From Candidatus Latescibacterota bacterium (lineage in GTDB: Bacteria; Latescibacterota; UBA2968; UBA8231), in the NCBI GenBank assembly GCA_965248265.1, contig CBDFJF010000002.1:3424001-3488000 (forward strand): a stretch of 64,000 nt of DNA, in the 5' to 3' direction. The notes under the pieces are model-generated. The model was given only the letters and a program-made list of their open reading frames with translations. It was not told where the DNA came from and searched no databases. Every line of letters begins with the position of its first letter. Within the stretch, counting starts at the first letter, position 1. Below, one piece after another: positions 1 to 64,000 of this stretch. A program made the position numbers and the translations under genes.

Positions 1-42
1 TGCACGCAGGATATACATTTCTATAGGCCCGAGATATCGGGC

Positions 43-492
43 ATGTCCATGATCCTGGTGGACCATAACCGGCCCAACCATACCCTGTTCTATGGCTGCC
101 TGATCGAGGGGGCACAGCATACGATCAACCTGCACCCGAGTGTCGTGCGGGATAAGCTGGACAGTCTTCCGCCTGACACCGGGTACGTAGAGCAGATTAG
201 CGGTAGCCCCGAGTGGTGCGCTGCTTCGTGGCGGCCCTTATGGTGCACGCACCACCACTCTGAGTATGGAATATTCACGCTGCACAACCGGGCGGACCCG
301 GAACGCGTCGGGGAAGCAGTCGAAACAGCCAGGCGCTGCAAGCGCGTGCTGGAAAAAGCTATCGCCCTGATCTACGCACTCTCCGATTTGGAGCGAGACG
401 CCAGCATCATCGATCACGAGCATCGGCTGCGGGCGTTGGAGTCGCAGTTGCGAAGGGCATTAGAGGAAGAGGCGTATGGTTTAAACGAGTAA
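43..492 (+). CDS. Hypothetical phage protein
   Basis: 149-aa ORF with coiled-coil-like C-terminus; no recognisable motif. Confidence 0.5.
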   Translation: MSMILVDHNRPNHTLFYGCLIEGAQHTINLHPSVVRDKLDSLPPDTGYVEQISGSPEWCAASWRPLWCTHHHSEYGIFTLHNRADPERVGEAVETARRCKRVLEKAIALIYALSDLERDASIIDHEHRLRALESQLRRALEEEAYGLNE

Positions 493-527
493 CGCCCCGC
501 TGGGATTGAGGCCCAGCAGAGCGTTAC
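489..527 (+). terminator. Hairpin after first ORF, possible terminator
   Basis: GTAACGC/GCGTTAC and GCTGGG/CCCAGC nested inverted repeats; no clear U-tract. Confidence 0.35.
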
Positions 528-679
528 AATGAGGCCCCAAATTAGCGTCACTGATTTCACCCGACCAAAGGTAATAGGAGTTAGCCGTTTTGAGGTTAGC
601 ACAAATAAAAACACTCCAAGGGCATAGCGCAAGCAAAAAAGCGCATCCTGGCACAATCTCACACAAGGCGGGCGTTTAA

Positions 680-1480
680 ATGGCCCGCCCCTGCCGCAGC
701 ACCAACACCGCCCAGCTGGCGGCTGCCCTGGCCCACGTCCAGGCCAAGCTCAAGTCCGCTGAGAAGTCCTCAGTAAATCCCCACCTCAAGAACAAGTACG
801 CCGACCTGGAGTCCATCTGGAACGCCCTGCAGCCGCTGCTGGGCCAGCAGGGCATCGCCGTCACCCAAGGCGGCGCTGTGACCGGCGGGGATGTCGTCCT
901 GGTCACCACGCTCATGCTGGGTGACGAGTGGATAGAGTCGCGCATCCCTGTGCGGCCCGAGACCCAGAAGGGTTTAAACGCCGCGCAGTCTTTCGGCGTA
1001 GCCTGGAGCTACACCCGACGCTATGCCCTGGCTGCCATCTGTGGCGTGCAGACGGGCGAGGACACGGACGGGGCTACCGACAAGCCATCCGTTCCACGTG
1101 GAGCACCGCCCGATATCCCCGAGGACGAGAACCCACCCGAGAAAAACAAGGCTCCGTACTACCGCTATCTGGAGCGCTGCCAACAACTGAAGAAGTCCCT
1201 CGATGACGACGAGGCGTACTACGAAATCCTGGCTGGCTTCAAGCTCAACAAATCCAACCAAACCAAGGATGTCAACGTCATGTCCGATGTGGTCGTCGCC
1301 CTGCAGGAGGCGGTCGTCGCCCTGGTGGCTGCCCACATAGTGAACGCCGAGAAAAGGCGCAGGATGTCCAAGGCCACCATCGAGACCAAGCGCAGGGAGC
1401 TGCTTACGGATTGGAAGAGCCTGCACAAAAACAGCGAACTGTCCCTGCGCAAGTACCTGGCTTCCATAGGGGGGGAGTAA
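680..1480 (+). CDS. ERF-family ssDNA-annealing recombination protein
   Basis: K...NPHLKNKYADL, L...GI.V.Q and AQSFGVAWSYTRRYALAAICGV...EDTDG, typical of ERF. Confidence 0.88.
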   Translation: MARPCRSTNTAQLAAALAHVQAKLKSAEKSSVNPHLKNKYADLESIWNALQPLLGQQGIAVTQGGAVTGGDVVLVTTLMLGDEWIESRIPVRPETQKGLNAAQSFGVAWSYTRRYALAAICGVQTGEDTDGATDKPSVPRGAPPDIPEDENPPEKNKAPYYRYLERCQQLKKSLDDDEAYYEILAGFKLNKSNQTKDVNVMSDVVVALQEAVVALVAAHIVNAEKRRRMSKATIETKRRELLTDWKSLHKNSELSLRKYLASIGGE

Positions 1481-1707
1481 TGGGACTACGCGTTACACAC
1501 AGCTCTGATGTCAACATGGCGTGCGACCACGTAGGCTGCGCCAGTTCCTTTCACAAAACCTGGGTCAACGATGTCGGGCACTGTTTAATCCTCGCCCGCA
1601 ACGAAGGCTGGTATATCGGCACCCCCGAGTCAGACGACCCGGACAGACCCACCCTCACGTTTTGCCCTACCCACCATTCGAAGGAGGAAAGCAATGCCGC
1701 TGTATGA
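1480..1707 (+). CDS. Small Cys/His-rich hypothetical protein
   Basis: ATG overlaps ERF stop, GGGGAG RBS; CDHVGC...FCPTH putative Zn ligands. Confidence 0.6.
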   Translation: MGLRVTHSSDVNMACDHVGCASSFHKTWVNDVGHCLILARNEGWYIGTPESDDPDRPTLTFCPTHHSKEESNAAV

Positions 1708-1900
1708 AGTTGCCCTCATTAAACGCCCCACCAAGAAGGAAGCCGAGGACGGAGCCGAGGAAACGCTGGTAATGCCGCCGACCCCCGTGCTCTCACGGGA
1801 CGACCAGTCCGCCGCCATCCAGGCGGTCATGCTCAAGAAGGACGATATCGACCCGGCCGACATGCAGCGAGTGCAGGTGCTGGTACGCCCTTTCGCGTAG
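1694..1900 (+). CDS. Hypothetical phage protein
   Basis: AGGAGG RBS, tightly packed operon. Confidence 0.7.
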   Translation: MPLYEVALIKRPTKKEAEDGAEETLVMPPTPVLSRDDQSAAIQAVMLKKDDIDPADMQRVQVLVRPFA

Positions 1901-1902
1901 AG

Positions 1903-2115
1903 GTGACGGAGAAGCGCGAACCCGCCGTCACCCGAGAGCTATTGAGTTCGCAGAAGAAACCGTTTAAACCGCCGCCCAGCAGGCCCTGGACGGATCAGGA
2001 AGCGGTAGCCGACTGGTTCGACGGGCACGACCAGCTAACCAGCAATGTGACCTACACCGCTGCCCCGACTCAGGCGAATGTCTACATGGCATCAGCGCTG
2101 AGCAGCAACACATGA
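1903..2115 (+). CDS. Hypothetical phage protein
   Basis: Operonic packing, stop overlaps next ATG. Confidence 0.5.
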   Translation: MTEKREPAVTRELLSSQKKPFKPPPSRPWTDQEAVADWFDGHDQLTSNVTYTAAPTQANVYMASALSSNT

Positions 2116-2378
2116 GCAAGGACACGCTGCGAGCGTTCTCGCGGGATGGCAAGGTGGTGCTCCAGTTCGGGCCACATGAATGGGACAAAATCGAGTTGCC
2201 CGCTGAGGAGGGGCGCAGGCTACGGGATCAGTTGACCATGATATGCCGCCACGTCGCCAAAGGGCGTGGCTATTACTTCTACGATGCTAACAGGAGGAAG
2301 GGGAGACATGCAGGTCAAATTAGCGGAGGCACTGCTAAGAAGGAAGGAGCTGCAGCAGAAGGTAAAGCAGCTGGCTGA
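2112..2378 (+). CDS. Hypothetical phage protein
   Basis: ATGA overlap with previous gene; 3' end overlaps next gene. Confidence 0.5.
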   Translation: MSKDTLRAFSRDGKVVLQFGPHEWDKIELPAEEGRRLRDQLTMICRHVAKGRGYYFYDANRRKGRHAGQISGGTAKKEGAAAEGKAAG

Positions 2379-2625
2379 AATCAACGTGCGTGACCTCTAC
2401 GAGGTGAAGGCGCAGCGCAAAAAAGTCACCGACGACGTAGACGACATCGTGGTCCAGGTACCGCTGCTGACCATAGACCAGGTGACCCACGCCCACGACT
2501 GGCACGCCAAGCGGCTGCGGGAAGTGGACGCGGTGATTCAACAGGCGAACTGGGCCACAGACGTAGAGGTCGCAGACATGAGCGACTACGAGCCCCCACC
2601 CGAACTGCAGAAGAGGTCAAGATGA
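2308..2625 (+). CDS. DIP1984/DUF6847-like coiled-coil protein
   Basis: KLAEALLRRKELQQKV at N-terminus and LREVDAVIQQANW near C-terminus resemble this family; purine-rich RBS before ATG 2308. Confidence 0.6.
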   Translation: MQVKLAEALLRRKELQQKVKQLAEINVRDLYEVKAQRKKVTDDVDDIVVQVPLLTIDQVTHAHDWHAKRLREVDAVIQQANWATDVEVADMSDYEPPPELQKRSR

Positions 2626-3482
2626 GTCCGAAAACAACCGTCCGCTTAGGCATAGGCCTTGTCGGTGTGATGTTCGTGATGATCGTACTGGCTGCCAGCT
2701 TTGAAACCGTGAGTACCAACCACGTCGCTGTGGGCCTGCGCTTCGGCAAGGTAACCGGCGACGTGCTGGACGAAGGGCTACACCTGGTTAACCCGATTCT
2801 CGACTGGGACCACTTCAACTGCTTGGAGCAGGAAGTCACCTTCAAGGGCATCACGGTGCCCGCCGAGGATCAGATGAAGGCGACGATGGATGTCACGGTG
2901 AAGGGCAGGTTCATGCCCGCCCATGCCGTGGTGCAGCGTCGGGAAACCGGCACGCAGCAGCAGGTGATCGCCACGCACTTTCAGCCCATTGCACGCGGTG
3001 CCCTGCGCGAGGCGGGACGCTCCACGTCGAAGGTCGAGGAGTTCTACGAGGACTCCAAGGTTGAGGAGTACCAATCCAACGCCCTGGCCATCCTGCAGGA
3101 AGGGCTGTCTGCCAAGGGCTACGAGATCACCGACGTGATCGTGCGAGACGTGAGCCTGCCCGAAGTCATCACCGCTGCCATCACCGCCAAGAAACAGCGG
3201 GAACAGGAGGTTGAGAAACAGCGGGCTGAGCTGAGCCGCATCGAGCTGGTGGCCGAACAGAAGGTCAAGCAGGCCATCGCGGACCGTGATGCCGCCGTGG
3301 AGATAGCGGTGGCCATCAGGGTGACCGCCGAAGCCGAGGCTTACGCCATCGAGGTCAAGAAGGCTGAGCTAACCGACCAGTACATCTCGTTTAAACTGGC
3401 CGAGGCGTGGGACGGGGGACTGCCGAAGCTGATGGGTAGCGGCGTCGTGCCGTTTCTCGACCTCACCGCGATGACGCAGTAA
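2622..3482 (+). CDS. SPFH/prohibitin (band 7) membrane protein
   Basis: N-terminal TM helix, V..RFGKV...L.EGLH.VNP, DV.VRDV.LP..I..AI..K, AEAEA coiled coil, WDG.LP. Confidence 0.9.
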   Translation: MSPKTTVRLGIGLVGVMFVMIVLAASFETVSTNHVAVGLRFGKVTGDVLDEGLHLVNPILDWDHFNCLEQEVTFKGITVPAEDQMKATMDVTVKGRFMPAHAVVQRRETGTQQQVIATHFQPIARGALREAGRSTSKVEEFYEDSKVEEYQSNALAILQEGLSAKGYEITDVIVRDVSLPEVITAAITAKKQREQEVEKQRAELSRIELVAEQKVKQAIADRDAAVEIAVAIRVTAEAEAYAIEVKKAELTDQYISFKLAEAWDGGLPKLMGSGVVPFLDLTAMTQ

Positions 3483-3583
3483 TGCACCTGTTGCTGGTGG
3501 GGGTCGCCATCGGAATTGTCATCGGCCATCTGGTAACAGTGTACTGGCCCGACATAGTGCGCAAGGCCACCAAACGTAAATAG
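3482..3583 (+). CDS. 33-aa single-pass membrane peptide
   Basis: MHLLLVGVAIGIVIGHLVTVYWPDIVRKATKRK; ATG overlaps SPFH stop; below ORF-track cutoff. Confidence 0.55.
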   Translation: MHLLLVGVAIGIVIGHLVTVYWPDIVRKATKRK

Positions 3584-3601
3584 CGCGGGGTGCGCTAAAT
3601 A

Positions 3602-3921
3602 GGACGAGAAAGGGCGTAGGAAACGCATGAGGTTGGCCGCGTACCTCACCCAAACGCGAGAAGCATCCGGTTGCTTCGACTGCAATTATCGCAACGGTAG
3701 CTCACTGGTAGAGCATCAGCCCTGAGAGCTGAGTGTAGCGGGTTCAATTCCCGTCCACTGCATCCGCCTGTTAAGCGGGTATAGAGACACCCAGGATAGA
3801 CTGGGGCGAAGCCCGATTGACCGAATCGCGAACGGTGAGACATCCGAACTGACCGAATAGCCGCACATCCGACGCCCGAATGCGAGAAGCCCGACTAACC
3901 ACGTTTCCGACTTTCTCGTCC
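3602..3921 (+). ncRNA. Candidate large structured ncRNA with embedded tRNA-like domain
   Basis: GGACGAGAAAG (3602-12) pairs with CTTTCTCGTCC (3911-21); GGAAACG (3619-25) pairs with CGTTTCC (3902-08); internal hairpins, pseudoknot and CCGA repeats; no credible ORF. Confidence 0.6.
3691..3762 (+). tRNA. Atypical tRNA or tRNA-like element, anticodon TGA (Ser) but short variable loop
   Basis: D arm GCTC-ACTGGTA-GAGC, anticodon arm TCAGC-CCTGAGA-GCTGA, T arm GCGGG-TTCAATT-CCCGT; two acceptor-stem mismatches; no encoded CCA. Confidence 0.75.
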
Positions 3922-3941
3922 GACCATCCAGGAGAACCACG

Positions 3942-4355
3942 ATGATCTACACCACCGTCACATGGCCACGTGAACGCTGGCCCAACTTCACCTTCAACGA
4001 GATGGCCTGCACCCACTGCGGCGTGTGTGATGTGGACGAGCTGTTCATGGACACGCTGCAGCTGATCCGCAACGAGCTGAGCACCGCCATGCAGATCACC
4101 AGCGGCTACCGCTGCGCCGATCACCCTATAGAAGTCCTCAAGGCGAAGCCTGGGAGCCATGAGAAGGGTTGCGCCGTGGATGTGGCCTGTTGGGGGGCTC
4201 GCGCCTACCGACTCCTACAGGCCGCGTGCAAGGACGACAGGATGGCGGGTATTGGCATCCACCAGAGCCCCAAGGCCCCCAATGCCAAACGATTCCTGCA
4301 TCTGGATCAGCTGGTAGCCGACTATCGCCCGGCGCTGTGGAGCTACGACAAATGA
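3942..4355 (+). CDS. Peptidase M15 family (Zn D-Ala-D-Ala peptidase), endolysin-like
   Basis: NF...EMAC..CG, ITSGYRC..H, SH..G.AVD, FLHLD motifs; AGGAG RBS. Confidence 0.88.
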   Translation: MIYTTVTWPRERWPNFTFNEMACTHCGVCDVDELFMDTLQLIRNELSTAMQITSGYRCADHPIEVLKAKPGSHEKGCAVDVACWGARAYRLLQAACKDDRMAGIGIHQSPKAPNAKRFLHLDQLVADYRPALWSYDK

Positions 4356-4705
4356 CCAAAACCGAGGTGTGCGTGCTCATCGACGGGCTGTGGGTCAGCA
4401 AGGCTCACCGCGACGGACTGAAGTACAAAATCAAGACCCGCACCTTTACGCCATCAGATTTGGATGAATGGGGCGGACGGTTTAAACGGGCTCTCGACAA
4501 GCAGCAGGAGCTGGTGATGGCCCACGCCAGCGGGGCGGCCGACGCCCAGGAAGTGCAGGAGTTGTCCCTGGACTACAGCGGCATCGAGCTAAAAAAGAAG
4601 AAACGCATGGCTGCAGGCAGGCTACTGCGTCAGGTAATCAAGGAGCAAGCCGGGTTGACCATCCCCGCTGACCTATCCCGTTCTGCCGTGGAGCAATACG
4701 TATGA
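4352..4705 (+). CDS. Hypothetical phage protein
   Basis: ATGA overlap with the peptidase; start MTKTEV. Confidence 0.6.
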   Translation: MTKTEVCVLIDGLWVSKAHRDGLKYKIKTRTFTPSDLDEWGGRFKRALDKQQELVMAHASGAADAQEVQELSLDYSGIELKKKKRMAAGRLLRQVIKEQAGLTIPADLSRSAVEQYV

Positions 4706-5040
4706 ATGAACTATCAGACATCCTGGCCCAGGCGGCAGCTGACGCCGAGCAAGTGCGAGCGGAAGCCATAGATGTCAAGCAAGAAGAGGCGGAGGGCAAG
4801 GCGGCCAGACGCCGCCACGTGCACTCCATACCCAAGATGTTCTTTACGTGGCGCGAGGCGGCCTGGGTATCGGGCATCGGTATGCGGACGCTACAGCGCT
4901 TCGCCAAAGAAGGCCAGCTCAGAATCTGCCGTATCGGCGGCGTCACCCGTATCCGCCGTGAGGACTTGGACCAACTCGCAATCGACCACATGGTGACTGA
5001 TGACGACGATAACGGACCCAACATACAACAATCAGTTTGA
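4702..5040 (+). CDS. Excisionase-like HTH_17 DNA-binding protein
   Basis: FTWREAAWVSGIGMRTLQRFAKEGQLRICRIGGVTRIRREDLD. Confidence 0.8.
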   Translation: MNELSDILAQAAADAEQVRAEAIDVKQEEAEGKAARRRHVHSIPKMFFTWREAAWVSGIGMRTLQRFAKEGQLRICRIGGVTRIRREDLDQLAIDHMVTDDDDNGPNIQQSV

Positions 5041-5512
5041 CCAGTATTTCAACGAGGATGGCCCGGAACCGATGGACATACGGGCCGATGAGGACGCCGA
5101 GGTGCACGCCCGCTGCCTGCGTTATTGGCAGGAGCAGTATGAGGTAGTATCCAATCGCTTTGACGAAGAGGTGGCCCGCCTGATCGGACGCGCCGAGAAG
5201 GCCCTGAATAGCATCAGACGGCGCGAAGCATGGCACGAGGCGTCCCTGAAGATGTTTTACCAGTACAAGGGCGAGAAGCGGCTGGTAATGGCCAACGCCA
5301 CGCTGTCGAGCCAGAAGGGGCGGGAGCGCATCGAGGTGGCCGATATGGACGCCCTGGAGTCCTGGGCGGTGACTGAGGGCTACGAGAGTCTTCTAAACCG
5401 GAAGGTGGACCCCGACAAGGCGGCCATCATGGCGCACGTCAAGAACACGGGCGAGGAGCCGCCGGGGGTGAGCCTGGAGCGCGGAGAGGATTCCTTTAAG
5501 GTGAAATTTTGA
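5000..5512 (+). CDS. Mu Gam-like host-nuclease inhibitor or Gp157-like protein
   Basis: Helical N-terminus; C-terminal K..PDKAAI......GEEPPGV......SF.VK pattern. Confidence 0.7.
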   Translation: MTTITDPTYNNQFDQYFNEDGPEPMDIRADEDAEVHARCLRYWQEQYEVVSNRFDEEVARLIGRAEKALNSIRRREAWHEASLKMFYQYKGEKRLVMANATLSSQKGRERIEVADMDALESWAVTEGYESLLNRKVDPDKAAIMAHVKNTGEEPPGVSLERGEDSFKVKF

Positions 5513-6612
5513 CGCTGAGCTTTGAGGCAGTAGACCAAGCGCGGGCGTACACACAAACTCGCGGGGTGCCCCATATTGAAACAGCACGTATCGCCAATGC
5601 AATGTTTCATCAGCTGCGGCAAGACTCCTACGTCAAGCGGTATACCAGACAAAGCATCACAAACGCTGTTGGGGTCATAGCAGAGCAGCGCACAATGGCG
5701 TTAACATTAACCTCAACTCTGGCGTCAGATTCGCCAATGGCGGACACTATCGAGTCAAGGGTGTTAACGTCCTTTGACGATGGCGCTCTAAAATTTAGCA
5801 ATCGCCTTTCGGGGCAAAAAGAAGCCCTCAAAGTAGGTAATCGAGCCGTGAGTAAAAAAGAAGCCCTGTTTTGGGTGGCCAGCTCAATGCTGATGGCACA
5901 GGGGTATCTATGGCGTGATAATATTCGCATGATTGCCGCGCAGGGAACGGTCCCTGTGCACGTGTTTGGCAGGGACTCTTTACCCTACCCCATGATGTAT
6001 TGGTGCTTTGAAAATGCAGCGTGCCTTGACCCATTTGACAGAGGGGTTATTCCAAGACTGCCGCCCAGCGTAAGAGGGGTCGCCGAGCCCGGCGACGAGT
6101 TGTCTGGCGATGGGATTTTGGTGATAGACCAAGAGCAATGTGTCGTGATGGTGCAGATGGGTTCCTTGGAAAAACAAAATGGTGAGTGCTACTGCGTTTG
6201 TGACCACTTCACCCTGCCTTACGGACTGAGGTTCCCTGACGACTTCCCAGCCCAAACACGGGAACCGATACGAGTGCTCCTTGCCTTGCTATCGTTCCTT
6301 AATTCACCATTCATCGAAAAAAAACGAGAACGACCTAACCGTACAAGCAGGCGCGCAGCTCAACGCGAAAACGGCGAAGAAAACTCGCCCGATGTCTTTG
6401 TCGTTAAGCTACGACAGCCCGCCCACGCAACGGCAGCAAAAAAAGGCGGCGAGGTGGACGTAGACTGGAAGCATCAATGGCTGGTGCGAGGCCACCATCG
6501 CGCACAGTGGTATCCGTCAACGCAAACGCACAAGGTGATCTGGATTGCGCCCTACGTGAAGGGACCAGAAGATGCGCCCATGCTGGAGAAGGTGTACGAT
6601 GTCGTGCGGTAG
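5509..6612 (+). CDS. Hypothetical phage protein
   Basis: 367-aa ORF; C-terminal W.VRGHHR.QWYPS...HK.IWIAPYVKGP motif recalled from other phage proteins; visibly more AT-rich than neighbours. Confidence 0.7.
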   Translation: MTLSFEAVDQARAYTQTRGVPHIETARIANAMFHQLRQDSYVKRYTRQSITNAVGVIAEQRTMALTLTSTLASDSPMADTIESRVLTSFDDGALKFSNRLSGQKEALKVGNRAVSKKEALFWVASSMLMAQGYLWRDNIRMIAAQGTVPVHVFGRDSLPYPMMYWCFENAACLDPFDRGVIPRLPPSVRGVAEPGDELSGDGILVIDQEQCVVMVQMGSLEKQNGECYCVCDHFTLPYGLRFPDDFPAQTREPIRVLLALLSFLNSPFIEKKRERPNRTSRRAAQRENGEENSPDVFVVKLRQPAHATAAKKGGEVDVDWKHQWLVRGHHRAQWYPSTQTHKVIWIAPYVKGPEDAPMLEKVYDVVR

Positions 6613-6638
6613 TCCCGATAACGAGGGTTATCGTTAGT
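6611..6638. other. dif-like recombination site A (11-6-11)
   Basis: AGTCCCGATAA-CGAGGG-TTATCGTTAGT. Confidence 0.7.
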
Positions 6639-6807
6639 CCGTAACAATCCGCTCGTTGACGTACGCCTCTACATCCTGCCGCTTGATCCGCACACACTTG
6701 CCCAGCTTGATGTGCGGCAATTCCTTCCGCTGCAACAGCAAGCGGATGTAGCGCGGTGTTACCTGCCACATCTCCGCAACCTCATCCACCGTCATCAGCT
6801 GTTCCAT
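6634..6807 (-). CDS. Excisionase-like HTH_17 protein (cassette 1)
   Basis: LMTVDEVAEMWQVTPRYIRLLLQRKELPHIKLGKCVRI; stop codon lies inside site A. Confidence 0.85.
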   Translation of the reverse strand: MEQLMTVDEVAEMWQVTPRYIRLLLQRKELPHIKLGKCVRIKRQDVEAYVNERIVTD

Positions 6808-6812
6808 CGCAG

Positions 6813-6840
6813 ACCCATCATAAGAGGCCTTATCGTTAGT
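6813..6840. other. dif-like recombination site B
   Basis: ACCCATCATAA-GAGGCC-TTATCGTTAGT. Confidence 0.7.
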
Positions 6841-7040
6841 CACGCATCGGCGCAGCAGCTGGGCACCCAATCCTGCGTGTAGTCGCAATCGAGGCAGTAC
6901 AACCCACCCCGCCCCACGCGCAGTGGCCGATGGCTGTGCCCTCCGTCACCGCAAGTTAGCTCATGGAAATTTGGGTTTTCCTGCCACCGTCTAATGGCGT
7001 CGATTTCATACTGTGAAAATGGTGCCTTAACTTGCGGCAT
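6840..7040 (-). CDS. Small Zn-finger-like hypothetical protein (cassette 2)
   Basis: FHELTCG...H...LYCLDCDYTQDW; fits exactly between sites B and C. Confidence 0.7.
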   Translation of the reverse strand: MPQVKAPFSQYEIDAIRRWQENPNFHELTCGDGGHSHRPLRVGRGGLYCLDCDYTQDWVPSCCADA

Positions 7041-7043
7041 CTT

Positions 7044-7071
7044 ACTACTCATAATAGGTGTTATCGTTCGT
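7044..7071. other. dif-like recombination site C
   Basis: ACTACTCATAA-TAGGTG-TTATCGTTCGT (one mismatch in conserved arm). Confidence 0.65.
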
Positions 7072-7271
7072 CAGTCCCCGTACGACAGGCACAGCTTGCA
7101 CATGCACGGGCCGTCGTAGCCTTCGGGGTGCTCGTCCAACAGCTTCGTCATATCAAGAAGCGCGTCACGCTCTTGCTTCCAAGGCTGCAGTTCCGTCATC
7201 ACATCGAGCATGGCGCGAGCAAACAAATCAATCGCACCCTTGAGTTGGTCATATTCGCGCTGGCTGTTCAA
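7071..7271 (-). CDS. Hypothetical protein (cassette 3)
   Basis: EHPEGYDGPCMCKLCLSY motif; stop abuts site C. Confidence 0.65.
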   Translation of the reverse strand: MNSQREYDQLKGAIDLFARAMLDVMTELQPWKQERDALLDMTKLLDEHPEGYDGPCMCKLCLSYGD

Positions 7272-7483
7272 GGTTCCCTGCCCAGTTCCGTTAGTGCATT
7301 TTCAAACCGGCGAGCCATCGCCTCATTCCAGTTCCTTCCTGACCGCTCCAGATGAGACAGGTGCCCTTGGGTTATTTCCATGCAGTGGGCAACTTTGCTC
7401 AGCGATAGGCCAGCCGCTTCGCGCATTTTACGCGCTCGCTCGCCTGCCCCGGTGCCGTCAATCCTACCAAGTTCAAACCGCAT
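7268..7483 (-). CDS. XRE-family HTH protein (cassette 3)
   Basis: RKMREAAGLSLSKVAHCMEITQGHLSHLERSG; RBS lies within site D. Confidence 0.85.
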   Translation of the reverse strand: MRFELGRIDGTGAGERARKMREAAGLSLSKVAHCMEITQGHLSHLERSGRNWNEAMARRFENALTELGREP

Positions 7484-7487
7484 TTTG

Positions 7488-7515
7488 ACTCCCTTTAATC
7501 GGAATTATCGTTAGT
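7488..7515. other. dif-like recombination site D
   Basis: ACTCCCTTTAA-TCGGAA-TTATCGTTAGT. Confidence 0.7.
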
Positions 7516-7756
7516 CCGTCGGCACATCAGGGTCATTCTCGATTCTATCCTGCAGCCATTCGTTTGTCATCCCATAGTGGTCAATCGGCTCCACCAATAC
7601 TGGCAGCGGGCACCACGACGCCCGGAACTTTCGCACATCAAGCTCGGCGTAAATTGCCTGCCCATCTTTACCCGGCGCATAACATCGAGGCGGGTCGGGA
7701 TCGGCCAGCCACTGACCCGAGAAGAACGGGCAGTCCTTGCAGGCTTTAACTTTCAT
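7511..7756 (-). CDS. Hypothetical protein (C..CPF...C...WCPL)
   Basis: Cys motif; stop codon lies inside site D. Confidence 0.65.
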   Translation of the reverse strand: MKVKACKDCPFFSGQWLADPDPPRCYAPGKDGQAIYAELDVRKFRASWCPLPVLVEPIDHYGMTNEWLQDRIENDPDVPTD

Positions 7757-7958
7757 CAGGGGGATACCCGTCGTCTGCAGGGTGATAGTCAGGGTCAGCC
7801 AGCTGCTGAAATTCTTCCCACGTCATGCGCTCAACCTCAACATCATAGCGGCGCAGCCTGTCTTCCACGTCCTCCCATCGACCCTGCAGCTCGGGGCGCT
7901 GCTCACCATCGTTGCCAATGACGATGACCATCCCATTGGGAAACCTGAACGCTTTCAT
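7746..7958 (-). CDS. Hypothetical protein
   Basis: GGAGG RBS before MKAFRFPNG. Confidence 0.6.
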   Translation of the reverse strand: MKAFRFPNGMVIVIGNDGEQRPELQGRWEDVEDRLRRYDVEVERMTWEEFQQLADPDYHPADDGYPPDES

Positions 7959-8170
7959 GCTGTGTCCTCCACGAAGGCATCCATCGCCCTTGCCAAAATC
8001 CCCAAACACCGCTTGCAGGAGACAAGATGGTACGTCTCTGTGACCAACGGGAACTGAGGGTTCCCCTGCCAGTTCTTGGGGAGCGTGCCGCACAAAGCCT
8101 CACCCCGAAACACGTTGTCAACCGGCGTCGAAATCCTGAGCGTCCCCCGAGCCATGTGACACTTATTCAT
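7955..8170 (-). CDS. Hypothetical Cys-containing protein
   Basis: ALCG...VSCKRC; overlapping start/stop chain. Confidence 0.55.
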   Translation of the reverse strand: MNKCHMARGTLRISTPVDNVFRGEALCGTLPKNWQGNPQFPLVTETYHLVSCKRCLGILARAMDAFVEDTA

Positions 8171-8379
8171 GGGGCGACCCATCCGTGCGGGGACTCGGGC
8201 ATCCCAGCATCGACGTAGCAGGGTGTGCACAGAAAATGCCCGTTCCGCCGGTTGTAGGTGCCCTCTTCCCGTTGCACGTACTCAAAAGCAGATATGCCCT
8301 CCTCTGCTGCCAGTTCCACGCACTCCTCCAGTTCATGGGGCACCTTCCCGCACCCGATGCAGATGGCAACCACCATCAC
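8167..8379 (-). CDS. Hypothetical Zn-finger protein
   Basis: CIGCG...EEGTYN...GHFLCTPCY. Confidence 0.7.
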   Translation of the reverse strand: MMVVAICIGCGKVPHELEECVELAAEEGISAFEYVQREEGTYNRRNGHFLCTPCYVDAGMPESPHGWVAP

Positions 8380-8870
8380 GCAGCCTCAAAGTATCGCACC
8401 GCACATGCCGGGTGCAGCGGCACCTCCGTCCTGCGCATGAACTGACCGCACTGCCGACAGCGCCCTCGCAGCGGCGGCATCACCACCTCTGGCTCCTCCC
8501 CATCCGCTTCGCTGGCATTGATGACGAGCCACTTGACGAACAGCTCCAGCGGCAACGCCAACACCTCGTGTTGCTTGACCTTCTGCGTTCCCAGCCACCT
8601 GATGAACTCCTCCAGAAGATCAGAGGCATTGACGTACTTGTTGAACTCACGAGGAGCACCCACGGGCGGCTGCTGGTTGGTGATGCTGGCCTGCGGGTTG
8701 GTAGTCAGGGTTATGCCGTTGTTGGTACCGATCCGAAAGCTTTGAGTGGGAGTTGCCGTGCCCGTGGTCCAGTTTGCGGTTACCCAGTTTGCAGTCGTAG
8801 TCGTGGCAGCGCTGTTCTGCGTGGCGTTAAACCACGACTGTAATGCGTGCTGTTGCATTTGAGGATTCAT
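8376..8870 (-). CDS. Hypothetical protein
   Basis: Thr-rich N-terminus, C-terminal CRQCG..H..C; ATGA overlaps. Confidence 0.7.
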   Translation of the reverse strand: MNPQMQQHALQSWFNATQNSAATTTTANWVTANWTTGTATPTQSFRIGTNNGITLTTNPQASITNQQPPVGAPREFNKYVNASDLLEEFIRWLGTQKVKQHEVLALPLELFVKWLVINASEADGEEPEVVMPPLRGRCRQCGQFMRRTEVPLHPACAVRYFEAA

Positions 8871-9154
8871 AGGGTAGCGTCCAATCGGCTAAGCCATGAG
8901 TCTCTGATAAACGCGGCTGCGGTACTGGTCTGCATGGGCAAGCTGCCCGACTTCCACACGCAGCGCTTCTCCACGTCGATGCGCTGCTCACGTGAATCCC
9001 ACCGGTCGTCAGTAATCTCGCCCTTCTTGATGACGCGGCAGTGCTCGTGCCCGCAGTGCGGACACTCGACAATGTGGTTGCCATCCAGCTCGTCATCCAA
9101 CTGCGCGATGAAACTCTTGTGGCAGTTGGTGCAGTTCATGTCGGTGCGGATCAT
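8867..9154 (-). CDS. Zn-ribbon protein
   Basis: CTNC...CPHCGHEHCR. Confidence 0.7.
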   Translation of the reverse strand: MIRTDMNCTNCHKSFIAQLDDELDGNHIVECPHCGHEHCRVIKKGEITDDRWDSREQRIDVEKRCVWKSGSLPMQTSTAAAFIRDSWLSRLDATL

Positions 9155-9603
9155 ATGTCGAGCTGCTTAATCTCATCCACGAGCTGTTTCAGCAGCCCGC
9201 CCGCCCTTCGCTGCTGCACCGGGCGCAACTCTTGTGCCTGCAGGTCGAGGCTCTGCGCTACCCGCTGCGCTGCGCTGAGTGTCTGCGCTGCAGACGGTGC
9301 TCGCGTTCCTGATGGGAAGTTTTCCATAACGCGGTCCCACGGGAAGGACGTTTTGTCATGCCACGTCCATTCGATGTCATCGACGGTAGGCCAGCTGAAC
9401 TGACTGACAAATCCGTCCCTTGGCATCGCATCGCGATACTCGACAGGCGGGTCCGTTTGCACGTCGAACATCGAGTAGACGACATCGCCTCCCTCGACGC
9501 CCTCAACAAACACGAGACTACCATCCTCGTGCTCTGCCCAGCAGCCCATAGTCAGCTCGTCTTTATTCTCTGCCTTCGCTCCCGGCACGTCGTGCGTTGA
9601 CAT
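9151..9603 (-). CDS. Hypothetical protein
   Basis: 150-aa ORF with GGAGA RBS, operonic overlaps. Confidence 0.7.
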   Translation of the reverse strand: MSTHDVPGAKAENKDELTMGCWAEHEDGSLVFVEGVEGGDVVYSMFDVQTDPPVEYRDAMPRDGFVSQFSWPTVDDIEWTWHDKTSFPWDRVMENFPSGTRAPSAAQTLSAAQRVAQSLDLQAQELRPVQQRRAGGLLKQLVDEIKQLDI

Positions 9604-10081
9604 CTCCCAGTTCCTCCTGTCCTCTTTTAAGTGTGTTGGCTATCCTGCCCTTGACCAGCCTGACGATAGCTGCGTGCCCCTGCTCTGCTTCCTCCCACGT
9701 GCAGTAGCGGTTGAACCAATCGCCTTCATCGTCAATGGATTCGGGTCCGTCAAACACATGCACTTTGTCGCCCAGCTCCAGCGTCCTCGTGCGCTCGCCA
9801 CCGAACACCATCGTTTCAAACAGCACAGGCAATTTGCCGCGCCCAAAGTTGGGATCGAGCCCGAGAAAGCAGGTGGACACCTCGTAGATGCCGACCTGTG
9901 TCTTGCCAACGATACGGTCGGCCTTCTCCATGAACCTGCCCCACTTGAGCAGGTGAGGCTCAGGCACGGGCTTGCGGTCAACGAGGACGTAGCGGTCAAC
10001 GCGTTCATTCTTGAACAGCTCGTTGTTCTTGACCAGCTCGTCCCACCACTTGTCTTGCTCTTCCTCATTCATTTCAGTCAT
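9563..10081 (-). CDS. Hypothetical phage protein
   Basis: VSTCFLGLD......LFETMVFGG...RY.TWEEA..GH pattern recalled from phage proteins; start MTEMNEE inferred. Confidence 0.7.
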   Translation of the reverse strand: MTEMNEEEQDKWWDELVKNNELFKNERVDRYVLVDRKPVPEPHLLKWGRFMEKADRIVGKTQVGIYEVSTCFLGLDPNFGRGKLPVLFETMVFGGERTRTLELGDKVHVFDGPESIDDEGDWFNRYCTWEEAEQGHAAIVRLVKGRIANTLKRGQEELGDVNARRAGSEGRE

Positions 10082-10676
10082 CGCTAAACCGTGGTCCACC
10101 CGGCACGATGTCGAAGGACGTGCACTCTGCGTCGGTGGGCTTCTTTGACCACGGGTACGGCCGGTAGGAGACACACCGTTTAAATGCCTCCTTCTGCTCC
10201 TTGTTGGCACGCAGCATCTTACCCGGCGATATTTCGTCGTCCCACATGAGACGCACGCACGACAGCACTGCATCAAAATAGCGCACCCATAGTGTTGACC
10301 CCCAAATCATCCGCGAGCCGAACGCGCAAGCCGTCGCCAGCATCGACATCGCAACAACATCCAGTAGGCCCACTTCGTCCCAGCCACGGATGTAATCAAG
10401 GACAAAGTTAATAGGGAGCCCAATGGCACAGGCCGCGACCGGGATTACGTTCCCTCTTCTAAGGCCTACCCAACGGTTGCGTGCGGTGTGCATGTAATCC
10501 ACCATCCGCGCCATAGCTACCTGAGTCTCGGACTCTTGGGGCTGGTGCAACTGCGACGGCACCGGAGGGGGTGCCTTGCCCCCGCAGCGCCAGCAGAAGT
10601 ACTGGTCAGGCGGCGGGTCCATGAACAGCTGCCCCGCGTACATCGGCTCCTCACAGCTACAGCGCTTGTCTGTCAC
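10074..10676 (-). CDS. Hypothetical membrane protein with Cys motifs
   Basis: CSC...CWRC and two hydrophobic segments. Confidence 0.6.
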   Translation of the reverse strand: MTDKRCSCEEPMYAGQLFMDPPPDQYFCWRCGGKAPPPVPSQLHQPQESETQVAMARMVDYMHTARNRWVGLRRGNVIPVAACAIGLPINFVLDYIRGWDEVGLLDVVAMSMLATACAFGSRMIWGSTLWVRYFDAVLSCVRLMWDDEISPGKMLRANKEQKEAFKRCVSYRPYPWSKKPTDAECTSFDIVPGGPRFSDD

Positions 10677-10894
10677 AGCGTAACTTCGCCGCGCTTGATG
10701 GCCAGCAGTGCCAGTGGAACAGCACCCCGCGTGTCGAGCTTAATCATCAAGGTCGCACGGTGCGTCTCCACAGTGCGGACGCCAATGCCCAGCTCGTCGG
10801 CAATCTCCAAGTTTTGGTAACCACAGGCGATGAACTGCCAAACTTCCAGCTCACGCTCGGTCAGTTCATCGCCTGCCCTTGCTTTTGGTTTCAT
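10673..10894 (-). CDS. Stand-alone LuxR/GerE-type HTH regulator
   Basis: LTERELEVWQFIACGYQNLEIADELGIGVRTVETHRATLMIKL. Confidence 0.9.
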   Translation of the reverse strand: MKPKARAGDELTERELEVWQFIACGYQNLEIADELGIGVRTVETHRATLMIKLDTRGAVPLALLAIKRGEVTL

Positions 10895-10930
10895 GGGGAA
10901 CCCCCTTTATAGGTGAAATTTGGGGGCACC

Positions 10931-11314
10931 TCATTTCGCTTCGTGGTAGACCTTGGGGTGCGTCGCCTCACGCAGCATGTGATCGGGATACACGTCAGTC
11001 ATCCCGGTGCGCACGCCCAAGCGGATGGGCTCCTTCGCTACCATGTTGTGGGTGATGGCAGCTTTGGTGAGACCAGCGCTGCTGTACAGATTGAGCTTGC
11101 GCATCAGGCTGTTCTTAATGGCGGAGACGGTTTGCCATTTGATGGACAGCATTTCACCAATCTCCTCCAGATCAAACTCGCAAGCGACCAGCTCCCACAC
11201 ATCGCGCTCGCGTTGAGTCAGGTTGTCGCCGGGACGTGCAAGCCTACGAAAGACTCTCTTCTCTCCGCGCTTGAGCTTCTTCAAGGGCGTTGGTTTTCTC
11301 GTTCGCTTCGCCAT
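10931..11314 (-). CDS. LuxR-type HTH regulator
   Basis: LTQRERDVWELVACEFDLEEIGEMLSIKWQTVSAIKNSLMRKLNL. Confidence 0.85.
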   Translation of the reverse strand: MAKRTRKPTPLKKLKRGEKRVFRRLARPGDNLTQRERDVWELVACEFDLEEIGEMLSIKWQTVSAIKNSLMRKLNLYSSAGLTKAAITHNMVAKEPIRLGVRTGMTDVYPDHMLREATHPKVYHEAK

Positions 11315-11974
11315 TTACATTGTCTCCAGTGCTGCCGTGTAGGCGTCTATGGATACCTGAATCGCGTCACGCTGTGCCGTGAGGTCATCAATGATTGCCT
11401 GCGTCCGACCGGGGAAGTCGTTGGTGCTGATACCTGACGTGGTGACGGCCTTGCCTGCGCGCTGGCCGGGAGACTCGTAGCCCTGCGCTCTGGCCGCACG
11501 CGCTTCAGCCGACTTGACCCGCGCATCTGCCAACGTCGCCCTGCGTTTCTCTGTCGTTACCTCAACCTCAGCGCCGAACGTCCTGACCCACGCGGTCAGG
11601 CTGTTGGATGACACGCCGACATCTCTGGCAACGTCACTGTTCGTTTCGCCTGCGAGGATGCGAGCCACAGCCTTGCGCTTGAAGCCGTCCGTGTAGCGCT
11701 TCTGCGCCTTCCCCTTCTGTGGGCCTTTGCCCGCTCGTGCGACTGCCGCCTGCCCTTGCATCCGTGTGGTCTCGGATTTTACGGGGGAGATGAGTTTCTC
11801 ATCATTACACCAGCGACTGACGCTCTTCTGGTTGAGTCCCATAGCGTCGGCAATTGCCGACTGCGACTCTTTGCCTTTGAGAAACCGCCTGACCGCCTGC
11901 TTCTTGATTCGGATGCCGATGCGAGGCCCCTTCGCGTTCTCTGCTGTCGGCGCTGCTGCTTCCGTCGTTTCCAT
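11315..11974 (-). CDS. Double-HTH DNA-binding protein
   Basis: Two HTH units (SQSAIADAMGLNQKSVSRW; TNSDVARDVGVSSNSLTAWV); GGAGG RBS. Confidence 0.75.
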   Translation of the reverse strand: METTEAAAPTAENAKGPRIGIRIKKQAVRRFLKGKESQSAIADAMGLNQKSVSRWCNDEKLISPVKSETTRMQGQAAVARAGKGPQKGKAQKRYTDGFKRKAVARILAGETNSDVARDVGVSSNSLTAWVRTFGAEVEVTTEKRRATLADARVKSAEARAARAQGYESPGQRAGKAVTTSGISTNDFPGRTQAIIDDLTAQRDAIQVSIDAYTAALETM

Positions 11975-12013
11975 TACGTCCTCCTGAGTTGTATGGATTT
12001 TGAACAAGCCAGT

Positions 12014-12036
12014 GCACGGGCTATGGTAGCCCGTGC
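12014..12036. promoter_or_regulatory. Perfect 10-bp inverted repeat in divergent control region
   Basis: GCACGGGCTA-TGG-TAGCCCGTGC at the switch from - to + strand genes. Confidence 0.45.
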
Positions 12037-12778
12037 CCGGATGCGTGCTCGCTGCCTGTATAGCTGTAAGTGACTGGGCTGCAGGGGCTTGCAGGGTTAG
12101 GGCGATGGCGAAGGTGAAGCCGCCACCTACCCCCCGGAGCCGGGCCGGTCAGCACGGCCAAAACTGAGTTCCAAAGGGAGGTTTTTGTGATGCTGATCCA
12201 CCTACACACCGACCCGCCGGTACCGCTGCGAATCTGGCTTGGCTGCATCGGCATGGGTGACTGGAAGCGACGAGCTATCTGCCTGACCTGGGGCAAGCAC
12301 TACTGGTGTCTCGGCCTGCCGTGGGGGTGTTCCTGATGCCAGCTCAATGGCGTTACATCCAGTGGACCACTCCAGCTGAGCCGCTGACGCCGGACGACCT
12401 GAACGCCCAGCTGGCAGGCATCTTGTACAGTTGTCCGGCGACCCTAATGCGGCCCATGTCCCCCCTGACCAGGCAGCAATCGCCAACCATTGAGCGTCTA
12501 TTGAGGCCGCCCCTGCCGATGCGCAGTAAGGAGCGGTTTTGTGAGTGGAAGGATCTTGCCACGCGCAGCATTTCGTGGGATGAAGCGCGTGCCGAGTTCG
12601 CCAAGCGATATCCTGACCCGTTGCAGGTGATTGAGGGTGAGGGCGTACAGAAATGGGCCAGTCGGGGTGGGTAGCGAGCGGCTGACCAGAGGGTAGGGCG
12701 GGAATCCCGTAAATGTTCCCTCACAGCGGACGAGGCTTTGGCCTGACTGGCTCTATTTCAACTTATAAAGGAGTTCTC

Positions 12779-13066
12779 ATGACGCAGTATCCACTCTTCC
12801 CTGGCTACAAGGCCACGGACACCTCCCAAGAAGCAGCTGGCTACATGAGCCTCAAGCAACGCCCTCTGCAGAAGAAGGTGTTGCGGATGCTGGATGCATG
12901 GGGTGCTTCGACGGCCGATGAACTGGCCGATCGCTGTATGGCTTCGATTTTGGCGGTGCGCCCTCGTCTTTCGGAGTTGCGAAGGTTGGGGTTGGTGCGA
13001 GACTCAGGCAATCGACGTAAAAATGTTAGCGGTCGCAGGGCGATTGTGTGGGAATTGCCAACATGA
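12779..13066 (+). CDS. Winged-helix DNA-binding phage protein
   Basis: TDTSQEAA...TADELA......AVRPRLSEL...GLV.DSG.RR....GR.AIVW; AAGGAG RBS. Confidence 0.8.
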   Translation: MTQYPLFPGYKATDTSQEAAGYMSLKQRPLQKKVLRMLDAWGASTADELADRCMASILAVRPRLSELRRLGLVRDSGNRRKNVSGRRAIVWELPT

Positions 13067-13260
13067 AGGGCGGCAGCTGTATCTACTACAACGGCATCGA
13101 CCACGGCTGCAGCAAAGGCGTGGAGATCATCACCTCCTTCGGTGCTGATGAGGCCCTGATTCCCTGTATCAGCGGGGGTGATGATGGCAAGCGGGCTCGT
13201 TGTTCGCTGCATCGCTTGCCGACCACGCGGGAGATGTATGAAGCCAATCAAAAGGGGTGA
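13063..13260 (+). CDS. Small Cys-rich hypothetical protein
   Basis: ATGA overlap; CIYYNG...C.KGV...PC...C. Confidence 0.55.
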   Translation: MKGGSCIYYNGIDHGCSKGVEIITSFGADEALIPCISGGDDGKRARCSLHRLPTTREMYEANQKG

Positions 13261-13369
13261 GCGGTGAACGGGGCCGTCTTGGAAGCGGGGGAGCACTCAC
13301 GCAGTTCTCCTTCCCAGCGCCGTTCACCCTGTTAAACTAAAGCCCGCTAAACTTTAATTGGAGGTAATC

Positions 13370-13588
13370 ATGTTAACGCGTCGAGGGTACGCGCACGGGG
13401 GACTGATGCGCTGCTGTATCGCTACCCTGGATGAAGCGCATGAAATCGGCATTTTCCATGATGCGGTGTCGATGAAGTGCATGTATTGCCGTACTAACAT
13501 GGTATTGGACGAGGAACGGGAGATGTTCCGCTGGGAAGGGGCGTTTAACGAGCAGGATTGTCCTCCCGACGATTGGGGGCAGCCCTGA
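13370..13588 (+). CDS. Hypothetical protein
   Basis: GGAGG RBS; GGLMRCCI.TL...C.YC. Confidence 0.65.
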   Translation: MLTRRGYAHGGLMRCCIATLDEAHEIGIFHDAVSMKCMYCRTNMVLDEEREMFRWEGAFNEQDCPPDDWGQP

Positions 13589-14118
13589 TAGTCGATAACT
13601 GGCAGGATATCGCCCGAGCGTTGCTCATAAAGCAAAAGCGCGGGGCGTTTTGCGAGCACGATGAGTTTGAGCGGCTGCACGATCAGTCGGCCTATCGCTG
13701 CAGGGGTTGCAACGAGCAGGTATCCCACCTTGACATCTATGAGGATAGAAATATGGGAACGCTCAATTATAGACCGGGATTCAGTAAATACGATGTGCTC
13801 GACGCCGATTGGACCGATGACGATGGCGGCATCACCGAAAGCCTGTGGGACAGGGTGTGGAGCAAGCAAATCCAGAAGATGGCACCGACGCTGGTGGACA
13901 ACGTGATGGGCAAGGAAATCATGGAACCGGTCTATTTTCGGCCCTTCGAGGCCGGGGAAACGCTTACGGCATCCCGTTTAAACAGCGCGTTTGAGTCGGT
14001 GATGGACTACAACCGGCTGCAGAGCACGAAGCCGATGCGCATGGGCAGATTGACGGGAATTTCGCTCTCTCAACGGCCTTCTTTTGCTGAATTTTCATCC
14101 TTCCCTGCTTTTTCGTAG
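13558..14118 (+). CDS. Hypothetical protein
   Basis: 186-aa ORF; start uncertain. Confidence 0.5.
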   Translation: MSSRRLGAALIVDNWQDIARALLIKQKRGAFCEHDEFERLHDQSAYRCRGCNEQVSHLDIYEDRNMGTLNYRPGFSKYDVLDADWTDDDGGITESLWDRVWSKQIQKMAPTLVDNVMGKEIMEPVYFRPFEAGETLTASRLNSAFESVMDYNRLQSTKPMRMGRLTGISLSQRPSFAEFSSFPAFS

Positions 14119-14258
14119 TATTGGGGCAGGAGGATGGGAGATGAACCAAAACCTCCACCGAAGGAGGAGAGCGATGTTTGAAACCATCGTTGGGACGGTA
14201 ATCGGAGGGCTGGTGTTCTTTTGGATACTGGGTAAAATCAGTGACAAGGGAAAGAAGG

Positions 14259-14651
14259 ATGAGTGAGCCATTGGAACTACACTGCCCGATATGCAACGGC
14301 GGTAAGTATGTGGCCGAGCTGGAAGCGTGGAAGGCACGCTCTCTCGACCGTCACTGGAAGGCATCAGAACATTTGGCTAAAACGGTGAAGCGCATGGGAA
14401 CGGCAAACATGGACCTGATAGTGGAAAACGACGAATGGAAATCCCGCGCCATGACGGCGATGGAGTTGGTCGAAGCGCAGATGCTGGAGATTGATGCGTG
14501 GCAAGCGTTGTATGAAGCGATGGAAGCCTATGACCCGCTCAATGCCCAGCGAGATAAAGTGCGGGTGATGAAAGCGCGATTGAAGGAAGCGCAGGAGCTG
14601 TGTGCCCAGCTGGTGAAAGATGTGGACGCCCCCGAGCTGGAGAAAGAGTGA
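14259..14651 (+). CDS. Hypothetical coiled-coil protein
   Basis: CPIC motif followed by helical heptads. Confidence 0.6.
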   Translation: MSEPLELHCPICNGGKYVAELEAWKARSLDRHWKASEHLAKTVKRMGTANMDLIVENDEWKSRAMTAMELVEAQMLEIDAWQALYEAMEAYDPLNAQRDKVRVMKARLKEAQELCAQLVKDVDAPELEKE

Positions 14652-14826
14652 TGAGAGGGGTTGAGCAAAGTGGAAAGGGGGCAGGTACGCGAACCCATCG
14701 TGGCTACGCTCGGTTTTCGACGTACCATCGCTACCTCAAGAAGGCCAAGCTGCGCCAGGAGCGGCGACGGGCTAAGGTGGACGTGGAGTGCGTGCCCTGC
14801 TATCGCAAGTACAGAGGGTATGAAAC

Positions 14827-15015
14827 GTGAACGACAGGGTGTTTTGCAAAACACCATTTCGCACGGTCACCAACGGTACAGCAATGGTCGCTCGCTGCGA
14901 AATCACCATAGACCTGACGAAGCTGACAATGCCCGAGCGGATTCAAGAGTTACTTGATGCGGGCTGGAAAATTGAGTTCGGGGATTGGGATTTTGAAAAG
15001 GAGGAAGGGGAGTAG
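14827..15015 (+). CDS. Hypothetical protein
   Basis: Operonic overlap, acidic C-terminus. Confidence 0.5.
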   Translation: MNDRVFCKTPFRTVTNGTAMVARCEITIDLTKLTMPERIQELLDAGWKIEFGDWDFEKEEGE

Positions 15016-15027
15016 AAAGCATGATAC

Positions 15028-15420
15028 ATGGCAAGGGGAGTCAACAGCTGCACGTTTATCGGGAACCTGGGTAACGACGTAGAGCTAAAATACACCCCCA
15101 GCGGCAAAGCGGTTGTCAACGCTTCGCTGGCGGTGAATGAAGAGTGGGGCACCGGCGACGACCGCCAACAAAAGGTCGAGTGGGTGTCCCTTGTTGTATG
15201 GGATACCCTGGCTGAAGTGATGGGCAAGTACTGCCGCAAGGGGTCCAAGCTCTACGTCACCGGGCGACTGCAGACACGTACCTGGGAGAACAACGACGGA
15301 GGGAAACAGTACAAGACGGAAATCGTCGTGCGCGAGCTACTGTTTCTCGATCACAACCCGTCGGAGGCCGCCCAGGCGCAGCAACAAACCAGAGAGGAGG
15401 ACGACGACCTACCGTTTTAA
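15028..15420 (+). CDS. ssb: Single-stranded DNA-binding protein
   Basis: VN....IGNLG.D.ELKYTPSG, KGSKLYV.GRLQTR.W, C-terminal DDDLPF. Confidence 0.96.
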   Translation: MARGVNSCTFIGNLGNDVELKYTPSGKAVVNASLAVNEEWGTGDDRQQKVEWVSLVVWDTLAEVMGKYCRKGSKLYVTGRLQTRTWENNDGGKQYKTEIVVRELLFLDHNPSEAAQAQQQTREEDDDLPF

Positions 15421-15474
15421 GTTGACAGACTAAGGGCACACCTGTATTGTGCCAGAGACAGGAGCAAAACGTTT

Positions 15475-15522
15475 AAACGCCGGGATCTCGCTCATTTCGG
15501 AGCGCGGGTTCCGGCGTTTTTT
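15475..15522 (+). terminator. Probable intrinsic terminator after ssb
   Basis: AAACGCCGG...CCGGCGTTT stem followed by T-tract. Confidence 0.6.
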
Positions 15523-15658
15523 GTGTTCTCTGGCGCAACTCCACACGAGAGCGAGTCGTGCGGTGGCACGTCAGGGGCATATCCGGGGTGGGTGACGCTA
15601 ACAACTCCCAATCCTCCAGTTGTCCACCCCGGAACTTGCGCCGTGAGGGGGGTTCGAT

Positions 15659-16066
15659 ATGCCAGCAGGAGCAGTAAAGAAATATTCTGACGACCAGATC
15701 ATTGCCGCCCTGCACGCTACGGGCGGCCTTGTGACGCACGCGGCCAAGGCGATGGGTACGGTACCCAAGACGCTCTACGACCGCATGGCCCGCACCCCGG
15801 CGCTCAAGCTCGCCCTGGACGAGATACGCAACGGCAAGCTGGATTTCGCCGAATCGAAGCTGATGGAACTGATCGCCAAGGGGCAACCCTCTGCGATCAT
15901 TTTTTTTCTCAAGTGCCTGGGCAAGGAGCGCGGCTACGTCGAGCGCGTCGAGAATACCGGCAAGGATGGCAAGGATTTAAACATCCTACCGGTGATCGCT
16001 CCGCCACGCGCTGCTAATATGGAAGAGTGGTTAGAGCAGAACCGCAAAGAGGCCAACGCCGCATGA
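15659..16066 (+). CDS. Terminase small subunit
   Basis: N-terminal HTH, LDFAESKL..LI..G...AIIFFLKC.GK.RGYVER; directly upstream of TerL. Confidence 0.85.
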   Translation: MPAGAVKKYSDDQIIAALHATGGLVTHAAKAMGTVPKTLYDRMARTPALKLALDEIRNGKLDFAESKLMELIAKGQPSAIIFFLKCLGKERGYVERVENTGKDGKDLNILPVIAPPRAANMEEWLEQNRKEANAA

Positions 16067-17529
16067 GCACGGCCCTCGACAGACTGCAGGCACCCATTGT
16101 CAAAGCGGCACATGGTCCGGGGGAGATCCCTCCTCCCGCCAAGGACGGGGAGGTAGCCTGGAAGCCGCAGGAGGGACCGCAGTCAGCGGCCATCCGTGCC
16201 GCTTTTGTCGATGAGCTGTTCTACGGCGGTGCCGCTGGTGGTGGTAAGTCGGATTTCCTGTTGGGTGACTTCCTGCAGGACGTGTTCCAGGGTGCCGCAT
16301 GGCAGGGCGTGCTGTTTAGACGCTCCTATCCCGCCCTGGACGAGCTGGTCCACCGTTCTCATCAAATCTTCCCGTTTACCGGTGCCAAGTGGAAAGCGGG
16401 GGCCTACCAGTGGGTGTGGCCCAACGGCGCGATGCTGCGTTTCCGCCACATGGAAAACGTCTTCGACTTCACCAAGTACCTGGGTCACTCCTGGTCGTGG
16501 ATTGGGTTTGACGAACTACCCGAGTGGGAGGATTTGGCCTGCTACAATCGTACCAAGTCCCGTTTGCGTGGGGTGGCCAAACACAAGCGGATGCGCTCGA
16601 CCGGCAACCCTGGCGGTCCTGGCCATCACGCGGTGCAAGCCTACTTCGGTATTCCCGATGAACCGCTGGGGTTGGGCAACATCGAAGTCATCCGGGACGA
16701 GGACACCGCCATGTCGCGGATGTTCATTCCGGCCCGCGTCCAGGACAACAAAATCCTGCTGGATTCGGATCCCTCCTACGTCTCGCGCCTCAAGGGCGTC
16801 GGTGACCCGGAGCTGGTCAAGGCGTGGCTGGAGGGAGATTGGCGAGCCCTGGTCGGTGGCTTCTTTGTGTGGGCTGAGCCCGAGGTCGCTTGCGACCCGT
16901 TCATGGTGGGCGAGGATTGGCCGCTGTTCGGGTGCATCGATTACGGGGAATACGCGCCCTGCTGCTGCCTGCTCTTGAGCGTGGACTACGATGATCGCGT
17001 CTACGTCGTCGGTGAATACTACCAGGCCGAACGCTCAGCGCACGAAAACGCCGCAGGCATAATGGAAATGATCCAAGGGTGTCCGTTCACGAAGGGGCGG
17101 ATGCCCGATCACATTTATGCCCCGCACGACATGTGGATACGGCGTCGGTTGGGTGAGGATTCAGCCAATGCGGCCGAGGACGTTTTTCGGCAAGCCGGGC
17201 TCTATCTCACCAAGGCTGCCGTGGGCCGCGAGGCCAAAATCAATGGCTGGCGCATCATCAACACGGCCCTGCATCGCGGCTTCTTGAAGGTGTTTCGCAA
17301 GAGCGCTCCCAACCTGATGCGCACGGCTCCCACCATCACTCGCGACGACCGCAACCGCGAGGACATTTCCCCGCGCTCTGAAGATCACGCCTTGGACGCG
17401 TTGCGTTACGGGATGCTCCACATCTACACGCCCGCTGAGCCAGTGAAACCCGCGCAGAAAAACCCATTTCTGGGCGACAACGTGATAAAGACGCAACAGA
17501 AGCTGGCCAAGATGGGAGCGTTGCGGTGA
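16063..17529 (+). CDS. terL: Terminase large subunit
   Basis: Walker A GGAAGGGKS, Walker B WIGFDE, TGNPGG, IDYG nuclease motif, DHALDALRY. Confidence 0.95.
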   Translation: MSTALDRLQAPIVKAAHGPGEIPPPAKDGEVAWKPQEGPQSAAIRAAFVDELFYGGAAGGGKSDFLLGDFLQDVFQGAAWQGVLFRRSYPALDELVHRSHQIFPFTGAKWKAGAYQWVWPNGAMLRFRHMENVFDFTKYLGHSWSWIGFDELPEWEDLACYNRTKSRLRGVAKHKRMRSTGNPGGPGHHAVQAYFGIPDEPLGLGNIEVIRDEDTAMSRMFIPARVQDNKILLDSDPSYVSRLKGVGDPELVKAWLEGDWRALVGGFFVWAEPEVACDPFMVGEDWPLFGCIDYGEYAPCCCLLLSVDYDDRVYVVGEYYQAERSAHENAAGIMEMIQGCPFTKGRMPDHIYAPHDMWIRRRLGEDSANAAEDVFRQAGLYLTKAAVGREAKINGWRIINTALHRGFLKVFRKSAPNLMRTAPTITRDDRNREDISPRSEDHALDALRYGMLHIYTPAEPVKPAQKNPFLGDNVIKTQQKLAKMGALR

Positions 17530-19598
17530 AACAAAAAGACATTGATTTCTGGAAAAAGCAGATCGATGCCACCAACCGCTTCATGGCTCCCAAGCACAAG
17601 GTGTGGAAACGTCTGCTGCAGCAGTACCGGCTGGAATTTGCCGACATGCCGGTCGAGGAGGCCAAGCAGCGCAAGATTTCGCGCTTCTATCCGATCACCC
17701 GCCAGATTATCGCCAGCATTGCCTTCTTCAATCCCCGCGTCTTGCTGCGGGTCGAGGACAACAACCGCGAGTTCCAGGCCGAGCTGCTGGAGCGTGTGGC
17801 CAACGACGCTCTGCGTTTGCAGAACGCCAAGCGGGAGATTCAGCAGCAGATTTTCGACACGCTCTACTGCAACGTCGGCTGGGTCAAGATGGGCGTGAAC
17901 CCACCCGGCGATAAAGAGCTGATCCCGCCTTATGTGGCCAACGACTCGCTGGCCAACGGCATGGTGTTTTTACAGCGGCGCTCGCCCTTCGACATCTACC
18001 CGGACCCGCTGACCCCGCCGCACGATTTCGGCCAAGCCCGCTTTATGCGCGAGGACATGCTGGCCCCCCATGAGTTTGTCATGGAGGACGAGCGCTTCAA
18101 GAAGTTTAAACACCGCGACCAGATTAAGCCGCTGTCTGACGCCGACGCCGAGGAGAAAATCCTGGAGAATATCCAGGAAGCCAATCCGGCATCGGAGGAG
18201 GAGGAGCGCCAAGCCATGATGGATTCGCGCATCGAGGGCAAGTACGTCCTCCTGCATGAAATCCATCATCGCACCAAGAAGAGGATGTACACCTTTGCCG
18301 AGGGCGTGGAGCAGCCGCTGGAGGACATCGAGCATCCCTTCCTGGCAGGCACCACACTGACGGAAGCAGACCCGTTCACGGGCGAGGACCACATCGTTGG
18401 CTTCCAGGCCACCGAAGGGTTTTTAGTGGCCAACGGCTTCCCCTACATCCCGATGAAATTCGATAAGTCGTTCGACTCCTTCTACGGCTTGCCGATGATG
18501 GGCTACGATGAGGACATCCAGGAGGGCATCATCGAGTCGATGTCCCGGCGCATGGACAACCTCAAGCGCGGCGCTCGCATGGTGGTGGGCAACCAGAAGG
18601 AAAAAGCGCTCAACCCCAACATCGAGGAAGAGTTCGCCAAGGGCGATGACGGCCACATTCTTTGGTCGAACGACCCGAACAACAGTTTCCGCGAAGTGCT
18701 TACCGGTAACATTCTGCCCGACCAGTTGGGCACCGAATCCGACCTGCGTAACTACGAAGAGCAGATACTGCAGGTGGGAGCCACGTCGGTGGGCGGCTCG
18801 CGGACGACGGCCACACAGGCGTCTCTAACCGCGTCGTTCGGCCAGCTCAATCGGGAGTGGATGCAAGATGAAGTAGCGCGGGTGTTTGAGGACGTGTCCT
18901 ACAACAACCTGCGCATCATGGGCGACAAGCGCTACACCCCCAACAACTTCATCGTCAACGTCGAGCAGTCGGACAATGACCCGGTGTACGAGGCCGTGAC
19001 CTCCGACATGCTGCGGGCGCGGTTCAAGGTGCAAATCGAGGCGGGTTCGATGAAGCCGCTGTTCGATCAGCTGGAACGCGACGACGCCTTGGCCTTGTTC
19101 AACTACCTCATCCAGGTGCCCGAGGTACCACGCCAGGAGTCGTTGAAGCTGCTGCTGCGTGCCTTCCGGGTTCCCAACATCGAAAAGTTCTTGGGCGACG
19201 AAGCCCACACCGATGCGGTGCGAGCTGCACAGCTGGAAAACATGCTGATGCTACAAGGCCAGCCTCTGCAGGTTACGCCGCTTGAAAATCACATGGTGCA
19301 CATGCGCCACCATCAGCAGCTGTTTGCCGCTCCGCACTACACGCAAATGCTACCGCAACAGCAGCAAATCGTGCAACAGCTGGTGGTGCAGCACATGCAA
19401 CTCCACGAGCAGGCGTTGGCACAGCGGGCGCAGGGTCTTCGACCTGGACCCTCCAATGTGTCCGACGCTGGAGGAGGTGGCGGCGGTGGTGGTCCTATGG
19501 AAACCGTGCAGGCGGCTACCGGTAAGGTGGACTCAGCCGTTCGCTCCTCCGCTCAAACGATTGGCCAGAAGGTCAACATAGACGCGAATCAAAATTGA
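17526..19598 (+). CDS. Portal protein
   Basis: 690 aa directly after TerL; SPFD.YPDP, TTAT.A and H..H...H Gln-rich C-terminus as in P22-like portals. Confidence 0.8.
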   Translation: MKQKDIDFWKKQIDATNRFMAPKHKVWKRLLQQYRLEFADMPVEEAKQRKISRFYPITRQIIASIAFFNPRVLLRVEDNNREFQAELLERVANDALRLQNAKREIQQQIFDTLYCNVGWVKMGVNPPGDKELIPPYVANDSLANGMVFLQRRSPFDIYPDPLTPPHDFGQARFMREDMLAPHEFVMEDERFKKFKHRDQIKPLSDADAEEKILENIQEANPASEEEERQAMMDSRIEGKYVLLHEIHHRTKKRMYTFAEGVEQPLEDIEHPFLAGTTLTEADPFTGEDHIVGFQATEGFLVANGFPYIPMKFDKSFDSFYGLPMMGYDEDIQEGIIESMSRRMDNLKRGARMVVGNQKEKALNPNIEEEFAKGDDGHILWSNDPNNSFREVLTGNILPDQLGTESDLRNYEEQILQVGATSVGGSRTTATQASLTASFGQLNREWMQDEVARVFEDVSYNNLRIMGDKRYTPNNFIVNVEQSDNDPVYEAVTSDMLRARFKVQIEAGSMKPLFDQLERDDALALFNYLIQVPEVPRQESLKLLLRAFRVPNIEKFLGDEAHTDAVRAAQLENMLMLQGQPLQVTPLENHMVHMRHHQQLFAAPHYTQMLPQQQQIVQQLVVQHMQLHEQALAQRAQGLRPGPSNVSDAGGGGGGGGPMETVQAATGKVDSAVRSSAQTIGQKVNIDANQN

Positions 19599-19599
19599 T

Positions 19600-20001
19600 A
19601 TGGCCTACAAGGTAATAATGAAGGGCGGCGCTCATCCACGACTGGTGGACTACGCCTGTGGTAAGTGCGGCGAGCTGACGATGGATGTGTTTTTCCACAC
19701 CTACGCATCGGTGACGGCTACCCATCCGTGCCAGTGTGGGGCCGAGGCTGAGAAAATCATCAGCCCCAAACAGAACCACATCCACCCTGACCATAGCGGC
19801 ATGTATGGCAAGTACCACGCGGGGCTCGATTGCGTGGTCAAAGACTACGCCCACAAGCAGCGCTTGATGCGCGAGCAGGGCGTGATGGAAGGCGCGGACC
19901 CGGTGAAGGGTTCGCGTAATCACTGGAAACCGGAACCGGAACGCCCGGAGCCGGTTGAAGGCTCGCACTGGACGGATCATCCAGGCGAGGTAGAGCTGTA
20001 A
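19600..20001 (+). CDS. FmdB-like Zn-ribbon phage protein
   Basis: DYACGKCG...PCQCG...EKIIS; usual position after portal. Confidence 0.65.
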   Translation: MAYKVIMKGGAHPRLVDYACGKCGELTMDVFFHTYASVTATHPCQCGAEAEKIISPKQNHIHPDHSGMYGKYHAGLDCVVKDYAHKQRLMREQGVMEGADPVKGSRNHWKPEPERPEPVEGSHWTDHPGEVEL

Positions 20002-20018
20002 CAACGAACAGAGGAACG

Positions 20019-20882
20019 ATGGCAGAAGCGGATTCCACCGGAACCACTGTAGTGGACTCTATCGAAGAAGGCTTGGACCTGGGCGCTGACCTGGATTCAA
20101 GCATGACGGCAGAATCACCGACTGCGGACTCCACCACTGCGCAAGACGCAGGAACCCCCGACTTCGACCCGAGCAGTGTCGATATCGGCAAGGCAGACCC
20201 TGAATCACTGCCCGAGCCGTACCGGAAAGCCCAGGAGTGGGCAAAGAATCGTGAACGCGAGCTACAGGGTGTGATGACCCGCAGCACCCAGGAGACGGCG
20301 GATTTGCGTCGTCAGCTGGACCATCTGCAGGCCACCGTCAACACTCAGGCCGCTCCCCCCGCCGCCGCCCCGGCAGCAGACCCCTTGGAAGCCCTACGGG
20401 CTCGCCTTGGGGAGGATGCCCCGGCGGTCGATGTGGTATCAGACATCATCAAGGCGGTGACCGGGGATCAGGCGGCAGCATCGCAATCGCAGGCGCAAGA
20501 GTTGGCCACGCTCAAGGAAGCAGTGACCGCTCTGGCTCAGTCGATGGTGAGTACGCAGACAGCGGGCATGTCCCAGCAAGTAGCCGAGGCGCGAGCCGCC
20601 TACGGAGAAACGCTGGATCAATATGGACCGCAGATCGCGGCGCTCATCAAGGTTGAGAACCCTGCAACAAGGCAAGCGTACACGGTGATGGAAGCAGCCG
20701 ACTTGGTTTCCGGTAAGGCCATGGCAAAGTCTCAGGAACTGCAACATGTCGAACGGCAGGTTCGGTCTGACGCCTCTAATGCAACAGCGCTTCCGGGTGC
20801 TGTTGGAGCAGCGAACTCAGACAACGGAGAACTGACGCCTTCACAGCTGACAGCGGGATTGCAGAAGCTGGGCTTCGAGTAA
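20019..20882 (+). CDS. Capsid scaffolding protein
   Basis: Acidic, Ala-rich coiled coil between portal and capsid genes. Confidence 0.7.
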   Translation: MAEADSTGTTVVDSIEEGLDLGADLDSSMTAESPTADSTTAQDAGTPDFDPSSVDIGKADPESLPEPYRKAQEWAKNRERELQGVMTRSTQETADLRRQLDHLQATVNTQAAPPAAAPAADPLEALRARLGEDAPAVDVVSDIIKAVTGDQAAASQSQAQELATLKEAVTALAQSMVSTQTAGMSQQVAEARAAYGETLDQYGPQIAALIKVENPATRQAYTVMEAADLVSGKAMAKSQELQHVERQVRSDASNATALPGAVGAANSDNGELTPSQLTAGLQKLGFE

Positions 20883-20918
20883 CGGCGGCGGTGTCTCCGT
20901 AGGACGGAGACTTTAAAC

Positions 20919-21914
20919 ATGGTTGCTGTATCCACCACTGAAACGTGGGATGCAGCGTGGACGCTAACCATGCGGGCCAAGCGTAAGCGTCTCACGGACA
21001 ACATCAGCGACAACTATCCGCTTTTGGGTAGGCTGCGTAAGTCTGGTGTGCTGGAGACGGAAACCGGGGGTAAAGAGTACCAAGAGGATTTGATGTACGC
21101 CCTCGGTACCTCCGAGTGGTTCGATGGATACGACGTGCTGAACACCGACGCGATGGATGGCATCACGGCGGCGTTCTACACACCGCGCTACAATGCCACA
21201 CCTATCGTCATTTCGATGACGGAGGAAATGGAATCGCGCAAGGCTGCCGGTTCCGAGAAGTTGCTAACGGCCAAAACCACCCAGGCCATGACGGGCTCGT
21301 TCGACACCATCAACGCTGCGGCGTTGGGGGCACAGTCGGGCAAATCCATGCTGGGGTTGCAGGACATTGCCGCCCAGGCATCCGGTACCACGTTGGGCGG
21401 TATCTCTGGTGCCACCAACACCTGGTGGGAAAATGCCCGCACGGACTTTAACGCCACCTACACCTCGTTTGTAACCAAAGTCGGTGATCGCTACGAGGGG
21501 ATCATCGGTATGGGTGTGGTGTGGAACAACTGTTCTGAGGGCAACGACCATCCCAACCTGATCGTCACAAGCTACACCAACTACGGGTTTTACGAGGACA
21601 TCTTCGAGTCCACGGGCTACACCCGTATGGTGACTTCGGGCGCGAGAACTGGTCCCAACTTCGGGATTGGTGCCGAGGGAGACATCACCTACCGTGGCGC
21701 ACCGGTCATTCCTGACCGCGACTGCGCGACGGATGACATGTACCTGCTCAACACGAAGTACCTCAAGCTCAAAGTGCAGGCGGGCTTGAATTTCGCGAAA
21801 ACGCCGTTCAAGGAGCCGTCGAACCAGATGGCCAAGGTCGCTTTCGTGGTCGTAGGATTACAGCTCGTGACGAACCATCGTGCTCGTCAGGGCGTGCTCT
21901 ACGACATCGCATAA
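20919..21914 (+). CDS. Major capsid protein
   Basis: 331 aa; DNI....PLL..L...G.....GG, MYLLNTKYL, GLQLVTN..ARQGVL pattern and position. Confidence 0.85.
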   Translation: MVAVSTTETWDAAWTLTMRAKRKRLTDNISDNYPLLGRLRKSGVLETETGGKEYQEDLMYALGTSEWFDGYDVLNTDAMDGITAAFYTPRYNATPIVISMTEEMESRKAAGSEKLLTAKTTQAMTGSFDTINAAALGAQSGKSMLGLQDIAAQASGTTLGGISGATNTWWENARTDFNATYTSFVTKVGDRYEGIIGMGVVWNNCSEGNDHPNLIVTSYTNYGFYEDIFESTGYTRMVTSGARTGPNFGIGAEGDITYRGAPVIPDRDCATDDMYLLNTKYLKLKVQAGLNFAKTPFKEPSNQMAKVAFVVVGLQLVTNHRARQGVLYDIA

Positions 21915-22000
21915 AGGGTTCGGGGGGCAAGCCAATGCCCCCCGCCAACAACTCTGCCCATAGAGGTAGAACCCGGAGGTGGGAGTAGAAGAGTAACATC

Positions 22001-22858
22001 ATGCCTTGGAATCTGGGCGATGGCGGCGACATCGGAAACGGGTCGCACGGCGATGCTCACATCACAGGTGGAGTACGGGCGAAGCAGGGGCTGTATGCTG
22101 TTTCGACTACACAGAATTACCCGCTGGGGTATCCCAAGCGGTTCGGTGACGGACGGGCCTATCGGTATACCCACTTTTCCGGTGCGGTTGGACCGGGCAA
22201 GCTGGCTGCGATAGACGCAACGTCACAGGACATCACGCAGACGGCAGCCACGGCAGTGCGCGACTCAGCTGGCGCGGCTGCGGATGTCGCCACGGGCCAG
22301 GAAACGCTCTACTTCCTGGACACGGACAAGTTCACGACGGCCCACTCCGACGACACGCTTGCCGGTGGCACTCTGCACATCATCAACAACTCCGGTGGCG
22401 CGGTTGCATCGGAGGGACACCAGTACGCCATCAAGTCGAACACGTACACGGCTTCCACCAGCGTGATGCAAATCGACTTGTACGACGCCACGGCCACGGC
22501 CCTCAACTCTGAGGACTTGGTTGGCGTCACCGGCAATCCGTACAAGCAGAATGTCATCTACAACGCTGCGGCCGATGATGTGATTTCGGGCGTGACGCTC
22601 GTGGACATGGCGGCAGCCGAGTACGGGTGGGTGCAGACGTGGGGTGTGGCCACGTGCCTGATGGACGGCACGCCCACGCGGGGCGCTATCCTGACCGGCG
22701 CGGATGCGGTCGATGGTGCTGTGCAGGTGATTGGTGGTGGCACGGTGGCTTCAGAGGAGAACCTGCTTGACCTGACCACGGAGCCCGTTGTCGGTTACGC
22801 ACTGCAGGTGGTCACCACGGCGGGGTATATCCCGCTGTACTTGCAGATTGCTCCATGA
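22001..22858 (+). CDS. Capsid decoration or minor structural protein
   Basis: DGRAYRY, EYGWVQTWG motifs; follows major capsid gene. Confidence 0.65.
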   Translation: MPWNLGDGGDIGNGSHGDAHITGGVRAKQGLYAVSTTQNYPLGYPKRFGDGRAYRYTHFSGAVGPGKLAAIDATSQDITQTAATAVRDSAGAAADVATGQETLYFLDTDKFTTAHSDDTLAGGTLHIINNSGGAVASEGHQYAIKSNTYTASTSVMQIDLYDATATALNSEDLVGVTGNPYKQNVIYNAAADDVISGVTLVDMAAAEYGWVQTWGVATCLMDGTPTRGAILTGADAVDGAVQVIGGGTVASEENLLDLTTEPVVGYALQVVTTAGYIPLYLQIAP

Positions 22859-23628
22859 GTTGTCGCGCCTTCACGAAGGTCAGGAACGAGGAGGCGATGA
22901 TTGCCGACACCCTCGATACCTGGGCCGACGTGTGCTGCGATGGGATTCACGTGTATCTCGATAACTGTACGGATGGGACCGGTGAAATCTGCCGGGACCA
23001 TCCTGCAGTTGTTGAAGTGATAGAGTCCAACCTGTACGACCCTGATCGACCACGGTCAGACTGCTACGGACGGCAAACGCTGTGGCGTTCGGTGTCCCGG
23101 TTCGTGGGGGCCGAGGATTGGGTGTGCTACTTCGATGCGGACGAGCACTTGCACGACTTCCCGCTCGATGTGCTCGACGTGAGCGAAGTGAGGGTGATCG
23201 CACCGCATTGGTGTGATGCCTACATCACGGAAGAGGATGAGCGCATTGATGACTATCGCAAGCGTGAGTGGATCAGTACGGAAAGGCGGATCATCCCAAT
23301 GTTTTTTAGAGCTGGCGGGTGCAGGGGTTACACGCGCCCCGACCAGCGCATCATGGACACGGTGGTGACACCCAGGCTGGACCAGTTTGGCTTGATAAAG
23401 CACTACGGATTGGGCCACTCGGTGGAGCAGTGGGAGCGCAAGGTAGCCTACTACCGCGATGAGTGGCCGCAGTATTCAGCCAAGTGGGCCGCGAGAGCGG
23501 GGAAGGCCGTGCGTAGGCAGCCTTACTTCTCAGTCAACTGTAGAAGGCTGGGAAAGTTCAGCGATTACAGCAGGGAGGTAAGGGCCAGCAATGATCGTCG
23601 TTTGCGTGCCTTTTCTCAAGCCGCATAA
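22855..23628 (+). CDS. Glycosyltransferase family 2-like
   Basis: VRNE...I, VYLDNCTDGT, DWVCYFDADE (DxD). Confidence 0.85.
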   Translation: MSCRAFTKVRNEEAMIADTLDTWADVCCDGIHVYLDNCTDGTGEICRDHPAVVEVIESNLYDPDRPRSDCYGRQTLWRSVSRFVGAEDWVCYFDADEHLHDFPLDVLDVSEVRVIAPHWCDAYITEEDERIDDYRKREWISTERRIIPMFFRAGGCRGYTRPDQRIMDTVVTPRLDQFGLIKHYGLGHSVEQWERKVAYYRDEWPQYSAKWAARAGKAVRRQPYFSVNCRRLGKFSDYSREVRASNDRRLRAFSQAA

Positions 23629-24376
23629 AAAGTTCCTGCCCCACTTCATTGAGTGGTACGCCGGGAACAAACTCAAGCACGAGCTGGAGCTGGTGTGGCA
23701 GATGTATCGCCCGTTGCACAAGGCCCAACGCGAAGGAGTGAAAGCGGCACAGCGACTGGGCGCATCCCACATCTTGTTCACGGAAGACGACCAATGGGGG
23801 TTCCCGCTGGACGGGCTGGACGTGTTACTAAAAGAGGACAAGGATGTCATCGGGTTCAGTACCTACATGCGCTCGTATCCCCACCTGCCCATGCACATGC
23901 GTAAGGTGGATGAGTCCATACCGCTGGTTGATGAGCAGATGCGCAAAAACCTCAAGCCGGTGGCAGTGGGGGATGGGCCTGACGTACAAGCGGTCGATTT
24001 AATTACCTGGGCGTTTACCCTGGTAAAGGTGGACGTGTTTAAACGATTGGAAAATGACCCCTTTGCCCAGTGGGGAGAGTCACCGACCGACAGTTATTTC
24101 AGCCAGTACTGTGATGACGTAGGCATTAAGCGGCACACGCATTTCGGCTACACCATCGGCCACGGCGACGTGGCCCCCGAGCACGTGCCGTTCAGTCGCA
24201 GGATGTGGGAATCTATTCATTCGGCGGCGGGCGTATTCGCGGAGGATGCTGTTACCGCTGACGCCCGACCGGAAATCAACGACGCCAAGCTGCACGAGAG
24301 GGAGATGGAAGCTATGGAGGCAGATGCACTGGCAAATCGACCCACGGACTTGCCGTGGATGGTGGAGGCAGCATGA
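23591..24376 (+). CDS. GT-A fold glycosyltransferase-like protein
   Basis: SHILFTEDD, DKDVIG, FTLVKVDVF, D.YF...C...GI. Confidence 0.7.
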   Translation: MIVVCVPFLKPHKKFLPHFIEWYAGNKLKHELELVWQMYRPLHKAQREGVKAAQRLGASHILFTEDDQWGFPLDGLDVLLKEDKDVIGFSTYMRSYPHLPMHMRKVDESIPLVDEQMRKNLKPVAVGDGPDVQAVDLITWAFTLVKVDVFKRLENDPFAQWGESPTDSYFSQYCDDVGIKRHTHFGYTIGHGDVAPEHVPFSRRMWESIHSAAGVFAEDAVTADARPEINDAKLHEREMEAMEADALANRPTDLPWMVEAA

Positions 24377-25260
24377 AAATCCTGCTCACCAATCACAGCC
24401 TGAAGGATGTCGGCGGTACCGAGAAGTGGACGTACACGATGGCGCAGGAGTTGCAACGGCGCTTGCATGAGGTGGAGGTGTTCACCTTCATGCGGGGCAC
24501 AACCTCTGAAAAAATAGAGGACTTCTTCCCGGTGGTGGATGACCCAAGCCTGGACGGGTATGACCTCATCATGTCGAACCACAACACCTGCCTGTCACAG
24601 GTGCAGCACATCCCTGGCTACAAGGTGCATACCTGCCACGGGCCGAAGCACCAGCTGGAGCAGCCAGTCGGAGGAGCGGACGCCTACGTGGCCGTCTCTC
24701 CAGAGGTGCGCAAGCACGGGGCCGAGCTGGGGTTCAAGATGAAGGTTATCGGCAACGCGCTGGACCTCGACATGTTCGCCCCTCCGCCGCAGACAACCGA
24801 AGTCAACGTGCGCCCTCGCGTGTTGTCCATGTGTAAGGCGGTTGGGGCCAGCAATATGATAGAGGACTGCTGCAAGGCGGCGGGATTCGACTACGATACG
24901 GTGCACTACCTGGAGCGGCCTGTATGGGACACCGCCGACCTCATCAAGCAGGCTGACATTGTGGTTGGCGTGGGGCGCACGGCACTGGAAGGGCTGGCTT
25001 GCGGCAAGGCGGTATTCAACTTCGACGGGCGCACGAAAGAACCAAGAGGCGATGGGTGGATTACGAATCGAAACGTCGATGAGTTGTCGCGGTTCAACTT
25101 TTCCAGCCGCGCCACTTTCAAATACTGGACGGTACCTGAGCTGACGGACGCGCTGTTAGCGTTCAGGCCACAGTCATGGTCGCCGCAGTGGGTACGGACT
25201 AACGCCAACATCACCGACGCGGCGTTGCGCTACTTATCCCTCGTGCCGGTGGCCGCGTAA
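24373..25260 (+). CDS. GT-B (GT4-like) glycosyltransferase
   Basis: MKILLTN.....GGTE.W....A..L, VAVS, NALD, ADIVVG.GRTALEG.ACGK. Confidence 0.8.
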   Translation: MKILLTNHSLKDVGGTEKWTYTMAQELQRRLHEVEVFTFMRGTTSEKIEDFFPVVDDPSLDGYDLIMSNHNTCLSQVQHIPGYKVHTCHGPKHQLEQPVGGADAYVAVSPEVRKHGAELGFKMKVIGNALDLDMFAPPPQTTEVNVRPRVLSMCKAVGASNMIEDCCKAAGFDYDTVHYLERPVWDTADLIKQADIVVGVGRTALEGLACGKAVFNFDGRTKEPRGDGWITNRNVDELSRFNFSSRATFKYWTVPELTDALLAFRPQSWSPQWVRTNANITDAALRYLSLVPVAA

Positions 25261-25307
25261 TAGTAGAGAAGTTCCACAGGAGGAACGGGAGAGAAACAAG
25301 ATGGACA

Positions 25308-25676
25308 ATGGCAAAGCAAGAAGGTTCCACTGTATCCGCGACCGCCCCTGCCGCCGCACCTGCCAGCGATGGCTTGCAAAGTCTGGTGGCCATGATTCAC
25401 AAGGCGGGTCCAGAAGCTAAAGAGGCTATGCGCTCGGCGCTGGGAGTAGGCAAGGCGATTCAGCCTCCCAAGAATCAACAGAGCAACGCGGACGCCAAGC
25501 GTATCGCCTACTCGGTGGGCGAAATCGTGCACCCGGAAGGGTTTCTACCCAAGCCGTCCGAGCACCTTGTCGAGCAGGGACCAGAAGCGGTGGCGGAGTG
25601 GCAGGCATCCTGGCTGGCCCGCAATCGCAATCCGTCCAGCAAGGCGGAAGAGTACGCGGCCGTGGCCGTTGAGTGA
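25308..25676 (+). CDS. Hypothetical phage protein
   Basis: 122-aa ORF in structural operon. Confidence 0.65.
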   Translation: MAKQEGSTVSATAPAAAPASDGLQSLVAMIHKAGPEAKEAMRSALGVGKAIQPPKNQQSNADAKRIAYSVGEIVHPEGFLPKPSEHLVEQGPEAVAEWQASWLARNRNPSSKAEEYAAVAVE

Positions 25677-25896
25677 CAAGAAGCGACAGGTCAACGCGGC
25701 TTCCTTTTTCGGGGAGCAGTTGATAATTGGCGATGCGCAAATCGACACCATTGACGTGGGATCCGTGCTCAAGCTGTCGAACTTGACGACAGCCGAGCGG
25801 GATGCGCTGACAGCCGCCAATGGCATGGTGATCTACAACACGACGGACAACAAGTTTCAAGGATACGAGAACGGCGCATGGGCCAATCTGATTTAG
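25669..25896 (+). CDS. Small structural protein
   Basis: LTTAERDAL.AANGMVIYNTTDNKFQGY.NGAW resembles fibre-associated repeats; TTG start inferred. Confidence 0.6.
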   Translation: MSDKKRQVNAASFFGEQLIIGDAQIDTIDVGSVLKLSNLTTAERDALTAANGMVIYNTTDNKFQGYENGAWANLI

Positions 25897-25925
25897 GGGG
25901 AGCGGGAGTAGGTCATATGGGATAA

Positions 25926-26846
25926 GTGACACTTGCAACAGCAATGGAGATGCTGCTCAAGCGTGTCGGCCTGGACGAGACGAACACCACGTTCAAAAAT
26001 CAGGCCCGGCTGTATCTCAATATTGCAGCCAAAGAGCTGGGTGGGCTGGCCGATTGGTGGTGGCAGTACAAGCAGAGTTCTATCGTTACCACCAGCACGC
26101 TCACCGTATCGTCTGTTTCGGGCACGTTCGTGGCCGCCGAGACGATCACGGGCGGCACCTCTTCCCGCACTGCAACGATAGGGGCGCTCTACGACGCCAC
26201 CAATGCCCCTACCGCGCTGTTTTATCGGTCGCCTTCCAATACCACTGACTTCACCAGCGGCGAAACCATCACGGGCGGTACTTCTGGAGCTACCGCTACG
26301 GCTGGGGCTGATGTCATTACCCGCCAGTACCAGCTCGCCTCTGATGTGCTCATGCCCTACAGCTGGCGCGATGAGACGAATAACCGTCGCCTCCTCATTG
26401 CCTCGTGGGACGAGATGGACCGGGCCGACCCCGACCAGGATCAAGAGGGGGACGCTCGCTGGATAGTACCCGAAGGCATCGACAGCGCCACGGGCTACCA
26501 GATTGTGGCCGTCTTTCCGCTGCACTCCACCAGCAACGAAACCTTCCGCTACCGCTACTACAGCTACATCCCCGATTGGACCTCCGGTAACGACGCCACC
26601 TCGCTGGATGGCTGGATCCCCCAGCTGCTGCAGCCAGCGCTGATCTACGCCGGGGCGGCGCTCTATAAGCAAGAGAAGGGCGACGACGAGGGCGCAGAAC
26701 AAGAGCGCATCGAGTACGACCGGCAGGTAGACCGTGGACTCAAGGTTAACTCGCAGATGTTCGGGAACCGCAGGCGGGCGCGTTCAGACGGCGCTGTTGC
26801 ACCGGGCTTTCGGTTCTACGTCCAGGAAGGGTCGTTGAGCGCGTAA
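25926..26846 (+). CDS. Head-tail adaptor or tail tubular protein A-like
   Basis: Position and helical termini (LIYAGAALY); contains two F..xETITGGTS.ATAT repeats. Confidence 0.6.
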   Translation: MTLATAMEMLLKRVGLDETNTTFKNQARLYLNIAAKELGGLADWWWQYKQSSIVTTSTLTVSSVSGTFVAAETITGGTSSRTATIGALYDATNAPTALFYRSPSNTTDFTSGETITGGTSGATATAGADVITRQYQLASDVLMPYSWRDETNNRRLLIASWDEMDRADPDQDQEGDARWIVPEGIDSATGYQIVAVFPLHSTSNETFRYRYYSYIPDWTSGNDATSLDGWIPQLLQPALIYAGAALYKQEKGDDEGAEQERIEYDRQVDRGLKVNSQMFGNRRRARSDGAVAPGFRFYVQEGSLSA

Positions 26847-28375
26847 TGCCTATCGACGGCGACTCAATCATTCATGGTCCGTGGACGGGTGGTGCCATCT
26901 ACAACCTGCCCCCAGAAAACCTGGAGGAGGACCAGTGCACGGACACCATCAACGTGCGCATCGGGCAGGCAGGTGAGGCCGAGAAGCGACGCGGCTCGCT
27001 CAATTACAAGTCGGTGCGCCAGAACATCGCCGCCGACCCCAACGTGATGGCGTGCGGGCAGTACCGGGAATCAGCGACATCCACCCCAGTGTTCAAGTCG
27101 GTAGCCGCCGTGTTTTACGAGTACACGGGTGGCTCCTGGGTTGACCGCACCGGGGGCCAGACGATTACAGCGGACAAGACGTTTGAGTGGGCGGGGGCTA
27201 ACGGCACGCTGGCGCTGACCAACGGCACGGACGCTCCGCTGAAGTGGACGGGCGCGGGCAATAATCTCGCATTGCTCGATGTGGACTCTCAGTTCACGAC
27301 GGCATTGCACGTCGCCTATTGGGACAACCGGTTGTGGATGGCCAATACCAACGCCAACACCGACCGGCTGTGGCACTCCGATTTGGGCGCTATCGAAACC
27401 TGGGCGGCGACCAGTTTCTACAACCTGGGCTCTGAAGTTATCGGGCTCATGCCGGTGTCGGACTCGTTGGCCATTCACACGGTGGACGGGATTCACACGC
27501 TGACACCCACGGGCAATAGCACCATCCCGTACCAGCGCCAGCAGCAGACCCAGCAGGCCAGCGTATCGGGGCGGGCCATCCTCACGGTTCCAGGGAACCG
27601 TCAGTTCTTTGTGCAGGACGAGGGGATTTACGAATGGGATGGCGACAAGGAGGTGACCAAGGCGTCGGTCGCGTTGGATGATGGCTACTGGGACAGTTTA
27701 AACGAGGCGCAGCTGGATAGCACGTTCGCGGTGTACTACCGCATTAACAACGAGCTGTGGTTCTGGCTGCCCTACGGCACGTCGCAGACCAACATGAACG
27801 ACATCATGGTCTACAACCTGGAGAAAGAGCGATGGCATGGGCCGTTTCGGGGCAACGCGTCAACGACCTACTACGAGCGAGCCTGCGCCGCCTTGATCGA
27901 CAGCAAACCACACGCTGGAGACTTCCTTGGCGAGGTGGTCGATCACGACCCGGTGGACACCTACACCGATGTGAACGACGCCACCACCAACGCCATTCAC
28001 GCGCAATTCACGACCAGCGCCAAGGCACCTGAAGGCGAGGCGAAGCGGCTCAAGTGGTTGTTCTCTCGTAGCTACTTCGACTCGGTGGGTGACTTCGATG
28101 TGACTCTGACGCAGCTGTCGTCGGGGCTGTCGGGTACCAGCGAAACGGTGGACATGGGGGCGTCGGGTTTCACGCTGGACAACGACAAACTGGACCTCAC
28201 GTCACTGGGCTCCATTCGCGTGCAAGCCAAGGACGCGGAGCTAAGTGGCTACGACCCTCACTCATCGGTCACGGTCACGCAGAACGTGTCTGCTGAGTTC
28301 TTCCGCTACCGGAAGATAGTCCAGGTGTACAAGGAAATCGGAATCAAACGTAAACGAGCAGCAGGAGTCAGTTGA
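26846..28375 (+). CDS. Tail nozzle or stabilisation protein (P22 gp10-like beta-propeller)
   Basis: Trp/Gly-rich beta repeats (YWDNRLW, LWHSD, VYNLEKERW); position after adaptor. Confidence 0.65.
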   Translation: MPIDGDSIIHGPWTGGAIYNLPPENLEEDQCTDTINVRIGQAGEAEKRRGSLNYKSVRQNIAADPNVMACGQYRESATSTPVFKSVAAVFYEYTGGSWVDRTGGQTITADKTFEWAGANGTLALTNGTDAPLKWTGAGNNLALLDVDSQFTTALHVAYWDNRLWMANTNANTDRLWHSDLGAIETWAATSFYNLGSEVIGLMPVSDSLAIHTVDGIHTLTPTGNSTIPYQRQQQTQQASVSGRAILTVPGNRQFFVQDEGIYEWDGDKEVTKASVALDDGYWDSLNEAQLDSTFAVYYRINNELWFWLPYGTSQTNMNDIMVYNLEKERWHGPFRGNASTTYYERACAALIDSKPHAGDFLGEVVDHDPVDTYTDVNDATTNAIHAQFTTSAKAPEGEAKRLKWLFSRSYFDSVGDFDVTLTQLSSGLSGTSETVDMGASGFTLDNDKLDLTSLGSIRVQAKDAELSGYDPHSSVTVTQNVSAEFFRYRKIVQVYKEIGIKRKRAAGVS

Positions 28376-28378
28376 GCT

Positions 28379-30961
28379 ATGAGTGAATACTACTTTCCAA
28401 CAGATAGAGAGCGCCCCCGTCCTCCCCCGCGACTGAGGGAGGACCAGAAAATAGATATGCCGGTGTGGGAGTTTTTGAAGCCAAGTCAATTCCAAAGCTT
28501 CGAGGACTTGCTGAAAAGAGCAGAGTCGTTCAGGCCCAGCGCTGGTTTGACGAGTGCGCTACAGGGTGCCCCAGCGGCAGGCAAGGCACTGCAGGGGTTC
28601 AGCAACTTCCGCTCGCCCTCTGGTTTTAACCAGTTCGTTGGACAGGTGGGTACTGCTGAAACTCAGATAGGCGGGTTTCCGCAAGGGCTCCAGACTGCCC
28701 TTGGAGACGCCAAGAGTTTGACGGGCGAGCTGAGAACAGCGAACGACCTGTTGGGTGGTGGTTCGTTCGGCGGCGAGCCCTTCGGTGGCATCATCGCTGA
28801 AGCGCAGGATCAGGTTAAGGGGGTGCAAGACGAGGTAAATAAGCTGAGAGTTGATCCCAATCAGCTGCTGGGACCGAACCTCGAAGCCGACCTACTGGCA
28901 GCCCTGCAGGGTCGCAACATGCCGACCATCGACCCCAACCGTTTTATTGACGAGCCGGGGTTGGATACGGCTATTCGGCAGCTGCGTCCTGAAACCATTG
29001 ACCCAAATCTGTTGCTCGATGAGACGGGACTTAACACTGCCGTGCGTGATCTTCGACCCGAAACGATTGACCCGAGCCGGTTGCTTGATGAGGGCGGGAT
29101 CAATACCGCGATTGGCAACCTCCTTCCTCAACAGATTGATCCCAGCCTGCTGCTTAATGAGGGTGGAATTGACGACGCTATCGCGGGCCTTCGTCCTCAG
29201 ACAATAAAATCAGACCTACTGCTGAACGAAGGTGGCATCAACGACGCTATCGCAGGGCTGCGCCCAACACAGCAAATCGACCCTGGCCTGCTACTTAATG
29301 AGGGCGACATCAACGCTGCCATTGGAAACCTGCTGCCTCAACAGATTAACCCCGACCTACTGCTTAATGAGGGTGGAATTGACGACGCTATTGGAAACCT
29401 GCGTCCTCGACGAATTGACGCTGGCCGCTTAATGCCGGGTGGTTTTGATCTGGCCAACGCGGTACGTGATCTCGACGTGCCTCAGGTAGAAGCCGGTCGC
29501 CTGCTCCCAGGCACAGGTGCGCTGGAGGATGAGCTGGCACGGACACCGATTGACCGGCTGTCGCCAAGCAGGATATTGCCTGAGTTGCCTGGGTTGAACG
29601 AAGCCATCCAGGCACTGGAAGTTGATCGCATAGGAGCTGGACGGCTACTTCCAGGTGAGGGTGAGCTGAGCGCAGAGCTGAGACGCACGCCCATCGAAAG
29701 GCTGGCGGCCAGTCGGGTGCTGCCTGAAAGGCTGAATGAGGCGTTGCGCACGGCTGTCTCACGGCTGAGTACGGACGAGGTGCTGCCCAGGGGTGATCTG
29801 AACGATGCACTCCAGGACCGCGTAGGGCGTCTCACGGAGGATCAAATCTTCCCCACTGGTGACTTGAATGCAGCTCTCGGCGGGCGTGTAGATAGGCTCA
29901 CGGCGGGTGACGTGCTACCTACGGGCGATTTAAACGCTGCACTGCGTGACCGGGTGGACCGACTCGGGGCAGGCGATGTGCTGCCCGAGGGGGATTTGGG
30001 TGGGGCTCTGCGTGATCGGGTAGGACGCCTTACCGAGGATGACATCTTTCCTGGCGGTGATTTAAACGCCTCGCTGCGCGACCGGGTGGGTGGTCTGACG
30101 GAGAGCGACATATTCCCAGATGACTTGCAGTCCATTCTGGAGGGCCGGGTCAACCCGCTGCAGGCAGATGACCTCATCCCACGGACTGGGGCGCTGGCCG
30201 ATGTGTTGCGTGACCGCCGTCCTGGCCTGCTCGACCTACTGGAGTTCCCTGAGTTTACCAACCTACTGGACGAGCGCTTGCCCGAGGGCAGTATCCCAGG
30301 TATTGAGGCGCAGCTGGCTGGGCTCGCAGAGCAGGGTGGAACGGGAGGTGGGGGAACTGGGACTGGAGGGACAGGCACGGGCACTACTGTGCCAGCCCCT
30401 GCGACGGGACTCGACGCCTTTCTTGAACAGTTGCAGGGAGTCGTTGGGAACCTGACCACTGGACCGGAGACATCCGACGAGCTGCGCCAAGACCCGCTCA
30501 CGGCGTCCCTGTTGGCTGATTTTGAGGATCAGAGCGGGCGTGATCGTTCACAGGCGATGGAGGACTTGCAGCGTCTGGGCGTGCTGGGCGACGGCGATAC
30601 CGCTGACGTGCTGGGTGAGCTGACAAGCGGCCAGCGTCGAGGTGAGTTCGACATCCTGGGCGATGCGGCTGAGCGCTTCCGCACCGACCGTAGCCAGGGC
30701 TTGGGTGCTGGCGTGGACTTGTTCGGCGCAGCTGGCCAGCGCGAGCTGGGCCTGGGTCAGCTGGGCCTGCAGGGACAGGAGATGGATATGGCCATCCTGT
30801 CGCAGGTGGCATCACTGCTCGACCCGAACCTCCACCTGGATGCCAAGGGAGGGAAGAACCTGGAACTGGCAAGTATCCTGCTTTCACTCTCAGGGCTGCC
30901 GCCTGACAAGCAAGCGCAGCTGCGCAAAGCATTGGGATTACCCCCCCAGTCAGGGAGCTAA
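28379..30961 (+). CDS. Large repeat-containing virion (probable ejection) protein
   Basis: 860 aa with ~23-aa and ~22-aa tandem repeats. Confidence 0.7.
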   Translation: MSEYYFPTDRERPRPPPRLREDQKIDMPVWEFLKPSQFQSFEDLLKRAESFRPSAGLTSALQGAPAAGKALQGFSNFRSPSGFNQFVGQVGTAETQIGGFPQGLQTALGDAKSLTGELRTANDLLGGGSFGGEPFGGIIAEAQDQVKGVQDEVNKLRVDPNQLLGPNLEADLLAALQGRNMPTIDPNRFIDEPGLDTAIRQLRPETIDPNLLLDETGLNTAVRDLRPETIDPSRLLDEGGINTAIGNLLPQQIDPSLLLNEGGIDDAIAGLRPQTIKSDLLLNEGGINDAIAGLRPTQQIDPGLLLNEGDINAAIGNLLPQQINPDLLLNEGGIDDAIGNLRPRRIDAGRLMPGGFDLANAVRDLDVPQVEAGRLLPGTGALEDELARTPIDRLSPSRILPELPGLNEAIQALEVDRIGAGRLLPGEGELSAELRRTPIERLAASRVLPERLNEALRTAVSRLSTDEVLPRGDLNDALQDRVGRLTEDQIFPTGDLNAALGGRVDRLTAGDVLPTGDLNAALRDRVDRLGAGDVLPEGDLGGALRDRVGRLTEDDIFPGGDLNASLRDRVGGLTESDIFPDDLQSILEGRVNPLQADDLIPRTGALADVLRDRRPGLLDLLEFPEFTNLLDERLPEGSIPGIEAQLAGLAEQGGTGGGGTGTGGTGTGTTVPAPATGLDAFLEQLQGVVGNLTTGPETSDELRQDPLTASLLADFEDQSGRDRSQAMEDLQRLGVLGDGDTADVLGELTSGQRRGEFDILGDAAERFRTDRSQGLGAGVDLFGAAGQRELGLGQLGLQGQEMDMAILSQVASLLDPNLHLDAKGGKNLELASILLSLSGLPPDKQAQLRKALGLPPQSGS
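28850..30190 (+). repeat. Degenerate coding tandem repeats (~69 bp, then ~66 bp units)
   Basis: IDP.LLL.EGGI..AI..L.P.. about 8 copies; RL...D..P.GDLN.AL.DRV. about 6 copies. Confidence 0.85.
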
Positions 30962-30964
30962 GTC

Positions 30965-31306
30965 ATGCCTGAACCTGTCACGACAATGATTGCCACGCAG
31001 ATGGCGCTCAAGGCATTGGGTTCCATCCTGGGTGGCCGTGATGCCAAGAAGGCCCGCAAGCGGGCAGCTGAAGCCCAGGCGCACGCCAACCTCGTGCCCA
31101 ATGGCGGACAGCGGATAGTACCGGAGCTACCGCAGCCAAACTTTGCCCAGGTGCTGGGCAGCGGACTGGACCCGCTGATGGCTCTGCTGTTGCAGCGCAG
31201 CGGGGGGAACGCCCTGCCTGCGGATAAAGCGAAGGCCCCCGTTACGGCACCCAGCACAGCAGGAAGCAACCCCTTGCAGGACTTGATGAGGATACTGCGA
31301 CGATGA
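30965..31306 (+). CDS. Small virion (ejection/pilot-like) protein
   Basis: Gly/Ala-rich N-terminus then KKARKRAAEAQ. Confidence 0.55.
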   Translation: MPEPVTTMIATQMALKALGSILGGRDAKKARKRAAEAQAHANLVPNGGQRIVPELPQPNFAQVLGSGLDPLMALLLQRSGGNALPADKAKAPVTAPSTAGSNPLQDLMRILRR

Positions 31307-32694
31307 CACTGGCAGCGACACAGGTAGACCCGGCAGTCCGGGCACAGCTGGAGCAGCAAGCTGGCCGTCCGCTGTCGGACGAGGAGATACAGCAGCTACT
31401 CAACGAGCTGACCACGCCACAGATCAGTGCGTCCACCTCGTCGGCAGCCACGGCCACGGCACCCGCAGCGCAGGAGGAGAGTGGCGGCCTGATGTCCAAG
31501 GTGGGTGGGCTGTTTAAACGGGATGACGGCCTGGGGTTCCGGTTGCTGCAGTCGCTGGGCAATGTCGGCTCTGGTATCTCGCGGAGCCGTGCCATCAGCA
31601 ACGCCAACAAAGCCAACGCTGAGTCGGGCGCTCATGCCAACCTCGTCAACGCCCTGGCTCGACGCCGGGTGGCTTCGGGTACGCGCACCCAACCGACGCT
31701 GGGCCTGATGGGGCAGCTCTCAGGGGCCGTGGGCGAAGTGGGACAGGCTGGGCTGGATATTCAACAGCTGGGCAGAAAGGAGGAGCAGCGGGGGATTGAC
31801 AACGCGCAGGCCGAGCGTAGAACGCGGGCCACCGAGTTGAGCGCACAAAGCAGCCTCCTGCGTTCACTCGGGAAGTCCCCGACTGTAAAGACGCTGACGA
31901 AAGAGCAGCGCGATTCTATCGTGCGCCTCATCAAAGGGGGCACGGACCTGGACTTGAGCGTGTTTACCAAAGCAGACCAGCTGGCCATTCGTGGTCTCGT
32001 TGACCACCCGGAGCCGCAGGAGTTTGAGTTTACGGAGGGGAACGAGAAGGAGCTACACAGCATCGGCTACCGCAATTCCAAGGCGGACGCCAAGGAGTTG
32101 ATGCCTGACTGGGTGCCCGAAGCCCACAGGCAATCGGCTATTGGGATGATCGTGGCGGGGCAGGATGATTTCGAGGTAGAGGACGAGGACGAGTTGGACC
32201 CGGACCCCGCCGCCGCGCAGTCGGCGTTCCTCCTGGATGAGCTTGAAAAGACATGGGACGAAGCGTCGTTCACCGGGCTCGGTAAGAGCGCAGCTGATGC
32301 TGTGGGGCTGGACTTCGATGAGGGCGGCTTTACCCGACGACTCGCCCCTGCTTCGGCAGACCTGAATGACCAGCTGGAGACAATGGGGCTGGCGCTGGCC
32401 AAGGAGCTACAGGGTGCACGTGCCTCCGACCTCGACCTCAAGACAGCGAAAAAGGCACTGCCGAGACAGACCGACAGCGACGAGCTGGCGAAGCGCAAGT
32501 TTAAACGGCTGCGCGAGGCAGCGAGGGTCAAGCGGGAGGAGATGGAACAGGGTATCGACCAGCCTTTAATCATCGGCACTCGGGCGGGCGTTGCTGTTCT
32601 GCGCACGGACAAAGACTTGACGGTGGACGATACACGCGAATCCGAAACAGAGGATACGGGCAGTACTAACTTCGATGCGGTTAAGGTTGAGTGA
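31303..32694 (+). CDS. Probable internal virion/ejection protein
   Basis: Helical 463-aa ORF in podovirus ejection-gene position. Confidence 0.6.
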   Translation: MTLAATQVDPAVRAQLEQQAGRPLSDEEIQQLLNELTTPQISASTSSAATATAPAAQEESGGLMSKVGGLFKRDDGLGFRLLQSLGNVGSGISRSRAISNANKANAESGAHANLVNALARRRVASGTRTQPTLGLMGQLSGAVGEVGQAGLDIQQLGRKEEQRGIDNAQAERRTRATELSAQSSLLRSLGKSPTVKTLTKEQRDSIVRLIKGGTDLDLSVFTKADQLAIRGLVDHPEPQEFEFTEGNEKELHSIGYRNSKADAKELMPDWVPEAHRQSAIGMIVAGQDDFEVEDEDELDPDPAAAQSAFLLDELEKTWDEASFTGLGKSAADAVGLDFDEGGFTRRLAPASADLNDQLETMGLALAKELQGARASDLDLKTAKKALPRQTDSDELAKRKFKRLREAARVKREEMEQGIDQPLIIGTRAGVAVLRTDKDLTVDDTRESETEDTGSTNFDAVKVE

Positions 32695-34763
32695 TGGCTA
32701 AGATATACCGCTCACTGGAAGAACTTGGACGCGCCGTGATCGCTGCCCGTCCTGACCTGGAAGGCAGAAACCCTGAAGAGGTTGGGCGTCAGGTGGAGCC
32801 ACAGCTAACAGGGGGCGACCGTGTGGTGGATGAGTTCGGTGACATCGACATCGGCAATACGGTCGGCAACTTCCCCAGCGATTTTACAGACACCGCAGGG
32901 GAAAGCTTCGAGGGGATGAAGGAGGTAGTCGGAAGCCCTATCGAAAAGGGCGTTAAGCCATTCGCCTCACTCGCTCTTGGTGGCGTGTCGGAGTTGGGCA
33001 GGGAGTTTGAAAAGCCGGGGCTGCTTAACACACTCCTGAGCAATCCGAATATGCCGGTGGCACCCCTGATAACCATGCTGGGGAAGGGGCTTGATAAAAT
33101 AGATACCAGTGCCAGTCCGTTCGGTGGCCAACAAACCAGACCCCTGGTGACCGACGAGGACCGCACGCTCGCTCGCACGGCAGCGGCGGATTTCAAAGAG
33201 TCATTCCACCCCGCCAATCTTGAACAGCGTCCAGCCAACGCTCTGGCCAACGCCACGTCGGTGCTGCCGGTCGGGCCAGGGCACATCCAGCGCTTTGGCC
33301 TGTTGAATAAACTGGGTCGCACGGGTAGGGCTGCGTCAAAAGTCGCCAGCGTAGCCTCTCCTGACCTTGCCGTCGAGCAGGCCATCACGCTCTTGCCGCA
33401 GCTGGTGAAAGGCGCAGCCAAGCGAACCCCTGCGGCACTGCGCAAGGTCGCAGGCAACGAGAAGGTGCAGGCCGCACTACGACCGGTCAAGGAGTTCGGC
33501 GATAATCTGAAGGTCGGCGGTCGGAGCTTGAAGGGGGAAGCGGTGCAGTCGGGGCTGGGCATCACGACGGGTCGCTCGCGTGAGTTCATTCACCAGATTT
33601 TCGAGCGGGCCAAGAGCCCTCAGTTCCGTGAGTTCTTTCGCACCGCTCGTAGGATGAGCGAGTCCGACTTGACCCAGAGGTTGCAGGCGCAGGCGTTCAA
33701 GGGGATGGAGAAGCTGCAACAAAAAGCGTCTGACATGTACGAAAAGGGCACTCTCCAATTTTTTGGCAATAAAGGGCGTAATGCGCTCAGGTTACCCGGT
33801 GAGGGGCTACACGACAGCATTATCAACTCGCTGGATAAGGTAGATGTGAAGATCAACCCGAGGACGGGTCGGCTGACCTTTGGCAAATCGGCCATCACAG
33901 CGCTTGGCCCGGCTCGTGGGGTACTACAGCAGGAGCTACGACCCATCCTGCGCCTGCTCAAGGTTAAACAGGGCACGCCAGCGCACATGATTCACCGCCG
34001 CCGTCAGCTGCTTGATGATGCCATCTCAACGCTGTCGCCCGATTCGCAGATCAGCGACACCGCACGCGGGGTGCTCACAGAGATTCGCAAGGGCGTGGCC
34101 GACTACCTTGAAAAGGGACTTGGGGACGAATACGTCACTGCGATGAGGGACTATCGTACGCTGGCCAATCTGCGTACGGAGCTTAACAACAACCTGCGGC
34201 TCGCACCAGGACAGCTGGACAAGCACGGTAACATTGCGGGCAACACACAGGAGCAAGCGCTGCGTGCAATGGAAGGCGCGATTATGCAGTCAGGCACTGG
34301 CTCGAATCGCTTGAAGGCACTGGAACAGCTGGAGCAGGTGAGTGGAGTTAAGGGGATTGTAGACCTGCAGCTGGCTCGATTGGCGCAAAATATCGCAGGT
34401 GGCGGACTCATCGTTCGCAACGAAATTGCGCAAATCGGGCGCTTGGTCTTTGGCGCAGCGTTCACTGGTGGCACGGGGGGCATCAGCGGTGGCCTACTGG
34501 CGTTGCCAGCTGCCACTCTGTTCAGCCCACGATTTGTGTCGGAGTACCTGCTAATTGCGCAGGGTGGAGTGCGGGAGAGTGTCGCGAGGATGTCAGCCGC
34601 GACGAAGGCCAGCCTGCAGCGCAAGGCCAAGCGGGTGTCACGTGCCATGGCGGCGATGGATAAGGCCACTGGCGGCGAGCTGCGCCAGCGTGCTCTACGG
34701 GAGAACTGGAACGTGTCGCAGATGCTGGAACGGTTTGAGATACAGGAGGAGGACGGGGAGTAG
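32691..34763 (+). CDS. Probable internal virion/ejection protein
   Basis: 690 aa, C-terminal Gly-rich hydrophobic segment (LFSPRFV). Confidence 0.6.
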   Translation: MMAKIYRSLEELGRAVIAARPDLEGRNPEEVGRQVEPQLTGGDRVVDEFGDIDIGNTVGNFPSDFTDTAGESFEGMKEVVGSPIEKGVKPFASLALGGVSELGREFEKPGLLNTLLSNPNMPVAPLITMLGKGLDKIDTSASPFGGQQTRPLVTDEDRTLARTAAADFKESFHPANLEQRPANALANATSVLPVGPGHIQRFGLLNKLGRTGRAASKVASVASPDLAVEQAITLLPQLVKGAAKRTPAALRKVAGNEKVQAALRPVKEFGDNLKVGGRSLKGEAVQSGLGITTGRSREFIHQIFERAKSPQFREFFRTARRMSESDLTQRLQAQAFKGMEKLQQKASDMYEKGTLQFFGNKGRNALRLPGEGLHDSIINSLDKVDVKINPRTGRLTFGKSAITALGPARGVLQQELRPILRLLKVKQGTPAHMIHRRRQLLDDAISTLSPDSQISDTARGVLTEIRKGVADYLEKGLGDEYVTAMRDYRTLANLRTELNNNLRLAPGQLDKHGNIAGNTQEQALRAMEGAIMQSGTGSNRLKALEQLEQVSGVKGIVDLQLARLAQNIAGGGLIVRNEIAQIGRLVFGAAFTGGTGGISGGLLALPAATLFSPRFVSEYLLIAQGGVRESVARMSAATKASLQRKAKRVSRAMAAMDKATGGELRQRALRENWNVSQMLERFEIQEEDGE

Positions 34764-34775
34764 GACTACTATGGA

Positions 34776-36779
34776 GTGCCAAATATAAGTAGGACCAAAA
34801 CGTGGTCGAGTGAGGAAACGCTAACGGCGTCTGATTTAAACGCCGAGTTCGATGGCATCCTCGCCGGGACCAACGACAACAGTCTCGATCAGGACAACCT
34901 CAGCAAGACCGACGACTACACGATGGCCACGATCATCGTGGGGTCGGGTATATCCTCAGCCGATGGGCAGCTCCATGTCCATCTGGCCAGCGCTGGCACT
35001 GTTGCTGCCAATGCTTCCTACAATGATGTCGTCATCGAGAACGACGCCGCCGCTGGGCTCACCTTCCTGACGCCTAACACGGCAGCGGCTGGCATCGTAT
35101 GGGGCGACCCCGAAGACAACGACATCGGCTCCATCCTCTACGATCACGCACAGAACGACTTCGCCTTTACTATCGCCGCGACCGGTGATGTGCTGGTGAT
35201 TTCATCCACGCTGGCCACGCTCAAGGCGCAACTGACGGTCGGCGTCGATGACACCGGCCATGACGTGCAATTCTTCGGGGCTACGGCTGGAGCACATCTG
35301 CTATGGGATGAATCTGCCGACACGCTCAAGCTGGTAGGCGCTGCGAAGACGGACATGCAGGGCACGCTGACGGTGGGGGTTGATGATACAGGTTACGATG
35401 TGCTGTTCTACGGAGCTACATCTGGGCAATTACTACAATGGGACGAGTCTGCCAACAGGTTGGGGGTAGGGTTGGCCCCCACTGATGGGAAGCTACATGT
35501 ACATACAGCGAGTGCAGGTTCTATTACCGCAAATGCTAACGCTGATGAGATAGTAGCAGAAAATAGCGGCCATGCCGGGATCAGCATCTTGTCAGGCAAT
35601 ACATCTGTTGGAAGTCTCTACTTCGGAGACGATGGGGATAATTTGGCCGGGGTGGTGAACTACGACCACAACACGAACATAATGAATGTAGGGACGGTGC
35701 AGGCGTCGGCTGTTACGCGGTTTTATAGTGCTGATGCCAATATAACGATGACACTTGACGCAGATGGTAAAGTCTTGAGTGGGGACGCCTTATCTGCTGG
35801 GGCAAAGACGGGTCTCGGAGGCCGAAATGCCGATTTTCAGATACTGAGCCAAACGGGTGGGTCTGCGGGCATTCAGTTGATGTCTGACAACAGTGGGCCA
35901 TTCATAGATTTTGTAAGCTCTAAGGCGAATGATGTCTTTGCAACATTCAGTAAGGCGAATGATGGAGACCAAGTTGGTAGTCTTAACTTTGGCATAGATG
36001 ATGGCACAGATTATAACAGTCGATGTGCTGAAATTCGCTGCTTAGTTGATGGAACCACAGGCACCAATGATACGCCCGGTAGGCTGTCCTTCCATACTAC
36101 TCCCGATGGGACGCAGGCCGTTGTTGAGCGCATGCGGATTGATAATGCTGGATTTGTAGGCATTGGAGATACTTCGCCAAGCTATCGACTTGAGGTAGCG
36201 ACCAGCACAACAGGAACGCAGGCTTTCAAGGTGGACCATTCCCATGCTACGGGACCGCATGGGATATATCTGCTTTTCTCGGGAGGTAGCCCTGATGACA
36301 ACTCGCAGCAGGCGTTCCAGTTCGCGGACTCAACCACAGCCCGTTGCTATATCTGGTCGGATGGAGACCTTGCCAATCACGACGGGACGTATGGGACAAT
36401 TTCGGATGTAAAATTCAAGCAAGATATTGTTCCCGCCAGATCATATTGGGATGATTTTAAGACGCTCAAATATTCCAAATGGAGGGACATTGATGATGTA
36501 GCTAAAGACCCAGACGCTCCGTATAGGCTTGGTCTTATTGCGCAGGACGTTGAATCAGTTTTCCCCGCGTGCGTTCCAGAGTCTCCAGATTCTGAGTGGT
36601 TTGATAGGGAGGTTACCGAGACGGACGAGGATGGAAACGAATCTACAAGGATAAAAAAGGAGCGCAGAGAAACCTCCACTACCCATAAATGGGTCAAATC
36701 TTCAATCATCGAAGGGCCAATAATGGCAAGAGTTGTGCAAGAGCTACAGGCCCGCGTTGAGGCATTGGAGTCAGCGTGA
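34776..36779 (+). CDS. Tail fibre with C-terminal intramolecular chaperone (peptidase S74-like)
   Basis: LTASDLNAEFD anchor, ERMRIDNAGFVGIG, SDVKFKQDI, GLIAQDVE.VFP, VQELQARVEALE. Confidence 0.9.
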   Translation: MPNISRTKTWSSEETLTASDLNAEFDGILAGTNDNSLDQDNLSKTDDYTMATIIVGSGISSADGQLHVHLASAGTVAANASYNDVVIENDAAAGLTFLTPNTAAAGIVWGDPEDNDIGSILYDHAQNDFAFTIAATGDVLVISSTLATLKAQLTVGVDDTGHDVQFFGATAGAHLLWDESADTLKLVGAAKTDMQGTLTVGVDDTGYDVLFYGATSGQLLQWDESANRLGVGLAPTDGKLHVHTASAGSITANANADEIVAENSGHAGISILSGNTSVGSLYFGDDGDNLAGVVNYDHNTNIMNVGTVQASAVTRFYSADANITMTLDADGKVLSGDALSAGAKTGLGGRNADFQILSQTGGSAGIQLMSDNSGPFIDFVSSKANDVFATFSKANDGDQVGSLNFGIDDGTDYNSRCAEIRCLVDGTTGTNDTPGRLSFHTTPDGTQAVVERMRIDNAGFVGIGDTSPSYRLEVATSTTGTQAFKVDHSHATGPHGIYLLFSGGSPDDNSQQAFQFADSTTARCYIWSDGDLANHDGTYGTISDVKFKQDIVPARSYWDDFKTLKYSKWRDIDDVAKDPDAPYRLGLIAQDVESVFPACVPESPDSEWFDREVTETDEDGNESTRIKKERRETSTTHKWVKSSIIEGPIMARVVQELQARVEALESA

Positions 36780-36982
36780 ACGGCAAGCTGGCCAACGGCA
36801 ACCTGCTTTCGCACTGGGTGCCCATCGGTGCCGTGCTGCTGGCGCTGGGCGCTGCCTTCAGCGTCGGTGCGGTGTACTCGCAGCTGAGCGCAAAGGTAGA
36901 GCTGCACGCCCATCCCGCCATGATGAAAGAGCTGGGCGAGATCAAGGAAATGGTCGCCCGCATAGATGAGAGGACGAAGTAG
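36776..36982 (+). CDS. Small membrane protein (holin-like or lysis accessory)
   Basis: One TM helix plus coiled coil. Confidence 0.55.
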   Translation: MNGKLANGNLLSHWVPIGAVLLALGAAFSVGAVYSQLSAKVELHAHPAMMKELGEIKEMVARIDERTK

Positions 36983-37273
36983 ATGGCAACCAACGCCAAC
37001 ATCAAGGACGCGCTGACCTTCCCTACGCCAGCGGAGGGCGGCAACCATCCCACCTCTGCGGTCGGGCGCACGATAGACAACACTCAGCTGACCCGCTTCT
37101 CGACCGCCCTGGCCAACACCTACACGTTCGTGGATGACTTGGGGGCACCCCGCGCTGTCACCGCTGACGATGCCGCCGCGTGGTTGTGGAAGGAGGCGGC
37201 AGCCTTTACCAAGACCGACGAGCGCAAGCAGGCTGAGCTGGCCGCTGCGCAACCTGCAGAGCTGGACGCATAA
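36983..37273 (+). CDS. Hypothetical protein
   Basis: Operonic ORF. Confidence 0.6.
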   Translation: MATNANIKDALTFPTPAEGGNHPTSAVGRTIDNTQLTRFSTALANTYTFVDDLGAPRAVTADDAAAWLWKEAAAFTKTDERKQAELAAAQPAELDA

Positions 37274-37303
37274 AGGAGGGCATGGGAGTAGAGAGTACCG
37301 TAC

Positions 37304-37522
37304 GTGAGCGAGCAAATTGCTGGATTAGAAAAGGAACTCAACGAGCGCATCAGTGCGCTCGTCAACGCGGATGCCCGCTGTAGCTATCTGCGTGGTAAGC
37401 TGGAGGTGCTGCAGCAACTCAACGGAGAGGATGGAGGGCCAACCTTGTCGGTCACGAGCACCAACCAGGAGGGGGGTGTGACGGCAGCGGTGGTGGATGG
37501 GAGTGAGGAAGCCGATGCGTGA
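37304..37522 (+). CDS. Hypothetical protein
   Basis: Operonic ORF. Confidence 0.55.
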   Translation: MSEQIAGLEKELNERISALVNADARCSYLRGKLEVLQQLNGEDGGPTLSVTSTNQEGGVTAAVVDGSEEADA

Positions 37523-37701
37523 TAAACTTTTTGATCGAACGTACCAAGTCTCTGGTCAGCAAGAAGCTGGGTGCCGCCGTGGCAGGCGAGGTTATCGTGG
37601 CCACAGCCAACCCCGAGCTGACGGGCTGGCCGCTGATCGCCTACATCATCGTCCAGGGGTTGGTTGACCTAGGTAAGTGCTATATCGAGAAGGGCGAGTG
37701 A
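37519..37701 (+). CDS. Putative holin
   Basis: SKKL..AV...hydrophobic...AYIIVQGLVD resembles small two-TM holins. Confidence 0.55.
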   Translation: MINFLIERTKSLVSKKLGAAVAGEVIVATANPELTGWPLIAYIIVQGLVDLGKCYIEKGE

Positions 37702-37711
37702 ACCCTTCGTC

Positions 37712-37894
37712 ATGGAGGCTCGCAAGAAGGTCCGTGAGGGCCAGCGGGATGTTACCACGCTGGTGGTGGGTGCCGTGGTGACCCTGGTGTCCAAGATATT
37801 CGATATCGAGGACCCCGAAGTTACCGGTGCCCTCACCACCCTGCTCATCATCACCTGTCACCGCTCGGTGCCCGACGTAGCCAAGCGCCGCTGA
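37712..37894 (+). CDS. Small membrane protein
   Basis: Two hydrophobic segments. Confidence 0.5.
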   Translation: MEARKKVREGQRDVTTLVVGAVVTLVSKIFDIEDPEVTGALTTLLIITCHRSVPDVAKRR

Positions 37895-38025
37895 TGCGTT
37901 CGTGGTGGGCTTCGTGCTGTTGGGGTGTGGGTGGGGGGTGGTCTATGGGCTGCTTGGGTTGATCGTCCATCAACAGTGGAAGGAACTCAACCGCCCCGTG
38001 AACGCGAGCCCACGGGGCGGCTTGT

Positions 38026-39135
38026 TTACACGCTGGTTATTTGTTCGTCGAAGACCTTGAACTTCTTGGCAATGATGTCGTCTCGGGTGGTCATGTAGCG
38101 GCGGGTCATTTCAATCTTGGCGTGACCCAACAGCCGCTGCACCTCTTCCAGCTTCAGTCCCGACTCACACCAGCGGGTGGCCGCCGTGTGGCGCAGCATG
38201 TGAAAGTGCACGTGGCCGATGCCCGCCGCCTTGCCCGCCGTTTTGAGCGAGCGCTGGATGTTGATGTGGGGCAACGGCGGTAAGTCGCGCTGGTTGGAGA
38301 GGGCCAGCGCCGCCCGTTCGCGCAGCGCTTCGCGCACCCGGCTGGTCATGGGCACGTGGCGCTCGCGCCCGGTCTTGGTCCCCTTGCCATCCCAGGAGTC
38401 GTTGACCAGGATGCGGTTGCCCTCAAAATCTACCTTCTCCCAGGTCAAACTCATCAGCTCGCCGCGCCGCAAGCCGGTATCGACGGCCACCATGGCGATC
38501 AGGTGGGCATGGGGGCTGTCCTCGTTGCCTGCAAGCTGGGCCAACAGCTGGGCTGTTTGCTGTTCGGTCAGCGCCCGCGCCTCCACGTCCATGTAGTCGG
38601 GCTCGCGCTGCCGCTGCAGGCAGCGGGGGCCTGCCGGGTTGGTGCGGATGAGCTTTTTCTTATAACACCAGCCAAACAGGGCCGCCAAGCATGTTACCAT
38701 GGTATTGTAGGCCGAGGCGGACAGCTCCTGGTCTGGGTCTTTGAGGGGTTCCTGCTCATCCAACCAGTCCTGCAGGCGGGGGGTCGTCAACGAGCGCAGC
38801 TGCGTGGTGCCCAGCTGCGGCAGCAAGCGAGCGCTGAAGAAGTAGCGGTACGAACTCCAGGTGATGGGCCGCCACTGGTCGTACTCCTTCTCGAAGCGCA
38901 CCAGGGCTTGGGCCACGGTGATGGAGGATTCGCTGACAAACTCGCCCTTGTGCTCCAGCTCGTCGTTGATCTGGCGGGCCACGCGGGTGGCCCCGGTGAC
39001 ACTCATGCACTCGGTGTTGTGCTGGCGCTTGCGCCCGCCGTCGCGCCAGTGGGCCTGCCACACCCCCGTGCCCTTCGACTGCTTGAGGCGGACCCGGCCC
39101 ACACGGTGGGCTTCGGGTTGCTTATCCTGCCCCAT
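38026..39135 (-). CDS. int: Phage tyrosine integrase
   Basis: Arm-binding N-terminus, GLRRGEL, TKTG, HMLRH, LGH, TRRY catalytic residues; GGAGG RBS before ATG 39135; adjacent to tRNA. Confidence 0.95.
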   Translation of the reverse strand: MGQDKQPEAHRVGRVRLKQSKGTGVWQAHWRDGGRKRQHNTECMSVTGATRVARQINDELEHKGEFVSESSITVAQALVRFEKEYDQWRPITWSSYRYFFSARLLPQLGTTQLRSLTTPRLQDWLDEQEPLKDPDQELSASAYNTMVTCLAALFGWCYKKKLIRTNPAGPRCLQRQREPDYMDVEARALTEQQTAQLLAQLAGNEDSPHAHLIAMVAVDTGLRRGELMSLTWEKVDFEGNRILVNDSWDGKGTKTGRERHVPMTSRVREALRERAALALSNQRDLPPLPHINIQRSLKTAGKAAGIGHVHFHMLRHTAATRWCESGLKLEEVQRLLGHAKIEMTRRYMTTRDDIIAKKFKVFDEQITSV

Positions 39136-39363
39136 GATGTATGTTCCTCCTGTTGTGAAAAGCGACCCCGTTGGGGGCTCGCCGTTGACGCTAACACGAA
39201 TCAATATACGATGAAAAAAGCCCGAGCGCATCAAAAAAACTGCCGAATTGCTCCCGTTTCCACCGTGCGTCTCTCTCTGAGGGCCATTGCGCCAGGGCAT
39301 GAAGTGGCTATGGGGCAGGCAGGTGATAAGTGACTGTGTTTCATCTGGTTTACAGAGGTTGGA

Positions 39364-39438
39364 GCGGGAGTAGCTCAGGGGCAGAGCACGAGCTTCCCAA
39401 GCTTGATGTCGCGGGTTCGACTCCCGTCTCCCGCTCCA
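39364..39438 (+). tRNA. tRNA-Gly(CCC), probable prophage attachment site
   Basis: Canonical cloverleaf GCGGGAG...CTCCCGC-T-CCA, loop TT-CCC-AA. Confidence 0.97.
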
Positions 39439-39499
39439 GTAATTCTCCTTCGATGTATTTCATCCCAGTGCCCTACCTCCCTCTCGTTGAGAGCCTGTC

Positions 39500-40657
39500 G
39501 TGAACACGATTCGATCGCTAATGCGCACCGTGATGGTGTTGTCGGCTGTGGTTACAGGATGTGGACCGAAGCAGCTGCCTCCCGAGTCGCCGCTGGATAC
39601 GCCAGAAGCGCACTACCGGACCGGTCTTGACCGCTTTGAGCGTGGTGACTTGTGGATTGCCGAAGCCGAGTTTGAGCGTGCACGGGGTCTGGACCCGGAC
39701 TTTCCCGGCGTCTTTGTGGGCAGTGCATTGATCGCCATGAGCCGGGAGGATTACTGGCAAGCGTACCAGGAATTGGAGCAGGCGATCCACAAGGACAAGT
39801 CCTTCACCGACGCCTACATCGTCCGCGGGAGAGTCGCGGCAGCAGAGGGCGTTGGCAAGGGAATCTCGGTAGACGCCTGGCTGCCGATTGCGCTAAAGGC
39901 ATACCAACAGGCGGCCAAGCTCAACCCAGAGCGCCCCGATATCTATTTCCATCGCGGCAGGACGCTGTTGAAGGCCAACGAGCTCGAATCCGCCCGGATG
40001 TCGTTCACCGAGGTGATAAAGCTCAACAAGGGTCCGTTGGTGAAGGAGGCCATGGTCGAGGTGGAACGCATTCAGGCGATAGAGCGTGCCAGCCCGGGCT
40101 CGAAGTTGGGGATCAAAATCGCCCTCGTTGACGAGATTACAAGGGCAGAACTGGCGGTACTGTTACTGGAGGAATTGCAGCTCGCCGAGCTCATAGAGCA
40201 GAGAGGTCGGGGTGCTCCAGCAAGACCTCCCTTCGCGCCTCCGGGTCCGGAATCACAGGCCAACGTCCACCCGGTGGATGCCGTCACTTCGTGGGCGCGA
40301 CCATGGATAGAAGAAGTACTGGCGCTGGGTGTTCCCGGGTTCGAGCTGATGCCTGACCAGACCTTCCGGCCCGATGAGCCCGTTACCCGAGCTAACTACG
40401 CCCGAGTGACCGCAGGGATTCTTACGTTGATAACCGGGGATCCCGAGTTGGCAACCATGTACGTCGGAAATACGTCGACGTTCCCGGACGTGCGGAGTGA
40501 TTCATACGCCTTCAATGCGATCGCCCTCAACGTCGATCGGGGCATCATCTCCGTGGACAAAGTCAGCGGCCGCTTTCGGCCAAATGATACCGTCACGGGT
40601 GCAGAGGCATTGCTTATTGTCCGGGAGCTACAAAACGCGGTGCGCATGGAGTTTTGA
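39500..40657 (+). CDS. TPR and S-layer homology (SLH) domain lipoprotein
   Basis: Lipobox-like VVTGC, TPR helices, FRPDEPVTRA and FRPNDTVTGAEA SLH motifs. Confidence 0.8.
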   Translation: MNTIRSLMRTVMVLSAVVTGCGPKQLPPESPLDTPEAHYRTGLDRFERGDLWIAEAEFERARGLDPDFPGVFVGSALIAMSREDYWQAYQELEQAIHKDKSFTDAYIVRGRVAAAEGVGKGISVDAWLPIALKAYQQAAKLNPERPDIYFHRGRTLLKANELESARMSFTEVIKLNKGPLVKEAMVEVERIQAIERASPGSKLGIKIALVDEITRAELAVLLLEELQLAELIEQRGRGAPARPPFAPPGPESQANVHPVDAVTSWARPWIEEVLALGVPGFELMPDQTFRPDEPVTRANYARVTAGILTLITGDPELATMYVGNTSTFPDVRSDSYAFNAIALNVDRGIISVDKVSGRFRPNDTVTGAEALLIVRELQNAVRMEF

Positions 40658-41889
40658 ACCAGGTACTACCCGTTCCCTCTAACCTCAACATGCTACGAGT
40701 TTCCATTCGATGGGCGTGTATGGCCGCTCTCGGCATCGGCTTGCTGTCGCCCATCATCAGTTCCTCACCGGCGCATGCGGGCACCGCAAAGACGGTGAGG
40801 GTGACCGGTATGTCCGCCGTGTACGACGGCGACATGGCCGCCGCCTTCGAAGCGGCCAAGAAGTCCGCCCTGCGGCTGGCGGTGGAGGAGGCGATTGGTG
40901 TGTTGGTTTCGGCTCGAACACGTGTGGCCAATTTCGCCGTCATCGACGACGACATTCTGTCGGCAACCACGGGCTACGTGCGGTCCTTCGAGGTGGTGAG
41001 CCAGGGAAGTAACACCAAAGGCGTGTATGAGGTCGTAATCGAAGCGGCGGTCGATCTCGGGGAGCTGCACAGTCAACTCGACGCGCTGGATCTGCTGTTG
41101 GAAGAAGCCGGAAGGCCACGCCTCATATGCGTCGGCGGCGAGTACGTGTTGTCCAATGCGGGTTCCTCGAGAGTGAAGTGGGGCCGCCTGTGCGGGGAGT
41201 TGGGGGCGAGGCTCGCATCGCTGGGCACAGATCTCTTCCAGATTGATGATTTTCATGATGGCGGAGCATCGGAAGACGCAAGTTCGATAGCGGCAACGCC
41301 CTCTGCCAAAGCCGGCGGGATGGCTGAGATTCTAATCGTCGCAACGGCGAGCCTGCAGGCCAATCAAGGCCTATCCTTGCCATTCAGCGATCGTGGCTTG
41401 TCGGATGTTGGGATTCAGTCGGTTGTCGCCGAGATCTCCGCGCGAGCACAGTGGTCGGACACCGGTGAAACACTGGCTTCGGCCACGGCGACCGGTCGAG
41501 GGGCCGACACCTCTTTTCGGACGGCGGCGACGTCAGCGATCGCCGATGCTGCCCCGAAGGTTGCCGAGCAGCTCGGTAGCGCCTTGGTGGAGAAGCTGCG
41601 TTCGAAGTTGTATGATGGGCGTTTGATCGACCTGGAAGTCACTTCTGAGAATGCTCGACAATTACAAACCTTCGAAGCCGAGGTGAATGAGGGCATCGGT
41701 GCGGTCGAGAGACTCTACCCCAAGACACGGTCGCGGACGGATGCGAGTTATCACGCGAGTTATCAGGCACGCTCCAAGGGAACAGCGTTCGATCTCGCGC
41801 GCGAGTTCGCGGCCAAGGGTGTGCCCGAGATGGAAGTTGACATCGTCCGCGTCACCTTGAATTCAATGACCTTGCATCTTTCCGAATGA
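40654..41889 (+). CDS. Secreted protein with FlgT N-terminal-like domain
   Basis: Signal peptide; A...A...ALR.AVEEAIGV.V.A.T.V.NF....D.I.....GYV; start uncertain. Confidence 0.65.
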   Translation: MNQVLPVPSNLNMLRVSIRWACMAALGIGLLSPIISSSPAHAGTAKTVRVTGMSAVYDGDMAAAFEAAKKSALRLAVEEAIGVLVSARTRVANFAVIDDDILSATTGYVRSFEVVSQGSNTKGVYEVVIEAAVDLGELHSQLDALDLLLEEAGRPRLICVGGEYVLSNAGSSRVKWGRLCGELGARLASLGTDLFQIDDFHDGGASEDASSIAATPSAKAGGMAEILIVATASLQANQGLSLPFSDRGLSDVGIQSVVAEISARAQWSDTGETLASATATGRGADTSFRTAATSAIADAAPKVAEQLGSALVEKLRSKLYDGRLIDLEVTSENARQLQTFEAEVNEGIGAVERLYPKTRSRTDASYHASYQARSKGTAFDLAREFAAKGVPEMEVDIVRVTLNSMTLHLSE

Positions 41890-43253
41890 TTGCGATCAAA
41901 GACATCGAACCAGGCACACTGGGGGAGCGCGCGGGCTTCGTGCGCGGTGATCGCATTTTGAGGATCAACGGGGCGGCCATTGACGATCTGATCGATTTTC
42001 AAGTGAACAGCTCGGAGGACGTGCTGACCATCGAAGTAGAGCGCGCTGAGGAGGTGTACGAGCTCGAAGTAGAGCGCGCCGCGGGAGAGTCCTTCGGCCT
42101 TTCGTTCGAAGAGATGCGCCTGCGGCGGTGCAACAACAAGTGTGTGTTCTGTTTCCTGCACCAAATGCCGGGCGGCATGCGCCGCAGCCTGTATTTCGAG
42201 GACGACGACTACCGACTTTCCTTCTTGCATGGTTCCTACGTGACGCTCACCAACATCGCTGACAAGGACCTCGAGCGCATCGCCGAACAGAGGTTGTCAC
42301 CGCAGTACATTTCCGTACATGCCACGGACCCTGAGCTCCGGCAGCAGATGCTGGGGCGTCGCAAGGTGACTCCGTCGATACTGTCGCGTATCGATTGGTT
42401 GGCAGCGCATGACATCGAGATGCACGTCCAGGTGGTTCTGTGTCCGGGATGGAACGATGGAGAGGCGTTGGAGCACACTCTAAACGATCTCAAAGGCTAC
42501 TATCCAGCCGTCAGGTCCGTCGCCCTCGTCCCGGTGGGCCTTACTCGGTTCCGCTCGCATCTTCCCGAGCTGCAGGCGGTGGACGATCACAAGGCTGCGG
42601 AGTACCTGGAGCAGGCCGAGGGGTGGGGTGATCGATGCCGTGATGAGCTCGGCGAACGCATGGTGTTTGCAGCGGACGAGCTCTTCCTGCGATGCCGCGG
42701 TACTGTTCCGGACGCCGGTTACTACAGCGATTTCCCACAGATAGAGAACGGGATCGGCATCGTACGGGATTTTCTCGACTCGTGGGAAGCGGGCCGGACG
42801 ACCCTGCCTGAGTCTATTCTTCCGGAGCGCTTGCACCTGGCTGTGGTCACGGGACAACTGGCGCGCCTGTTTCTGGCGCCGGCGATCGCCCAGGCCCAGC
42901 AGATTGCTGGTCTACGGATCGAGTTGATTGCTTTGGAGAACGATTACTTCGGCCATGGCATCACGGTCTCCGGTTTGCTCACCGGAGCTGACATTGAGAC
43001 GCGCATCAGGGGCGGCGCGTGGGATTTGGTATTATTGCCACCCAATTGTATAAACGGTGACGGCTTGACCCTCGACGATGTGACCATACCTGAGTTGGAG
43101 CGGCGATGTGGGGTACCCATCACTGTTGGGGACTACGATCTCGCCGCGACGCTCAAGCGTTGCGTGGTGGGTGGGGAAGCCAAGTTGCACGGTCGGGGCA
43201 GACAGCTCTCGGAGTTGGGATTTACGATCAAAAGCGAGGGGGGAGCCTCGTAG
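41886..43253 (+). CDS. PDZ plus radical-SAM-like DUF512 protein
   Basis: CNNKCVFCF..Q.P.GMR.SLY..DDDYRLSFL.G; QIENGIG; usual neighbour of der. Confidence 0.9.
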   Translation: MIAIKDIEPGTLGERAGFVRGDRILRINGAAIDDLIDFQVNSSEDVLTIEVERAEEVYELEVERAAGESFGLSFEEMRLRRCNNKCVFCFLHQMPGGMRRSLYFEDDDYRLSFLHGSYVTLTNIADKDLERIAEQRLSPQYISVHATDPELRQQMLGRRKVTPSILSRIDWLAAHDIEMHVQVVLCPGWNDGEALEHTLNDLKGYYPAVRSVALVPVGLTRFRSHLPELQAVDDHKAAEYLEQAEGWGDRCRDELGERMVFAADELFLRCRGTVPDAGYYSDFPQIENGIGIVRDFLDSWEAGRTTLPESILPERLHLAVVTGQLARLFLAPAIAQAQQIAGLRIELIALENDYFGHGITVSGLLTGADIETRIRGGAWDLVLLPPNCINGDGLTLDDVTIPELERRCGVPITVGDYDLAATLKRCVVGGEAKLHGRGRQLSELGFTIKSEGGAS

Positions 43254-43260
43254 GCCGCCG

Positions 43261-44637
43261 ATGGATGTCGGCGACAGCCTGTCAGGGCGAACAGCACCTT
43301 CAGCCCCCTGGAAACGCCCGCTCGTCGTCATTGTCGGGAGGCCCAATGTTGGCAAGTCAACACTGTTCAACCGTCTTGCCGGAGGGCGCAGGGCGATCAC
43401 GGACGACCAGCCGGGAGTCACCCGTGATTGTGTATTCGCCCAAGTTGAGTGGGGAGGCCGCGAATTCACCCTGGTGGATACCGGAGGCTTCCTGCCGCGC
43501 TCCAAGGATGCTATAGAGCAGGCAGTCCGGCACCAGGCGGAGCGCGTCTTGGAGGAGGCTGACCTCGCTGTGTTGGTATGTGACGGTACCAGCGGAGTGA
43601 CCGATATGGACGCGGACGTGGCCGAGGTATTGCGCCGTCGTTCCCGACCCAGTGTCGTCGTCGTCAACAAGCTTGACGCTCCCGAACACGGTCGCTTCGG
43701 TGGGGACGAGTTCTACGCCTTGGGGTTGGGCGATCCTGTCGGGGTTTCGGCGGCAACGGGCAGACGCTCCGGGGACCTTCTGGATGCCATCGTCGAACAG
43801 TGTGCTGACCCGTTGGTCGAGCAAACCGAGCCCTCGAGCTGCATTCGGGTCGTGATCAGCGGCCGGCCCAACGTGGGCAAATCGACCCTAGTCAATCATC
43901 TCGTCGGGGACCAGGTTCGAATCGTTCACGACAGCCCGGGAACCACGAGGGATTCTGCCGATGTTCGCTTCGAGTGGTCGGGCCAGGATATCGTACTCAT
44001 CGACACTGCTGGCCTACGCCGGCGTGCCAAGATCGACAACCAGATCGAATACTACAGCACCCTGCGAGCCAGCAGAAGCATTGCCAGTGCCGATGTGGCC
44101 ATCATCCTTCTTGATGCCTTGGAGGGCCCGACGCTGCAGGATGGTCGTATCATGGCGCAGGTGATGGAGGCCGGCAGGGCGATGGTGGTTGCTCTCAACA
44201 AATGGGACGAAGTAGATCCTGAACGTCGTGATGTTGAGGTGGTTACCGAAGATCTACGGGCGCGATTTCCCTTTCTTCTAGACTTTCCGGTTATTACTAT
44301 TTCGGCTCTTACAGGAAGGCGCGTGCGAAGGCTCCTGGACAGCGCACTGCAGGTGCATGGGAGTTACACGACTCGAATTCCAACGGCGACCTTGAATGCA
44401 TGTATCAGTGCCGCGACCACTCAGTTGGCGCCGACCGGACAGGGTCGGGAAATCAAGATACTGTATGCTACCCAACACGGAGTCGCCCCTCCGACGTTTA
44501 TCATTTTCGCGAACCGTCCAGATCTGATCACTGATGCCTACAAGCGATATCTCGAGAAAAGCCTGCGCCGGGAGTTCGGTTTTGACGGAACCCCTCTGCG
44601 TCTATTCCTGCGACGGCGCAAAGGGCGTAGTAACTGA
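43261..44637 (+). CDS. der: Ribosome biogenesis GTPase Der
   Basis: Two GRPNVGKST P-loops, DTGG/DTAG, KH-like C-terminus. Confidence 0.97.
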   Translation: MDVGDSLSGRTAPSAPWKRPLVVIVGRPNVGKSTLFNRLAGGRRAITDDQPGVTRDCVFAQVEWGGREFTLVDTGGFLPRSKDAIEQAVRHQAERVLEEADLAVLVCDGTSGVTDMDADVAEVLRRRSRPSVVVVNKLDAPEHGRFGGDEFYALGLGDPVGVSAATGRRSGDLLDAIVEQCADPLVEQTEPSSCIRVVISGRPNVGKSTLVNHLVGDQVRIVHDSPGTTRDSADVRFEWSGQDIVLIDTAGLRRRAKIDNQIEYYSTLRASRSIASADVAIILLDALEGPTLQDGRIMAQVMEAGRAMVVALNKWDEVDPERRDVEVVTEDLRARFPFLLDFPVITISALTGRRVRRLLDSALQVHGSYTTRIPTATLNACISAATTQLAPTGQGREIKILYATQHGVAPPTFIIFANRPDLITDAYKRYLEKSLRREFGFDGTPLRLFLRRRKGRSN

Positions 44638-44682
44638 GACCCGGGTGGAGGATGCACGGATGGAAGCGACTGGAGCCACATC

Positions 44683-45198
44683 GTGAGACGCCCCTTGGGC
44701 CGAAAGCTGTACTACAGCATCGGGGAAGTGTCTGAGCTCACGCAGCTGCAGCCCTACACCCTCAGGGCCTGGGAGAAGGAATTCTCCTGTTTGCGCCCGC
44801 GGCGCGTTCGAGGCAAGAACCGGGCATACCGCGAGCGTGATATCGGCATCATCCTGCTGATTAAACGCCTGTTGTATGAAGAGCGCTACTCCACCCGAGG
44901 AGTCCGCCAGAAGCTCAAGAAGGATCCTGAGCTGATCCAGCGCGCCGTCGATGCGGCGGCAAGACTGACGACAGCGCCACGAGGGAGTGCTCCGGACTTT
45001 GCTCTCGATGCAGTCAAGGACGACAACGATGCCGGACAAGCGCCCGTGGATGAAGAGACATCTGTTCAAAATCCACCTTCCGGTGCCGTTGACCCGGGTC
45101 GCCAAGCAGATCCCTCTTCTGCTTCCAGTGAAGAGCTCAAGGACTGGATCGAAGAAATAAAGCAGGATCTTCACGCGGCCATCAAACTTCTCGCGTAA
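44683..45198 (+). CDS. MerR-family transcriptional regulator
   Basis: KLYYSIGEVSE......TLR.WEKEF..L.P.....NR.Y. Confidence 0.9.
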   Translation: MRRPLGRKLYYSIGEVSELTQLQPYTLRAWEKEFSCLRPRRVRGKNRAYRERDIGIILLIKRLLYEERYSTRGVRQKLKKDPELIQRAVDAAARLTTAPRGSAPDFALDAVKDDNDAGQAPVDEETSVQNPPSGAVDPGRQADPSSASSEELKDWIEEIKQDLHAAIKLLA

Positions 45199-45301
45199 CC
45201 CACTGCCGCAAAATGGGTTGCAGGGATTACTTAGCATCCCCTGTCACATTCCCTTGATTAAATCCATATATGGACCTATGTTTCAAGGATCCGTTCTATT
45301 C

Positions 45302-45351
45302 AGGACCCTCCGAAAGGAGGGTCCTCCAGGACCGGGCTTGTAGCCCGTTTT
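45302..45351 (+). promoter_or_regulatory. rimP leader hairpins (attenuator-like)
   Basis: AGGACCCTCC-GAAA-GGAGGGTCCT and CGGGCT-TGT-AGCCCG-TTTT just upstream of rimP, matching the known GGGC..GCCC rimP-leader pattern. Confidence 0.7.
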
Positions 45352-45375
45352 GTGTAGTAGGGAGCCCGAGGCTGA

Positions 45376-45849
45376 TTGCCTGACACCGTCCCAAAACTCG
45401 ACGACCGAGCCAGGCTGAAATCGGCGCTTGCCGCCCTGGTTTCACCGGTCGTGGAAGACCACGATCTAGAACTCGTCGATGTGGAGTTGCGTGGAAGTTC
45501 GAACAACCAGACGGTCAGGATTCTCGTACACAGAGATTCCGGGGTCATGCTGAATGACTGCGAGGCCATTAGCCGCGAACTCGGCGACCTCTTCGACATC
45601 GAGGATCCGGTACCCGGGCGCTATCGCCTCGAAGTCACTTCGCCCGGTTTGGATCGTCCCTTGACGACGGATCGAGATTTCCAGCGTGCCTCTTCAAAAC
45701 GCCTCAAGGTCGTGCTCGTATCAGGTGGTACGCGATTTGGCCGTTTGAACGGCTGGGACAGTGAAAACATAACGCTTGAGACGGACGCCGGGCCGGAGGA
45801 GATTTCGCGCGGCCACATCGCCAGAGCGACTGTGGAAGTCGAGTTGTGA
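45376..45849 (+). CDS. rimP: Ribosome maturation factor RimP
   Basis: YRLEVTSPGLDRPL; upstream of nusA. Confidence 0.95.
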   Translation: MPDTVPKLDDRARLKSALAALVSPVVEDHDLELVDVELRGSSNNQTVRILVHRDSGVMLNDCEAISRELGDLFDIEDPVPGRYRLEVTSPGLDRPLTTDRDFQRASSKRLKVVLVSGGTRFGRLNGWDSENITLETDAGPEEISRGHIARATVEVEL

Positions 45850-45871
45850 GCGACAACAAAATCGGTGGGTA

Positions 45872-47494
45872 ATGAATAACCTCAATATCGTAGAAGCACT
45901 GAGCCAGGTAGCACGCGAGAAGAACGTGGATCGCGAGATGGTTATCGAGACGCTCACGGACGCGCTGGTTTCGGCTGCCAAGAAGCGCTATGGCAATACC
46001 GAGAATTTTGAAGTACAACTGGACGCCGACACAGGCAGCATGGCCGTTCTCGCTCGCAAGACGGTAGTCGAAGAGGTCAACGAACCCGAACTCGAAATCG
46101 AGCTGGAAGAGGCCAGAACGTTAGACGAAGAAGCTCAACTGGGGTCGGTTGTGTTCGAGGAACTCAACCTGGCCGACTTCGGGCGAAACGCCATCCAAGC
46201 CGCCAAGCAGATACTCGTCCAACGTGTACGGGAGGCGGAGAGGGAGCGCATCTACCACGAGTTTAGTGGCCGGGTTGCCCAGATAGAATCGGGCACCGTG
46301 CAACAGATCAGCCACGGTGATATCGTCATGAATCTCGGACGCGCCGAAGCCGCGATCCCACTGAAGGAACAGATTCGACGTGAACGTTACCGCCAGGGCG
46401 ATACCATCCGTGGGTACATCTATGAAGTATTGCAATCGACGCGAGGGCCGCAGGTCTTGCTGTCGCGCACCCATCCTGAGTTTTTGCGGCGGCTGTTCGT
46501 TCTGGAGGTGCCTGAGATATCCGAAGGCATCGTCGAGATCCATGCGGTTGCACGGGAGCCGGGCGAGCGTGCCAAGATTGCCGTGAGTTCGAACGATGAG
46601 CGGGTCGATCCCGTGGGAGCTTGCGTCGGAGTCAAGGGGTCTCGAGTACAGGCGATCGTGCGTGAGTTGAGTGGCGAGCGCATCGACATCGTGCCATGGA
46701 TCGACGAGCCTGAGGTGTTCATAGGCAGGGCGTTGAGTCCGGCCACGGTCTCTCGCGTGATTCTCGATCACCGACGCCACCATGCCAGCGTCATCGTCGA
46801 CCAGGACCAGCTTTCGCTATCGATCGGCCGCTCCGGACAGAATTCTCGGCTGGCCGTCCAGCTTACCGGCTGGGGGTTGGATATTATCACCGACGAGGAG
46901 TATCAGAGTCGACGCGTGATTCTCGAAGAGAGCCAGGAAGAGCTGAGGCGATTACCCGGAGTGAGCGAATTGATAGCACTCAGTCTGGCGACGTCCGGTT
47001 TCTTCTCGATTCGTGCCGTGGCAGAATCTGATGTGCCGATGCTGACCACAGTACCAGGTGTCGAGGGAGAAGCCGAACAGCTGAAGCAGTCCGCAGAGGA
47101 ATACGTGAGCGCTGCCCAGGCACGAGGCGAAACGCTGCGTGGCGTGACCCTGGAGGAGGTACAGCCAGCGCCGGTTGAAGAGGAGATCGCTGAGGAGGAA
47201 GTTGAGGAGGCATCGGGATCCGAGTCCGATGACGCGGTCACCGTCGATGAGGCTCCAGATTCTGATTCCGTTTCCAGTGACAGTGAGACGGTTGTTGCAG
47301 TTGACGACGCTCCGGATTCGTCGGAAGTCTCGGACGAGGTAGTGATCTCGGACGAGGTAACGGCAACTGCAGAAGCCGCCGATGAAACAGCGGCAAGCAG
47401 TGACAAAGACGCCTCCGCTGAGGAGGCGGGCGCGGTGACAATTCCCCCTGTTGTGGGGGAAGGAAACGACGATGAGGCCGAGGAAGCGGGCTGA
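45872..47494 (+). CDS. nusA: Transcription termination/antitermination factor NusA
   Basis: FGRNAIQAAKQ, AREPGERAKIAV, DPVGACVG.KGSRV; long acidic tail. Confidence 0.97.
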   Translation: MNNLNIVEALSQVAREKNVDREMVIETLTDALVSAAKKRYGNTENFEVQLDADTGSMAVLARKTVVEEVNEPELEIELEEARTLDEEAQLGSVVFEELNLADFGRNAIQAAKQILVQRVREAERERIYHEFSGRVAQIESGTVQQISHGDIVMNLGRAEAAIPLKEQIRRERYRQGDTIRGYIYEVLQSTRGPQVLLSRTHPEFLRRLFVLEVPEISEGIVEIHAVAREPGERAKIAVSSNDERVDPVGACVGVKGSRVQAIVRELSGERIDIVPWIDEPEVFIGRALSPATVSRVILDHRRHHASVIVDQDQLSLSIGRSGQNSRLAVQLTGWGLDIITDEEYQSRRVILEESQEELRRLPGVSELIALSLATSGFFSIRAVAESDVPMLTTVPGVEGEAEQLKQSAEEYVSAAQARGETLRGVTLEEVQPAPVEEEIAEEEVEEASGSESDDAVTVDEAPDSDSVSSDSETVVAVDDAPDSSEVSDEVVISDEVTATAEAADETAASSDKDASAEEAGAVTIPPVVGEGNDDEAEEAG

Positions 47495-47588
47495 ACAGAC
47501 AGGTGTTTTTCCTGGCCGCGGCATCCAGCCCGCGACGCCAGGCGCAAACTGACGCTGGTGAGTTAAGAAAGCAAGGCGGTTATCCCGA

Positions 47589-49988
47589 GTGGACAAACGC
47601 AGGGTATATCAGGTAGCCAAGGACAAGAAACTCTCGAGTGACGCGCTCATCTCGATGCTCCGGACCATGGGGCATGAGGTGAAGAGCCATATGAGCGTGG
47701 TCACTGAGGACATGCTGACCGCGATCACGAGCAAGATCGAGGAAGAGAAAAAGTCTTCGATCGAAGAGGTTCAGCGGCAGCGTGAAAAAGAGGAGTCGCG
47801 CAAGAAGGAGGCGGCCAAGGCCCGTCGCGAGCGTGAGACTCCGCAGCCAGCGGCAGGACCGTCCGGAGGGGGAACGGCTTCTAGGTCCAAGTCGATTGAG
47901 CGAATCGCGGCAGATGGGCCGGCACGGGGGGTGACAGACGGGCGACGCAGGCGACGGGGAAAGCGCGACGATGCTGCCGGGCCAGTAGCACGCGAAGATG
48001 GGGCAGGGGGAGGAGCAAGTAGGTCGGCGCGGAGGACGGGGACCAGCGGACCGCCACCACCTGGAGTGGGCGGCCGAGGTCGTGGCGGGGGAGGTCAGCG
48101 TCGTCGCCAAAAGGTGGACGCGCAATCGGTACAGGATACGGTTAGGAAGACACTGTCGCAGATAGCCGAAGGACGCACTCGGCGGCGGTACGACCGTGGC
48201 GCAAAGGAGGACGGTGAAGAGGGTTCCGGTGAGAACGAACTGCTGCTCGTGCGCGAGTTTTCCACGGTTGGCGAAATAGCCGAGCAGATGGGATGCAAAC
48301 CTGCCGAGGTGATCGCCGCCTGCCTGGAGCTTGGCGTCGTCGTCAACATCAATCAACGCCTCGATATGGACACGATCGTCACGGTTGCCGATGAATTCGG
48401 CTTCGAGGCCAAACCGCTCGAGGAGGAGCAAGAGCTCCTGCTGGAAGAGCCCGATGACGATGAAGACGTCGGCACCCCGGAGTCGCGGTCGCCGGTAGTG
48501 ACCGTTATGGGGCACGTCGACCATGGCAAAACCTCGCTGCTGGATTATCTGCGAAAAAGTGACGTGGCGGCCGGTGAATCTGGAGGGATTACGCAACACA
48601 TTGGTGCCTATGTCGTGCACTCGAACGATCGCGCCATAACCTTCCTCGATACCCCGGGACACGCGGCCTTCACGGCGATGCGTGCCCGCGGCGCACGGGT
48701 CACCGATCTGGTAATCCTCGTTGTCGCAGCAGACGATAGCGTAATGCCTCAAACGATTGAGGCCATCGACCATGCCAAGGCCGCAGGTGTACCCATCGTC
48801 GTGGCCATCAACAAGATTGATCTGCCGACAGCTGACGTCGACCGCATCAAGCGTGAGTTGGGCGAGCGCGGCGTGCTATTGGAGGACTGGGGCGGCAAGG
48901 TGCCCTGCGCCGAGATTTCGGCGATCAACGGCACCGGCATCGATAAATTGCTCGAACTGGTCATACTGGAGGCGGAACTGCAGGAACTGAAGGCCACACC
49001 GGATCGACGGGCGCGCGGGACCATCATCGAGGCCCAGCTGGACAAGGGCAGGGGGCCGGTGGCGACCGTCCTGGTTCAGGAAGGGACCCTCCAGGTCGGA
49101 GATCCGTTCGTTACCGGCGTTCACGGAGGGCGAGTGAGAGCTCTCCTTGACGAGCACCTGACCAAGTCCAAAGTGGCAGGGCCGTCGATGCCGGTTCAAG
49201 TGCTGGGCCTGTCGGGGGTTCCTCAGGCGGGTGATACCTTTTCCGTGACAGCTACCGAACGCGAGGCGCGCGACATCGTCTTGAAGCGCCAGCAGATGAA
49301 GAGGGAACAGGACTCTCGTCGTACCAAGGCTGTCACGCTCGGTGACCTGCACTACCAGATTCAGGAAGGCAAGATCAAGGAACTCAACGTCGTCGTTAAG
49401 GGTGATGTCGATGGTTCCGTCGAAGCGATCAATCAGGAATTGGGCGGCATAACGCACGAGGAAGTTCGTATCTCCATCATTCACAGCGCGGTCGGTCCGA
49501 TTTCTGAATCGGATGTGTTGCTGGCTTCCGCCTCCAACGCCATCATCATCGGCTTCGGGGTCACGACAGAAGCGAATGCCCGAGACACGGCGGTGCGGAG
49601 TGGCGTTGATATTCGCAACTACAACATCATTTACGAGGTCGTGGAGGAACTGCGAGCGGCGCTGTCCGGACTGTTGTCACCCAAACTGGAAGTGCGCGTG
49701 ATCGGCGAGGTTCAGGTAAGACAGGTGTTTGCATCATCCCGGACTGGGAACATCGCCGGCTGCGTGGTGCGTTCGGGCAAGATAACCCGCAACAATCGTG
49801 TCCGCGTGATGCGGGCTGGTGAGAACGTGTTCGAAGGGGATATCGCGTCGCTGAGGCGTTTCAAGGATGACGTGCGCGAGGTTCTCGAAGGGTACGAGTG
49901 TGGTGTGGCTCTCGAAGGCTGGGATGATGTTGCCGAAGAGGATGTTGTCGAAGTCCTGGAAGTCGTCGAGTCGGCGAGGACACTGTAG
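47589..49988 (+). CDS. infB: Translation initiation factor IF-2
   Basis: [35 protein letters not shown]. Confidence 0.98.
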
Positions 49989-50012
49989 GAATTCGAGTGG
50001 CGAGAGCGTGAC

Positions 50013-50294
50013 GTGGTTGTATTGGTGGGCGAGGTCCAGCTCCATTTGCCCGAGAGTCAGTCGCTCAAAGACAAGCGACAGGTGGTCAAGAGCCTCAAAG
50101 AACGGGTGCGCAACCGCTTCAATGTTTCGATCGCAGAGGTCGATTACCTCGACCTCTGGCAACGCTGCGCCATCGGCATTGCCGTGGTGAGCACGACAAG
50201 GGCACACGCCGACGAGATCCTGTCGAAGGTGGCGGATTTCATCGAAAGCGATGGCAGGGCTCAATTGCTAGAGTTTACCCGCGAAGTCGTGTAG
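50013..50294 (+). CDS. DUF503 (YlxP-like) protein
   Basis: SLKDKRQVVKSL..R.RNRFNVSIAEV; between infB and rbfA. Confidence 0.92.
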   Translation: MVVLVGEVQLHLPESQSLKDKRQVVKSLKERVRNRFNVSIAEVDYLDLWQRCAIGIAVVSTTRAHADEILSKVADFIESDGRAQLLEFTREVV

Positions 50295-50343
50295 CGAGTC
50301 AACGAGAGCATGCTGTTCGAGGGAAGGTGCTCGAGGACAGAGT

Positions 50344-50715
50344 ATGGCGACGACACATCGAGTTCACCGCGTGCGCGAGCAACTTCACCGCGTGCTCAGC
50401 GACATCGTCCGCGCCCTGAAGGATCCGCGGGTACAGTTCGTGACGGTCGTGGATGTAGAGGTGACGCCGGACCTGCGCCACGTGAAAATGTTCTTCAGTG
50501 TACTGGGATCGGAAGACGAGAAGAAGCAGGCACTCCAGGCTCTGGAAAAGGCGAGTGGCCATATTCGACGTGAGGTCTCTGGCAGAGTGAGACTACGCCA
50601 CACGCCGGAAATAACGGTGGCCTACGATGCCACAGCCGAACGGGCGGCCCGCTTGACTGAGTTGATCGATCAGGCGGCCGTGGTCACTGATTTCGCAGAG
50701 GGGGACGGCACGTGA
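50344..50715 (+). CDS. rbfA: Ribosome-binding factor A
   Basis: DPR...VTV..V.VTPDLR, LRHTPEI. Confidence 0.95.
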   Translation: MATTHRVHRVREQLHRVLSDIVRALKDPRVQFVTVVDVEVTPDLRHVKMFFSVLGSEDEKKQALQALEKASGHIRREVSGRVRLRHTPEITVAYDATAERAARLTELIDQAAVVTDFAEGDGT

Positions 50716-51665
50716 GCATGAGTGTCGTTGGGCGGCGTCGAAGTGAAGGAGCGTTGGATGGAATTCTTGCGATTGATAAGGCGATTGGACCCACGTCACA
50801 CGATGTCGTCGCATCGCTGCGCAGGATCCTGGGAATGCGGCGCATCGGTCACTGTGGAACACTGGATCCACTGGCGTCCGGCGTCCTGGTGACTTGTCTT
50901 GGCCGCTATACCCGCTTGAGCCAATGGATCAGCGCGGCTGAGAAGGAGTATGAATCGACCTTTCGCCTGGGTGCGGTGAGTGATACCGGTGACAGCCAGG
51001 GTACGGTCGTTGAGAGGGATGTTTTCGATCCTCCCACGCTGAATCAGATCGATTCAGCGATGATGGCGTTCCGTGGACGCATCCAGCAGGTTCCCCCTGT
51101 CTATTCGGCGGTCAAGATTGGGGGCGTCCGCAGCTATAAACTGGCTCGACGCCAGGAGCAGGCGGCGGCGGCGGCGCGCGAAGTGCACGTTTCCACCTTC
51201 GAGATCATGTCATTCCGCTTTCCCGATCTGAAGGTGCGAGTAGTGTGCTCCAAGGGCACCTATGTCCGGGCCCTGGCCAGCGATCTGGGCGAGAAGCTTG
51301 GATGTGGAGCCTATGTGGAGCAACTCCGCCGTATAAGGGCAGGCACCGTCGACGAACGGGATGCGATCAGCCTGGATGAAGTCGAAAGACGCATGGGCGA
51401 TGGGGAAGAAATCCAGCGGTCGTTCACTTCGCCCAAGGACGCCCTGCGTCCACTACCGGTTGTGACTTTACCAGTTGCTCCGTTGTCCGCTTTCATGCAC
51501 GGCAATGCTGTTTCCATCCACGGCGAAGGCACACATGGGGTATCCGAGCTCGCTGCCGGGTCTCAGTGTGCGGTCTTCGATGAGGGCGAACGTTTGTGTG
51601 GCGTCGGCGAGTGGCGGGGAAGGGAAGGCGGTCTTCGACCGTTGAAGGTGCTGGCTGAACCATGA
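50712..51665 (+). CDS. truB: tRNA pseudouridine(55) synthase
   Basis: GHCGTLDPLASGVL, Q.PP.YSAVK, CSKGTYVR. Confidence 0.97.
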   Translation: MSMSVVGRRRSEGALDGILAIDKAIGPTSHDVVASLRRILGMRRIGHCGTLDPLASGVLVTCLGRYTRLSQWISAAEKEYESTFRLGAVSDTGDSQGTVVERDVFDPPTLNQIDSAMMAFRGRIQQVPPVYSAVKIGGVRSYKLARRQEQAAAAAREVHVSTFEIMSFRFPDLKVRVVCSKGTYVRALASDLGEKLGCGAYVEQLRRIRAGTVDERDAISLDEVERRMGDGEEIQRSFTSPKDALRPLPVVTLPVAPLSAFMHGNAVSIHGEGTHGVSELAAGSQCAVFDEGERLCGVGEWRGREGGLRPLKVLAEP

Positions 51666-52139
51666 GTGATTTCGGCGTACTCGGAAAGAGTTGGTGGGAT
51701 GGATCATATTGCAGGCACGGTGGAGCGCGGAGACGGTCGTGGGCGGGGCCTTGGCTTTCCCACCGCCAATCTCAGGATCGACGAGTTGAAGCAGAGCTCT
51801 CCGAGCAGCGGTGTGTACGCCTGTCGTGTCCAGGTTGGTAACGGGACGCCTCTTGATGCAGTGGCCAATATTGGAGTGCGTCCAACCTTCGATTCAGCCA
51901 CCGACAGGATGTCGACCGACACGGGGTCGAACGGCCGCATGCGGCAATCGGACCTACGCGTCGAGGTCCATATCCTGGATTTTTCTTCCCGGGATCTTTA
52001 CGGAGAGACTTTGAAGGTGGAACTGATAGAAAAGCTTCGAGACGAGGAGCGTTTTGCAGAAATCAGCCAGCTAACAGAGCAAATCGAACGCGATGTCGAA
52101 AAGGCGCGCTCGATCCTCAAGGCCGGCAAGCAGAGATGA
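51666..52139 (+). CDS. Riboflavin kinase (kinase domain only)
   Basis: G.GRG..LGFPTAN, NIGVRPTF, EVHILDF, LR.E..F; no FAD synthetase domain. Confidence 0.9.
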   Translation: MISAYSERVGGMDHIAGTVERGDGRGRGLGFPTANLRIDELKQSSPSSGVYACRVQVGNGTPLDAVANIGVRPTFDSATDRMSTDTGSNGRMRQSDLRVEVHILDFSSRDLYGETLKVELIEKLRDEERFAEISQLTEQIERDVEKARSILKAGKQR

Positions 52140-52173
52140 TTAACACACGAACGCGATAGAGGGAGCAAAAGCT

Positions 52174-52443
52174 TTGTCGATAACTGGAGAGAGAAAAAAG
52201 GAGCTCGCGGTCAAATTCGGCGGCGGAGAGCAGAATTCAGGATCCTCAGCGGTTCAGATTGCCATAATGTCTGAACGCATCCGCAACCTTACCGAGCATT
52301 TGAAGGTTCACAAGAAGGACTTCGCCACGCGCCGGGGACTGTTACAGCTGATCGGGCAACGCCGAAGGCTCCTCAACTACGTGCACAAAGTGCGTCCAGA
52401 GGATTACACCTCGCTGATCAAGGAATTGGAACTCAGACGGTAG
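52174..52443 (+). CDS. rpsO: 30S ribosomal protein S15
   Basis: GSS.VQIA....RI..LT.HL..HKKD..TRRGLL. Confidence 0.97.
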   Translation: MSITGERKKELAVKFGGGEQNSGSSAVQIAIMSERIRNLTEHLKVHKKDFATRRGLLQLIGQRRRLLNYVHKVRPEDYTSLIKELELRR

Positions 52444-52542
52444 TTGATCACGAGTGCACCGAATTCTAAGGTGCACAGTGGCGGTGCGTCAGGGTCTTTC
52501 AAAATCACCATACACAATGATGGATTTCGGGATTAGGAGAAC

Positions 52543-54627
52543 ATGACAACAAGAGTCGAGATGGAATTAGGCGGTCGCACCCTGTCGATAGAAACAGGCA
52601 AGATCGCCAAGCAGGCACACGGTGCCGCTTGGATTCAATACGGAGATACGGTGGTGCTGGTCACGGCATGCCGTTCAAAATCAGCCATCGACCGAGATTT
52701 TCTGCCGCTGACGGTGGAGTACCGGGAGAAGGTATACGCTGCCGGTCGTATCCCGGGCAATTTCTTCAAGCGCGAGGGCCGCATGGGCGAAAAGGAAACC
52801 CTCAGCGCTCGTCTCACCGACCACCTGATCAGGCCGATGTTTCCCAAAGGCCTCCGGCATGAGGTACAGGTCGTTATAACTGTGCTGTCGTCAGATGGCG
52901 AGAATGACGCTGACGTGTTGGGGATGGTTGGTGCGTCTGCCGCCTTGTGCATGTCCGACATTCCCTTCGCGAGCACCGTAGCCGCCGTGCGGGTGGGCCG
53001 GATCGAAGAGCAGCTGATCGTCAACCCGACGATGAGTCAGCTGGACGCCAGTGATATCGACATGATCGTCGCCGGTACCCGCGATTCGATCGGTACCGTG
53101 GAAGGCGGGGCGCACGAGGTTTCAGAAGAGGATCTGCTGGAAGCGCTGCGATTTGCACACGAGGAGATTCGCTCCATCCTGGACATACAGGATGAGCTGT
53201 TGAGTCAATGCGCCAAGGAGAAGATGCCATACGAGGAAACCAAGGCCAGTGAAGAGCTGCAAGCTGCCGTGGAGGAGTTATTGGCCACCCGTATTACCGA
53301 AGCCAATCACACCACCGATCGCGAGGAACGTCAAGCGCTCTCTGACGCCCTCAATCGCGATGCGCATGAGGCTCTGGACGAGCGGTTTCCAGACGATGTC
53401 CGCCAGATCGACGAGGTGATCTACCAGCTGGTCAAAGCCGATATGCGTAGAATGGTCCTCGAGGAGAAGCGCCGCATCGACGGTCGCGCCCTGGACGAGG
53501 TCCGGCACGTCAGTTGTGAGGCGCCGGTGTTGCCGCGGACGCACGGTTCAGCCCTGTTCGCGCGCGGCCAGACACAAGCCCTGTGCGTGGCTACACTGGG
53601 CAACAAGTTTGACGAGAAGATGATCGACGACCTGCGCGGAAAATCGTTCAAGTCGTACTACCTGGACTACAACTTTCCCGCTTACAGCACCGGGGAAGTA
53701 TCATTTCCGCGTGGGCCCGGACGGCGTGAAATCGGACATGGCCATCTCGCAGAGCGAGCCATTGAACCCGTCATGCCCGCAGTCGATTCGTTTCCCTACA
53801 CGGTCAGACTGGTCTCCGACATACAGGAGTCCAATGGATCGACGTCTATGGCAACGGTGTGTGGTTGTTCGCTGGCCTTGCTGGATGCTGGCGTTCCGAT
53901 TCGCACTCCGGTCACGGCTTCAGGTGTCGGCCTGATATCCGAGGGCGACCAGTATGAGCTGCTCACCGACATTCAGGGCTCGGAGGACTTTCTCGGCGAC
54001 ATGGACCTGAAGGTTGCGGGCACAGTGGATGGCATCACTGCCATTCAGATGGAGAACAAAATCCAGGGCATCAAGATGGAGATTTTGGAGGAAGCCTTCG
54101 TCCGTGCCAAACAGGGACGGACCAAGATCCTGGAGATCATGAACCAGACACTCTCCGCGCCGCGGCCGGAACTCTCGCAGCATGCTCCACGAATCGAGTC
54201 TATCAAGATCGATCCATCCAAGATCGGCGCCGTGATCGGCCCGGGTGGCAAAATGATCAGGGAGATCGAAAAGACGGGTGCCAGCGTCGCCGTCGATGAT
54301 GACGGCACGATAACGCTGTCCTCCGTTGAAGCGACCGCCACTGCAGAGGCCAAGAGTATGATCGAAGCGCTGACTGCCAATGCGGAGATCGGCAAGGAGT
54401 ACAGCGGTACGGTCAAGCGGATCATGCCTTTCGGCGCTTTCGTGGAGATCCTGCCAGGTAAGGAAGGGCTCCTACACATCTCCGAACTCGCCAAGGGGCG
54501 GGTCGAGAAGGTCGAGGATGTCGTGGAGGAGGGCCAGACGATCGCCGTGAAGGTCCTCGAGATCGATAACTCCGGGAAGATGCGCTTGAGTCATAAGGCC
54601 ACGCTCGGAAAGAACGGGGACAGCTGA
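52543..54627 (+). CDS. pnp: Polyribonucleotide nucleotidyltransferase
   Basis: RRE.GHG.LA, SNGS.SMA, D..GDMD, KH and S1 domains. Confidence 0.98.
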   Translation: MTTRVEMELGGRTLSIETGKIAKQAHGAAWIQYGDTVVLVTACRSKSAIDRDFLPLTVEYREKVYAAGRIPGNFFKREGRMGEKETLSARLTDHLIRPMFPKGLRHEVQVVITVLSSDGENDADVLGMVGASAALCMSDIPFASTVAAVRVGRIEEQLIVNPTMSQLDASDIDMIVAGTRDSIGTVEGGAHEVSEEDLLEALRFAHEEIRSILDIQDELLSQCAKEKMPYEETKASEELQAAVEELLATRITEANHTTDREERQALSDALNRDAHEALDERFPDDVRQIDEVIYQLVKADMRRMVLEEKRRIDGRALDEVRHVSCEAPVLPRTHGSALFARGQTQALCVATLGNKFDEKMIDDLRGKSFKSYYLDYNFPAYSTGEVSFPRGPGRREIGHGHLAERAIEPVMPAVDSFPYTVRLVSDIQESNGSTSMATVCGCSLALLDAGVPIRTPVTASGVGLISEGDQYELLTDIQGSEDFLGDMDLKVAGTVDGITAIQMENKIQGIKMEILEEAFVRAKQGRTKILEIMNQTLSAPRPELSQHAPRIESIKIDPSKIGAVIGPGGKMIREIEKTGASVAVDDDGTITLSSVEATATAEAKSMIEALTANAEIGKEYSGTVKRIMPFGAFVEILPGKEGLLHISELAKGRVEKVEDVVEEGQTIAVKVLEIDNSGKMRLSHKATLGKNGDS

Positions 54628-54680
54628 GCCAGCGGTTCGTTTCGACAGCCCGACTATCGGGCAAACGAGTTTGATTGAGG

Positions 54681-54720
54681 AGACTACCGAGGCTTTGTGT
54701 TGAGACTCGGTAGTCTTTTT
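54681..54720 (+). terminator. Intrinsic terminator after pnp
   Basis: AGACTACCGAG...CTCGGTAGTCT followed by TTTT. Confidence 0.65.
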
Positions 54721-54792
54721 AGTTTCTGTGAGGGTACGAGAGGTAGCTGGGATAGCTCGAAAATCACAAAGCACAAAAAGGGGTAACAGGCG

Positions 54793-56088
54793 TTGTTCGA
54801 GAAGGCGACAGTAGCAGGGATTGCCAAGTTCGATAGCCAACAAGTCGAGCTCAAAGGCTGGTTGTATAACATGCGCTCCAGCGGCAAATTGCACTTCCTG
54901 CAGCTCAGGGATGGCACAGGCACCATTCAGTGCGTCGTGTTCAAGGGAGATGTTTCTGCGGAGACCTTCCAGCAGTGTGGGGAGTTGACCCAGGAATCTG
55001 CCGTGATCGTTCGCGGTACCGTGAAGGAAGACGAACGCTCCGCCCTCGGGTTCGAAATTGGTGTGAGTGAGGTTGAAAGTGTTGCCCAGGCCGCCGAGTA
55101 CCCGATCGGTCCCAAGAGCCACGGCGTCGCCTTCCTGATGGAGAATCGACACCTGTGGTTGCGCTCAACCCGTCCTCATGCCATCCTCCGCATCCGTGCT
55201 CAAATCCTGGAGGCCTGCAGGGCTTTCATGGCTGAAGGGGACTTCACCCCGATCGATGCCCCCATACTCACACCCGCCGCCTGTGAGGGCACGTCGACCC
55301 TGTTTGAGACGGACTACTTCGGCGACAACGCCTACCTGACCCAAAGCGGCCAGCTCTACATGGAGGCGGCTGCCATGGCCTTCGGCAAGGTCTATTGCCT
55401 GGGACCGACCTTCCGGGCGGAGAAGTCGAAGACCCGTCGCCACCTGACCGAGTTCTGGATGCTCGAGCCCGAGATCGCCTATTGTGATCTCGACGAAGAC
55501 ATGGCGGTCGCCGAAGGACTGATCGCCTACATCGTTGAACGGGTGCTGGATCGGTGTCGGGAGGAACTGAAGGTCATCGAACGGGACCCGGGGCCTCTCG
55601 AGCTGATATCCAAACCCTTTCCACGGATACCCTACGACGAGGCCGTCGAGTCGTTGACGAAGGCCGGTAGTGACATAGAGTGGGGACAGGATCTGGGAGG
55701 GGACGATGAATCGGTTCTATCGAAGCAGTTCGATTCACCCGTACTCATCCATCGCTACCCACAGCAGGTGAAGGCGTTCTACATGAAACGCGATCCGGAG
55801 GATGCAAGGTTAGCCCTCTGCGTTGACGTATTGGCCCCGGAGGGGTACGGAGAGATCATAGGTGGCGGCCAGCGTGAGGACGATCTGGAGACACTGAAGC
55901 GAGGGATCGAAGAGCATGGTTTGCCACGTGAGTCTTTCGAATGGTACCTGGATCTGCGCCGCTACGGATCCGTACCCCACGCTGGTTTCGGTATGGGAAT
56001 CGAGCGTGTGGTAGCCTGGATATGTGGTCTTCAACACGTGCGGGAGACGATTCCGTTCCCGCGGACTTTGCAGCGGATTTATCCGTGA
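54793..56088 (+). CDS. asnS: Asparagine--tRNA ligase
   Basis: [51 protein letters not shown]. Confidence 0.95.
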
Positions 56089-56139
56089 GTGTGTTCGTTA
56101 AGGGGGGCATTCGATGCAGGCAAGGAAGAAAGAGCTGAG

Positions 56140-59100
56140 ATGAGCCAGGTACAAGAAACCAGTCGAGGGGGGGGATATACCTATCGTGAACTCGAGGCCA
56201 GGTGGCGCGAGCACTGGCTAAGTCACAAGACCTTCAAGACCCTGGTGCCTGGCGATGAGGGTTACGATCCAGAAAAGCCGAAATACTACGTCCTCGACAT
56301 GTTTCCCTACGCCAGCGGCACGGGGCTGCACATGGGCCATCCCAAGGGCTACATCGCCAGCGACATTTACTGTCGCTACAAGCAAATGCAGGGATTCAAC
56401 GTGCTGCATCCGATGGGCTTCGACAGCTTCGGATTGCCGGCAGAGCAGTTTGCTCGAGAGAACAACGTCCATCCGGCGCAGGCTACGGAAAAGATCATCG
56501 GGGTCGTTCGCGAGCAGCTCCAGATACTGGGCATGGCGTATGACTGGGACCGCGAGATCGCCACTTCACGGCAGGATTATTACCGCTGGACGCAGTGGAT
56601 CTTCCAACAGCTGTTCCACAGCTGGTTTGATCCTCACCATGAGTGGCAAGATGAGGCAGGCCGTGCCGTCACAGGCAAGGCGCGGCCGGTGTCTGAGTTG
56701 TGCGACGAGTTCTCCACCGGTAGCCGATCTCTGACTGACGATGATCTGCTCAGCGTCAGCTCAGACGCTGACGCGTCAACGCCTCCTGCCTGGAGCTCAT
56801 TGGACGAGGCCCAACGAGCTGCCGTGCTCAACAACTACCGAATCGCCTATCAGAAGGAAGTGACCGTCAATTGGTGCCCGGGACTCGGAACGGTCCTGGC
56901 CAACGAGGAAGTCACGAACGAGGGCAGGAGTGAGCGCGGAGATCTCCCGGTCTACACACGTCCGCTCAAGCAATGGGTGATGCGAATTACCGCGTATGCT
57001 GACCGTCTTCTGGAGGATCTGGTCGCCGTCGGCATGCCAGACGGCAGCGGAGGTACCTACCAGCTCGACTGGCCCGAAGCGATCAAGCTCATGCAGCGCA
57101 ATTGGATCGGACGCAGCACGGGTGCCGAGGTGCTGTTCGACGTGCCGGAGCCGGGGTCAGAAAATGATGAAGTGTTGACCCGCCTGAATGTGTTCACCAC
57201 GCGACCTGATACTCTCTTTGGTGCGACGTTCATGGTCGTGGCTCCCGAGCATCCATTGCTGGACGAAAATGAGCCAGAGTTCGCGGTGCCGACGTCGTGG
57301 CCTGATGGCACCAATTCCGCCTGGAAGGGGGACGATCCCTCGCTCGAGATCCGCGATGCGATCTCTACCTACGTCGAGACCGCCGCCGCTCGCACTGCCC
57401 ATCAGCAGCGTACGGAGCGTGAGAAAAGCGGCGTCTTCACGGGAATCCTCGCGCAGAACCCGGTTAGCGGGGCGATGATACCGATCTTCGTAGCCGACTA
57501 TGTCTCCATGGACTACGGCACCGGAGCTATCATGGCGGTGCCGGCTCACGACGAGCGCGATCACGAGTTCGCACAAAAGTACGAGCTCGACATTGCGCAG
57601 GTCGTGAGTCCGAGGGACGGCGCTGAAGAGAGTGACGCATGTTTCACGGGGGAGGGGATCGCGTGCAATTCCCCCCAGGGTAGTGACAACTCTCCGTACG
57701 AGATCAACGGTCGCCCCACGGCGGATGCAATCGCCCACATCACGGAAGCGCTCGAACGCGAAGAGGTCGGAAGCGCAGCGGTAAGTTACAAACTGCGTGA
57801 CTGGATCTTTTCTCGACAGTGGTACTGGGGTGAGCCGTTTCCGCTGGCAACGCACCCGGATGGCTACTCCGTGTCGACGGAAGTCCCCGTCATCTTGCCC
57901 GAGATGGAGGACTTTCAACCCAAGATATCGGACGATCCAAACCACCCTATCTCACCCCCCTTGAGCAGGGCAGGGAATGAATGGCTGGACGTAGAAGTCG
58001 ATGGCATAGTATGCCGAAGGGAGCTCGACGTTATGCCTCAGTGGGCCGGCTCCTGCTGGTATTATTTGCGTTTTATCGATCCCCACAACAGTGAGACCTT
58101 CTGCGCCGAAGATGCCGAGCGCAGTTTCATGCCGGTCGACCTTTACATAGGGGGAGCTGAGCATGCAGTCCTGCACCTGCTGTACGCGCGTTTCTGGCAC
58201 AAAGCACTGTTCGATCTTGGCCACGTATCGACACCCGAGCCGTTCAGGAAGTATTTCAACCAGGGCATGATCACGGCCGATGCCTTCGCTGACAGCCGGG
58301 GGACGTACGTCGATATCCGCGAAGTTGATATTCGTGACGGCGAGCCGTTCCACTCCGAGACGGATGAGAAGCTCACGCGATTTGCCGGCAAGATGGGCAA
58401 GCGCTACAAGAACGGCCTGCCACCGGAAGAGGTCGGAGCCGAGTACGGGATCGATACCTTACGGCTGTACGAAATGTACATGGGACCACTGGAGGCGAGT
58501 GCACCCTGGAGCATGGAAGGGATTCGTGGCATGCAGCGCTTCCTCCACAGAGTCTGGCGCAACTTTGTCGATCGCGATGGCTCGCCGAAGGTGACGGAGG
58601 AGGGCGCAGAAAACGGTAGTGGCAGCGACTCTGAGGATCTCCCAAAGCTCCTGCACAAAACCATCGACAAGGTCACCGCTGACATCGAGGAGCTGCGCTT
58701 CAACACTGCTATCGCCGCCCTCATCGAGTTCAACAACGCCCTGGTCAGCCGCCAATCGGTGCCCAGAGTGATCGCTCAGGATTTCATTCGACTGCTGGCG
58801 CCCCTGGCACCACACCTGGCCGAGGAACTGTGGGAGCGATGGGGATTCGGATCCGGCGACATCTCGCGTCAAGACTGGCCCGAGGTTGACCGGAACGTTC
58901 TGGTGGAGGAGACCTGTGTATTGCCTGTGCAGGTAAATGGCAAAGTCAGAGCCAGTATCCAGGTCCCAGTCGAAATTTCAGATGGCGAGTTGCGTCCGAT
59001 CGTCCTGGATCTGGAAAACGTGCGCCGGCATCTACCCGACTCAGGCGAAATCAAGCGCTTCATACTGGTGCCAGGAAAAATCGTCAACATCGTGGCCTGA
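56140..59100 (+). CDS. leuS: Leucine--tRNA ligase
   Basis: YVLDMFPY.SG.GLHMGH, FTTRPDT, GTGAIMAVPAHD, YIGG.EHAVLHLLY, QVNGKVR. Confidence 0.97.
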   Translation: MSQVQETSRGGGYTYRELEARWREHWLSHKTFKTLVPGDEGYDPEKPKYYVLDMFPYASGTGLHMGHPKGYIASDIYCRYKQMQGFNVLHPMGFDSFGLPAEQFARENNVHPAQATEKIIGVVREQLQILGMAYDWDREIATSRQDYYRWTQWIFQQLFHSWFDPHHEWQDEAGRAVTGKARPVSELCDEFSTGSRSLTDDDLLSVSSDADASTPPAWSSLDEAQRAAVLNNYRIAYQKEVTVNWCPGLGTVLANEEVTNEGRSERGDLPVYTRPLKQWVMRITAYADRLLEDLVAVGMPDGSGGTYQLDWPEAIKLMQRNWIGRSTGAEVLFDVPEPGSENDEVLTRLNVFTTRPDTLFGATFMVVAPEHPLLDENEPEFAVPTSWPDGTNSAWKGDDPSLEIRDAISTYVETAAARTAHQQRTEREKSGVFTGILAQNPVSGAMIPIFVADYVSMDYGTGAIMAVPAHDERDHEFAQKYELDIAQVVSPRDGAEESDACFTGEGIACNSPQGSDNSPYEINGRPTADAIAHITEALEREEVGSAAVSYKLRDWIFSRQWYWGEPFPLATHPDGYSVSTEVPVILPEMEDFQPKISDDPNHPISPPLSRAGNEWLDVEVDGIVCRRELDVMPQWAGSCWYYLRFIDPHNSETFCAEDAERSFMPVDLYIGGAEHAVLHLLYARFWHKALFDLGHVSTPEPFRKYFNQGMITADAFADSRGTYVDIREVDIRDGEPFHSETDEKLTRFAGKMGKRYKNGLPPEEVGAEYGIDTLRLYEMYMGPLEASAPWSMEGIRGMQRFLHRVWRNFVDRDGSPKVTEEGAENGSGSDSEDLPKLLHKTIDKVTADIEELRFNTAIAALIEFNNALVSRQSVPRVIAQDFIRLLAPLAPHLAEELWERWGFGSGDISRQDWPEVDRNVLVEETCVLPVQVNGKVRASIQVPVEISDGELRPIVLDLENVRRHLPDSGEIKRFILVPGKIVNIVA

Positions 59101-59148
59101 ACATCAGCAACGGCCGCGCTTTGCCTGGTTATTTTCACAACAAACAGT

Positions 59149-59176
59149 ATGCCTTATAAGTTATTTTATGTCATTT
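59149..59176. other. dif-like site downstream of recombinase
   Basis: ATGCCTTATAA-GTTATT-TTATGTCATTT; right arm resembles XerD arm TTATGTTAAAT. Confidence 0.5.
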
Positions 59177-59352
59177 ACGGTGAAAACGTATGGTCTTTCA
59201 TGCTGAATAAGTTCGGCCTTTCGTTGGCAACGATCGCTGGGTCCTATTCAATGCACAATGTCGCATAAAGTACAACATTATGTAGCGTTTCAGATTGCGA
59301 TCAGGCCTCATCGTTCCGCACGTGACTCTAGCTGCTCGCCTCCGGAATGCGG

Positions 59353-60390
59353 CTACGGGACCCGGATGTAGTCGGAGGCGTTGTCGGTAAGACGCTCACG
59401 GTTCTCGTAATACCGCATCGTCGTTTTCAAGTCCTTGTGTCGCAGGTGCGCCTGGACTTGCTGCGGCTTGGCTCCGCCCTCAATGGATAGCGTGCAACAG
59501 GTGTGCCTGAACATATGAGCAGTTACTTTATGGTCGAGTCCCGCGCGTAGTGCATACTTCCTGGCAATGTGGTTGACCGACTGATCCGAGAGGGGTTTTC
59601 CGTGTGACTGATTGCGGGACAAGCTGATAAAGGCTTTTCCTCCGTTGGCGTCGTATCCGTGAGCCAGCAGGACATCCCGGTATTGTTGTAGGAAATGGAC
59701 GACGACCGATTGGAGTTTGATATCCTGCGGAACACCGGATTTCGTCGTCGGTAGCGACAGTATGTAGAAGGCGCCGTCTTGAGAGAGGTCTGCCCAGGAG
59801 ATATTGGCGACTTCGGAGCGCCGCAGTCCGCCGTAAGTGAGCAGGTACAGGATGGCTTGATCCCGTGCCCGATGCAGTTCATCTTCCTCCTCTTCCACGG
59901 CCTTGAAGATCTGCTGGAGGCGCCTCTGGTCGATGGATTTGCCGGCCAGGGTTTCGTCCACCCGAAAGCCTCTGACAAGCGTTGAATCAGCAGGATTCTG
60001 TTCGATTACCTGGGCAGCGATCATCATCCGGAAAAACGCCTTCAGGCTCGAGAGTTTGCGATTTATGGTCGTGCGTTTGCGGCCGAGAGCCGCAAGGCCG
60101 TTGCGATAGTCTATGATGTCGGTGAAGGTGATGGCACGCACATCTGCCGGGGTTATCCGGTCAGTGTCGAAAAACTCGCAAATATCTGCGTAGTAAGCTT
60201 TTCTCGTTCTCTCAGTGAGCTGACCAGCGAGAAATTGGCCGAGGGGATCTTCCTCGATTTTCCTCAGCGCACGATTCTTCGGTACGCCGTCTTTGGCGTC
60301 CTTTACAACGGCAATTTCCACAGGATCGTGTCCTACTGTCGTAATCGCGGACGGAATGAATCCACTGGGAAGGCTGCACGGGGACGCCAA
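59353..60390 (-). CDS. Xer-like tyrosine recombinase (start uncertain)
   Basis: T..AY..D, TINRKLSSLK.FF, RD.AI..L...GLRRSEV, K, HMFRH, LRH, TMRY; no arm-binding domain. Confidence 0.93.
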   Translation of the reverse strand: MASPCSLPSGFIPSAITTVGHDPVEIAVVKDAKDGVPKNRALRKIEEDPLGQFLAGQLTERTRKAYYADICEFFDTDRITPADVRAITFTDIIDYRNGLAALGRKRTTINRKLSSLKAFFRMMIAAQVIEQNPADSTLVRGFRVDETLAGKSIDQRRLQQIFKAVEEEEDELHRARDQAILYLLTYGGLRRSEVANISWADLSQDGAFYILSLPTTKSGVPQDIKLQSVVVHFLQQYRDVLLAHGYDANGGKAFISLSRNQSHGKPLSDQSVNHIARKYALRAGLDHKVTAHMFRHTCCTLSIEGGAKPQQVQAHLRHKDLKTTMRYYENRERLTDNASDYIRVP

Positions 60391-60646
60391 ATATACAGAG
60401 GTCCTGAAGATTCGTCACTTAAAAACATATCTAAGGACATGAGGAGAATTGCAGAAAGCGGCCGATAAGTGTGGGAAAAGCGTCTATAAGTGAGAAAATC
60501 AGGCTGGCTTTCTTTGGCATCCTTTGGGCGATAACGATCGAGTTGACATTTTCGTTAGTATACTAGATTTAAATTTGCCCTATATAAAGCCACTGAACCT
60601 GTTGCTATTAAATGACATGTGACATTAGGTCTTATCTATACCCTTA

Positions 60647-60674
60647 ACTAACGATAACAAGAATTATCGTTAGT
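60647..60674. other. Perfect palindromic 11-6-11 recombinase site upstream of the tyrosine recombinase
   Basis: ACTAACGATAA-CAAGAA-TTATCGTTAGT. Confidence 0.8.
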
Positions 60675-60748
60675 ATAATATTAGTATGGTTTGAGCACTA
60701 ACGGGAGGATTAGAGTCTCTTTCTGACTGCAGGACTCGCCAGCTCGCT

Positions 60749-60776
60749 TGTGTACATAAATTGAGTTATGCGACAC
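60749..60776. other. dif-like site (XerC/XerD-type arms)
   Basis: Minus strand GTGTCGCATAA-CTCAAT-TTATGTACACA, compared with E. coli dif GGTGCGCATAA-TGTATA-TTATGTTAAAT. Confidence 0.6.
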
Positions 60777-60826
60777 AATGTTCACTCGGACGACCTAGAG
60801 TATGCTTCGGATGCGCTTTGAACTCT

Positions 60827-62617
60827 TCAAGTACGTCCAAACAGTTTGTCGAACTCGCGCAACGGGATCTTGACGAAAATGGGTCGTCCATGTGGACACA
60901 CAAACGGTTCTTTAGCCTGAAGCAGTCGCCCAATCAGCGTTTTCATCTGCTCTGCGGAGAGCCGCTCTCCGGCTCTGATCGAGGTGTGACAGGCCATCGA
61001 GGCCGCAACGGCCTCCCGCAGATGGGCCCGCACCTCGATTTCCTCCAACAATTCACCAATAATGCTGTGAAAGATCTCGCCGTCATGCCAATTCTTGAGT
61101 TCCGCCGGAACGGATTCGACGCGAAGCTCATTTGGCTTGGTGGTCTCGATCTCGAAGCCAATTTTCTCGAAATAATCCTTGGCCTCGGAGAATGCGTCCA
61201 TTTCGACGGGACTTAATTCCACGACAATCGGAAACAGGAGCCGTTGTGAGGAGGCTCCCTCGGCCTCCATTCGGTCCAGAACCTCCTCGAAACGCACCCG
61301 TTCGTGAGCAACATGCTGGTCGATGACGAGGAGGCCATCCGGAATCAGCGACAGGATGTACTTGCTGTGAACCTGCCATAACACTGCCTCAGAGCCGTGG
61401 GGGAAAAGGGCGCTGTCAGGATCCCCCTCCCCTTCTGCCGTGTTGGCGGTACGTGGAGTCAGCGGTATTCCCTTCAGTTGGGACGGCGCCAGCAAGGACA
61501 GGGACATCTGGGGTTCCTGTCCCGGCGAATCGGAGTTTTCTGGTTGATACGGAAGGAACGCAGGCCTCGGCTCTCCAGCTATCGATGCACCATCCGAAAT
61601 CGATGCAGGAAGGAACACGGTGCCCCTGTTGGGGGCGGTCTCTAGAGCACGCTGCACGGCCAGACACACAGCATCACGAACCTCGCGGATGGCGCTGAGC
61701 TTCACCTCGCGCTTGGTGGGGTGAACGTTGACGTCCACCTGACGCGGATCCAGGTCCAGCCACAGCACGAAGAGCGGATGTCGACCGTGAGGCAGCAAGC
61801 CGCCAAAGGCTGTGTAGATGGACTGATTGATCTCGCGCGAGTACACGGGACGTCGGCGCACCACGCAGAACTGCTTGGCGCGCGATTTCCTGCATTCTGC
61901 CGGTGTCGACATCCACAGCTCAGCGGTGATTCCATCCTGGTGTGTGGTGGCATGGAGCAAGTCTGTCCCCGGCAGGCCAAGTATGTCAGCAGCTCGGTCC
62001 TCCTTGCTTCCTGAACGCAGGTCCAGGGTTGTCCTGTCCTCGTGCTTGAGCTGGAAAGCAACCTCAGGGTACGCGGACGCGAGTTGAATGACGGTCTGCG
62101 TCACGTACCTCGCCTCAGTTTCCGCATGACGCAGAAACTTTCGGCGCGCCGGCGTGTTAAAGAAAAGACTGCGTACTCCAATGGAAGTCCCCACGTTTCG
62201 AGCAGTGGCGCCCAATTGGCGACGGATACCCCCTTCGATGACGAGGCGGGTGCCCTCCTGTTCCTCTCGCCAGCGCGTGTCGATGGTCATGCGCGATGCC
62301 GCTGCGATGCTGGCCAGGGCTTCGCCGCGAAAGCCAAGGGTGTCGATGTCGAACAGATCGGTGGGACCCCTCAATTTGCTGGTCGCATGACGTTCGACGC
62401 ACAGTTCCGTGTCCTCTCGTGACATCCCGGAGCCGTCGTCGGAGATGACGATACTCTGCCGACCTCCAGCACCGATTTCGACCGTTACTTTCCCGGCCCC
62501 TGCATCCAGAGAGTTTTCGACGAGTTCCTTCACCACGGAGGCCGGCCGGTCCACGACTTCGCCCGCGGCGATCTTGCTGATCACGTTCTCAGAGAGGATG
62601 TGGATTCTTGTGGTCAT
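60827..62617 (-). CDS. mutL: DNA mismatch repair endonuclease MutL
   Basis: [60 protein letters not shown]. Confidence 0.98.
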   Translation of the reverse strand: MTTRIHILSENVISKIAAGEVVDRPASVVKELVENSLDAGAGKVTVEIGAGGRQSIVISDDGSGMSREDTELCVERHATSKLRGPTDLFDIDTLGFRGEALASIAAASRMTIDTRWREEQEGTRLVIEGGIRRQLGATARNVGTSIGVRSLFFNTPARRKFLRHAETEARYVTQTVIQLASAYPEVAFQLKHEDRTTLDLRSGSKEDRAADILGLPGTDLLHATTHQDGITAELWMSTPAECRKSRAKQFCVVRRRPVYSREINQSIYTAFGGLLPHGRHPLFVLWLDLDPRQVDVNVHPTKREVKLSAIREVRDAVCLAVQRALETAPNRGTVFLPASISDGASIAGEPRPAFLPYQPENSDSPGQEPQMSLSLLAPSQLKGIPLTPRTANTAEGEGDPDSALFPHGSEAVLWQVHSKYILSLIPDGLLVIDQHVAHERVRFEEVLDRMEAEGASSQRLLFPIVVELSPVEMDAFSEAKDYFEKIGFEIETTKPNELRVESVPAELKNWHDGEIFHSIIGELLEEIEVRAHLREAVAASMACHTSIRAGERLSAEQMKTLIGRLLQAKEPFVCPHGRPIFVKIPLREFDKLFGRT

Positions 62618-63030
62618 TGGCGGTACATGACGCGGAAAGGAGTGTCTACAGCTCGGCGGAAATCGCTTCGGCTTTCCTGCGGTAGTCCTCTTGGGAGATC
62701 TCGCCGCTTTTCAGGGCCTTGTCGAGTTTCATAAGCCTGCCGCGAGGGCTGTCCAACTGTTTCCCGGCCCCTGCATCCAGAGAGTTTTCGACGAGTTCCT
62801 TCACCACGGAGGCCGGCCGGTCCACGACTTCGCCCGCGGCGATCTTGCTGATCACGTTCTCAGAGAGGATGTGGATTCTTGTGGTCATTGGCGGTACATG
62901 ACGCGGAAAGGAGTGTCTACAGCTCGGCGGAAATCGCTTCGGCTTTCCTGCGGTAGTCCTCTTGGGAGATCTCGCCGCTTTTCAGGGCCTTGTCGAGTTT
63001 CATAAGCCTGCCGCGAGGGCTGTCCAACTG
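62489..63030. repeat. Apparently exact 271-bp tandem duplication (62489-62759 and 62760-63030)
   Basis: Copies look identical and span the mutL 5' end and the upstream gene 3' end; TTT microhomology at the junction. Confidence 0.95.
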
Positions 63031-63519
63031 TTTGCTTCGTTTGGCCTGGGCGACGATGTAGTAGAGCCCAACGCCCAACAGGATCGCCATCAGTACCCAG
63101 CCCGTCTGTTGTCCTCGGGCCCTCTTTGCTGACGCTGCGTCATCCGCGGGTCGCACCTCGATTCCCCCATCTCGCCATTGATTCATTTGCTCCCGCGTCG
63201 GTTGTGAGCTGAGATCGACTGACACCAGCTGCCCCCTGCGTGGCCTAGCTCCGACGCCGGTTTGCTCCTCTACCGTGACTTCGGTTGCCAGAACACAGAT
63301 GAGCCAACGATCACCCACGGTTATGGCCTTTACCTGCTGATCGTCGAGGAGCCCCTGGAAGGTACCTTCAGATACTGAGATTTCATCTGGGCTCAACACG
63401 TTCATCAACACCACGATGATGGTCAAGGCTCCCGCCAGCAGCAAACTCAACTTCCGGTACGAAACGGAACCTTCGAGTCCTTCGTCATCGGGGGCAGTAT
63501 CAACCGAGTCTGGCTTCAC
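62917..63519 (-). CDS. Two-TM membrane protein with FtsH-extracellular-like region and C-terminal SHOCT-like motif
   Basis: Two hydrophobic helices; L.KL......GEISQEDY; GTG start with GAGGTG RBS inferred. Confidence 0.65.
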
Positions 63520-63940
63520 GTCGTGGCACCTCTGTGTTGTGACGAGCGGATTGATGGATCCAGTCTGCGACAAACAAGCCCTCGACGAAGGCTGTCTCCA
63601 CGGAGGTTTGCTCCACGGCCTGACTGGGTGTCTCAGTAGTCGCTTGGCCAAACTCTTCGTACGTCTCGCGCAAGCCGATGGCATCACTCGGGTGCAGGTC
63701 CACCTCGAAAGCAGCACTGCCTTTGCTCCCATACACAGCGATGCAAACGCGGGCACGGGACCCCAGTGCATTGATCTGAAGCGTCCCCTCTGTCGCGTCC
63801 TTGAAGCGCAATTGGACTACCGCTATGTCCTCCTGTGGCCGGTTGGCGACGAGACTTCTTGTGCGTGCGTAGATCGTGTCTATCGGCCCGAAGCAATGTT
63901 GAAGAAGCACCGCAAACGGGGCTGCGAATTCGGCTACCAC
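63500..63940 (-). CDS. Hypothetical protein (may extend beyond window)
   Basis: 146-aa ORF co-oriented with mutL. Confidence 0.45.
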   Translation of the reverse strand: MVAEFAAPFAVLLQHCFGPIDTIYARTRSLVANRPQEDIAVVQLRFKDATEGTLQINALGSRARVCIAVYGSKGSAAFEVDLHPSDAIGLRETYEEFGQATTETPSQAVEQTSVETAFVEGLFVADWIHQSARHNTEVPRREARLG

Positions 63941-64000
63941 CCCCTGCTGAGGGGGAGTGCATCTCGTCCAATCCCGAGGGATGAATACATCAAGGGCAAT

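Follow-up and report, generated by a model that had tools for sequence, protein, structure and literature searches.

The prophage locus

The window, a stretch of 64,000 nucleotides from the genome of a Candidatus Latescibacterota bacterium (7.3 Mb in two contigs, 59.6% G+C, 92% complete), is occupied by prophage genes from position 1 to about 39,300. On the + strand lie the genes for an Erf-like annealing protein (680–1480), an SPFH/Band_7 protein (2622–3482) and a Peptidase_M15_3 endolysin-like protein (3942–4355, with its ATG at 3942); the window also codes for a terminase large subunit, a major head protein, a virion structural protein and a tail fibre. The integrase gene (38026–39300) adjoins a host tRNA-Gly gene, of which no att repeat of at least 14 nt was found within 120 kb on either side. 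The gene order around the region studied here is Erf, SPFH, a 33-aa membrane ORF, a tRNA, the M15 peptidase, an HTH protein (HTH_17) and a Gam-like protein, and every gene called between 43 and 6612 is on the + strand.

The 33-aa hydrophobic ORF (3482–3583, + strand) directly follows the SPFH gene, which sets the limits of the spacer on the + strand between this ORF and the M15 gene at 3584–3941 (358 bases). The ribosome-binding site of the M15 gene, AGGAG, is found at 3930–3934 (+ strand), seven bases 5' of the ATG. The minus-strand ORFs inside the spacer have a codon-position G+C of 0.55/0.55/0.63, compared with ~0.6/0.4/0.8 in real genes, and have no Pfam match. Consequently, the spacer was treated as non-coding.

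Neither a sigma-70-type promoter nor a + strand intrinsic terminator (a GC-rich hairpin followed by a U run) was detected in 3300–4200, and no tandem repeats were present in 3500–4000. A short hairpin, AGCGC/GCGCT (3582–3596), spans the stop codon of the 33-aa ORF and is bordered by the direct repeat TAAATAG (3577–3583 and 3596–3602). It is terminator-like on the minus strand, where one such site compares with 0.7 expected in shuffles and is not significant. The composition of 3840–4020 resembles that of Rho-utilization sites, with a C/G ratio of 1.8–2.1 (about the 99th percentile of the window), and extends into the M15 gene.

An aberrant tRNA

The spacer carries a class-I tRNA of 72 nt (3691–3762, + strand). 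The original prediction, which had seen here a cloverleaf inside an end-paired RNA, was right on this point, as both ARAGORN and Rfam call the sequence a tRNA. The match to RF00005 scores 53.8 bits against a cut-off of 29 and covers model positions 1–71 of 71. Rfam (release 15) was searched with the whole window at gathering thresholds, and 3400–4100 was compared with its 4227 families at E values up to 10. This comparison, by which the proposal of a new RNA was to be checked, identified solely tRNA in 3400–4100; the one match to another family was of chance level, on the minus strand, at 16 bits against a cut-off of 65.7. The tRNA is thus the sole element of the spacer recognized by the databases.

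The D and T arms of this tRNA are normal, and its variable loop is 5 nt long. The anticodon loop, CCUGAGA, contains the anticodon UGA followed by G37, and position 33 is C rather than U. The acceptor stem falls short of seven canonical pairs, the adjacent pairs 4:69 and 5:68 being A.C and C.A (A4.C69, C5.A68). The host has four tRNA-Ser genes of 88–92 nt, one of them with the anticodon UGA; at 72 nt, the spacer tRNA therefore does not possess the long arm typical of bacterial tRNA-Ser. This long variable arm is the main recognition feature for the bacterial seryl-tRNA synthetase (SerRS). The terminal CCA is not encoded in the spacer tRNA, whereas it is encoded in 50 of the 57 tRNAs that ARAGORN finds in the genome; a gene of the PolyA_pol/CCA-adding family is present in the host.

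Descent from a host tRNA was considered and rejected for want of a clear parent, since the best global alignments, to tRNA-Gly genes, have just 53–54 identical positions. The prophage uses the codon UCA mildly more than the host does (8.4 versus 6.1 per 1000 codons, from rough ORF sets).

Like other phage tRNA genes (RF00005), this one lies on the coding strand of a phage genome and scores above the Rfam threshold; it differs from them in combining UGA with a short variable arm, in the adjacent A.C mismatches and in the absence of an encoded CCA. Given its weak acceptor stem, its C33 and the lack of a long variable arm alongside UGA, the tRNA may be poorly charged or degenerating, or it may have been altered to escape a host nuclease that targets tRNAs. 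In the part of the literature that we consulted, phage tRNAs are proposed to carry changes in the anticodon loop that evade host anticodon nucleases, and mycobacterial VapC toxins are described as cutting tRNA-Ser(UGA) at the GA of the anticodon (PMC10264068). The loop of the spacer tRNA (C33, G37) likewise departs from the standard pattern, and nuclease evasion would be, by analogy, a possible frame for its interpretation (PMC10264068).

Pairing between leader and trailer

The original prediction rested above all on complementarity between the two ends of the spacer, and the sequences it pointed to are indeed there. The segment 3602–3612, GGACGAGAAAG, is the exact reverse complement of 3911–3921; these + strand arms make up a predicted outer helix that encloses the spacer with near symmetry, from 19 nt past the stop codon on the 5' side to 8 nt short of AGGAG. 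We folded the ensemble in three contexts (320, 358 and 579 nt) with a model that does not cover pseudoknots. The outer helix has a pair probability of ~1 in every context, up to 579 nt, with values of 0.81–1.0 for 10 of its 11 pairs.

The elements further inside fared less uniformly. An inner helix of 7 bp had been proposed between GGAAACG (3619–3625, + strand) and its partner at 3902–3908: the complementarity is real, and belongs to an inverted match of 10 nt (90%) between 3616–3625 and 3902–3911, but its pair probability is 0.01. Similarly, the letters of the proposed H-type pseudoknot are in place (TGAGGT 3628–3633 with ACCTCA 3643–3648, and CGCGT 3638–3642 with ACGCG 3654–3658), but both stems have a probability of 0.01, and stem 1 is likewise disfavoured in the ensemble when taken on its own. 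In place of the proposed inner helix and pseudoknot, the ensemble prefers a helix between 3612–3621 and 3868–3877 (both + strand; 10 nt, 90%), with probabilities of 0.77–0.99 for nine of its ten pairs. The outer helix and this preferred inner helix together leave the 5' strand 3602–3621 almost continuously paired: 19 of its 20 nt are paired in the minimum-free-energy fold, with two separated 3' segments. In the predicted fold, an insertion of 34 nt on the 3' strand interrupts the helix, and the rest of the leader pairs loosely onto the trailer.

The smaller hairpins described earlier could all be found. GAAGCA (3660–3665) and TGCTTC (3672–3677) are complementary, with an ensemble probability of 0.15. 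Right after the 3' end of the tRNA, ATCCGC (3762–3767) and GCGGGT (3775–3780) form a + strand hairpin (3762–3780) of 6 bp, one of them G.U, with a loop of 7 nt, and CCCAG (3790–3794) pairs with CUGGG (3801–3805, CTGGG in the DNA) in a second + strand hairpin (3790–3805). Both of these belong to the minimum-free-energy fold. The acceptor stem of the tRNA has a probability of 0.0 in the ensemble because of its two mismatches.

How unusual the end-to-end complement is depends on the measure. Exact inverted 11-mers spaced by 100–400 nt are common, with 789 in the 7.3-Mb genome, or 6.9 per 64 kb; the window itself contains 23 inverted pairs, of which six are exact 11-mers 150–400 nt apart (hand count). 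The composite of 11 and 7 bp with loops of up to 6 nt occurs four times in the genome against ~2–3 expected by our own arithmetic, so that it is rare per window without any genome-wide excess. As a control at tRNA loci, the 100 nt upstream were compared with the 170 nt downstream for each of the 57 tRNAs called by ARAGORN in the genome: at 11 nt, the exact complement described here exceeds all others, the next is 9 nt, and 55 of the 57 loci have 8 nt or fewer. By energy, the duplex between the 60-nt ends reaches –42.0 kcal/mol compared with –31.8 ± 7.3, a value equalled or beaten by 1704 of 20000 random genome windows, and the best duplex of leader and trailer –66.6 compared with –58.7 ± 10.2 (1487 of 6857 random windows equal or better). 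The end pairing is thus rare by the count of exact matches and ordinary by energy, 8.5–22% of random windows doing at least equally well.

The 320 nt as a whole fold better than their shuffles on the + strand (z = –2.56, 1 of 100 shuffles as good) and also on the minus strand (z = –3.26, again 1 of 100). This fold-energy signal takes in the tRNA and is not strand-specific. The pseudoknot pattern of 6 + 5 bp is seen once in the spacer; of 300 shuffles, 2% show it, and the window contains it 13 times (both strands, 128 kb).

RNase III processing stalks occur in rRNA operons and in phage early mRNAs. By analogy with the stalks of rRNA operons, the helix of 3602–3621 with 3868–3877 and 3912–3921 might form in an early polycistronic RNA, where a double-strand-specific RNase such as RNase III would free a ~320-nt precursor, from which the tRNA would be matured, and also disconnect the upstream from the downstream mRNA. 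The spacer shares with such stalks a long-range pairing around a stable RNA in a longer transcript, and the host has a gene of the RNase III family. The position of the helix, past a stop codon and ahead of a ribosome-binding site, its probabilities (~1 for the outer and ~0.98 for the preferred inner helix, with some 19 paired positions on a continuous strand of 20 nt) and the fact that none of the other 57 tRNA loci compared has so long a flank complement are consistent with such a role. The spacer differs from known stalks in that the pairing is predicted, is interrupted by the 34-nt insertion on the 3' strand, flanks a single tRNA and is unexceptional in energy, at a level reached by 8.5–22% of random genome windows. 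In addition, the arms 3602–3626 and 3903–3921 lie outside the alignments of at least 80% likeness with contigs of the same sample described below, and to our knowledge RNase III stalks around single tRNA genes form no described class. We therefore consider a processing stalk unlikely.

According to the original prediction, the spacer encodes a distinct RNA of ~320 nt, end-paired and with a tRNA-like module, which would act as a scaffold or as a decoy. In the form weighed here, this RNA would be stable and discrete and would have no part in decoding; it might, for instance, engage a defence nuclease that targets tRNAs or a protein that binds them. C33, the two acceptor mismatches, UGA without a long arm and the missing CCA all argue against normal decoding; the uncommon pseudoknot pattern, the z score of –2.56 and the near-equal spacing of leader and trailer blocks in one relative (183 compared with 180 nt) also fit such an RNA. 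These points are set against the ordinary energy controls, a minus strand that folds at least equally well (z = –3.26), terminal arms that fall outside the conserved blocks, and the value of 0.01 for the 7-bp helix and for both pseudoknot stems, where the model cannot score pseudoknots as such but disfavours stem 1 taken singly as well.

Comparison with known RNAs also speaks against a scaffold or decoy, given that Rfam matches the tRNA alone. On paper, the closing stem and tRNA-like domain resemble YrlA/Y RNAs, which are bound by Ro60/Rsr; the spacer differs in having a full cloverleaf with an anticodon arm, no Rfam match to that family and no partner gene, as a search for TROVE/Ro60 (PF05731) found none in the 92%-complete genome, the control search having matched 2 of 14 named control genomes. 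The prophage location and the neighbouring tRNA recall GOLLD and ROOL (10.1101/2024.12.08.627333), RNAs of several hundred nucleotides with a conserved multi-helix structure. In the spacer, two short blocks are conserved, in relatives from the same sample alone, and there is no Rfam match to either family. Membership of GOLLD, ROOL or Y RNA, as these are currently modelled, is excluded by the absence of Rfam matches. Other candidate phage structured RNAs, some of them tRNA-like, rest on covariation across many IMG/VR contigs, as far as the consulted portion of that work goes (PMC10690425). The spacer is like them in being an intergenic phage element that overlaps an ARAGORN tRNA call; it differs in having no relative in IMG/VR, a separation made without their full motif list (PMC10690425). 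Taken together, we regard the scaffold or decoy RNA as improbable.

Conserved blocks and interpretation of the spacer

Relatives of the flanks came from a single source. Contigs of four runs, belonging to one sample of one study that is possibly the source of the window, were aligned to 3000–4600 at a likeness of at least 80%. Besides the identical source contig, a first contig type matches 3627–3674 (48 nt, 5 differences). A second matches both 3631–3684 (54 nt, 9 differences) and 3865–3902 (38 nt, 5 differences), its two matches being separated by 183 non-aligning letters compared with 180 nt in the window. The third has its match in the body of the tRNA (43 nt, 8 differences). The outermost positions matched in the flanks are thus 3627 or 3631 on the 5' side and 3902 on the 3' side, lying inside the terminal arms, and no match to a neighbouring gene at 80% or more was detected in these related contigs. 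Two short internal blocks are hence better kept than their surroundings, the tRNA included. The 5' block (3627–3684, + strand) comprises the candidate pseudoknot (3628–3658) and the GAAGCA/UGCUUC hairpin (3660–3677), and the 3' block (3865–3902, + strand), which includes the 3' arm of the preferred inner helix, comprises one copy of a 16-nt repeat and the 5' half of a GAAGC/GUUUC hairpin (3883–3909).

Reading the unaligned ends of the first contig type by eye, we saw 15 of 30 positions agree upstream of 3627 in an ungapped register, with 7 of 11 agreeing in the outer arm, where each of the four changes is a transition, and 2 of 7 agreeing in the inner arm that had first been proposed. Downstream of 3674, an apparent start of a different tRNA follows ~20 nt on. 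These readings rest on loose ends of 30 letters from one sample and are leads only.

Searches elsewhere did not extend this set. Collecting homologues from phage contigs, the second check attached to the original prediction, yielded no homologue of the flanks, nor did any other collection searched, whether phage, viral, metagenome or genome. No match to 3400–4100 was obtained among 50,697 phage records (blastn, distant mode). The spacer is present as a single copy in its own genome. Matches were found in 3 of 61 related genomes and, at E values up to 0.01, in 37 of 168 genomes of the phylum; outside its own genome they were confined to the tRNA body (query 114–171 in the related genomes). Pattern scans of viral contigs for the anticodon arm and for a tRNA frame with this loop gave no hit.

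The SPFH protein itself had no match in viral contigs. As a query, an alignment of 22 SPFH proteins recovered 110 relatives in metagenome contigs and 202 in genome contigs (80 of the 110 and 80 of the 202 were kept) and one in viral contigs; the nearest SPFH protein in a large collection of proteins shares 67% identity. Within the order, an SPFH protein is present in 34 of 76 genomes, in each case of host type at 36–40% identity. No tRNA lies downstream of six phage-type SPFH orthologues (44–49% identity) and no M15 gene stands beside SPFH orthologues, so the order SPFH–tRNA–M15 is not kept at 44–49% identity. ARAGORN found one tRNA at eight SPFH loci, a tRNA-His ~2 kb upstream of the gene. 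Against 197 other loci, blastn with the spacer gave matches to the tRNA body and short chance matches alone. The M15 protein has relatives at five viral loci (40–43% identity), none of them with a tRNA, and within the class it occurs in 1 of 132 genomes, its own.

Both conserved blocks contain a copy of the 16-nt direct repeat (3649–3664 and 3875–3890, + strand; 14 of 16 positions identical). Its exact consensus has just these two sites in the window and in the genome, and a GAAGC/GYUUC hairpin and GACU come after each copy. In viral contigs, the repeat picked up 57 stretches, none of which reaches past the seed (best 27 nt). The trailer also holds the CCGA-repeat tract noted in the original prediction. 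This CCGA-rich region (3807–3925, + strand) includes nine CCGA within 3813–3923, with TGACCGAAT, ACATCCGA and GAAGCCCGA each occurring twice; nine per 120 nt is the genome maximum on either strand, the highest density elsewhere being seven.

A MITE with terminal inverted repeats was considered for the inverted ends. It is argued against by the single copy of the element in the genome, and no target-site duplication was visible by eye at 3602/3921.

The repeats could also mean that the tRNA and its flanks constitute an exchangeable DNA module, bounded by the 16-nt repeats and/or the inverted ends, that moves between related phages by recombination, the repeats being recombination scars or protein-binding sites and not part of an RNA structure. 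A direct repeat of 14/16 with no other mismatch-free site flanks the tRNA; one contig type keeps both flanks around a middle of 183 letters (unaligned at 80%) in place of the 180 nt, while another runs, by eye, into the start of a different tRNA. The CCGA density is what clustered binding sites would give, and the SPFH orthologues at 44–49% identity have no tRNA downstream, the lone tRNA at eight loci lying ~2 kb upstream. However, the 183-nt middle may be merely a more diverged homologue, the element is single-copy without a target-site duplication seen by eye at its inverted ends, the adjacent genes include neither a recombinase nor a homing endonuclease, and no empty site was seen. Such a module is, in our view, improbable.

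Alternatively, the blocks might be conserved as the starts of small proteins, encoded by a 32-aa ORF (3627–3725, + strand; ATG at 3627, with AGGA at 3618–3621, 5 nt upstream) and a 21-aa ORF (3880–3945, + strand), the stop of which overlaps the start codon of the M15 gene (ATGA). These ORFs exist, the match of one relative starts exactly at ATG 3627 with the upstream GGA kept by eye, and the 16-nt repeat is read, by hand, in the same frame in both. Against this, the 32-aa ORF enters the tRNA by 35 nt and stops at the anticodon, its GC3 of ~0.66 and GC2 of ~0.5 (hand count) depart from the 0.8 and 0.4 of real genes, ATG 3880 has no ribosome-binding site, and ORFs this short are expected by chance. 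Small proteins thus appear highly improbable as the reason for conservation.

The best explanation, in which we place about as much belief as doubt, is that the spacer is a phage tRNA gene with a leader and a trailer, carrying an aberrant tRNA, in the early operon of a prophage. The prophage context, the ordinary pairing energies, the internal position of the conserved parts and the recognition of tRNA alone by Rfam speak for it. What stands against it is the outer helix (11 nt against the next-best 9, probability ~1, 19 of 20 nt paired), its near-symmetric bracketing of the spacer, the z score of –2.56 and the occurrence of an uncommon pseudoknot pattern in a conserved block.

Because the tRNA lies on the coding strand inside an operon, its transcription within a longer RNA is presumed, and the 'tRNA precursor' part of the original prediction is presumably true in a nearly trivial sense. 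The tRNA would be transcribed within a polycistronic early RNA and probably excised by host enzymes, with RNase P producing the 5' end and trimming the 3' end; as no CCA is encoded, the CCA-adding enzyme of the host would then finish it. The blocks 3627–3684 and 3865–3902 can be regarded as conserved cis elements, for which expression or processing are the likeliest roles. The outer complement of 11 bp has most probably arisen by chance or, at the most, serves as an accessory stem in processing; no new RNA family is defined by it. A distinct closed RNA of ~320 nt is unproven, and the tests run lean against it.

A bolder interpretation would treat the two blocks as a reusable RNA frame that related phages of the environment retain around interchangeable tRNA or tRNA-like inserts, and hence as a new class of tRNA-carrying phage RNA of ~320 nt. 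The leader and trailer would then close a particle, for example, a decoy or a protected delivery form of a nuclease-resistant tRNA. We see little prospect of this being so.

In statistical terms, the spacer stands out for its exact 11-mer, its density of CCGA, its conserved blocks in the interior and the defects of its tRNA; it is unremarkable in the overall pairing energy of leader and trailer, in the 7-bp inner helix and in the pseudoknot as seen in the folding ensemble. If it is simply a phage tRNA gene, the locus adds one more aberrant prophage tRNA, whose class-I body with a UGA anticodon and C33 would be a candidate case of the shaping of phage tRNAs by tRNA-cleaving defence systems, an idea under current discussion. 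Should the flanks instead turn out to form a conserved RNA frame for tRNAs that can be exchanged, they would represent a new mode of tRNA packaging or processing in phages.

Conserved blocks and a direct repeat on either side of the tRNA gene

The aberrant prophage tRNA gene (3691-3762, plus strand) lies in a non-coding spacer (3584-3941) between a 33-aa ORF and an M15 peptidase gene, and is flanked by a leader block (3627-3684) and a trailer block (3865-3902) that are matched at 83-90% identity in other contigs from four runs of one sample, possibly the source of the window. The neighbouring genes have no match at 80% identity or more in those same-sample contigs that carry the blocks. In one such contig, which has both blocks, they enclose a non-aligning middle of 183 letters, as against 180 nt in the window.

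The tRNA gene is also bracketed by a 16-nt direct repeat, the two copies of which (3649-3664 and 3875-3890) are identical at 14 of 16 positions. Downstream of each copy stands a GAAGC/GYUUC hairpin followed by GACU. A search of the whole genome revealed no mismatch-free occurrence of the 16-nt repeat elsewhere.

Integrase site and tRNA complement of the genome

The integrase gene (38026-39300) adjoins a host tRNA-Gly(ccc) gene, the pair occupying 38026-39438. Neither this tRNA nor its 40-nt downstream flank has a repeat of at least 14 nt within 120 kb on either side; consequently, the other end of the prophage was not located. Among the 57 tRNA genes called by ARAGORN in the genome, seven have no encoded CCA. 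The calls outside the window include one tRNA of 79 nt whose anticodon spans four bases (ttct, Glu|Arg), as well as an unusually long tRNA-Pro(agg) of 87 nt and tRNA-Ala(ggc) of 91 nt.

Reading frames and transcription signals around the spacer

A 21-aa ORF (3880-3945), devoid of its own ribosome-binding site, ends in a TGA that overlaps the M15 peptidase start codon ATG (as ATGA); this ORF may represent a coupling leader or a chance occurrence. Further downstream, the listed 178-aa ORF (4169-4705) displays an atypical codon-position G+C content (0.66/0.49/0.65). Since the beginning of this ORF lies within the M15 gene (3942-4355), the real gene represented by the ORF probably starts later than listed.

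From the last part of the spacer into the beginning of the M15 gene, the plus strand (3840-4020) is C-rich and G-poor (C/G 1.8-2.1, approximately the 99th percentile of the window), a composition similar to that of a Rho-loading site. On the minus strand, immediately to the left of the spacer, a hairpin followed by a T-rich tail (3581-3597) resembles a terminator. It would be compatible with termination of an antisense transcript crossing the spacer, but shuffled sequence yields about as many such sites (one seen, 0.7 expected).

The CCGA-rich tract

The region 3807-3925 contains nine CCGA motifs per 120 nt, a density unequalled on either strand of the 7.3-Mb genome; the maximum in the rest of the genome is seven and the genome mean 0.77. 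Three 8-9-mers, TGACCGAAT, ACATCCGA and GAAGCCCGA, each occur twice within it. This tract could constitute a cluster of protein binding sites, acting at the level of either DNA or RNA.

Follow-up and report, generated by a model that had tools for sequence, protein, structure and literature searches.

Dif-like sites at the gene junctions of a Candidatus Latescibacterota prophage as candidate addresses for Xer-type cassette exchange

What function is served by the repeated 28-bp sites that separate the small genes of a prophage in Candidatus Latescibacterota, and how are they related to a palindrome next to a host recombinase gene? The prophage lies in the window (the whole analyzed stretch of DNA, 64,000 nucleotides) and carries at 6611–7515 four co-oriented sites of the form ACTAACGATAA-N6-TTA…, all of them at gene junctions and at the positions given in the original prediction. 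Read on the coding (minus) strand, these are site A at 6611–6638, ACTAACGATAA-CCCTCG-TTATCGGGACT; site B at 6813–6840, ACTAACGATAA-GGCCTC-TTATGATGGGT; site C at 7044–7071, ACGAACGATAA-CACCTA-TTATGAGTAGT; and site D at 7488–7515, ACTAACGATAA-TTCCGA-TTAAAGGGAGT. The TAA-N6-TTAT core that had been ascribed to all four is present in A, B, and C, while site D has TTAA instead. Counting matches with at most one mismatch, the left 11-mer is found seven times in the window versus 0.15 expected, and none of 100 shuffles reaches seven, which rules out a chance origin. A degenerate scan of the whole window adds nothing beyond one half-site (60549–60559, see below).

The sites are closely fitted to the genes. 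The 81-aa gene upstream of site D (7511..7756, minus strand) has its TAA stop codon within the D left arm, and the next ATG is 4 nt past the site, with GGGAG as the Shine–Dalgarno sequence. This next gene (7268..7483, minus) encodes a 71-aa XRE-type HTH protein (Pfam HTH_31/HTH_3; PHROG transcriptional repressor, E 1.7e-5); the second gene of the D–C unit (7071..7271, minus; 66 aa) has no family match. At site C, a TGA stop codon adjoins the left arm, and the ATG lies within the right arm or, if the second ATG is taken, 3 nt past it; the gene between C and B (6840..7052, minus) encodes a 70-aa Cys/His-rich protein, again without a family match. Site B is adjoined on its left arm by the TGA stop of the upstream gene and is followed, 5 nt past the right arm, by an ATG; an excisionase-type HTH protein (HTH_17; Pfam PF12728, E 6e-14; PHROG excisionase/regulator) is encoded between B and A (6634..6813, minus). 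The TAA stop of the latter gene is contained in the left arm of site A, which closes the array: it lies between convergent genes, is followed by no gene, and faces a 367-aa phage gene (5509..6612, plus; phrog_15934) that marks the array end. Upstream minus-strand ORFs end either at site position 3 (TAA; A and D) or at −1 (TGA; B and C), so the claimed coincidence of the conserved arm with stop codons stands. A start codon 3–5 bp past the other arm, expected at B, C, and D, is seen at D and B and, at C, only with the second ATG; this "variable arm" does vary, but it also serves as a ribosome-binding site.

The prophage has its own integrase (38026..39300, minus), located within the prophage and not beside the array, and therefore its integration is independent of Xer; it also has a Gam-like gene. 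The cassette proteins of the window have no homologues elsewhere in this genome (protein-level tblastn, E ≤ 1e-6). The cassette DNA (6560–7800) has a match in one of 76 genomes and no homologue in the 75 related ones, and the 367-aa protein is present in one of the 76 family genomes (G000 only) and has no relative in the viral contigs. Among contigs assembled from four runs of one sample, each run contributes one that agrees exactly with the stretch and is possibly where it comes from; two apparent joints in these contigs are other loci of the same genome.

The left 11-mer recurs at 60647..60674, where it forms a perfect 11-6-11 palindrome, ACTAACGATAA-CAAGAA-TTATCGTTAGT, with arms matching at 11/11 positions. 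As had been proposed, the palindrome lies upstream of a host tyrosine recombinase gene, 257 bp from the start of its longest ORF (59353..60390, minus; 345 aa; Pfam PF00589); the true start may be further in, since orthologue alignments begin near residue 40. The isolated half-site TTTTCGTTAGT (60549..60559, plus) is situated in the same AT-rich gap as the palindrome and, similar to the right arm of the latter, has a TATA-like hexamer next to it. The cumulative GC-skew maximum is 1.7 kb from the palindrome, and the skew minimum divides the genome into balanced replichores (3.70 and 3.62 Mb). Four of four other complete genomes (G008, G002, G072, and G063) show a change of GC skew from plus to minus where the orthologous recombinase is encoded, that is, the recombinase is found at the skew switch in all five genomes sampled, this one included. 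Recombinase orthologues are present in 18 of 24 family genomes. A palindrome ACTAnCGATAA-N6-TTATCGnTAGT, with 8–11/11 arm symmetry, precedes the gene in 48 of 57 orthologue loci at a distance of about 100–900 bp, mostly ~200 bp; under stricter palindrome criteria the count is 12 of 19 loci. The arms co-vary symmetrically across loci (ACTACCG/CGGTAGT, ACTCCCG/CGGGAGT, ACCAACG/CGTTGGT). Its location at the terminus and the recombinase gene that accompanies it across genomes make it very probable that the palindrome is the dif of this Candidatus Latescibacterota chromosome, in line with its predicted role as a host recombinase site. Among the papers listed in our literature searches on this topic, none describes a Candidatus Latescibacterota dif/Xer module, and in one of these listings no paper refers to the phylum at all.

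The recombinase itself is Xer-like and belongs to an uncharacterized clade outside the named Xer families: it scores 119.5 bits with the NCBIfam XerC model (cut-off 335), 114.6 with XerD (329.6), 100.7 with XerA (220), and 69.5 with XerS (267). Its closest solved relatives are XerD (E 9e-15), XerA (9e-12), and XerH (6e-9). Residues R150/R151, K177, H252, R255, H278, and Y287/Y288 are invariant in ten orthologues and may correspond to the catalytic R-K-H-R-H-Y set of tyrosine recombinases. XerD-like and XerC-like paralogues are also encoded in the genome. A dif adjoining the recombinase gene is described as a hallmark of single-recombinase Xer systems (PMC5357621), and the host shares with XerS/difSL, XerH/difH, and archaeal XerA/dif both the linkage of the recombinase gene to a near-palindromic dif in the terminus and a protein larger than XerC/D, of about 305–345 aa. 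It differs from XerS, XerH, and XerA in that the protein is distant from them, below every NCBIfam Xer cut-off; in the length of the dif centre, which is 6 bp here and 11 bp in difSL; and in the co-existence of XerC-like and XerD-like paralogues.

Comparison of the phage sites with this dif shows likeness in both arms, as expected for the Xer-type 11-6-11 anatomy suggested earlier. In sites A, B, and D, the left arm reproduces the dif arm exactly, and in site C it deviates at one position. Right arms of the TTAnnGGGAGT type match the dif arm TTATCGGGAGT of other genera at approximately 9 of 11 positions; those of B and C match dif at just 7–8 of 11. The centres are rich in pyrimidines, as dif centres are, and none of the four is the centre of dif.

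About 20 sites of the phage type are spread over several mobile elements in the genome and are built alike: the upstream gene has its stop codon in or beside the left arm, and the right arm, ending in …GGAGT, serves as a ribosome-binding site. All array sites are on the coding strand and in direct orientation, either chromosomal or in prophages; 13 of 21 close a reading frame that is open for 43 codons or more, and for 20 of 21 a start codon falls at site positions 20–46. The exact 11-mer occurs 16 times: two copies are in dif, six in phage-type arrays, eight at IS91-type ends, and none at ordinary host promoters. A general promoter motif was considered for the genome-wide copies of CGATAA-N6-TTAT that are accompanied by TTGAC, a 19-bp spacer, and TATMMY; these turn out to be oriIS-side ends of IS91-family elements, a separate class.

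Centre CCCTCG of site A is also found at C1:366409, 677932, and 787566, and TTCCGA of site D at C1:676792, 786782, and 1595961 (=30031); GGCCTC (site B) and CACCTA (site C) are found nowhere else in the genome. Counted by unrelated flanks, TTCCGA occurs in four independent contexts, CCCTCG in four, and TGCCAT in two. Arrays that have these types agree in the order CGCCGG > TGCCAT > TTCCGA > CCCTCG, which is weak statistically, roughly 1 in 8 when the shared module is discounted. Genes that occupy equivalent places in the arrays have no similarity by blastp. Site types of the window are also present in the C1:675 kb and C1:786 kb arrays, where several "cassettes" lack convincing ORFs and no regulator was detected. 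The original prediction regarded the four spacers as all different and saw a mismatch problem for exchange. The spacers are not arbitrary: two of them (TTCCGA and CCCTCG) recur, in the same order, in other elements, and hence exchange would proceed between elements at like-spaced sites rather than among A–D, which removes this concern.

Evidence for exchange at such sites comes from a 404-nt module with 98.5–99% identity in three contexts (C1:675820–676223 = 28227–28628 = 1594155–1594558). Its flanks have no homology among the three contexts, and similarity breaks off where the 6-bp centres begin or end. On the left, one and the same centre and right arm follow upstream sequences and left arms that are different in the three contexts; on the right, all copies keep the left arm plus centre and diverge from site position 20 onward. 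The junction centres, CGCCGG and TGCCAT, are the same in all contexts. These decisive junctions represent one module in one genome and about three independent events, and a further block, 4,062 nt at 100% identity, has one end only at a site. The proposed shuffling of cassettes is in this way supported by the sister arrays, with breaks at the central 6 bp, and this support does not extend to the cassettes of the window, which lack copies elsewhere; similarly, the suggested comparison of related prophages yields centre breakpoints from the sister arrays and no homologues of the cassette DNA from the 75 genomes. Sites that share a centre are directly oriented on one chromosome, at distances of 0.1–1.6 Mb. 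If they recombined freely, essential DNA would be lost, hence any activity must be rare or tightly controlled.

We also searched for the sites outside this genome. A 14-base site pattern is found in at least 117 stretches of viral contigs, mostly as single matches, as by chance. Ten scanned viral loci have at least two relaxed sites; three of these are single palindromes and one is a tandem repeat. Two full site types gave no matches each in the viral contigs and one match in metagenome contigs, apparently inside a coding region.

Xer-type, spacer-addressed cassette exchange at the phage sites is, in our estimate, somewhat probable. It agrees with how the sites are built, with an arm that equals that of a site behaving as dif, and with evolutionary module boundaries at the centres of such sites in the sister arrays. 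The sites would be dif-like targets of a host Xer-type tyrosine recombinase, placed between promoterless small genes of an early operon. In each 11-6-11 site, the left arm would combine the host dif arm with the upstream stop codon, the 6-bp centre would be the place of strand exchange, and the right arm, itself dif-arm-like, would also provide the downstream gene with its ribosome-binding site. Because tyrosine recombinases require matching centres, a site would exchange only with another site of the same centre; a gene or block could then be swapped in register between co-resident elements, via a cointegrate or two crossovers, leaving the operon unscrambled. The host Xer-like enzyme is the presumed catalyst, with the XerD-like and XerC-like paralogues encoded in the same genome as other candidates, and the exchange is presumably site-specific rather than driven by short homology. 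The sites of the window itself are likewise presumed to be active; mobility of its cassettes is extrapolated from the sister arrays, as these cassettes have no copies elsewhere.

Several other explanations of the 28-mers have to be weighed. They could be conserved stop/spacer/ribosome-binding-site signals, perhaps bound by a host factor, that act as passive linkers for general or phage homologous recombination, with no site-specific enzyme. Such signals would account for the coding-strand placement with the stop codon in or beside the left arm, for the ends of open frames and the start codons tabulated above, and for GGAGT, which is complementary to CCTCC of the 16S rRNA 3′ end; a Gam-like gene is available in the prophage, and in lambdoid phages, mosaic boundaries are located at short conserved junction sequences. 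This account, however, leaves unexplained that the left arm is the host dif arm within 11-6-11 geometry, and that the 6-bp centre is position-specific and yet identical across unrelated elements. Homology at the junctions is only ~17–28 bp, and the breakpoints are at the centre, not at the best-conserved CGATAA. Neither a sigma-70-type promoter nor an intrinsic terminator coincides with any of the four window sites. RNA structure is inconsistent (z from −2.2 to +0.4 for sites A–D, with no significant fold at C and D; only the perfect palindrome beats its shuffles, z −5.1), and the left arm has no special complementarity to 16S rRNA, being equaled by 584 of 1000 shuffled arms. We consider passive expression signals unlikely.

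The sites could also be operators or roadblocks for an element-encoded protein, HTH_17 or the XRE repressor, with the dif likeness due to mimicry or coincidence. Asymmetric "stoperators" of this kind, co-oriented with transcription in short intergenic gaps, are known in some mycobacteriophages, and the sites here have the same orientation and placement; both HTH proteins are encoded in the array, and its HTH_17 protein is 40% identical to the one beside the integrase of the C1 prophage, so that the HTH_17 proteins of the two prophages could bind the sites instead. Against this, the arm equals that of a host site which, in 48 of 57 genomes without this phage, is conserved next to a recombinase of the host; the C1:675 kb and C1:786 kb arrays have window site types and no detected regulator; and operators do not predict module boundaries at site centres. 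We regard this role as quite improbable. Least probable, and in our view very unlikely, is that the sites are substrates of IS91-family rolling-circle (HUH) transposases and that the modules move by one-ended transposition. The genome has at least six full-length transposase copies and many fragments; a look-alike 28-mer is detected 210–284 nt downstream of tnpA in three of six full-length copies, and solo copies have a sharp outer boundary and a variable reach upstream. The arm motif is therefore not restricted to targets of Xer. IS91 ends are described as imperfect subterminal palindromes with cleavage at the element end, outside the palindrome, and one-ended transposition as mobilizing adjacent DNA (PMC13181058). 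The IS-class repeats accordingly end about 6 nt past the 28-mer, whereas the phage-class boundaries are in the centre; phage-class sites have neither the conserved flank of 40–600 nt nor TTGAC/TATMMY, and there is no tnpA nearby.

Spacer-addressed exchange by a Xer enzyme has its nearest counterpart in the pdif modules of Acinetobacter plasmids (XerC–XerD), which are flanked by copies of the host dif with a 28-bp 11-6-11 layout, with the same module in different contexts and with crossover inside the site that requires identical or near-identical 6-bp spacers (PMC13141974). Copies of dif in this format bound the modules here as well, one module is found in several contexts, and the spacers are matched, for which the evidence here is evolutionary. 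The differences are several. The Acinetobacter modules reside on Rep_3 plasmids, those described here in tailed prophages and other chromosomal elements; the former alternate C/D and D/C sites, whereas here all sites are direct along the operon. The host here apparently has a single recombinase with a palindromic dif, the arms are a stop codon and a ribosome-binding site, and the spacers form an ordered series; moreover, rearrangement is read here from evolutionary junctions.

Integrative mobile elements exploiting Xer (IMEX: CTXphi, TLCphi, VGJphi) likewise carry dif-like sites and use the host Xer machinery, putatively as here. In these elements imperfect arms are tolerated, and the phage factor XafT can activate Xer and stabilize synapses of imperfect sites (PMC9226527). 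IMEX integrate as a whole at dif without an integrase; the prophage studied here has its own integrase, is separated from dif by 53 kb that include asnS and leuS, and contains four internal sites, none with the dif centre. Integron cassettes resemble the array in being promoterless same-orientation ORFs bounded by sites of a Xer-related recombinase (putative here), and the locus had been called integron-like. An insertion platform of this kind is not seen: an integron has IntI and attI by the array, and here neither an attI-like primary site nor a recombinase gene or dedicated integrase is located beside it. Since the centres differ along the array, cassettes would not be excised by recombination between neighboring sites, unlike in integrons. 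The attC sites of integrons are hairpins of about 57–141 nt, compared to the 28-bp double-strand-type 11-6-11 sites here. Lambdoid linker sequences are similar in that short conserved boundaries delimit modules exchanged with the gene order kept; these linkers are thought to work via homologous recombination and have no recombinase-site anatomy, whereas the junction sequence here is a copy of the host dif.

More broadly, and only tentatively, temperate phages and integrative elements of this Latescibacterota lineage may share an address-coded, site-specific exchange of cassettes: a dif copy at every early-operon junction would act at once as stop codon, recombination site, and ribosome-binding site, each junction would have its own 6-bp centre, and the host dif recombinase, perhaps with a phage HTH protein in the role of XafT, the TLCphi activator, would swap non-homologous alleles in register. 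To our knowledge, descriptions of Xer-bounded gene modules have so far come essentially from plasmids of Acinetobacter, in which the modules mobilize resistance genes, and phages are known to use Xer only for integrating whole genomes at dif. Our data suggest that the prophage arrays are a new form of Xer-bounded dif modules.

A probable dif/Xer module of Candidatus Latescibacterota is defined by this analysis, whatever holds for the phage sites. If the proposed exchange is real, the host dif enzyme would also drive gene-by-gene mosaicism in tailed prophages of an uncultured phylum, with a spacer code that holds the exchange in register and recombination sites fused with translation signals. 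The long-standing idea that phages trade modules at junction sequences reserved for this purpose would become directly testable, and the modular ("linker") theory of phage evolution would gain an enzymatic basis, along with a natural plug-and-play design of operons.

The dif-like sites noticed in the window prophage are real: sites A–D, four 28-bp sites composed of two 11-bp arms around a 6-bp centre, lie within 6611–7515, as proposed, and all are on the minus (coding) strand. With at most one mismatch, the 11-mer arm occurs seven times in the window against 0.15 expected, a count reached by 0 of 100 shuffles; a degenerate scan of the 64 kb yields no further site members besides a palindrome at 60647–60674 and a half-site at 60549–60559. 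The predicted stop codon at the conserved arm is present at every site (TAA at site position 3 in A and D, TGA at position –1 in B and C, counted on the coding strand). The start codon placed by the original prediction 3–5 bp past B, C, and D is found there for D and B (4–5 nt), while that of C lies inside the right arm. Site A is the operon end and faces a convergent gene of 367 aa. The cassettes encode an XRE-type HTH protein, the excisionase-type HTH_17 protein, and three small proteins without a family match; the G+C content of the array (0.550) is slightly below that of the rest of the prophage (0.586–0.590). The prophage is of the tailed-phage type: it encodes a large terminase (E-value 3e-31), a major head protein (1e-38), and, at 38026–39300, an integrase of its own, along with a tail-fibre chaperone domain and a weak match to a portal protein. 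For the ORFs of the array region, the source genome contains no paralogue; as the window cassettes are unique there, we infer their mobility by analogy.

Arrays turn up at five loci of the source genome (contigs C1 and C2) in a position-weight scan based on genome coordinates. In transcription order, the centres are TTCCGA, CACCTA, GGCCTC, CCCTCG in the window; CGCCGG, TGCCAT, GAAACC, TTCCGA, …, TCCTCG at C1:1594 kb; CGCCGG, TGCCAT, TTCCGA, TATCTC, CCCTCG at C1:675 kb; and TTCCGA, TCCCTC, CCCTCG at C1:786 kb; the array at C1:27 kb is a partial duplicate of that at C1:1594 kb. Conservation of this order across arrays is only suggestive (roughly 1 in 8). At C1:675 kb and C1:786 kb, where the arrays are low in GC, some units have no convincing ORFs. 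A distant relative of the window prophage, with structural genes of 30–50% amino-acid identity, occupies C1:1.561–1.601 Mb and has the same kind of site in its early operon. The right arms of these phage-class sites end in GGAGT or GGGAGT, a Shine–Dalgarno sequence (the 16S 3′ end is CCTCC), and match the dif arm TTATCGGGAGT of other genera at ~9/11 positions; a start codon falls at site positions 20–46 in 20 of 21 sites, and 13 of 21 have a reading frame of 43 or more codons that terminates within the left arm or right at it. The pattern CGATAA-N6-TTA-N3-GGAGT occurs 11 times in the source genome (reversed control, 0) and in 15 of 75 other family genomes, with 1–3 copies each, mostly dif itself, and a control total of 3.

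As judged from sequence comparison, phage-class sites mark module boundaries in this genome. The segment C1:675820–676223 is 98.5–99% identical to C1:28227–28628 and C1:1594155–1594558, with no homology outside. At the left end of this module, three upstream contexts, with left arms ACTCCCGATAA, ATTCCCGATAA, and ACTCACTACAA, are all joined to CGCCGG-TTAAAATGAAT. The right end has ACCAACGATAA-TGCCAT in common; from site position 20 on, the copies diverge and lead into different genes. Since the centres are shared and the outer sides diverge, both breakpoints are confined to approximately positions 10–19, that is, the 6-bp centre and its borders; the junctions on which this result depends amount to some three events, all in a single genome. 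Tyrosine recombinases exchange strands at the centre and need identical centres, and these are observed at both module junctions. A 4,062-nt block including a DnaC/IstB-like ATPase gene is 100% identical between C1:28234–32295 and C1:1594164–1598225; its left end is at the CGCCGG module junction and its right end is away from any site. The block could reflect transfer in the very recent past, or perhaps a duplication introduced in assembly. Further homology blocks start or end at sites, with the boundary within the site below resolution, and the centres TTCCGA, CCCTCG, and TGCCAT are repeated with unrelated flanks; blastp detects no similarity among genes at equivalent array positions. Same-centre sites are directly oriented and share a single chromosome, which implies that recombination has to be infrequent or kept under control.

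The palindrome at 60647–60674 is very probably the chromosomal dif of the host. The genome comprises 7.32 Mb in two contigs, and the window corresponds to C2:3424001–3488000. Cumulative GC skew is maximal at C2:3,486,365, 1.7 kb from the palindrome; with the skew minimum, on C1, the replichores measure 3.70 and 3.62 Mb. The skew switches from + to – at the recombinase locus in four other complete genomes, G008, G002, G072, and G063 (20-kb segments sampled), hence in 5/5 genomes with the source. The adjoining gene (59353–60390) encodes a 345-aa tyrosine recombinase, with XerC, XerD, and XerA as best models, all scoring under the cut-off, and XerD, XerA, and XerH as nearest solved relatives, each distant. 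Single-copy orthologues (60–73% identity) are present in 18 of 24 other family genomes and in 0 of 16 genomes from other families of the class. Among close orthologue loci, 48 of 57 (12 of 19 by stricter criteria) have the palindrome ACTAnCGATAA-N6-TTATCGnTAGT at ~200 bp upstream of the recombinase gene, and its arms vary symmetrically from genus to genus, as expected where two copies of one protein bind the site. A dif adjoining the recombinase gene counts as a hallmark of single-recombinase Xer systems (PMC5357621); a caveat for this reading is that the genome also encodes XerD-like (267.6 bits, cut-off 329.6; C2:769733–770650) and XerC-like (193.8 bits; C2:715863–716894) paralogues. Both of these, and an integron-integrase-like paralogue (C1:1754213–1755118), score below the equivalog cut-offs.

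An AT-rich 436-bp gap (60391–60826) separates the recombinase gene from mutL; in it, the palindrome is followed by TATAAT and, 100 bp off, the half-site by TATACT. In a small ORF (62646–62888), a repeat of the first ~43 MutL residues is followed by the last ~37 residues of the adjacent 284-aa protein (compared with 60827–62617 and 62917–63771), pointing to a small-scale duplication or rearrangement at this spot, immediately upstream of mutL.

The loose pattern CGATAA-N6-TTA has 75 matches genome-wide, 60 of them starting with A(C/G)N. In many of them, TTGAC stands two bases before the match and TATMMY falls within the right arm, with a spacer of 19 bp; a promoter class, which this arrangement resembles, was rejected, as these copies sit at IS91-family element ends. 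They lie at a fixed 210–340 nt downstream of IS91-family transposase genes, and also occur as solo copies with a common sharp outer boundary and variable upstream reach. IS91 ends have imperfect subterminal palindromes, with cleavage at the element end and frequent one-ended transposition (PMC13181058). Given the transposase linkage, the sharp boundary, and these known features, the look-alike class is the oriIS-side end of an IS91-family element, distinct from the phage-class sites. Elements of the IS91 family (HUH Y2), together with numerous solo right ends, are located at C2:1134276–1156261, 1839011, 2705452–2707378, 2775533–2777425, 2800225, and others. The left arm of the IS91-type 28-mer equals the host dif arm; all 16 exact genome copies of ACTAACGATAA fall into three groups: two in dif, six in phage-type arrays, and eight at IS91-type ends. 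Seven identical 28-mers lie within one 22-kb stretch, most of them upstream of a different operon in the same orientation, and such ends may act as mobile outward promoters. At C2:2705452 (minus strand), an IS110-family transposase gene is inserted directly behind the last base of one IS91-type 28-mer, while the sister copy at C2:2707351 runs on with the customary 'aagcgt', as though an IS targets the repeat.

Another conserved site of dif-like, near-palindromic form, ACTCCCGATAA-TAYCCC-TTATMGGGAGT, is seen at L252:1501–1528 (G072) and at the corresponding position in ~12 genomes of genus g14. Its flanks are conserved; it separates two ordinary genes and is neither at the GC-skew switch nor beside a recombinase; G063 has an additional identical copy ~800 kb off. 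Among the viral-contig matches listed (L126:3987–4014, L133:7381–7408, L120:9277–9304), perfect palindromes ACTAACGATAA…TTATCGTTAGT occur in two AT-rich contigs (27–31% GC), and a near-perfect palindrome of the same arms lies where a contig of 57% GC ends. The dif arm sequence may thus be used well outside this family of genomes.

On sequence grounds, the geometry of the phage sites, their centres, and both their arms all resemble those of dif. The most likely mechanism, to which we give somewhat better than even credence, is Xer-type exchange, addressed by spacer (centre) identity, in which mobile elements resident in the same genome would swap promoterless cassettes. That the sites are passive linkers and expression signals seems rather unlikely. 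Less probable again are operators of an element-encoded HTH protein, a reading that fits the presence of the same HTH_17 family, at 40% identity, in the window prophage and its C1 relative, and it is very improbable that the sites are substrates of an IS91-type nickase. Under spacer-addressed exchange, HTH_17 might, by analogy, act like XafT of TLCphi, a Xer activator aiding recombination between imperfect sites (PMC9226527). Literature searches listed no prior description of such modules for tailed phages or Candidatus Latescibacterota. The arrays represent a new variation on Xer-bounded modules, differing from the known ones in host phylum, element type, and site orientation, and in having sites fused with translation signals.
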